Source: Actinomycetota bacterium (GTDB lineage Bacteria; Actinomycetota; CADDZG01; WHSQ01). Taken from it: a stretch of DNA of 27,373 nt. The notes beneath the pieces were generated by a model that ran no database searches, had not been told where the DNA came from, and saw nothing but the letters and a program-made list of their open reading frames with translations. The stretch covers positions 1 to 27,373 of the forward strand of contig JBKJYP010000113.1 in the NCBI GenBank assembly GCA_046715695.1, read 5' to 3'. Positions 1-27,373 of the stretch are shown one piece after another. The position numbers were made by a program, and so were the translations under genes. Position 1 is the stretch's first letter, and each line of letters begins with the position of its first letter.

Positions 1-2
1 TT

Positions 3-263
3 TTCGCCCTGATACCGATCGCCCTCGTCCTGATCCAGTACGCGCCGGCGCGTCTCCGCTGGATCAGGGAGGCCTCTGCGGCGTCGAAGCTCCGGATCGA
101 TGCCGCCGACCTCGAGTTGTTCGCGATCCGAGCGGTTGCCACCCGCCCGCTTTACGAGCTCCAGCGCGCTTGTCCTGACCCGGCTGCTGCTCTCGCCGCC
201 CGCGACTTCGGGGCCCTGGCCGAACTGGAGCTCGGCGCGTTGGGCCTCGCGGCCGCGGTCTGA
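3..263 (+). CDS. C-terminal part (5'-truncated by window edge) of a conserved actinobacterial hypothetical membrane protein
   Basis: Frame 3 is open from the window edge to TGA at 261-263 and reads FALIPIALVLIQYAPARLRWIREASAASKLRIDAADLELFAIRAVATRPLYELQRACPDPAAALAARDFGALAELELGALGLAAAV. A hydrophobic helix followed by an LELFAIRA..LAELEL pattern resembles uncharacterised actinobacterial membrane proteins. Not in the ORF track because its start lies outside the window. Confidence 0.6.
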   Translation, partial: FALIPIALVLIQYAPARLRWIREASAASKLRIDAADLELFAIRAVATRPLYELQRACPDPAAALAARDFGALAELELGALGLAAAV

Positions 264-271
264 GAAGAGGG

Positions 272-1171
272 TTACTTGATCGGCAGGATGAGGACGGTCT
301 TGGCCGTAGCGCCGAACTCATCCTCGATCGTGTAGACGAGGCGCTCCTTGTTCCCTGCCGCGTCCGCTCGCGAGCGATAGATGATGGAGCCGGTCTCGAC
401 GTGGATCCTCGCTTTGCCGAACTTCGCCGGGCTCACCGACACGATCCGGATCGAGTCCCCGTCGGGGTCGTTGTCGTTGATGATCACGGCCTCTCTGATC
501 CTCATGCCGGCCTTGACCGCCAGACGGTCGCGTCGCGCGATCGGAGGCGTGTTGACGCTCCCGTCCACCGGATCCCCGGCATCCTCCTCGATCGCAGTCG
601 GCGAAGCCCCGCCTTCCTGGGGCGGCTCGTCCTGGAGACCACCGGATGCTCCGAACATCTGCACCCAGTAGTGGTCTCCCTCGGTGTCGATCGCCGCGGC
701 CATACCGGCGAGGTCATCGTCGGCGGCCTCGAGGTTGGACCGGTGGCCGGGCGAATCGAGCCAGCCCCGCATCACGTCCGCGGGCGTGGGATAGCCCATA
801 GCGATGTTCTCGGCGGCCCCGCCGGTGAAGCCACAGTCCACGGCTCGTTGCTGGAGGGATCGGGCAAGGGGTGGGGCTGGATCTTCATGCTTCATGTACT
901 TGAACTGGGCCATGTGACGCGCCTTCCACACGGCAGCCCTCTGGAGAGAAGGATCTATGGCGAGAGGGCCTGCCCCTATGGACCGGCGATGCTCGTTCGT
1001 GAGTCTGAGGATCTCGTCGGACAGCGCCTGATCGAGGGCCGGCCATGCCACATCGGGGGTGCACTTGGCCTCTTCGAACGCCCGGGGAGCGGATCGAGGG
1101 CCGCTACATCCGGCCAGTAAGGACACCGCCGCCACCGCTGCGACCAACTTCACTCCCGTGCTGAAGCGCAT
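272..1171 (-). CDS. CAP/SCP-domain lipoprotein with C-terminal Ig-like/cadherin-like domain
   Basis: Start moved to ATG 1171, preceded by AGGAGGG. Signal peptide with lipobox LAGC. CAP motifs TNEHR..G..PL, AAENIAMG, WLDSPGHRSNL, YWVQMFG. After an acidic linker, NTPPIARRD..NDNDPDGDSIRIVSV..IIY..LVYTIEDEFGATA, typical of bacterial Ig/cadherin-like repeats. Confidence 0.85.
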   Translation of the reverse strand: MRFSTGVKLVAAVAAVSLLAGCSGPRSAPRAFEEAKCTPDVAWPALDQALSDEILRLTNEHRRSIGAGPLAIDPSLQRAAVWKARHMAQFKYMKHEDPAPPLARSLQQRAVDCGFTGGAAENIAMGYPTPADVMRGWLDSPGHRSNLEAADDDLAGMAAAIDTEGDHYWVQMFGASGGLQDEPPQEGGASPTAIEEDAGDPVDGSVNTPPIARRDRLAVKAGMRIREAVIINDNDPDGDSIRIVSVSPAKFGKARIHVETGSIIYRSRADAAGNKERLVYTIEDEFGATAKTVLILPIK

Positions 1172-1306
1172 GCCGCCCTCCTGATAGATGTTTGGGGTAT
1201 TGAACATCATCAGTGGATGTTTCTCTGTCACCTGAGAGACAGCGGGACGGCCCCCCGGCTTTCCGGCGATAATCGACGCTTCCGTTACGAGCCAAGGGAA
1301 AGGGCG

Positions 1307-2248
1307 ATGTCGATGTACCTCAGAGGACAAGAGGGAGCATCCCGGTTCAGGATCTTCTTACGCATCGCGATAGGCCTTGCGATCGTCTTTTTCATCATCC
1401 CAACCCTTATCGGCGGCTGGCCCTTCAAGAAGGTCCCCCGAGACAAGATCGCCTTGAGCTACGGCGGGGGCCCGGTTGAAGGCCAGAAGTTCCAGGCCCT
1501 TCGTCAGCCGGGCTCGGCCCTTTTCTTCAATGGCTTCTACGACAAGCTGTACGAGTACCCCGTCACCCAACGCAACTACATCATCTCGACCCGTCCCGGT
1601 GAGGGGGATGTCGGTAGCACGGACTTCGTGACCGCTCCGAGCGCGGACGGGGTCGCGATGACCTTCGAGGTCGCGACCTACTTCAAGCTCTGCCAGGAAG
1701 AGGCATGCCTGCGCTCGTTCCACGAGAACATCGGGCTGAAGTACCACGCTTACGACGACGGGCCTGGTTGGGAGCAGATGCTCAACGACTCTTTCCGGCA
1801 GCAGATCGAGAACGCTCTCCAGCGGGAGTCCCGCGCCTACTCGACCGCAGAGCTCTACTTCAGCGCCACCGTTCTCCGTGAGGTGCAGAACGGCATCGGC
1901 GTCGTGCTCAAAGAGAATGTCAACGAGGTGCTCGGCGATCAATATTTCTGTGGGCCCACCTATGTTCCCGGTTCGGGCGAGTGCCCGGACTTCGAGTTCA
2001 TCATCAAGAAGGTGGCACCGTTCGCCGACGACATCCGTGCCGCATTCGAGGAGGTAAGGAAGTCCGAGATCCTCGTCCAGGTCCGCGAGAACGAGGTCGA
2101 GCAGGCGACGCTGCAGGCTGAGGCCATCCGTGAGCTGACACAGAACAACAACCTGACACCCGAGTACGTGATCCTCAAGGCCATCGAGGCTGGACTGGCT
2201 CCGCCCTCATTCGCGCCCTTCCTGCGTTCGCTCAGCTTCGGGGGATGA
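1307..2248 (+). CDS. SPFH (Band 7/prohibitin) domain membrane protein
   Basis: Start at ATG 1307 after AAGGGAAAGGG. One N-terminal TM helix (IAIGLAIVFFIIPTLIGG), an SPFH-like core (YEYPVTQRNY, TAPSADGVAMTFEVATYF, SFRQQIENALQRE) and a C-terminal coiled coil (AFEEVRKSEILVQVRENEVEQATLQAEAIREL). Confidence 0.75.
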   Translation: MSMYLRGQEGASRFRIFLRIAIGLAIVFFIIPTLIGGWPFKKVPRDKIALSYGGGPVEGQKFQALRQPGSALFFNGFYDKLYEYPVTQRNYIISTRPGEGDVGSTDFVTAPSADGVAMTFEVATYFKLCQEEACLRSFHENIGLKYHAYDDGPGWEQMLNDSFRQQIENALQRESRAYSTAELYFSATVLREVQNGIGVVLKENVNEVLGDQYFCGPTYVPGSGECPDFEFIIKKVAPFADDIRAAFEEVRKSEILVQVRENEVEQATLQAEAIRELTQNNNLTPEYVILKAIEAGLAPPSFAPFLRSLSFGG

Positions 2249-2994
2249 AGGGGAGCGGTAGAGGCTCACGCCCTGGTCCCGGGCGTCCGATGCGGGCCGA
2301 GAGCGGGCGCGACCGCGGGCGCGACCGCGAGCCACCTGTGCCCGGTGGCAAGTACCCTCCTCACCACCTCGAGGATGAGATCGTCGCCGAGCTCAAGGCG
2401 ACTGCGCGGCCGGGCAAGGGAGAGATCCTGGTCAAGGTTTTCGCCCACGCCGTCGGGGCTTTCGCCGAGGAGGACTACGAGGAAGCTATCGAGCTGGGAG
2501 AACAGAGCAAACACATCGCGCTGCGCTCGGGAGCGATACGCGAGCTGCTGGGACTGGCGTACTACCGCGCTGGTCGCTGGCAAGAGGCCGTGAGAGAGCT
2601 GTCCGCCTATAAGAGGCTGGCAGGGTCCACCGATCAGAACCCCGTTCTCGCCGACGCGTACCGAGCGATGGAACGGCCCGAGCGTGCTCTCGAGGTATGC
2701 GCGGAGATGAGCCCGAGCGCGACCCCGCCCCCGATCTTGTACGAAGGCGTGATCGTCAGTGCGGGGGCGCTCGCAGATCTCGGCCGCCTCGACGAGGCGA
2801 TCTCGCGCCTGGAGAAGTTGCATCTCTCACCCGAGAGCCCCGAGGAGCACCACTTCCGCGCTTGGTACGTCCTTGCCGACATGCTCGAGCGCAAGGGCCG
2901 GTTCACCCAGGCTCGTGAATGGTTCGAGGCGGTGGATTCGGCCGCCCCCGAGATGACCGATGCCCGGGACCGGTTGAAGAAACTGAAAGGCTGA
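2245..2994 (+). CDS. Tetratricopeptide-repeat protein, Rv1691-like
   Basis: R/G-rich N-terminus, then TPR-like helical pairs (IRELLGLAYYRAGRWQEAVREL, LADAYRAMERPERAL, AWYVLADMLERKGRFTQAREWF). ATG overlaps the upstream stop (ATGA). Matches the TPR gene that usually precedes the HAD-tlyA-nadK-recN block. Confidence 0.85.
   Translation: MKGSGRGSRPGPGRPMRAESGRDRGRDREPPVPGGKYPPHHLEDEIVAELKATARPGKGEILVKVFAHAVGAFAEEDYEEAIELGEQSKHIALRSGAIRELLGLAYYRAGRWQEAVRELSAYKRLAGSTDQNPVLADAYRAMERPERALEVCAEMSPSATPPPILYEGVIVSAGALADLGRLDEAISRLEKLHLSPESPEEHHFRAWYVLADMLERKGRFTQAREWFEAVDSAAPEMTDARDRLKKLKG
2305..2328 (+). repeat. Perfect 12-bp tandem duplication GGGCGCGACCGC x2 (GRDR x2)
   Basis: Read directly at 2305-2316 and 2317-2328; in frame within the TPR N-terminus. 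Confidence 0.9.
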
Positions 2995-2997
2995 CGC

Positions 2998-3897
2998 TCA
3001 GTTCGGCGGGTTCTTCTTGTCGAGGTAGCGCATGAAGCCCATCACGTTCATCCGGTAGGACGTCGTCTGCTCGAGTCTGTCGATCTGCTCGGGTGTGAGC
3101 CGGCCCTCCATGTCCTCTTTGGCGTGGCCTCGGACGAGGGAAGTGACCTCGTCGAGCTCGACCGTTTCGGTGCGCGCTTCGGCGACCCAGGACTCCCATC
3201 TGCGCAGGTCATCGATCGCGGTGTCGAAGACCTCGTCGTCGGGTTCGTGCTTGCCGAAGTGAGTGAAGTAGAGGGCAGAAGGAGCAAGGGATCGCACGCG
3301 CTCGATCGAGTCGATATAGGCCTCCAGGTTGAGCTCGGGTGGCGGCGTCGCCGGTCGCTGTACCCGAGGGTTCTGCATCAAGATCCCCATCGTGTCGCCG
3401 GTGAAGACCGCGCCCGTAGCGTCGTCGAGATAGGCGTGATGGTGGCCGGCGTGCCCGGGAGTCTCCACGGCTTGCAGCGTGCGGCCCCCAAGATCGATCC
3501 TCTCGCCATCGACGATGACACGCAGACGATCTTGATCGATCGGATCGATCCCACCCCATAGGGACTCCATCGCGGCCCCGTAGATGCGCGAGGCGCTCGA
3601 CCAGAGCTTGGATGGGTCGGCGAGATGGGGTGCCCCGACGCCATGGACACAAACGACCGCGTTGGGGAACCGCTGTGCGAGCGTGCCGGCTGCGCCGGCG
3701 TGGTCGAGGTGGATATGCGTAACGACGATGAAATCCAGGTCCGTGACCCCGGCCCCCTCGATACCCGCGAGGACGTCGTCCACGCGGTTCTTGGGGCCGG
3801 TCTCGACGAGGGCCGTGCGCTCCCCTCGAACGAGGTAGGACGCGGTGATGCCTTCGCGGCCATGCATGTTCGTGTCTATGACTACGGGTTCGCTCAA
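2998..3897 (-). CDS. Metallo-beta-lactamase-fold hydrolase (ST1585-like subgroup)
   Basis: HxHxDH motif THIHLDHAG, plus TPGHAGHH, FTGD and THFG. The HLADPSKLWSSASRIYG segment is typical of this subgroup. TTG start with GGAG upstream. Confidence 0.9.
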   Translation of the reverse strand: MSEPVVIDTNMHGREGITASYLVRGERTALVETGPKNRVDDVLAGIEGAGVTDLDFIVVTHIHLDHAGAAGTLAQRFPNAVVCVHGVGAPHLADPSKLWSSASRIYGAAMESLWGGIDPIDQDRLRVIVDGERIDLGGRTLQAVETPGHAGHHHAYLDDATGAVFTGDTMGILMQNPRVQRPATPPPELNLEAYIDSIERVRSLAPSALYFTHFGKHEPDDEVFDTAIDDLRRWESWVAEARTETVELDEVTSLVRGHAKEDMEGRLTPEQIDRLEQTTSYRMNVMGFMRYLDKKNPPN

Positions 3898-3923
3898 GAT
3901 CTTGGGCTCCAGCTGTGAGGACG

Positions 3924-3929
3924 TAGCGT
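3924..3929 (+). promoter_or_regulatory. Putative -10 hexamer TAGCGT for a leaderless transcript of the DAGK-family gene
   Basis: TANNNT exactly 6 nt upstream of ATG 3936, with no SD sequence. Confidence 0.55.
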
Positions 3930-3935
3930 GACGGG

Positions 3936-4856
3936 ATGATAGCTGGGGTCCCGAAGCCCACCGCCGTGCTCATCGTCAACCCGGCATCGGGCAGGCTCGT
4001 GGCCGACAAGAGAGGCGAAGTCGCCGAGGCGCTGGGTCACTTCTTCGACCTCGAGGTCGTGATGACCACCGCGAGGAACGAGGGGATCGCTATCGCCGCC
4101 GAAGCTGCGAAGACCCGCCCCGAGCTGGTGATCGCTTTCGGCGGGGACGGACATGTGAATGAGGTCGTGAATGGTGTCGCCGGAACCGATACGACCCTGG
4201 GGGTCATCCCCGGCGGAACGATGAACGTCTTCGCCCGAGCGCTAGGCATCCCGGAGGATCCGATCCAGGCCGTGGCTTTCCTGAAGGCCTCTCTTCGGCG
4301 TGAGGTGCGCGTCGTCTCGCTGGGCAAGATGGACGATCGCTACTTCACTTCCTCCGCGGGCTGCGGCTTCGATGCGGAGGTCGCCGGCCGGGTGGAAAGC
4401 AGACTCCGCTCGAAGCGACGATGGGGACAGCCGTTCTTCTACTGGAGCGCCTTCCGGGTGCTCGGAGACACGCACCGGCATCGCTCTCCCTCGATGACGC
4501 TTCGAGGTCCCTGGGGAGAGATGGATGTCGCGATGTCGATCGCGTGCAACTGCGGGCCTTACGCATACCTCGCCGGTCGGCCGGTCGTGATCGCTCCCGA
4601 GGTCGACATGGAGCGGGGCCTGGATGTCTTCGCACTGAGATCGATGCGGATCGAGAAGTTGCCCAGCTACGTTTGGAGGTCGGTGCTCGGCGGCAACCTC
4701 GTGTCGGCGCCCGACGCTTTCTACCGCTCCGATCTCGAGGCCTTCGAGATCTCGGCCGAGGCCCCTTTCGCGCGGCACGTCGACGGCGAGCCCCTCCCTC
4801 CCAAGGCGGATGCAAGGTTCTCGCTCGCTCGCGGGGCACTCAAGGTTCTGGCTTAG
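3936..4856 (+). CDS. Diacylglycerol kinase family lipid kinase (YegS/DgkB/Rv2252-like)
   Basis: Motifs IVNPASG, GGDGHVNEVVNG, GVIPGGTMNVFARALG, AGCGFDAEV, NCGPY and HVDGE. Confidence 0.92.
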   Translation: MIAGVPKPTAVLIVNPASGRLVADKRGEVAEALGHFFDLEVVMTTARNEGIAIAAEAAKTRPELVIAFGGDGHVNEVVNGVAGTDTTLGVIPGGTMNVFARALGIPEDPIQAVAFLKASLRREVRVVSLGKMDDRYFTSSAGCGFDAEVAGRVESRLRSKRRWGQPFFYWSAFRVLGDTHRHRSPSMTLRGPWGEMDVAMSIACNCGPYAYLAGRPVVIAPEVDMERGLDVFALRSMRIEKLPSYVWRSVLGGNLVSAPDAFYRSDLEAFEISAEAPFARHVDGEPLPPKADARFSLARGALKVLA

Positions 4857-4865
4857 GTTGGCTGG

Positions 4866-5375
4866 ATGGCTGTTCTACTGATCAAACCCCCGCACGATGT
4901 GGGTCCTTTGCTGGTCGGTCGCCTCGTGGGACAGAGCGACCAGGTCAGGGTCATCGACGAGGCCGACGAGGGAGAGCCGTGGCGACGCATGGGTGCTCAT
5001 CTCGCTCTGGGTGACCCCTCCGATCTCGGTCTGGTCGCGACGGCAGCCCTCGGCTGCCGCACGATAGTTGCGTTCACCCAAGCGCACCTGATCCAAGCGG
5101 CAGCAGCCGCTCAAGCCGCGGGGGTGGAAAGGGTCGTGGCCGTCTTGGAGTCGGCTCCGCCCGCGCACGAGAGGGCCGCCTGGGGGGTCGATCACGTCAT
5201 CCTGATGTCCCCGGCGGTGAAGAGGCGGTGGGGCGTGAAGGGGCGAGGGTTCTCTCCGGAGGTTCTGGCTGAGGCCATCGACGCGGCGGACGACATCGCC
5301 GGTCACCCCCGATTGACCCTGGATCTGAAAGAGCCGGCCTCTTGGGGCTGGCTCAACCTCAACCCGCCCGAGTAG
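4866..5375 (+). CDS. Hypothetical protein, degenerate NAD(P)-binding Rossmann-like (NmrA/atypical SDR-like)
   Basis: The pattern VLLI..VGPLLVGRLV..QVRVI..GAHLALGDPSD..AALGCRTIV..AAQAAGVERVV mirrors NmrA-like N-termini, but the GxxGxxG position reads KPPHDVG. TAGGTT lies 6 nt upstream of the ATG. Confidence 0.6.
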   Translation: MAVLLIKPPHDVGPLLVGRLVGQSDQVRVIDEADEGEPWRRMGAHLALGDPSDLGLVATAALGCRTIVAFTQAHLIQAAAAAQAAGVERVVAVLESAPPAHERAAWGVDHVILMSPAVKRRWGVKGRGFSPEVLAEAIDAADDIAGHPRLTLDLKEPASWGWLNLNPPE

Positions 5376-5381
5376 GAAAGG

Positions 5382-6098
5382 CTAGGCGGGAGTCCCCAGA
5401 TAAGCCTTGCGGATCTCGGAATGGTCGAGGATCTCGCCACCCGAGCCTTCGTAGACGAGCGTTCCCTTCTCCATAACGAACGCCCGCTTCGCGATCTTCA
5501 GCACGCCGGCGTTCTGCTCGACCATGAGCACCGTAGTTCCGTCGTTGTTGATCTGGCGCACGACCTCGAAGACGGTCTGCGTCAGCTTGGGGGACAAGCC
5601 GAGCGAAGCTTCATCGATGAGAAGCAGCTTGGGACGGGCCATCAGCCCCCGGGCGACGGCGAGCATCTGCTGCTCGCCACCCGAAAGCGTGCCGGCCAGC
5701 TGGTTCCACCTCTCTCGAAGACGGGGGAAGTATTCGACCGACTGTTCGACTATGGGGCGCGTCTTCTCGCGATCCTTCTTGTAAGGCCAGGCCCCCAACC
5801 GCAGGTTCTGTGCCACCGTCAGCTGCGGGAAGACGTGCCGGCCCTCTGGAACGAGAACGATCCCTTCGGCAACCAGCCGGCGAGGATCCCATCCGGTCAC
5901 ATCCTGGCCGTCGAACACGATGCTCCCACTCCACGGTTTGATCAGGCCGGAGATTGAGAGAACCGTCGTCGTCTTGCCGGCTCCGTTGAGCCCGAGGAGA
6001 ACGGCCGTCTCGCCCTCTTCGATCGCGAACGAGATGCCGCCGAGCACAGGGAGGGAGCCGTAGCCGGCGCGGAGGTCGGTGATCTCAAGAAGGGACAT
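5382..6098 (-). CDS. livF: Branched-chain amino acid-type ABC transporter ATP-binding subunit (LivF family)
   Basis: Walker A GLNGAGKT, signature LSGGEQQML, Walker B LLLIDEASLGL, VEQN. Confidence 0.95.
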   Translation of the reverse strand: MSLLEITDLRAGYGSLPVLGGISFAIEEGETAVLLGLNGAGKTTTVLSISGLIKPWSGSIVFDGQDVTGWDPRRLVAEGIVLVPEGRHVFPQLTVAQNLRLGAWPYKKDREKTRPIVEQSVEYFPRLRERWNQLAGTLSGGEQQMLAVARGLMARPKLLLIDEASLGLSPKLTQTVFEVVRQINNDGTTVLMVEQNAGVLKIAKRAFVMEKGTLVYEGSGGEILDHSEIRKAYLGTPA

Positions 6099-6882
6099 CG
6101 GCCGGCTCCTCCTCCTCGATCTCGCTGCCGAGATAGGCAGCGATCACTTCGGGATGGTTCTGGACGTCGCGCGGCTTGCCCTCGGTGAGGATCTTCCCGA
6201 AGTTCAACACGTAGACGTAGTCGCAGACCCCGGTCACCAGCGGAACGTGATGCTCGATCATCAACACGGTGAGGTTCAGGGTCTTGCGCAACGTTAGGAG
6301 GCGTTCGCCGAAGGCGTGCGCCTCATCCGGGCCCATCCCCGACGAAGGCTCGTCCAAAAGCAACAGGTCGGGATCGGTGGCGAGGACCGTGCCGATCTCG
6401 ATGAGTTTCAGCGTCCCGTAGGGCAGCCCGTCGAGATGCGAGTTGGCGAGGTGCGATAGGCCGATGAAGTCCAAGACCTCGAGCGCATTCACCTTCAGCT
6501 TCCGTTCCTCGGAGAAGGAGGAAGGTGAGCCGAAGATCGCACCGAATGCGCCGTAGCCGATCCGGGCATGCTGGGCAACGAGGAAGTTCTCGAGCACGGT
6601 AAGACCGCGAACGAGCCCGATGTTCTGGAACGTCCTGCCTATGCCGAGAGCAACCCGTCGGTGTGTCGGAAGGAAAGAGATGTCACGGCCCCTGTAGGTC
6701 ACCGTTCCCGAGTTGGGCTGGTACAGGTTGGTGATGCAGTTGAACAGGGTGGTCTTCCCGGCCCCGTTGGGACCGATCAGTCCGACGATCTCCCATTCGG
6801 GGACCTCGATGTTGACGTCGTCGAGGGCGATGAGGCCGCCGAAACGGATACCCATGTTCTTAACGTCGAGAACCGCCGTCAT
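6085..6882 (-). CDS. livG: Branched-chain amino acid-type ABC transporter ATP-binding subunit (LivG family)
   Basis: Walker A GPNGAGKT, GIGRTFQN, LPYGTLKLIEIG, LLLLDEPSSG, IEHH, and the LivG C-terminal VQNHPEVIAAYLG. Confidence 0.95.
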   Translation of the reverse strand: MTAVLDVKNMGIRFGGLIALDDVNIEVPEWEIVGLIGPNGAGKTTLFNCITNLYQPNSGTVTYRGRDISFLPTHRRVALGIGRTFQNIGLVRGLTVLENFLVAQHARIGYGAFGAIFGSPSSFSEERKLKVNALEVLDFIGLSHLANSHLDGLPYGTLKLIEIGTVLATDPDLLLLDEPSSGMGPDEAHAFGERLLTLRKTLNLTVLMIEHHVPLVTGVCDYVYVLNFGKILTEGKPRDVQNHPEVIAAYLGSEIEEEEPADVPS

Positions 6883-8171
6883 GACCGGCCCTTCTTCTTC
6901 ACCGAGTGTTTCGGCGCGGCTCGCTCGGTCTCTGCCGGTGGGGGCGGCGGAGGCGATGAGGCGGGGGGAGTTGGGTGGACGGAGGAGGCCAGGGCCTCGG
7001 ACGGCTTGACGCCTCCGGAGCCCGAGAGGAGCTCGGGAGAGGCTTTAGGGGCGGCACTGGTCGCCTTCAGCTTCTTGGCCTTGTGCTTCTTGTGGCCCTC
7101 GGGATGCATCGAGAAGGGCTGGCCCGAGAGCCAACGCGTGATGGGCGAGACCTGCTCGGCGATCCCGCCGGGGAACTGGATGATCGTGAGTAGCGCCAGC
7201 AGGGGACCGATGACAAGAGTGAACTCCTCGGGGTCACGCTTGAGCGTGTCCTGCAGGAAGTTGTTGAGCGGATGTATGAGCTGGATCAGGAAGGGGAAGA
7301 GAGCGAAGAACATCGATCCGATAACGACACCGGTGCGGCGGCCCAGCCCCCCGACCACAACCATGAGCACCCAGAGCAGCGAGTTCTGGAACTCGAAGTC
7401 CGCCGCCACAACCGTCTCGACACGATGGGCGAACAGCGCGCCGGCGAGCCCGGCGAACGCACCGGAGAGCATGAATGCGATGACCTTGTAGGAGGTGACG
7501 TTGATGGCATAGGACGCGGCTACCGGCTCGGAGTGCTTGACCGCCAAGATGGCTCGCCCGACCTTCGACCGGATGACTCTCCAGTCGATGAAGATCGCCA
7601 GGGCGAGGAACATGAGACAGAGGTAGGCATAACCCTTATCCGACGAGAACTGGTCGGGCCGCGGTGCGGGCATCCCGGCACCACCTCGGGTAAGCGCGGG
7701 GATCTCGAACAGGGAGTTGACCGCAACGAAGCCGTACGTGAGCGTGATGAGCGCGAGGTACAGACCCTTGATGCGAAGCGCTACGAGGCCCAGCAGTCCG
7801 GCCGACAGAAGCCCGGTCATGATCGCGACGAACACACCGATCGAGAAGCTCGTCATCGAACAAGACTCGAGAGTGCAGCCGGCCTTCTCCGTGACGTAAT
7901 AAGCGGACATGAAAGAAGCGATCCCTACGAACGCGTGATGACCGAGCGACACCTGGCCCGTGTAGCCGAGGACGACGTTGAGAGAGAGACCGATGATCGC
8001 GTACACGATGGCGAGGGCTATCCGGTCGGCCCAGAAGTTGGGGACGGCGTTGATGGTCCAAAGGATGAGCACGAGAAGGCCCGTGATGACGCCGACGCGC
8101 GCGGCCCAACCCCTTGTGCTCGGCCGCCAGCGCGCCTGTGCCAGTGGTGCTGAAACGGCTTGCGAGCTCAT
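6879..8171 (-). CDS. livM: Branched-chain amino acid-type ABC transporter permease (LivM family) with a Pro/Lys-rich C-terminal tail
   Basis: Motifs GLSLNVVLGYTGQVSLGH, LRIKGLYLALITL, GRAILAVKHSEPVAASYAIN, AGLAGAL and VVVGGLG. ATGA overlaps with livH and livG. Confidence 0.92.
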   Translation of the reverse strand: MSSQAVSAPLAQARWRPSTRGWAARVGVITGLLVLILWTINAVPNFWADRIALAIVYAIIGLSLNVVLGYTGQVSLGHHAFVGIASFMSAYYVTEKAGCTLESCSMTSFSIGVFVAIMTGLLSAGLLGLVALRIKGLYLALITLTYGFVAVNSLFEIPALTRGGAGMPAPRPDQFSSDKGYAYLCLMFLALAIFIDWRVIRSKVGRAILAVKHSEPVAASYAINVTSYKVIAFMLSGAFAGLAGALFAHRVETVVAADFEFQNSLLWVLMVVVGGLGRRTGVVIGSMFFALFPFLIQLIHPLNNFLQDTLKRDPEEFTLVIGPLLALLTIIQFPGGIAEQVSPITRWLSGQPFSMHPEGHKKHKAKKLKATSAAPKASPELLSGSGGVKPSEALASSVHPTPPASSPPPPPPAETERAAPKHSVKKKGRS

Positions 8172-9166
8172 GCCTCTTTACCCAAGAGACCTTGCGGACG
8201 CGCGAGCAGGATAAGCAGCAACACAGCCATGATCGCTATGTGCTCGGCCCCCGGGATCGTCTGCTGGATCGGGGTGTCGCCGATGTAGTAGTGGCCGGAA
8301 GCCCAAAGAGACAGAGCTTGGACGAGGCCGATGATCGTGCCGCCCACGAACGCGCCCGGCAATGAGGTCATGCCTCCGATGACAGCGCCGGTGAACGCAG
8401 GGATGAGGATGTTCCGGGTCATGATCGCCGGATACAGACCTCCGGCCACCGGCACATAGAGGATCCCCGCGATACCTCCCAGTACCGCCGCGGATCCCCA
8501 GATGAAACGGGACATGCGGTGGACGCCGATGCCCACGACCTTCGTTGCGAACGCGTCTTGCGAGGTGGCCAAGACGGCAAGCCCGAGATCGGTCCGCGAG
8601 AAGAAGTAAGCGAGCGCGGCACCGAGCGCGACCAGCACTCCGACCGCGATCACGCGTTGGGGCTCCACATGGAACATGAAGAGGTCGATCCCTCGCGGAG
8701 TCCCGTCGGCCTTGACGCCCTCGACGAGCGGAGAGAGCACCTTGGGCTCGATCCTGAATATGAGGATGGATATACCGATGATGAGCAGCGCGATGGCGAT
8801 CGTCGACACCAGGACGGTGATGCGAGGAGCCTCGATCAAAGGCCGGATGATTATCTGCTCGATGATGAGGCCGACCACCAGGATGGCGAAGAGAGCGAAC
8901 AACACCCCCAGGAAGTAGGGGAGGTTCAGGACATCGATGGCGATGAACAGGAAGTAAGCGGCCAGGGTCCCGAACTCGGCCTGCATGAAATTGAAGACCC
9001 GGGTGCCCTTGTAGACCAGGACCAGGCCCAGGGCCATGACACCGAAGATCGCCCCGTTGACGATGCCGATGACGACGTAGGGCCGGGGTCCGGTGGGGGA
9101 GCCACCCATGAGCAGGATCACCGCAACGATCACGGCAAGGATGATCGAGACGATGGCAGTTCTCAT
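8168..9166 (-). CDS. livH: Branched-chain amino acid-type ABC transporter permease (LivH family)
   Basis: Motifs ALGLVLVYKGTRVFNFMQAEF, RTDLGLAVLATSQD, AFTGAVIGGMTSLPGAFVGG and RPQGLLG. Confidence 0.93.
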   Translation of the reverse strand: MRTAIVSIILAVIVAVILLMGGSPTGPRPYVVIGIVNGAIFGVMALGLVLVYKGTRVFNFMQAEFGTLAAYFLFIAIDVLNLPYFLGVLFALFAILVVGLIIEQIIIRPLIEAPRITVLVSTIAIALLIIGISILIFRIEPKVLSPLVEGVKADGTPRGIDLFMFHVEPQRVIAVGVLVALGAALAYFFSRTDLGLAVLATSQDAFATKVVGIGVHRMSRFIWGSAAVLGGIAGILYVPVAGGLYPAIMTRNILIPAFTGAVIGGMTSLPGAFVGGTIIGLVQALSLWASGHYYIGDTPIQQTIPGAEHIAIMAVLLLILLARPQGLLGKEA

Positions 9167-9261
9167 CGCGCCCCCCGCAGCCCAAACCTCATGGCGGAGA
9201 AGGCTATCCCCTTAGCCCCGAGAAGACCAAGCTTTCCCTTAGTTCGCTCCGGGCGGCTGCT

Positions 9262-10701
9262 CTAGAAGTCGGTGACGAATGCCTGTTCGGTTATCCAGCG
9301 GCCCTGGGAACAATCTGCCCTGACCAGGTGCATCCCACCGGTCGTGAAGTGATGCTCGGGGGTGAAGCTGACATCCGGGAAGACCCCCGTCTTGAGACCC
9401 CTCGCTCTCTCGGCGAAGTAGATGAAGCGTTCCCGGGTCAGCTCGTCCCCCGGAAGCAACAGCATCTCGCCCATCACCTTCGACGCGCCCCATAGGCCGA
9501 ACTCGACGGACCCGTTGCTCGTGTCCTGCCGGCCGCCGGCCTCCACGAAGTCGGGGTCGAACTTGTTCGAGTCGATCACCGCGGGGAACGGGTTGAGGAA
9601 CCGGGCGCCCTCGATCGAGTTCTGATACTTACAGGCCACGTTGGGCACGGTGTCGATCCCCATCGAGAGGCCGATCCCGACCCACTGCGGGTGGTAGCCC
9701 TGGCTCTGGGCGGCCTGGAGCAGTTGGATGAACCAGGTCGGCGACGTCAGGATGTAGACGTTGTCGACGTTCTGCTGGTTGAGGTCGGTGGCGATCGCCT
9801 GGGCATCGGATTGGCCGGCGGTCTTGCTCACCGCACGGTCGTATTGAACCGGAGCCCCCATCTCTTCCATGCCGGCGAAGAACCCGTCATGCGCGTCCTG
9901 GAAGCCGGGGGTGTTGAAGCGCACCATCCCGTTGATCTCGCTCTTGGCCCCGAGCTTGGTGACGAGAAGATCGGCAAGGAGCGGGCCTTGCTCCGAGTAG
10001 CTCTCCCACACGGCGAAGTAATTCGACAGCGTGTTGAGACCGGTCTCTGCCACACCGGCGGAGATGTAAGGGACCCCGACGCTGGCTGCATAACGAGCGC
10101 AGGCTTGGATCTGATCCACCCCGGCGATCCCGAAGAGCATGAAGACCTTGTCCTGCTCGACCATCTCCTTGCAACCGGCGACGGCTTGGCTCGGGTTGTA
10201 GTTGTCGTTGCGGAAGACGACCTCTACGTTGCGACCGTTGATCGTCTGGTTGTTCTCTTGGAGCCAGTTCCAGTAGAGGTCCTTGCCCGACTCGAACGCA
10301 CCGGAAGGAACGGGGGCCGCCCCGGTGATCGGGGCATGGATCCCGATCGTGATCGTGTCATCGGAGACACCGGTGGCGTCACCTCCGGTGGGCGCGTCAC
10401 CTTCCGCGACCGGTTCTTCGTTTCCTGGGTCGTCACTACCGGTATCGCTGCCGCCGGTGTCGGTTCCTCCGGTATCGGTGCTCCCGGTGTCGGTCCCGAG
10501 GTCTGTTCCCGGCGGTACGGTCCCTATCACCTCACCGGTTTCGGCGTCGACAACCTGGCCCTCCTCGTTCACCTCTGTGCCGGGGGGGAGCGGCTGACCT
10601 CCTGCCACCGTGAAGACGTCGCTGACGCCGGGCTTCTGACCGCACGCGGCCGCGAGCATCAAAGCTGTGCCCAGAAGGGCGGCTATCCGGAGGGACCTCA
10701 T
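9262..10701 (-). CDS. ABC substrate-binding lipoprotein (type 1 periplasmic binding protein, LivJ/K-like) with an acidic N-terminal linker
   Basis: Start moved to ATG 10701 (SD GAGGTGAGG). Lipobox LAAAC, D/T/G-rich linker, then TGVSDDTITIGIHAPITG, INGRNVEVVFRNDNYNPSQAVAGCKEMVEQDKVF. Confidence 0.9.
   Translation of the reverse strand: MRSLRIAALLGTALMLAAACGQKPGVSDVFTVAGGQPLPPGTEVNEEGQVVDAETGEVIGTVPPGTDLGTDTGSTDTGGTDTGGSDTGSDDPGNEEPVAEGDAPTGGDATGVSDDTITIGIHAPITGAAPVPSGAFESGKDLYWNWLQENNQTINGRNVEVVFRNDNYNPSQAVAGCKEMVEQDKVFMLFGIAGVDQIQACARYAASVGVPYISAGVAETGLNTLSNYFAVWESYSEQGPLLADLLVTKLGAKSEINGMVRFNTPGFQDAHDGFFAGMEEMGAPVQYDRAVSKTAGQSDAQAIATDLNQQNVDNVYILTSPTWFIQLLQAAQSQGYHPQWVGIGLSMGIDTVPNVACKYQNSIEGARFLNPFPAVIDSNKFDPDFVEAGGRQDTSNGSVEFGLWGASKVMGEMLLLPGDELTRERFIYFAERARGLKTGVFPDVSFTPEHHFTTGGMHLVRADCSQGRWITEQAFVTDF
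10439..10498 (-). repeat. Four imperfect 15-bp tandem units encoding (G/S)-(T/S)-DTG in the binding-protein linker
   Basis: Plus-strand units ccggtatcgctgccg, ccggtgtcggttcct, ccggtatcggtgctc, ccggtgtcggtcccg. Confidence 0.85.
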
Positions 10702-10706
10702 GGACC

Positions 10707-11960
10707 TCACCTCTTTATCAGCTTGAGTTTGCGGCCCATCTGGCGGCCGAAGTCGCCTACCGCTTGCCAGGGCCCGCCTGTCGATGCGGCAGCCGTTGCT
10801 ACGGAGCCGGTATTGATCCGGCGGATCTGAGCGATGACGCCGTCCGGCCTGATGCCGGTCGTCTTCTCGATCACTACCGAACGGACCAGGGAGAAGAGGA
10901 TGAGCCCGCTCAGTATGGCGACCCACGCGTACCAGGGCAGTTGCTGGGTCTGGCTGACGGAGCTCGCTGCGTCGGTGTCGATGGCGACCGGCGCGCCGGA
11001 TGCCGGTGACGGCGCGGTGCTCGGAGCGGTCTCACCCGTCGGAGGGGTTCCTTCACCGCTGATGTCCGGCGGAGTGCCGGTCCCGGTGTCCGTGAACCCA
11101 CCACTGTCGGTGAACCCTCCGCCGGTGTCCGTGAACCCACCACTGTCGGTGAACCCGTCATCCGTGCCTGTGCCCCCATCATCGATCGAAGCGGGCTTGT
11201 AGCGAAGAGAGGTGACCACGCCGTTCTCGACCTCGAGACCGGCGAGGACGACCCGCCAGATGTTGTCGAGGGGGCTCGTTTCTTCAGCGGGCTTAACTGG
11301 GTAGATGATGATCCCGGTGACGGGCGTCGTGTCATCGACCCAGTGCTGAGCGAGGTCGGTGAGGTCGAACTCCCAACCGAAAGCGCCGTCCTCCGTCTCG
11401 ACCCGCGTTCCCTTGGGAGAGGCATCGCTGCACTCGTGTTTGGGCAGCTCCTCGTACTGGCGAGCAGCCCCGTCCCCGAAGAAGTCCTTGGCCTCGCAAG
11501 CCATGAGGGTCTGGGCCTCGTGGTTGAACGACGGTTGGTTCTCGGTCAGGTCTGCCTCCCGGAAGACCACCGTGAACTTCTTGACATCCGAGCCGATCGG
11601 GACGAGAGAGAGATCGAAGCCCACGGCGGAGAGCTTGTCGGGGGCCTTGTAGTCGTTCTGCACCTCGATCGGGAGCCGCCCGCTGTAACAGTTGGAGGGG
11701 GGCGGTCCCGCGAGCGGAACGACCGGGCACCACGGGTTAGGAAGCTCGATCACGGTCAGATCCGCGCCGGTGGTGGGGTCGGTCACCGTCTGGGAGAACT
11801 GAGGTTCCCAGTACCAGGCTGCGCTCGTTGCGGCGGGAGCGGCTTCCTCGATGGGGCCCGCGATGAATGGGTCGGCTTGAGAGGCACGAGCCGAGAGCCC
11901 CGGCCCCAGGATCAGAACCGCGGCGGCTACCCCTGCCGTCAGTATGCGGATGCGTGTCAT
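10707..11960 (-). CDS. Secreted, C-terminally membrane-anchored surface protein with a DNRLRE/CBM96-like beta-sandwich region
   Basis: Start moved to ATG 11960 (SD GGGGAG). Signal peptide with an AxA-type site. The segments VGFDLSLVPIGSDVKKFTVVF and WEFDLTDLAQHWV...TGIIIYP resemble the FDLS.IP...I..A.L and W.FDVT.LVQ.W...G..L signatures of DNRLRE domains. Then a G/T/D repeat linker, P/A/S/T stalk, TM helix WYAWVAILSGLILFSLV and a basic tail. The domain call is by eye. Confidence 0.7.
   Translation of the reverse strand: MTRIRILTAGVAAAVLILGPGLSARASQADPFIAGPIEEAAPAATSAAWYWEPQFSQTVTDPTTGADLTVIELPNPWCPVVPLAGPPPSNCYSGRLPIEVQNDYKAPDKLSAVGFDLSLVPIGSDVKKFTVVFREADLTENQPSFNHEAQTLMACEAKDFFGDGAARQYEELPKHECSDASPKGTRVETEDGAFGWEFDLTDLAQHWVDDTTPVTGIIIYPVKPAEETSPLDNIWRVVLAGLEVENGVVTSLRYKPASIDDGGTGTDDGFTDSGGFTDTGGGFTDSGGFTDTGTGTPPDISGEGTPPTGETAPSTAPSPASGAPVAIDTDAASSVSQTQQLPWYAWVAILSGLILFSLVRSVVIEKTTGIRPDGVIAQIRRINTGSVATAAASTGGPWQAVGDFGRQMGRKLKLIKR
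11083..11156. repeat. Perfect 35-bp direct repeat with 39-bp period (GFTDSGGFTDTG x2)
   Basis: ccggtgtccgtgaacccaccactgtcggtgaaccc at 11083-11117 and 11122-11156. Confidence 0.95.
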
Positions 11961-12003
11961 TCGATGTCTCCCCCCGGCCGCTCGATGGTCCAACAGGCCT
12001 ATC

Positions 12004-12040
12004 ATCCCAGAAACCCTGGGATAACAACTTATCTCTGAGA
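12004..12040. promoter_or_regulatory. Cluster of inverted repeats in the divergent intergenic region, candidate operator(s)
   Basis: ATCCCAG-N5-CTGGGAT (12004-12022), GATAA-N4-TTATC (12020-12033) and TCTC-T-GAGA (12032-12040), in an AT-richer stretch upstream of the ABC operon. Confidence 0.45.
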
Positions 12041-12084
12041 ACCCTCTTCCCTGCCACTTCCGCCTGACTGGGCTGTGTATTTGC

Positions 12085-12090
12085 TAACCT
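12085..12090 (+). promoter_or_regulatory. Putative -10 hexamer TAACCT for a leaderless transcript
   Basis: TANNNT exactly 6 nt upstream of GTG 12097, with no SD sequence. Confidence 0.55.
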
Positions 12091-12096
12091 CGCTTC

Positions 12097-12624
12097 GTGC
12101 GGAAGCTTCGGTCCCTCTGGCAGTCCCTCTGGGTAGACGTCGATAGGCGTGTTCGCCTGGGCCGGCTGCTCGGCCTCGGATTCATCGGCTTTGGCTTCGT
12201 GGTGATCGGGAAAGCGTGGGAGGGAGCCGCCAGCATCAACTCGGCTCCCGGCCAGTTGCCCTACCTGCTCTCCGGTGGATTCCTCGGTCTCGGCATGATC
12301 CTGACCGGCGGTGTCCTCTTGTTCCTTGCCACCGTGCGGGCGGAGAGGCAACTCCTCAGCGACAGGTTCGACGAGATGTCGACGCTGCTGGCGAGGAACC
12401 TGGCACGGCTGGGCTACTCGGCCAACGGTAACGGGAGCGGCAGCTCAGGCATCGAGGTTGTCGCCGGAGCCAACGTGTACCACTCCGCCGATTGCAAGAT
12501 CCTCCAGGGCAAGAAGGATCTGTCGAAGATGTCCCTCGAGCTCGCCGTCAACGAGGGTCTCAGGCCATGCCGGGTGTGCAGCCCGCCTAAGCCGGCAAAG
12601 ACTCCCGAGAAACAAGGGGCCTGA
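12097..12624 (+). CDS. Two-TM membrane protein with a C-terminal Ada-type metal (Zn)-binding motif
   Basis: Two hydrophobic helices, a short coiled coil, then YHSADC...GLRPCRVCSP (H-x3-C...C-x2-C), as in Ada metal-binding-like domains. Confidence 0.7.
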   Translation: MRKLRSLWQSLWVDVDRRVRLGRLLGLGFIGFGFVVIGKAWEGAASINSAPGQLPYLLSGGFLGLGMILTGGVLLFLATVRAERQLLSDRFDEMSTLLARNLARLGYSANGNGSGSSGIEVVAGANVYHSADCKILQGKKDLSKMSLELAVNEGLRPCRVCSPPKPAKTPEKQGA

Positions 12625-13792
12625 ACACGAGCCCCGTGATCGCTTTCGGCCAGAAGTAACTGGCTTTCTGCGGCATCCTTTCACCCGAGCCTGCCACCGA
12701 GACGATCTCCCGTCCGGTCACGCCTTTCACCAAGACACCGAAGTCCGACTCGCCTCCCTCGACCGCTTCCCGGATCACGCTCTCGTCTTTCGAGAACATG
12801 ATGTCTGCCATCGACCCTTCGAGGAGAGCCGGGAAGACGATCTCATGCAGCACGACGACGTCGAGGGCGGCCCAATCGGGCGAGTGACCTGAGAGAGCGG
12901 CGGCTACATCTTTCCCGGGCACCGTGATACGAACGTCTTTCCCGGGGAGCAGGAAGGTGAAGTGGTGCCCGCCGGCTTCGTCACCCTCCGGCCATCTGGC
13001 CAGCTCCTGCTCTATGTGTTCGGGCGAGGATCCCACGGTCACAGCACGGTGATAGGGAAGGACGGCCGGCTGCTCGCTGTCGGCGTCGACCACCAGGCAC
13101 ATGATGGCGTCGTGCTCTCCTTCGGTCCCGGTCCGCTCGCGTTGGAAGTCGAGCGCGGTCTCGTACCGATGATGCCCGTCGGCGATCACAAGGGGGCCCT
13201 TCTCCACGGCCCCCGACAGGAGCTCGATCTCGGCAGGAGCTGTGATCACCCAGAGGCGGTGCAGAGTGCCGGCCGGATCTACCACCCGCGCGGCGACGGG
13301 GCGGGCGGGGACCGAAGAAAGGAAACCGGAGATCGAGCCCCCGCCCCTGTAGATCGCATAGATCGGGGAGATGTTGACGGGACAAGCCCTAAGCAACGCG
13401 AGCCGGTCTGACTTGGGTCCGGGCATCGTTTGCTCGTGGGGAAGTACACCCTTCGTGCCGAAGGGCTCGAGCTCAAGTGCTCCGATGACGCCCGTGACCG
13501 ATCGTCGAACCGCTCCCTGCATGAAGTCCTGCCGGTAGACATAGAGCGCCGGTGTAGCTTCGCCCACCAATACTCCCGACTCGATCCAGTTCTCGAGGGT
13601 GAGAGCTGCCTGTTCGTATCGCTCGGGTCCGGAGCCTGAGTTGAGTTCGAGGCGAACGGCATTGTGCGGGTTGAGCTCGGTCAGACGTTGCTGCTCCTCG
13701 GGGGTGATGACGTCGTATGGAGGGCACACCAGGTCCGCGATATGCGGTGAGGTGGAATACCGAAGACCTGAGAAGGGACGGAGAACGGGCAT
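12587..13792 (-). CDS. DUF1015 family protein (ParB/Srx-like fold)
   Basis: Start moved to ATG 13792 (MPVLRPFSGLRY). Family motifs PPYDVI, VLPHEQT, NISPIYAIY, IADGHHRYETA, PYHR and C-terminal MPQKASYFWPK. Overlaps the convergent gene by 38 nt. Confidence 0.92.
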   Translation of the reverse strand: MPVLRPFSGLRYSTSPHIADLVCPPYDVITPEEQQRLTELNPHNAVRLELNSGSGPERYEQAALTLENWIESGVLVGEATPALYVYRQDFMQGAVRRSVTGVIGALELEPFGTKGVLPHEQTMPGPKSDRLALLRACPVNISPIYAIYRGGGSISGFLSSVPARPVAARVVDPAGTLHRLWVITAPAEIELLSGAVEKGPLVIADGHHRYETALDFQRERTGTEGEHDAIMCLVVDADSEQPAVLPYHRAVTVGSSPEHIEQELARWPEGDEAGGHHFTFLLPGKDVRITVPGKDVAAALSGHSPDWAALDVVVLHEIVFPALLEGSMADIMFSKDESVIREAVEGGESDFGVLVKGVTGREIVSVAGSGERMPQKASYFWPKAITGLVFRPLVSRESLPA

Positions 13793-13801
13793 GGGCAGCG
13801 C

Positions 13802-14584
13802 ATGATACGTGAGGGTTTCGACGGGCTCGTTTGTGACATGGACGGCGTGTTGTACAGGGGCGGACGCACGATCCCGGGAGCCCCCGAGGCGATCCACTCT
13901 TTGCGCGGATCCGGGATAGAGATCCTGTTCTGCACGAACAACTCGCGCTCAACCGTGCAGGACTATGTCGATCGGCTCGAGGCCATGGGGATCCCTGCCG
14001 GACCGGATGACATCCTCACGTCGGCCGGCGTGGTGACCGAGGTGCTCAAACATGGATCGACCACCGGTTCTGCCTATGTGGTCGGGGGACCCGGCCTCCT
14101 CGAGGCGGTTACGGCTGCCGGCTTCGACATCGTCACGGACCCTGAGATCGAAAGGGTCGATCTCGTGACGGTCGGATGGGACCCCCGTTTCGACTACGCG
14201 ATGATGCGTGTCGCCGCCAACGCTGTCCGCGATGGAGCCCGGTTCGTGGCATCTAACTCGGACGCGTCGTTCCCTGCCGAGGATGGGTTCTGGCCGGGGG
14301 CCGGTGCGATCCTGGCTTCCATTGAGGTTGCTTCCGGTCGCCGTGCCGAAGTCGTGGGCAAGCCCCATGCCTCGATGCTGGACATGATCGAGGAACGCCT
14401 CGCCGGACGGCGGATCGCGGCTATCGGGGACCGACCGGATACAGACCTCGCCGGCGCCTCGCAACGTGGATGGGCGACGATCCTCGTGCTCAGTGGGGTG
14501 ACACATCGGAGCGATGTCGACGGCATCCAACCGGCACCCGACCTGGTACTGGATTCGATCGCAGACCTACCCGCGCTTCTTTGA
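13802..14584 (+). CDS. HAD-IIA family hydrolase (NagD/Rv1692-like phosphatase)
   Basis: Motif I DMDGVLY, motif II TNNS, motif III GKP, motif IV GDRPDTD, and VLSGVT. Confidence 0.95.
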   Translation: MIREGFDGLVCDMDGVLYRGGRTIPGAPEAIHSLRGSGIEILFCTNNSRSTVQDYVDRLEAMGIPAGPDDILTSAGVVTEVLKHGSTTGSAYVVGGPGLLEAVTAAGFDIVTDPEIERVDLVTVGWDPRFDYAMMRVAANAVRDGARFVASNSDASFPAEDGFWPGAGAILASIEVASGRRAEVVGKPHASMLDMIEERLAGRRIAAIGDRPDTDLAGASQRGWATILVLSGVTHRSDVDGIQPAPDLVLDSIADLPALL

Positions 14585-14590
14585 CCCCCC

Positions 14591-15403
14591 CTAATAGCGC
14601 CCCCATTGCGGTCGCCATGGAGCAGGGGGCTGCGGTCTGCCTCCCATCAGATAGATCATCACGACGCCGAACACGAAGCCGCCGACGTGTGCCATCCACG
14701 CGACCCCACTCGGGCCCGCCTTGTCTCCCGCTGCGATCAGGAATTGGTAGAGGAACCACAATCCCAACACGAGGACGGCGGACAACTGGACGATCGTCCA
14801 AAGGAAGATGACGGCGACGAGGACGTTAACCCGCGCTCGCGGATACAAGACTATGTATGCACCCATGACGGCAGCGATCGCCCCCGAGGCGCCAACGGCC
14901 GGGACGCATGCACCCAGATCGAGGTTGCATGTGGCGGGTGAGGTTTGCAGGGAGAAGATGATGTGCGCGAACGCCGCGAATATCCCGCCCAGGAGATAGA
15001 AGAGTGTGAACTTGAAGCGGCCCAGGTGATCCTCGACGTTGTTGCCGAAGACCCATAGGAAGAGCAGGTTGCCTCCGATATGCAAGAGGTTGGCGTGCAA
15101 GAAGGTCGAGAAAAGGACGGCCATGAGGAAACCACCCAGGTCCCTCTCGGGGATGACCACACTCTCTCCGGCGCCGAGGAGTACCTCGGGCTCGCCCGGA
15201 CCCGGGATGAATTCGTCGCATCGGTCCCCGAGCTGACATGGGACGGGGGCGGTTTCGTAGAAGTACTTGGTCATGGCGAGGTCGCCCTTGGTGACCGGCT
15301 CTTTGCCCACGAAGACGATGATGTTCAGGACGATCAGGAGGACGGTGATCACGGGAAACCTTTTCGTCGGATTGACATCCGAGATCGGGATCAGGTTGAT
15401 CAC
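14591..15403 (-). CDS. Rhomboid family intramembrane serine protease
   Basis: Motifs FLHANLLHIGGNLLFLWVFGNNVE, catalytic GASGA and catalytic His in AHVGG. GTG start. Confidence 0.95.
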   Translation of the reverse strand: MINLIPISDVNPTKRFPVITVLLIVLNIIVFVGKEPVTKGDLAMTKYFYETAPVPCQLGDRCDEFIPGPGEPEVLLGAGESVVIPERDLGGFLMAVLFSTFLHANLLHIGGNLLFLWVFGNNVEDHLGRFKFTLFYLLGGIFAAFAHIIFSLQTSPATCNLDLGACVPAVGASGAIAAVMGAYIVLYPRARVNVLVAVIFLWTIVQLSAVLVLGLWFLYQFLIAAGDKAGPSGVAWMAHVGGFVFGVVMIYLMGGRPQPPAPWRPQWGRY

Positions 15404-15409
15404 TCGGCG

Positions 15410-15415
15410 AGTATA
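15410..15415 (-). promoter_or_regulatory. Putative -10 hexamer TATACT for leaderless rhomboid transcript
   Basis: Minus-strand TATACT exactly 6 nt upstream of GTG 15403. Confidence 0.6.
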
Positions 15416-15477
15416 GGTTTGGGCGACTCGATAACCCTGTAACAGCGGCGTCTCGCCGAGAGCGAGAAGGATCGGAG

Positions 15478-15879
15478 GTGCCCAACGTGTTGGATGAACT
15501 ACGAAGAGTGGCGCTGTTCGGATCGGGCGTGGCTGAACTAACCCGGAACAGAGCCGAGCAGATCGTGAAAGACCTCATAGCGCGCGGTGACATCGGTCGA
15601 GGCGATGCGAGCGGCGTCGTCAAGGACTTGATCGAGCGAAGCAAGGAGAACCGTAAAGAGCTCACCTCCCTGATCCGAGGCGAGCTGCAGGATCAGATCG
15701 GTCGCCTCGGGGTTGCGACCAGAGGGGACCTGGAGAGGCTCGAACGGCGCGTCACCCGTCTCGAGGAAAGGGTCAAGCAGCTCCGGACGGAAGCGGCTTC
15801 CAAGGCTCCGGCCAAGAAGACAAGCGCTGCCACCAAGGCCAAGCCAAAGCCGGGACCGACCCCGGCCGACGCTACATAA
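15478..15879 (+). CDS. Phasin-like (PhaF/PhaI-type) coiled-coil protein with a Lys/Ala-rich tail
   Basis: LFGSGVAELTRNRAEQIVKDLIARGDI...LGVATRGDLERLERRVTRLE matches the PhaF/PhaI pattern. Tail KAPAKKT. AGAAGG upstream of the GTG start. Confidence 0.75.
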   Translation: MPNVLDELRRVALFGSGVAELTRNRAEQIVKDLIARGDIGRGDASGVVKDLIERSKENRKELTSLIRGELQDQIGRLGVATRGDLERLERRVTRLEERVKQLRTEAASKAPAKKTSAATKAKPKPGPTPADAT

Positions 15880-15886
15880 TCGAGTC

Positions 15887-16048
15887 ATGGACCTGGATGG
15901 ACCCGACGCTCCCCTCGAGGTGAGTGCCGAAACCCAAGCACAGCTGGCCGCCGCGGCGGAGCTGAGCGACCCCGAGCGGGTAAAGGTATTAGAGGAGATC
16001 TACGAAAGCCTTGAGGCCGAGCTCGAACGGGAGTTGCCGAGCGTCTAG
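15887..16048 (+). CDS. Small acidic helical protein (53 aa), positional analogue of the small ORF upstream of tlyA
   Basis: MDLDGPDAPLEVSAETQAQLAAAAELSDPERVKVLEEIYESLEAELERELPSV, from ATG 15887. CATAAT lies 6 nt upstream. It fills the gap between the phasin-like gene and tlyA. Confidence 0.6.
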   Translation: MDLDGPDAPLEVSAETQAQLAAAAELSDPERVKVLEEIYESLEAELERELPSV

Positions 16049-16052
16049 TCGT

Positions 16053-16058
16053 TAACCT
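16053..16058 (+). promoter_or_regulatory. Putative -10 hexamer TAACCT for leaderless tlyA operon transcript
   Basis: TANNNT exactly 6 nt upstream of ATG 16065, with no SD sequence. Confidence 0.6.
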
Positions 16059-16064
16059 TCTTGG

Positions 16065-16865
16065 ATGCCCAAAGCCGCACGGCTCGATCTCGAGATGGTT
16101 CGTCGTGGGCTGGCCCCCAGCCGGGCCGAAGCAGGGCGCGCGATCGGGGCAGGGAGGGTCATCGTCAAAGGGATGCCGGCGCAACGGGCATCGACGATGG
16201 TGCTACCTGATGACTCGATCGCCATCGCGGGAGAGGCCGCCCCTTACGTATCGCGTGGAGGAGACAAACTACGCGGCGCGCTGGATCGGTTCGACGTCGA
16301 TCCAGCCGGGAAGACGTGGCTGGATGCCGGAGCATCGACCGGTGGATTCACGGATTGCTTGCTCCAGGCAGGGGCCGTCGCGGTGGTGGCCGCAGATGTC
16401 GGTTACGGCCAGCTCCACTGGCGCCTGCGAGAGGATCCACGGGTGATCGTCCTCGAGCGCAAGAACCTCCGGAACCTCGAACCGGGAGAGCTTCCCTGGG
16501 CCCCCGACGGCATAGTCGCGGATCTTTCCTTCATCTCGCTCACCTCGGTCCTCCCGGCGCTGACATCTGTTCTCGGCGCAGCGGGAGAGATGGTCCTATT
16601 GGTCAAACCTCAGTTCGAGGCGGGCCGGGCGGCGGTCGGCCGGCGCGGCGTCGTTACCGATCCGGAGGTGCGGGCGCGAGCCCTTCGGAAGGTTGCCGAG
16701 GCCGCAGTGAGCCTCGGGCTGACTGTGTCCGGCGCTTGTGCGTCGCCTATCAAGGGACCTGCCGGAAACGTCGAGTACTTCCTCCATTGTTCCCGGGGCA
16801 GTAGCTCACCGGCGCTCGATGATGAGGCGTTGAGCAAGGCCGTCGCACACGGAGAATCGCTGTGA
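16065..16865 (+). CDS. tlyA: TlyA family rRNA 2'-O-methyltransferase
   Basis: S4 domain RLDLEMVRRGLAPSR, plus YVSRGGDKL, DAGASTGGFTDCLL, DVGYGQL, DLSFISL, LVKPQFE and GNVEYF. Confidence 0.97.
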   Translation: MPKAARLDLEMVRRGLAPSRAEAGRAIGAGRVIVKGMPAQRASTMVLPDDSIAIAGEAAPYVSRGGDKLRGALDRFDVDPAGKTWLDAGASTGGFTDCLLQAGAVAVVAADVGYGQLHWRLREDPRVIVLERKNLRNLEPGELPWAPDGIVADLSFISLTSVLPALTSVLGAAGEMVLLVKPQFEAGRAAVGRRGVVTDPEVRARALRKVAEAAVSLGLTVSGACASPIKGPAGNVEYFLHCSRGSSSPALDDEALSKAVAHGESL

Positions 16866-17644
16866 ACCTGTCTCGTATCGGGGTCGTGGTCCACGATGGG
16901 AAACCTGCTGCCGTTCGCCTCCGCGACGAGCTCGGGACCTGGCTCGGCCGGCGCGGGGCAGCCTTCGACCAGGATGACCCCGGATTGATCCTTTCGCTCG
17001 GTGGGGACGGCACGATGTTGCGAGCCGCGCAGCTTGCCCATCAGAAAGATGTCCCGCTCCTCGGGATCAACCTGGGCTCACTCGGCTATCTGACCGAGGT
17101 GGATGAAGGCGGCGCCCACGAAGCTCTGGAGCAGGTGCTCACAGGCGACATCCAGATCGAGGAAAGGATGATGCTCGAGTGCTCGATCCCCGGCTCCGGG
17201 GAACGTTTCGTGGGCTTGAACGAGGTCCTGGTCGAGCGGGCTTCCCAGCATCGGATCGTGCGGTTCGGGATCGGGATCGGCGGTGAGAGCTTCACGGACT
17301 TCAACGCCGACGGGGTGATCGTCGCGACACCGACAGGTTCTACGGCTTACGCGATGAGCGCGGGTGGGCCGATCGTCTCTCCGAGAGCAGAGTGCATCGT
17401 CGTAGTGCCGGTGAGCGCACACATCATCTTCTCGCGACCTTTCGTGCTGGCGGCCGATGAAGCGATCGAGATATCTGTCAAGGGCGACCAGCCGGCGTCT
17501 GTCTCGCTCGATGGAGCGATCGGATGTGATGTCGCTGCGGGGTCGGTCGTGAGGGTCGGCCGCCATCCGCGTCCCCTCAAGCTCGTGCGCACGGGTGGCC
17601 CCCGCTTCCTAGAGCGGTTACGGATCAAGTTGGGCCTGCCCTGA
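16862..17644 (+). CDS. nadK: NAD(+) kinase
   Basis: Motifs GGDGTML, GINLGSLGYL, LNE, ADGVIVATPTGSTAYAMSAGGPI. GTGA overlap with tlyA. Confidence 0.96.
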   Translation: MNLSRIGVVVHDGKPAAVRLRDELGTWLGRRGAAFDQDDPGLILSLGGDGTMLRAAQLAHQKDVPLLGINLGSLGYLTEVDEGGAHEALEQVLTGDIQIEERMMLECSIPGSGERFVGLNEVLVERASQHRIVRFGIGIGGESFTDFNADGVIVATPTGSTAYAMSAGGPIVSPRAECIVVVPVSAHIIFSRPFVLAADEAIEISVKGDQPASVSLDGAIGCDVAAGSVVRVGRHPRPLKLVRTGGPRFLERLRIKLGLP

Positions 17645-19299
17645 TGCTGACGGACCTGATAGTCGAAGGCCTTGGGGTCATCGATCGGGCCGAGGTCGCC
17701 CTCGATCCCGGGTGCGTTGCGCTGACCGGCGAAACGGGGGCCGGGAAGACGCTCATCGTCGCGGCGCTCGGCCTTTTACTGGGCGATCGTGCCGATCGAT
17801 CTTTGCTCCGAGAGGGCGTGGACCAAGCAACCGTGGAGGCCAGATTCGAAGTCGAGGCATCGCACCCGGCTGCAGTTGCCGCGGCCGAGGCCACCGGCGA
17901 GGGGGCGACCACCGAGGTCGTGCTCGCGCGAAGCATCCATGCAGACGGCCGCAGCCGGGCTCGCATCAACGGGAGGATGGCGAACGCATCCACCCTGAAA
18001 GAGGTCGGTGCCCTGCTCGTCGAGATCGCGGGGCAGAACCAGCATCAGAGGCTGGGCACTCGCGCCGTCCAACGGGAGATCCTGGATTCATTCGCGGGAC
18101 CGGAAGCGATCGAGCTCGTCCAGAAGCTTGGAGAGGTGGTTCCGGCAGCCGTGCGCGCCGCCCAGGACCTGGAGGGATTCCTGTCGTCGGCCGCACAGCG
18201 AGAGAGACAGCGAGATGCCCTCAGATACGAGATCGAGGAGATCGAGAAAGCCTCGGTGGGCGAGGGGGAGCTTGCCGACCTCGGGGCCGAGATCGCCCGC
18301 GCGGATAGCGCTTCGTTGATAGCCGACGCCGTGGGCACCGCTCTCGACGCGGTCGGTTCGGACGACGGGGCTGCAACGAGAGCATCTCTTGCGGCCGCGG
18401 CTCTCGAGACGGTTGCTTCGATACAGCCGGAGGTCTCGGATCTTGTGGATCGGCTCCGGGCAGCAGCCGGCGAGCTCGATGATGTCTCGCACGCTCTGGC
18501 CGGCCTCGCCGCTCCACCCCCGCAAGGATCGATCGACGAGATGCGAGCGCGCCTCGAGGTCCTTCGAAGGCTCGAGCGCAAGTACGGAGGTCTGTTCGAG
18601 TATCTCGCGGGGGCTCGAGAGAGACTCGCCGCGCTCGAGGACGACGATGAGAGTCTCGAGCGTCTTCGGGCGGAGGCCGACAGGCTCCGAACCGACGCCG
18701 AGAGGTTGGGCCAGAGTCTCGGTGTCTGCCGGAGAGAGGCGGCCCCTAAGTTGTCCGCAGCGGTAGACGAGGCGCTTACCAACCTAGCGATGGCCGGGGC
18801 GCGCTTCGAGGTCGCCCTCCAGCCGGGCGAACTCACGGCTCACGGAGCCGAATCCGTTGAGTTCCTGCTTTCGGCCAACATCGGCGAAGCCCCCAAACCG
18901 TTGTCCCGTGTCGCCTCGGGTGGCGAGTTGTCGCGGCTTTCGCTCGCGATAAACCTCCTCGCCTCCGCCGGCGGTGTGCCCACGATGGTCTTCGATGAGG
19001 TCGACGCTGGCGTCGGGGGGGCCGCGGCTCGATCGGTGGGTGATGCCCTCGCCAACCTCGCGCGCAAACGCTCCAAGCAGGTGATCGTGGTGACGCACCT
19101 TCCTCAGGTAGCAGCGTTCGCAGACCAGCACCTTCAGGTGACCAAGGAGCAAGAGGGCGACCGCACGGCTGCGCGACTAGCGCGCGTCGAAGGGGATGAG
19201 AGAGTCGGCGAGCTGTCTCGCATGCTCGCGGGCTTCCCGGACTCGGAAAGCGCAAGGGGCCACGCTCGGGAGCTACTGGATCTCGGGTCGCGCCCTTGA
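17644..19299 (+). CDS. recN: DNA repair protein RecN
   Basis: Walker A TGETGAGKT, long coiled coil, signature ASGGELSR, Walker B FDEVDAGVGG, and VTHLPQVAA. Confidence 0.97.
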   Translation: MLTDLIVEGLGVIDRAEVALDPGCVALTGETGAGKTLIVAALGLLLGDRADRSLLREGVDQATVEARFEVEASHPAAVAAAEATGEGATTEVVLARSIHADGRSRARINGRMANASTLKEVGALLVEIAGQNQHQRLGTRAVQREILDSFAGPEAIELVQKLGEVVPAAVRAAQDLEGFLSSAAQRERQRDALRYEIEEIEKASVGEGELADLGAEIARADSASLIADAVGTALDAVGSDDGAATRASLAAAALETVASIQPEVSDLVDRLRAAAGELDDVSHALAGLAAPPPQGSIDEMRARLEVLRRLERKYGGLFEYLAGARERLAALEDDDESLERLRAEADRLRTDAERLGQSLGVCRREAAPKLSAAVDEALTNLAMAGARFEVALQPGELTAHGAESVEFLLSANIGEAPKPLSRVASGGELSRLSLAINLLASAGGVPTMVFDEVDAGVGGAAARSVGDALANLARKRSKQVIVVTHLPQVAAFADQHLQVTKEQEGDRTAARLARVEGDERVGELSRMLAGFPDSESARGHARELLDLGSRP

Positions 19300-19303
19300 C
19301 ACC

Positions 19304-20494
19304 ATGAAGTTGAGACTCCGTCGCCGGCGATCCTCCACAGAAGCATCTGACCGCAGCGGTGTTGCTCGGGTCGGGCCTCGAACGAAGGATCTCATCGCTC
19401 GGATCGAGCCGGGTGAGATAGCCATCATCGATCATCAGGATCTCGATCGGATCGCCGCCGAAGGGTTGGTGCTGCGGAAGGTCAAGGCGGTAGTGAATGC
19501 GACCCACTCCAGCAGTGGTCGCTATCCGAACCTCGGCCCCCTCCTCGTGGTCTCGGCCGGTATCCCTCTGATCGATGCCGCGGGACCCAAAGTGATGGCG
19601 ATCCCCGACGGAGCGCGAGTGATGATCGAGGGAGGACGCGTCTTTCTCGTCGAGGGCGACGATAAGTCTGAGGTGGCGCACGGCCATCCGTTGTCGCTCG
19701 AGGACGCAGAGGCCACGCTCGATGCCTCCAAGAAGACGATCGTGACCGAGCTGGAGCGCTTCGCCGAGAACACGATCAACTACATCCGCGAGGAGAGAGA
19801 TGTATTGCTCGATGCGACGCGTCTCCCTGAGGTTCGCACAGATTTCCACGGCCGGCACGTACTAGTCGTCGTCCGTGGATACGACTACAAAGAGGATCTC
19901 TCTGCGCTGGGCCCCTACATCAGGGAGGTTCGGCCGATCCTCATCGGGGTCGACGGAGGAGCCGATGCGCTCATAGATGTTGGCCTCAAACCGAACCTGA
20001 TCATCGGGGACATGGACTCGGTCACCACGGAGGCTCTCGTCTGCGGAGCCGAGTTGGTCGTGCACGCGTACGCCGGCGGGCATGCACCCGGCATCGAGAG
20101 GATCGATGCGCTGGGCTTGGACTCCGTGCTTTTCGAAGCGACCGGGACCTCCGAGGACATAGCTCTGCTCCTTGCTTTCGAGCGGGGGGCGGAGTTGATC
20201 GTCGCGGTTGGGACGCACGCGAACCTCGTGGAGTTCCTGGACAAGGGCCGTAAGGGGATGGCTTCCACGTTCTTGGTGCGTCTGAGGGTAGGCCCTATCC
20301 TGGTCGACGCGAAGGGCGTGAGCCGGCTCTACGGCGCGCGGGTCAAGCGCAAGGATCTCGTGATGCTTGTGGGATCGGCTCTCCTCGCGATGGCGATCGT
20401 GATCTCCCTATCGGAACCCTTGAGGCTGGAGCTGGAGCTGGTATGGACCCAGATAAAGACCACATGGTTCTCACTCCAAGATTCGGTTTTCTGA
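19304..20494 (+). CDS. steA: SteA family cell-separation protein (Rv1697-like, thiamine pyrophosphokinase-like domain)
   Basis: Start moved to ATG 19304. Motifs GRYPNLGP, FAENT, GRHVLVVVRG, IGVDGGADAL, IIGDMDSV, GTSEDIALLLA, EFLDKGRKGMASTFLVRLRVG. C-terminal TM helix. Position after recN. Confidence 0.92.
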   Translation: MKLRLRRRRSSTEASDRSGVARVGPRTKDLIARIEPGEIAIIDHQDLDRIAAEGLVLRKVKAVVNATHSSSGRYPNLGPLLVVSAGIPLIDAAGPKVMAIPDGARVMIEGGRVFLVEGDDKSEVAHGHPLSLEDAEATLDASKKTIVTELERFAENTINYIREERDVLLDATRLPEVRTDFHGRHVLVVVRGYDYKEDLSALGPYIREVRPILIGVDGGADALIDVGLKPNLIIGDMDSVTTEALVCGAELVVHAYAGGHAPGIERIDALGLDSVLFEATGTSEDIALLLAFERGAELIVAVGTHANLVEFLDKGRKGMASTFLVRLRVGPILVDAKGVSRLYGARVKRKDLVMLVGSALLAMAIVISLSEPLRLELELVWTQIKTTWFSLQDSVF

Positions 20495-20510
20495 TGACCG
20501 GCAAGCCTCG

Positions 20511-21461
20511 ATGATCGATTTCCGCTATCACCTCATCTCCATAATCTCGGTCCTCCTCGCGCTGTCGCTAGGCATACTCGTCGGCTCTGGGTTCCTGGGC
20601 GATCCCTTGCTCGAAGACATCAAGAAAAGGACCGACGCTGTGAATGCGGCCAACGACCGGCTGCTGGAGCTCGCTTCGAAACTGCGCGCCGAGATCCGAC
20701 AGCGCGACGAGTCGTTCCAAGAAGCGGCTCCGCTGCTCCTCGAAAGCCGCCTTACCGACCGACAGGTCGTCATGTTCGTGCTTGAAGGAACCCCGGGAGG
20801 GATGATCGGTGAGATCACCGATGCCATCGAGGAGGCGGGGGGCGCCGTAGCGACCACTATCCGGGTCTCGGACAGATTCCGGCTCGAGACCCCGGCCGAA
20901 CAGGACCAGCTCGCGCTCATACTCCGCGCTCTGCCCGATGCGGAAGATGCGCTCCGAGCTCAGGCGGGCACCCTTCTCGGATCGAGAGCAGCGAGCGTCG
21001 CCGCGTTGCCGGCAAGGGGAAACACGAACGAGAGCCTCCATCCTCTCGAGAACCGGTTGATGGCCTTGCTTGACGAGCTCGCCGATGCCGACTACATCTC
21101 GGTTGAGTCCGGGGAGGAGGTGGTTCCGCGCGGCGCTGTCTTCGCGATCGTGGGGGGGAGCAAGGACGACCCTCCCTTCGAACCCCACTCCTTCGTGGTG
21201 TCGTTGGGGGACGGGATCGCGGAGAACCAGGGAGTGGCGATCGCGGCCGAGCCCTCGGACAGCATCTGGGAGTTGGTCGAAGCGTTGCGGGATGAGCCTC
21301 GGACTGTGGGTGTCGTTGCCACTGTAGACAACGCCGAGTCGATCTTCGGCCAGATCGCCATCGTGTTGGGCTTGCAACGGGCCGAACTGGGGATCATCGA
21401 CCACTACGGCACGGGCTCCGGTGCAACCCGCATCCTTCCGGAGCCGGAATCTGGGACGTGA
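20511..21461 (+). CDS. steB: SteB/MctB (DUF3186, Rv1698-like) membrane protein
   Basis: Diagnostic N-terminus MIDFRYHLISIISVLLALSLGILVGSG, a coiled coil, and C-terminal VATVDN...GQIAIVLGL...HYGTGSGA. Directly after steA. Confidence 0.92.
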   Translation: MIDFRYHLISIISVLLALSLGILVGSGFLGDPLLEDIKKRTDAVNAANDRLLELASKLRAEIRQRDESFQEAAPLLLESRLTDRQVVMFVLEGTPGGMIGEITDAIEEAGGAVATTIRVSDRFRLETPAEQDQLALILRALPDAEDALRAQAGTLLGSRAASVAALPARGNTNESLHPLENRLMALLDELADADYISVESGEEVVPRGAVFAIVGGSKDDPPFEPHSFVVSLGDGIAENQGVAIAAEPSDSIWELVEALRDEPRTVGVVATVDNAESIFGQIAIVLGLQRAELGIIDHYGTGSGATRILPEPESGT

Positions 21462-23100
21462 TCCTGTAGACAACGGCGCGGCTCCGTCGCTCTCGCGGGG
21501 TGCGGCCTCGATCACGCTTGCCACAGCTCTGTCGCGACTGACCGGGTTCGTTCGCGTCATCGTCGTGGCCGCAGCGATGGGCACGACGTTCATGGCCAAC
21601 ACGTATCAGACTGCGAACACGGCTCCGAACGTCCTGTTCGAGCTGCTTGCAGCCGGCGTGTTGACCTCGGTCTTCGTCCCCACATTCGTCGAGTTCATCG
21701 TCGCGCGGCGACGAGATGAGGGTTGGGTGGTCGCGGACATCCTCAGCACCGCTGCGATCCTGGCCCTCTGCGTTCTCTCCGTGTTGCTGGCTCTGGCCGC
21801 GCCGTTGGTGATGCGCCTCCTGACGATCGGTGTGCAGGATCGGGCGCTGCGCGCGGATGAGATAGCGACCGGGGCCTCGCTACTCAGATTGTTCGCTCCT
21901 CAGGTCGTTCTCTACGGCGTCGGGATGATCATGACGGCCGCATTGCATGCCCACCGTCGTTTCGGGCTCGCCGCAGCGGCGCCGATCTTCAACAACATCA
22001 TCGTCATCGGCGTCTACCTGGCTTACGCGCAGATGCGCGGTGACTCCCCTCCGTCGGTCCACTCGGTGGGCACCGACGAGATCTGGCTACTCGGGCTCGG
22101 CACGACCGCGGGTGTTCTGGCGATGACGGCCGTACTCGTTGTGCCCCTGAGGAGGTTGGGCTGGCGTTTCAGACCCCGATGGGATCCCCATCACCCCGTT
22201 CTGAGGAAGAGCGCTCGACTCGGTGTGTGGGCGTTGGGCTACGCGGGCGGTTATCAGGCCGGATTGATCGTGGTCCTCGTGCTCGCCAACCGGATCGAGG
22301 GGGGAGTGGCCGCGTATCAGTGGGCCTACACATTCTTCTATCTACCTCACGCGTTGTTCTCGGTCCCCATCTTCTCGGTGCTCTTCACTGCCATGGCCGA
22401 GCACGTAGCCAGGAGTGAGCTCGAAGCCGTTTCCGATCGGATCCGTTCCGGCCTACAGATGCTGCTCTTCCTCCTCATCCCCCTGTCGATCGGGCTGGTA
22501 GCTGTCGCACAACCCCTTGCGAGGCTCACGCTTCTGTTGGGTGTCATGACGCCGTCGGGGGCCGCGCTGGTGGGCCGTGTCTTGGCAGGATTCGCGATCG
22601 GACTGCCGACGTATTCGATATTTCTCGTCTACACGCGCGCGTTCTATGCGATCGGAGAGACGAAGGTGCCGGCGTTGCTGAATGCCCTTTCGGTTCTGGT
22701 GGCTTCGGTATCGGGAGCGGCGCTTTTCTACCTGGCGCCGTCACGCTGGTCCGTTCCTGGACTCGCCGTCGGTCATTCCTTGGGCTTCGGGGTGGGCGCC
22801 TGGCTGCTTGCCCGGGCTTTCGAACGACGAACCCCGGGCGTCAAGGGTGTCGAGGCGATGTCCGTCGTCCGCTCGGCGGGGGCCGGCCTCCTGACGCTGC
22901 TCGTCCTCGTGCCTGCAGCCGCTCAGGCTCTCGATGCCGGCAGCCGCTTGACAACGGGGCTATGGCTGGCCTTGGGGGCGGCCGGAGGGACCCTGATCTA
23001 CCTGGGGGTGATGCTCGGCCTGGGCTCCGAGGAACCGCAGAGGATCGCCAAGCTGGTGACTCAACGCCGAAACCCGGGTCCCACGGCCAAAGATGGGTAG
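21421..23100 (+). CDS. murJ: MurJ/MviN-family lipid II flippase (MOP superfamily), no C-terminal kinase-homology extension
   Basis: Motifs LSRLTGFVR, YQTANTAPNVLFELLAAGVLTSVFVP, FAPQVVLYG, AAPIFNN, LPHALF and RAFYAIGETKVP. The only canonical start that keeps TM1 is GTG 21421, overlapping steB by 41 nt, so the start is uncertain. Confidence 0.9.
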   Translation: MQPASFRSRNLGRDPVDNGAAPSLSRGAASITLATALSRLTGFVRVIVVAAAMGTTFMANTYQTANTAPNVLFELLAAGVLTSVFVPTFVEFIVARRRDEGWVVADILSTAAILALCVLSVLLALAAPLVMRLLTIGVQDRALRADEIATGASLLRLFAPQVVLYGVGMIMTAALHAHRRFGLAAAAPIFNNIIVIGVYLAYAQMRGDSPPSVHSVGTDEIWLLGLGTTAGVLAMTAVLVVPLRRLGWRFRPRWDPHHPVLRKSARLGVWALGYAGGYQAGLIVVLVLANRIEGGVAAYQWAYTFFYLPHALFSVPIFSVLFTAMAEHVARSELEAVSDRIRSGLQMLLFLLIPLSIGLVAVAQPLARLTLLLGVMTPSGAALVGRVLAGFAIGLPTYSIFLVYTRAFYAIGETKVPALLNALSVLVASVSGAALFYLAPSRWSVPGLAVGHSLGFGVGAWLLARAFERRTPGVKGVEAMSVVRSAGAGLLTLLVLVPAAAQALDAGSRLTTGLWLALGAAGGTLIYLGVMLGLGSEEPQRIAKLVTQRRNPGPTAKDG

Positions 23101-23143
23101 GGTAGGCGACTTCCGCACCCGATCCAGAAGGAGGAACACGCCC

Positions 23144-23428
23144 TTGAACAAGAAAGAATTGGTCGACTCCGTCGCAGCGGCCACGGATGAGAGCAAGCGC
23201 ACGGTGGCCAACGTCCTAGACGAGGCGATCGATCTGATCCAGCGGTCCGTCAAGAAAGGTGAGCGCGTAACGCTGCCGGGTTTCGGCACATTCGAGCGCC
23301 GCGCCCGGGCTGCCCGCACAGCACGCAACCCTCGCACCGGTGAGGAGATCAAGGTCAAGGCTTCGAAGGTCCCCGCTTTCAAGGCAGGCTCCGCCTTCAA
23401 GGAGTTCGTCAATGGGGTGAAGAAGTAG
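23144..23428 (+). CDS. hup: Histone-like DNA-binding protein HU (94 aa, no PAKK tail)
   Basis: TTG start at 23144 after AGAAGGAGG. MNKKELV...GERVTLPGFGTFERRARAARTARNPRTGEEIKVKASKVPAFKAG. Confidence 0.97.
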   Translation: MNKKELVDSVAAATDESKRTVANVLDEAIDLIQRSVKKGERVTLPGFGTFERRARAARTARNPRTGEEIKVKASKVPAFKAGSAFKEFVNGVKK

Positions 23429-23441
23429 GAACCCTGCACCT

Positions 23442-23804
23442 ATGAAAAGAGCTGCGGTTGGCGGGGCCCACAGGGGCCCCGTCGCCGTTTCTAGGCAACG
23501 TCGAACCCTGCGGCTAGTTCAGGGGATCCTCGTCCTCCTTGCCGCGATCCTGTTCATCTACGCCGGCTACTCGTGGGGTCGCTCATCCGGCTTCGAAGCG
23601 GGGAGACAGGCCGCCGACATCGACGCACCCCGGCGGCCGGGGGCAGGTCAGACGATCGTCCTGACGGTGATAGGTGGATCGATACTGCTGGCGGCATTCC
23701 TGCTCCAGTCGGGTGGCGTGCTGCGCTCTCCTGTTCCGGCTCGTCTCGACGAGCTTGCCGGCCGGGCTGAGGATGCTGCGATCGCGCGTGCAGAGGAGTC
23801 CTAA
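23442..23804 (+). CDS. Small hypothetical two-TM membrane protein
   Basis: Two hydrophobic segments (LVQGILVLLAAILFIYAGYSW and TIVLTVIGGSILLAAFLL). Fills the gap between hup and the convergent cofC, with a 4-nt stop-codon overlap. Confidence 0.65.
   Translation: MKRAAVGGAHRGPVAVSRQRRTLRLVQGILVLLAAILFIYAGYSWGRSSGFEAGRQAADIDAPRRPGAGQTIVLTVIGGSILLAAFLLQSGGVLRSPVPARLDELAGRAEDAAIARAEES
23460..23483 (+). terminator. GC-rich hairpin about 30 nt after the hup stop, possible terminator or stabiliser
   Basis: GGCGGGGCCC-ACAG-GGGCCCCGTC stem-loop followed by GCCGTTTCT. The U tract is weak and the hairpin lies inside the next ORF. Confidence 0.35.
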
Positions 23805-24424
23805 GGGTTCAGGAATCGTCCGGTGTGTGTCTCAGCAGCGCGCGGATGAGCGAGGAATCTATCTACGTCTTCCGGTGTGTCGATGTCTAGGGCGAGCCGA
23901 GGCAACGCCAGGATCGAACACCGGAACCCCTCACGTTCGGCCGATGCGATGTGTGCGTTGAGGCTCGCGGGACCGAATCGAGGTTCGATCAGGTTGGGTG
24001 GACGCAGATAGAGCCCGTTGGTTCCGCCATCGTTCCCGGCCGGCACCACAACGACGTCTGAAGTCGCTCCCGTGTCGAGCAGATCGTTCAGGTCGTAGGA
24101 AGAGGCAAGCGGCACGTCGCTCGGGACAACCGTCAACGAGTCTGCCCCCCGTTCGCTCGCGGCGCGAGCCGCGAGAGCAAGTGCCTCATTGAGCCCGGTG
24201 CCGGTTTCGTCGAGAACCTCGAAACCGGCCCCCACGGCTGAGCTCTTGACCTCTTCGTCCGAGGTGACGATCAACCATCCCAGCGCGGGCGTCCCGGCGG
24301 CAAGGTCCAGCGCATCTCGCAGGAGGGCGCGAGCGATGCCTAGCCGTGTGTCTTCATCGAACCTCCCGGCGAGCCTGCTCTTGGCCGCGAGGAGCGGTTT
24401 GACCGGGATGACGCCGATGTCCAT
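23801..24424 (-). CDS. cofC: 2-phospho-L-lactate/phosphoenolpyruvate guanylyltransferase (F420 biosynthesis, CofC/FbiD)
   Basis: Motifs IPVK...AKSRLA, GLNEAL, VPSDVPL, GGTNGL, FGPASLNAH and LDIDTPED. Confidence 0.93.
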   Translation of the reverse strand: MDIGVIPVKPLLAAKSRLAGRFDEDTRLGIARALLRDALDLAAGTPALGWLIVTSDEEVKSSAVGAGFEVLDETGTGLNEALALAARAASERGADSLTVVPSDVPLASSYDLNDLLDTGATSDVVVVPAGNDGGTNGLYLRPPNLIEPRFGPASLNAHIASAEREGFRCSILALPRLALDIDTPEDVDRFLAHPRAAETHTGRFLNP

Positions 24425-24430
24425 CCCCGC

Positions 24431-24436
24431 AATCTA
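24431..24436 (-). promoter_or_regulatory. Putative -10 hexamer TAGATT for leaderless cofC transcript
   Basis: Minus-strand TANNNT exactly 6 nt upstream of ATG 24424. Confidence 0.55.
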
Positions 24437-24454
24437 CGGGCGCCCGGCGTCCTC

Positions 24455-25558
24455 TCAGAGATCGGAGGCCGGCACGACCCTCGCTACCCCTGCTTCAGCC
24501 GGGTCGGTGACCCAGAGGACGCCTTCGGATTCCGAGATCTGTCTCGCATCTCCGTCGACCTGCAGGACGATCCCGGAGAGCATCCCGGTGTCGACGGATA
24601 CCCCGGTCACGACAGGCGTCCCTCCGTCATTGGAGAGGACCCACATCACGCCCTCGCCGAGAGTCATGTCGAGATAGCGGCCTGCGATCGGGCTCTCGCC
24701 GAGAGGCTCGAGGGTCTCGATCGAATACTTGGACAACGTCGATGTGGTTCTGTTCGCGATCCATAGGGCACCGGCGCCGGCGGTGAGATCGCTGCCGGGA
24801 GCTGCGGTCGTCGGGATCGAGCGGACGGGCTCGGCTGTGATCGGATCGAGATCTATCAGCTCGCCCCCCAGTCCCAGGGCCCAGAGGTGCCCATCGCCGA
24901 TAGCGATGTCGGTCGCTCCAAGCTCCTCGGTCGCGTCGATCGAACCCGTCGCGGGATCGATGCTGACGAGCTCCCGCTCATCGACTAGCACCCACGTCGT
25001 GCCGTCCCCGGCCGCCATCTCGAGCGAGACCGGTTCGTCCGCGAGGACCACCGGGTTACCGATCGCTTCTCCGGTCTGCTCGCTGAACCGAAAGACGGAG
25101 GACAGTTCTGGGTTCGAAACCCAAACGATGCCGTTGCGGATGTCTATGTCCTCGGGACGTCCCTCGATGGGGATCGAGTCGATGATCGTCGTCGTGGCGG
25201 CGTCGATGCGGTGGATGACCTGCCGATCGGTGTCGGTGACCCAGACCACGCCGGCGGAGACGACGAGGTCGAAAGGATGTCTGCCGACCTCGACGAACGT
25301 TGTGACCTGGTCTGCGAAGCCGTTGTCCGGTTCTGTGGGACCAGCATCGGGGCGGGTCACCGCAACAACCGTCATGAGGATCGCGATCAGTGCGGCGGCA
25401 CCGACGGCCGTGCCGGCCCAGACCAACGTCGTTCTGCGCCGTGACCGGGACACGACCCGAGAACGCGCTTCCACCCGGCGAGGCGCTCTCTCTTCCCGCG
25501 CCGCCTCCTTGACCGTGGAGAGAGACTCGGCGATGCGCCGCTCGAGGTCGTCCCTCAT
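24455..25558 (-). CDS. Putative anti-sigma factor: short cytoplasmic N-terminus, one TM helix, extracytoplasmic seven-bladed beta-propeller (YVTN/Vgb-like)
   Basis: ATGA overlap with the ECF gene. TM helix LVWAGTAVGAAALIAILMTVVAV. Seven roughly 40-aa repeats, each with a G-x-(V/L/T/M)-W-(V/A/I) core (GVVWV, GIVWV, GTTWV, GHLWA, GALWI, GVMWV, GVLWV). Confidence 0.75.
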   Translation of the reverse strand: MRDDLERRIAESLSTVKEAAREERAPRRVEARSRVVSRSRRRTTLVWAGTAVGAAALIAILMTVVAVTRPDAGPTEPDNGFADQVTTFVEVGRHPFDLVVSAGVVWVTDTDRQVIHRIDAATTTIIDSIPIEGRPEDIDIRNGIVWVSNPELSSVFRFSEQTGEAIGNPVVLADEPVSLEMAAGDGTTWVLVDERELVSIDPATGSIDATEELGATDIAIGDGHLWALGLGGELIDLDPITAEPVRSIPTTAAPGSDLTAGAGALWIANRTTSTLSKYSIETLEPLGESPIAGRYLDMTLGEGVMWVLSNDGGTPVVTGVSVDTGMLSGIVLQVDGDARQISESEGVLWVTDPAEAGVARVVPASDL

Positions 25559-26139
25559 GCGCTCGCCCCCTCTCTGTCACCTTCGAGTGCAACCGCGAGC
25601 TTCGCGCGGGCGCGCGTCAGTTGTGATCTCACAGTGCTGGCGGAACACCCCATGATCTCCGCGATCTCTCCTTCGGGCAGGTCCTCGACGTAACGCAGAA
25701 CGATGCACGCGCGCTGTCGCATGGGGAGCCCCTTGACCGCACCCCACAGCTCTCGCGCCGACTCGTGAATATCCGGCGTCCATTCCTTCACGCGGCGCCT
25801 GTCCTCGTGATGCGAGAGCTCGTTGACGCGGCGCTCCGTTATCTTGCGGCGGATCTTGGACCGGCAGAGGTTCACGACCGAGCGTTTGAGATAGACATCG
25901 GCTCGCGCTGTGTCCCGGATCCGCCCCCAGCCCGTGTAGGTCTTGATGAGGGCCTCCATGACGATCTCCTCCGCGAGGTGGGCATCACGGATGATCAGGT
26001 AGGCGAGGTCACACAACCGGTCGTAATGGCGGTCGAACAGTTCCGCCACCAGCACTTCCCGGGCATCCGTCGTGTCGGCCACTGCCGGCAATCCTCTCAG
26101 CGCCTGGGTATCCGGGAACAGAAGGGTGTCCATACCCAT
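25555..26139 (-). CDS. ECF RNA polymerase sigma-70 factor, SigE (Streptomyces-type) family
   Basis: Region 2 LAYLIIRDAHLAEEIVMEALIKTYTGWGRI..YLKRSVVNLCRS. Region 4 LPMRQRACIVLRYVEDLPEGEIAEIMGCSASTVRSQLTRARAKL. The true start may be ATG 26133. Confidence 0.93.
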   Translation of the reverse strand: MGMDTLLFPDTQALRGLPAVADTTDAREVLVAELFDRHYDRLCDLAYLIIRDAHLAEEIVMEALIKTYTGWGRIRDTARADVYLKRSVVNLCRSKIRRKITERRVNELSHHEDRRRVKEWTPDIHESARELWGAVKGLPMRQRACIVLRYVEDLPEGEIAEIMGCSASTVRSQLTRARAKLAVALEGDREGASA

Positions 26140-26141
26140 GC

Positions 26142-26167
26142 AGACGCCCTAGGGCGTGCGGACGCTG
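26142..26167 (-). promoter_or_regulatory. Candidate autoregulatory ECF promoter CAGC-N17-CGTCT, with a perfect 14-bp palindrome (ACGCCCTAGGGCGT, 26144-26157) overlapping the -10
   Basis: The minus strand reads GCAGC-gtccgcacgccctaggg-CGTCT-gcATGggtATG. This is one mismatch from the CAAC...CGTC pattern of SigE-type promoters as recalled. Confidence 0.4.
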
Positions 26168-26195
26168 CACGGGTTGGGGGGATACTTTCCCCCCT

Positions 26196-27356
26196 ATGCC
26201 GGAGCCCGATCGGAAACACTGGAAACACCTATACGCCGAGATCGTGTCGACGGAGATCTGCTGTGGCTGCTCGGCCTGCATCGTCGCCTGCCCCCACAAG
26301 GTCCTCGAGCTGCAGGATTTCGACCCGATCCAGACGGACGGCAACTCCCCGTTCGACAACTGCGTCCATGGCGAGGAAGGCTGCTCCCTCTGTGCGATGG
26401 CCTGTCTCCGCCTGGACCCGTCGGTGGGAGTGATCGAGCCCGCCGTCTTCGGGCGGCGCCGTCAACCGGATGAGCCCTGGGGGGCGTACCGCTACAAGAC
26501 GCTGGCCCGGGCGACCTATGAGCCGATCTTGGCCAAGGGACAAGACGGGGGAGCCGTCACGGCCCTGATCTCGTGGGGGCTGGATACCGGCGAGCTGGAT
26601 GGCGCTGCGGTCTCGGCCCCCTCGCCCGACGTCGCATGGCTCGACGAGCCCAGACTCGTGCGCTCGTCCGAGGAGCTTCTGGCGGCGGCGGGGTCGCGTT
26701 ACACCTACTGCGCGACGCCACTGGCGCTCAAGAAGGCCGCGGAGGCGAAGCTCAAGTCGATCGCTCTCGTGGGTGTCTCGTGCGAGTCGACCGCGGTCCG
26801 GCAGCTCGCCGCCCAAGGCATCAAGCGATGGGTGCGTCCGGTCAAGCTCGTGATCGGACTGATGTGCTGCGAGACCTTCGACTACGACGCGTTCATGGTC
26901 GGCAAGGTCGAGCAAGAGATGGGCATCAACCTTCAGGACGTCACCAAGGTGAACGTCAAAGGCAAGGTCATCGTCACGATGAAAGACGGGCAGGACATCA
27001 ACATCCCGCTGAAGGAGGCGCGTCCCTTCGCCAACGAGTGGTGCCATCACTGCCCCGACTTCTCGGCCGAGCACGCCGATCTGTCTTGCGGCGGTCTCGG
27101 TATGGAAGGCTGGACGATGATCCTCGTGCGCTCCGAGAAAGGTGAGGACTACCTCAAGCGCGCGGTCGAGGCCGGCGTCCTCGAGCTGCGCGATGCCGAG
27201 GAAGAGCAGAACGCTCTGTCGGTGATGGATCGCCTCGCCCGCAAGCAACGAGAACGGGTAGGGCCCTTCGACCCCCATGCCGCCGCCGCCTACCCCACCC
27301 AGCAACTACTAGACGCGGCCCGTGCCGAAGCCGAGTCTGAAACAGCGCCGACTTGA
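26196..27356 (+). CDS. F420-interacting FrhB/FdhB/FpoF-family flavoprotein with an N-terminal 2x[4Fe-4S] ferredoxin domain
   Basis: Ferredoxin motifs CCGCSACIVACP and C-x6-CSLCAMAC. FrhB-domain motifs GQDGGAVTAL, AAGSRYT, VGVSCE, IGLMCCETF and CHHCPDF.AE.ADLSCG. TACTTT lies 7 nt upstream of the ATG. Confidence 0.92.
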   Translation: MPEPDRKHWKHLYAEIVSTEICCGCSACIVACPHKVLELQDFDPIQTDGNSPFDNCVHGEEGCSLCAMACLRLDPSVGVIEPAVFGRRRQPDEPWGAYRYKTLARATYEPILAKGQDGGAVTALISWGLDTGELDGAAVSAPSPDVAWLDEPRLVRSSEELLAAAGSRYTYCATPLALKKAAEAKLKSIALVGVSCESTAVRQLAAQGIKRWVRPVKLVIGLMCCETFDYDAFMVGKVEQEMGINLQDVTKVNVKGKVIVTMKDGQDINIPLKEARPFANEWCHHCPDFSAEHADLSCGGLGMEGWTMILVRSEKGEDYLKRAVEAGVLELRDAEEEQNALSVMDRLARKQRERVGPFDPHAAAAYPTQQLLDAARAEAESETAPT

Positions 27357-27373
27357 TCAGAACGCGCCAATAT

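What the first reader, a model, noticed from the sequence alone, without database searches (positions are those of the whole stretch)
23801..27356. F420 module: cofC plus a stand-alone FpoF/FrhB-type ferredoxin-flavoprotein bracketing an ECF sigma/anti-sigma pair
Seen: an FrhB-family protein with two N-terminal [4Fe-4S] motifs heads its own transcript, about 1.8 kb from cofC, with only the ECF pair in between. No hydrogenase or formate dehydrogenase subunits precede it. Known: this domain layout is that of archaeal FpoF/FqoF, the F420H2-oxidising input module of complex I-like enzymes, which can also exchange electrons between F420 and ferredoxin. Characterised actinobacterial F420 is reduced mainly by Fgd or Fno and used by FDOR/LLM enzymes. 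Inference: an archaeal-style F420H2:ferredoxin or F420H2:quinone electron route in an actinobacterium. Linkage to cofC argues that the ligand really is F420. The genes after 27356 are outside the window and could change this reading.
Basis: partly seen in the sequence, partly recalled or inferred. Interest (0 to 1): 0.75.

Follow-up and report, generated by a model that had tools for sequence, protein, structure and literature searches.

The report
Bacterial F420-to-iron-sulfur electron adaptor
Deep-branching actinobacteria carry one conserved gene, built like the archaeal module that moves electrons between cofactor F420 and iron-sulfur proteins, which probably links their F420 pool to ferredoxin and possibly to a respiratory complex whose electron donor is unknown; the regulator pair beside it here is an unrelated recent insertion.

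Summary
Observation confirmed. 26196-27356 encodes a single-copy 2x[4Fe-4S]+FrhB flavoprotein with all 12 cluster cysteines; it folds like archaeal F420 reductases (8RIU_B, TM 0.81) but scores far below the FpoF/FrhB cut-offs. It stands alone: the next gene (contig C222) is convergent, and no hydrogenase was found. The ECF pair is a recent insertion; elsewhere cofC lies within 300 bp of the gene (44/50 loci). F420 is well supported: the genome has fbiC, cofD, cofE, fbiE and fno, and 67 of 72 phylum orthologs occur with cofG. Orthologs sit beside a 7Fe ferredoxin in 17/34 loci from other classes, never co-occur with Fgd, and 68/72 co-occur with the NuoD of a second complex I lacking NuoEFG. Best reading: a soluble, reversible F420:ferredoxin oxidoreductase (0.5). 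Main rival, compatible with it: a docked F420H2 input module for the 11-subunit complex I (0.3). No activity or binding was shown. Nothing characterised in bacteria was found in the papers searched, but this scan reported the same family on other DNA (e1-5281845). New variant of a known kind.

The parts
26196..27356 (+). Stand-alone FpoF-like F420 oxidoreductase, 386 aa: N-terminal 2x[4Fe-4S] ferredoxin domain plus FrhB-type FAD/[4Fe-4S] domain
   Evidence: Pfam; NCBIfam below cut-offs; PDB; cysteines; AF2 pLDDT 93.7
26259..26405 (+). Ferredoxin-like domain with C22/C25/C28/C32 and C56/C63/C66/C70 (two predicted [4Fe-4S] clusters)
26502..27203 (+). FrhB_N + FrhB_C: QDGG flavin motif (aa 116-119); third cluster ligands C196, C224, C283, C286
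26183..26188 (+). Putative -10 box TACTTT, 7 nt before the ATG (leaderless-type promoter, inferred)
   Evidence: same hexamer in L052; TANNNT in 15/54 orthologs vs 0.8% background
27346..27373 (.). Left arm and loop of a 24-bp perfect hairpin over the stop codon, completed on contig C222; probable terminator between convergent genes and cause of the contig break (an assembly artefact is not excluded)
23801..24424 (-). cofC/fbiD (phosphoenolpyruvate or 2-phospholactate guanylyltransferase); ancestrally divergent neighbour of the FpoF-like gene
   Evidence: TIGR03552 over cut-off; synteny
24431..24436 (-). Conserved -10 box TAGATT, 6 nt before the cofC ATG: cofC has its own leaderless-type promoter
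   Evidence: TANNNT in 43/51 cofC genes vs 0.8% background
24455..25558 (-). Single-pass membrane protein with a beta-propeller (putative anti-sigma); lineage-specific insertion, not part of the F420 system
   Evidence: only here and in L052
25555..26139 (-). SigE-family ECF sigma factor, 4-nt overlap with the propeller gene; lineage-specific insertion
23442..23804 (+). 120-aa membrane protein convergent with cofC (4-nt overlap); conserved neighbour in the family, no known link to F420

Best explanation
The 386-aa protein is a monocistronic, soluble F420:ferredoxin (F420:Fe-S protein) oxidoreductase. Shown by sequence and model: an FrhB fold with the flavin motif and three Fe-S sites. Inferred from the family mechanism: F420 exchanges a hydride with FAD, and FAD passes single electrons through the FrhB cluster and the two N-terminal clusters to a ferredoxin. 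Inferred physiology: reduced ferredoxin from 2-oxoacid:ferredoxin oxidoreductase regenerates F420H2 for the genome's LLM reductases, and through Fno for NADPH, in lineages without Fgd. Where Fno supplies F420H2 it can run in reverse and hand electrons via a ferredoxin to the NuoEFG-less complex I. The ECF pair is a passenger inserted into the ancestral cofC<- ->gene pair.
For: Fold and closest solved relatives are F420 reductases that take electrons from Fe-S relays (8RIU_B, 8RJA_E; PMC11493965). Soluble FpoF of M. mazei has Fd:F420 activity (PMC9012536). F420 linkage recurs in several lineages: cofC; fbiB and fbiC flanking the gene in G136; LLM genes; cofE/cofD/cofG/cofH beside distant homologs. 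67/72 ortholog genomes have cofG, and 0/69 genomes lacking both cofG and NuoD2 have the gene. A 7Fe ferredoxin lies downstream within 6.3 kb in 17/34 loci from six families outside the class. One homolog ends an OFOR operon. This genome has OFOR, FdxA, Fno and 8 LLM hits but no Fgd or hydrogenase. In family f11 (8/8 with the gene, cofG and OFOR) neither Fno nor Fgd was found. G222 keeps the gene without a NuoD2 hit.
Against: No activity was measured. The ferredoxin gene is convergent, not co-transcribed, and is not adjacent in this class. Family f28 (G160 is a single contig) and G118/G233 keep the gene without OFOR or an FdxA-type ferredoxin, though they have single-cluster ferredoxins. OFOR is near-universal in the phylum (181/201), so its presence says little. 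Co-occurrence counts are confounded by kinship. Other LLM-type F420 dehydrogenases in f11 were not excluded.
Confidence: 0.5

Rival explanations
1. It is the missing input subunit of the 11-subunit complex I (nuoABCDHIJKLMN). It docks on NuoI2 and gives a bacterial F420H2:menaquinone oxidoreductase (Fpo/Fqo-like), fed by NADPH through Fno. This is compatible with the best explanation, since M. mazei FpoF does both.
For: This genome and all four families of the class carry a second nuo operon without E, F, G. 68/72 ortholog genomes have NuoD2; 16 of 20 checked outside the class lie in EFG-less operons. 12/17 genomes of family f3 have no NuoF hit, and those examined carry only the headless operon, while f28 has no OFOR or FdxA. 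This protein is the one candidate donor present in both groups. PMC7771536 proposed that the truncated nuo cluster of Actinomarinales uses F420.
Against: The gene was never seen in or beside a nuo operon. NuoD2 occurs without the gene in 31/99 genomes, including 16 that lack cofG, so the headless complex has other donors. The gene persists in G222 without NuoD2. In f11 no known source of F420H2 other than this protein was found. In f28 the headless complex could borrow NuoEFG from the adjacent 14-subunit operon.
Confidence: 0.3
2. [quoted passage not shown]
For: The closest solved structures are such subunits. P0126 ends an OFOR operon. The genome has three non-NuoG molybdopterin genes.
Against: No partner is conserved next to the gene in about 100 loci. 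OFOR is missing in f28. The molybdopterin genes have no beta-subunit neighbours. No hydrogenase was found.
Confidence: 0.1
3. It is a ferredoxin-dependent reductase of a non-F420 substrate, as the FrhB-family enzymes HCAR and BciB are, or a polysaccharide-locus FrhB-like protein.
For: HCAR shares the fold (5DQR). FrhB_C also matches in Synechococcus and Bacteroides controls.
Against: HCAR is the weakest match (E 8.6e-6, 23% identity). Linkage to F420 genes and co-occurrence with cofG are strong. No polysaccharide or tetrapyrrole genes are nearby.
Confidence: 0.06
4. It is a biosynthetic enzyme that reduces dehydro-F420-0 in genomes with a short CofE.
For: It is repeatedly embedded among F420 biosynthesis genes. 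This genome's CofE lacks the FbiB C-terminal domain.
Against: A stand-alone FbiE-type nitroreductase follows cofE on C19. G136 has full-length FbiB directly beside the gene.
Confidence: 0.03

Closest known systems
FpoF (Methanosarcina mazei) / FqoF (Archaeoglobus fulgidus)
   Same: 2x[4Fe-4S]+FrhB layout over the full length (NF040616 E 3e-39); an EFG-less complex I in the same genome; soluble FpoF has Fd:F420 activity (PMC9012536).
   Different: 135 bits vs cut-off 475. Host is a bacterium that often also has a 14-subunit complex I. It is linked to cofC or ferredoxin rather than to methanogenesis genes. Docking was not shown.
ACDS zeta subunit (8RIU_B) and FwdI (8RJA_E) of Ca. Ethanoperedens thermophilum
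   Same: Best structural matches (TM 0.81 and 0.74; 27-30% identity); F420 reductases fed by an Fe-S relay (PMC11493965).
   Different: Those are operon-encoded, tightly bound subunits of CO2-forming enzymes; this gene is monocistronic with no such partner.
FrhB / FdhB / Fsr N-terminal domain
   Same: FAD-binding F420 module with four cluster cysteines.
   Different: No frhA/frhG, fdhA partner or fused sulfite reductase; TIGR03289 183 bits vs 331.5; FrhB lacks the N-terminal ferredoxin domain.
Bacterial F420 reductants Fgd, Fsd and Fno
   Same: Proposed role of keeping F420 reduced.
   Different: Those transfer hydride directly. The flavin/Fe-S type of F420 enzyme is listed only for archaea in the passages read of PMC8498797.
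11-subunit complex I of actinobacteria
   Same: Present in this genome and in most ortholog carriers; proposed to use F420 in Actinomarinales (PMC7771536).
   Different: No input subunit was named in the passages read there, and PMC3144371 found FpoF-containing complexes only in Euryarchaeota and no promising bacterial partner.

Membership tests
FrhB/FdhB/FpoF superfamily | FrhB_FdhB_N and _C domains above Pfam cut-offs | tested here: met
   68.8 vs 22 and 128.2 vs 23.3 bits
FrhB/FdhB/FpoF superfamily | Four cluster cysteines and the flavin-binding QDGG motif | tested here: met
   C196, C224, C283, C286 and Q116-G119
FrhB/FdhB/FpoF superfamily | FrhB fold | tested here: met
   AF2 pLDDT 93.7; Foldseek 8riu_B E 2.7e-30, TM 0.81
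FpoF/FqoF | N-terminal 2x[4Fe-4S] domain fused to FrhB | tested here: met
FpoF/FqoF | Score above curated FpoF models (NF040616, PRK09326) | tested here: not met
   134.8 vs 475 and 133.8 vs 444
FpoF/FqoF | Complex I-like operon lacking NuoEFG in the genome | tested here: met
   nuoA, B, C, D, H, I, L, M, N of a second complex on C200, C115, C130; J and K not recovered here but complete in G001
FpoF/FqoF | Physical association with the complex and F420H2:quinone activity | not testable with these tools
   needs biochemistry
FpoF/FqoF | Phylogenetic nesting among characterised FpoF/FqoF | tested here: inconclusive
   Tree groups actinobacterial orthologs with a Chloroflexota sequence (SH 0.81-0.94), apart from Bathyarchaeia and Caldarchaeum proteins; no named FpoF was available and deep nodes are weak
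Frh hydrogenase beta subunit | frhA/frhG in operon or genome; TIGR03289 cut-off | tested here: not met
   PF00374 hits only NuoD, below cut-off (genome 90.5% complete); 182.5 vs 331.5
FdhB of F420-dependent formate dehydrogenase | Adjacent fdhA; C-terminal ferredoxin domain | tested here: not met
   No molybdopterin gene adjacent; ferredoxin domain is N-terminal; weak FdhB scores
F420-producing organism | cofG/cofH (fbiC), cofC, cofD, cofE and a dehydro-F420 reductase | tested here: met
   the FbiE-type gene is below the TIGR03553 cut-off (177 vs 250) but follows cofE directly
ECF sigma/anti-sigma pair | ECF sigma coupled to a single-pass membrane protein | tested here: met
   TIGR02937 over cut-off; 4-nt overlap; hydrophobic helix at aa ~44-67
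ECF sigma/anti-sigma pair | Anti-sigma activity, or control of cofC or the FpoF-like gene | not testable with these tools
   No anti-sigma domain matched; synteny argues against a functional link

The most novel reading that the evidence does not exclude
Deep-branching Actinomycetota (this class, Acidimicrobiia and several others) run a bacterial Fpo-like proton pump. This protein is the F420H2-oxidising head of their 11-subunit complex I, so NADPH (via Fno) or F420H2 is respired to menaquinone. In family f3 it would be the head of the only complex I.
Probability: 0.3. Interest if true: 0.8.

Novelty: new variant of a known kind. Interest (0 to 1): 0.58.

Why it matters
Flavin/Fe-S F420 enzymes are described as archaeal, and bacterial F420 is thought to be reduced by Fgd, Fsd, Adf or Fno. 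A conserved single-copy gene in 55/61 genomes of this class, and in many other uncultured actinobacterial families, would connect F420 to one-electron metabolism in abundant soil and aquatic bacteria. It also names a concrete candidate for an open question, the electron donor of the actinobacterial 11-subunit complex I (PMC3144371, PMC7771536), and one small soluble protein makes that testable.

Tried and rejected
Complex prediction of the G050 ortholog with NuoI2 gave no answer (score 0.00); it is not used as evidence either way. RNA search: no RNA holder listed. Dehydro-F420 reductase idea: rejected because FbiE and full-length FbiB are present. ECF pair as regulator of the F420 genes: rejected on synteny and on cofC's own -10 box. 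Hydrogenase, formate dehydrogenase or polysaccharide operon downstream: rejected. 'Fgd replacement' as the sole role: weakened because 58/72 carriers have Fno. The IQ-TREE run did not finish, so FastTree was used, without named FpoF references. Actinomarinales could not be identified among the hits, so their status is untested. The sigma-70 consensus scan was uninformative. The 2016 F420 review is not held. G214/L122 was left out of the ortholog set because it groups with archaeal sequences.
Full report
Observation. The window is all of contig C113 of a 2.72-Mb, 63% GC, 90.5% complete genome. Its relatives are titled Actinomycetota MAGs; from memory the class is probably UBA4738, which I did not verify. 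The 386-aa protein has Fer4_7, FrhB_N and FrhB_C. It scores below the curated cut-offs for FrhB (183 vs 331.5) and FpoF (135 vs 475). Twelve cysteines for three clusters and the QDGG motif are invariant or nearly so. The model is confident (pLDDT 93.7) and matches best the F420-reducing ACDS zeta subunit and FwdI of Ca. Ethanoperedens, then FrhB and Fsr; HCAR is much weaker.

It stands alone. It is the only FrhB_C match in the genome. Contig C222, reversed, overlaps the window end by 7 nt across a 24-bp perfect hairpin and begins with a convergent ABM gene, then a metallophosphoesterase, plsC and gpsA. A relative with a 95% identical protein shows this order on one contig, and other relatives agree. 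No [NiFe] hydrogenase was found. The molybdopterin genes have no F420-type beta subunit beside them. A TACTTT box 7 nt before the ATG suggests a leaderless promoter (inferred).

The ECF pair is an insertion. The gene is present in 55/61 genomes of the class at 53-85% identity. cofC is divergent at 49-184 bp in every fetched class locus with upstream DNA except L052. In a second, partly overlapping set, cofC is within 300 bp in 44 of 50 loci; the other six have it at 0.6-2.0 kb and none has this sigma or propeller gene. The same-genus genome G001 has the direct arrangement. cofC keeps a TANNNT box before its start in 43/51 genomes against 0.8% background. So the cofC linkage is real and old, and the sigma pair is incidental.

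The ligand is very probably F420. The genome has fbiC, cofD, cofE and a stand-alone FbiE-type gene on C19, Fno and 8 LLM hits, but no Fgd. In 201 phylum genomes I counted 72 orthologs by hand (best E < 1e-50, G214 excluded). They occur in 63/78 genomes with both cofG and NuoD2, 4/33 with cofG only, 5/21 with NuoD2 only and 0/69 with neither. The five carriers without a cofG hit all have Fno. None of the seven Fgd genomes has the gene. These are related genomes, so the counts are descriptive, not a statistical test. Other lineages link the gene to other F420 genes: fbiB and fbiC (G136), LLMs, and cofE/cofD/cofG/cofH for distant homologs. The family is large (6503 clusters at E<=1e-60) and reaches Chloroflexota. 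The tree groups the actinobacterial orthologs with moderate support and does not test descent from FpoF.

Partner and direction. Outside the class a 7Fe ferredoxin lies downstream and convergent in 17/34 loci from six families, and one homolog closes an OFOR operon. The genome has OFOR and FdxA. In f11 the gene, cofG and OFOR are in 8/8 genomes while Fno and Fgd were not found, which points to the F420-reducing direction. G222 keeps the gene without NuoD2. On the other side, the genome has both a 14-subunit and an EFG-less complex I, and the latter is conserved in all four families of the class. In f3, 12/17 genomes have no NuoF hit. f28, G118 and G233 keep the gene, Fno and the headless operon without OFOR or FdxA, though they have NuoF and single-cluster ferredoxins. 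That favours F420H2 oxidation towards the membrane there. The headless complex also occurs without the gene (31/99), and the gene was never beside a nuo operon. A reversible soluble adaptor between the two-electron F420 pool and Fe-S carriers fits both patterns, as for M. mazei FpoF (PMC9012536). I give it 0.5 and direct docking on complex I 0.3; the two can both be true. Every mechanistic step beyond fold, cofactor motifs and gene context is inferred.

Known work. In the passages read, PMC8498797 lists Fpo, Fqo and Fsr for archaea only, and Fno, Fgd and Fsd as bacterial F420 reductants. PMC3144371 found FpoF-containing complex I only in Euryarchaeota and no promising partner for the bacterial 11-subunit enzyme. 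PMC7771536 suggested that the truncated nuo cluster of Actinomarinales uses F420; no input subunit is named in the passages read. I found no paper on this family in the library searched, which lacks most subscription journals. Databases call it 'F420 hydrogenase subunit beta', which is misleading. The scan met the family before (e1-5281845, e1-1536706); those notes are not independent evidence.

Unpublished genomes: G005, G007, G012, G020, G036 and G040 enter the class tallies, and G012, G020, G143 and G174 the phylum tallies. No locus-level claim rests on them.

Verdict: a real, ancient and widespread stand-alone FrhB-family protein tied to F420. It works like FpoF but is not a member by the curated models, and the ECF pair is not part of it. 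New variant of a known kind; interest 0.58.

Noticed in passing
L138:3943-9760; also L139, L140, L141, L142: A separate FrhB-like paralog clade (30-35% identity, long branch) sits directly after a ferredoxin-type nitrite/sulfite reductase. In L138 the operon is cysH-sir-frhB-like-sat-cysC, next to cofC and cofE. It looks like a split, F420H2-fed assimilatory sulfite reductase (Fsr-like) in bacteria (families f14, f9, f55).
   Followed up: partly
G000 C302/C6/C200/C115/C130; L063-L082: Two tandem nuo operons (14-subunit, then 11-subunit) across the class; many family f3 genomes retain only the 11-subunit one and have no NuoF hit.
   Followed up: yes
L077:9945-10748, L079:9903-10859; G000 C302:2781-3755: NuoI2 often carries a long Ala/Pro-rich tail ending in a short helical motif; by eye, the same motif starts a separate ORF upstream of the first nuo operon in this genome. 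These tails are short in the genomes that have only the headless complex.
   Followed up: no
G000 C19:8025-12647 (L058-L060): fbiC divergent from cofD-cofE-fbiE: CofE and the nitroreductase are separate genes, the unfused state described for Thermomicrobium, rather than fused FbiB.
   Followed up: yes
L081 (G009): cofC lies next to plsC with the FpoF-like gene missing in place: a real loss at the locus in one family member.
   Followed up: partly
window 27346-27373 and contig C222 end: 24-bp perfect inverted repeat at the contig break; absent in the close relative L052, where the two stop codons overlap.
   Followed up: partly
L216, L221, L224, L225: nuoD2 stands alone, away from other nuo genes, in families f17, f35 and f23.
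   Followed up: no
window 17644-23428: recN-steA-mctB-murJ-HU housekeeping block; in many relatives a Tad pilus cluster lies before HU instead (L053, L054).
   Followed up: no
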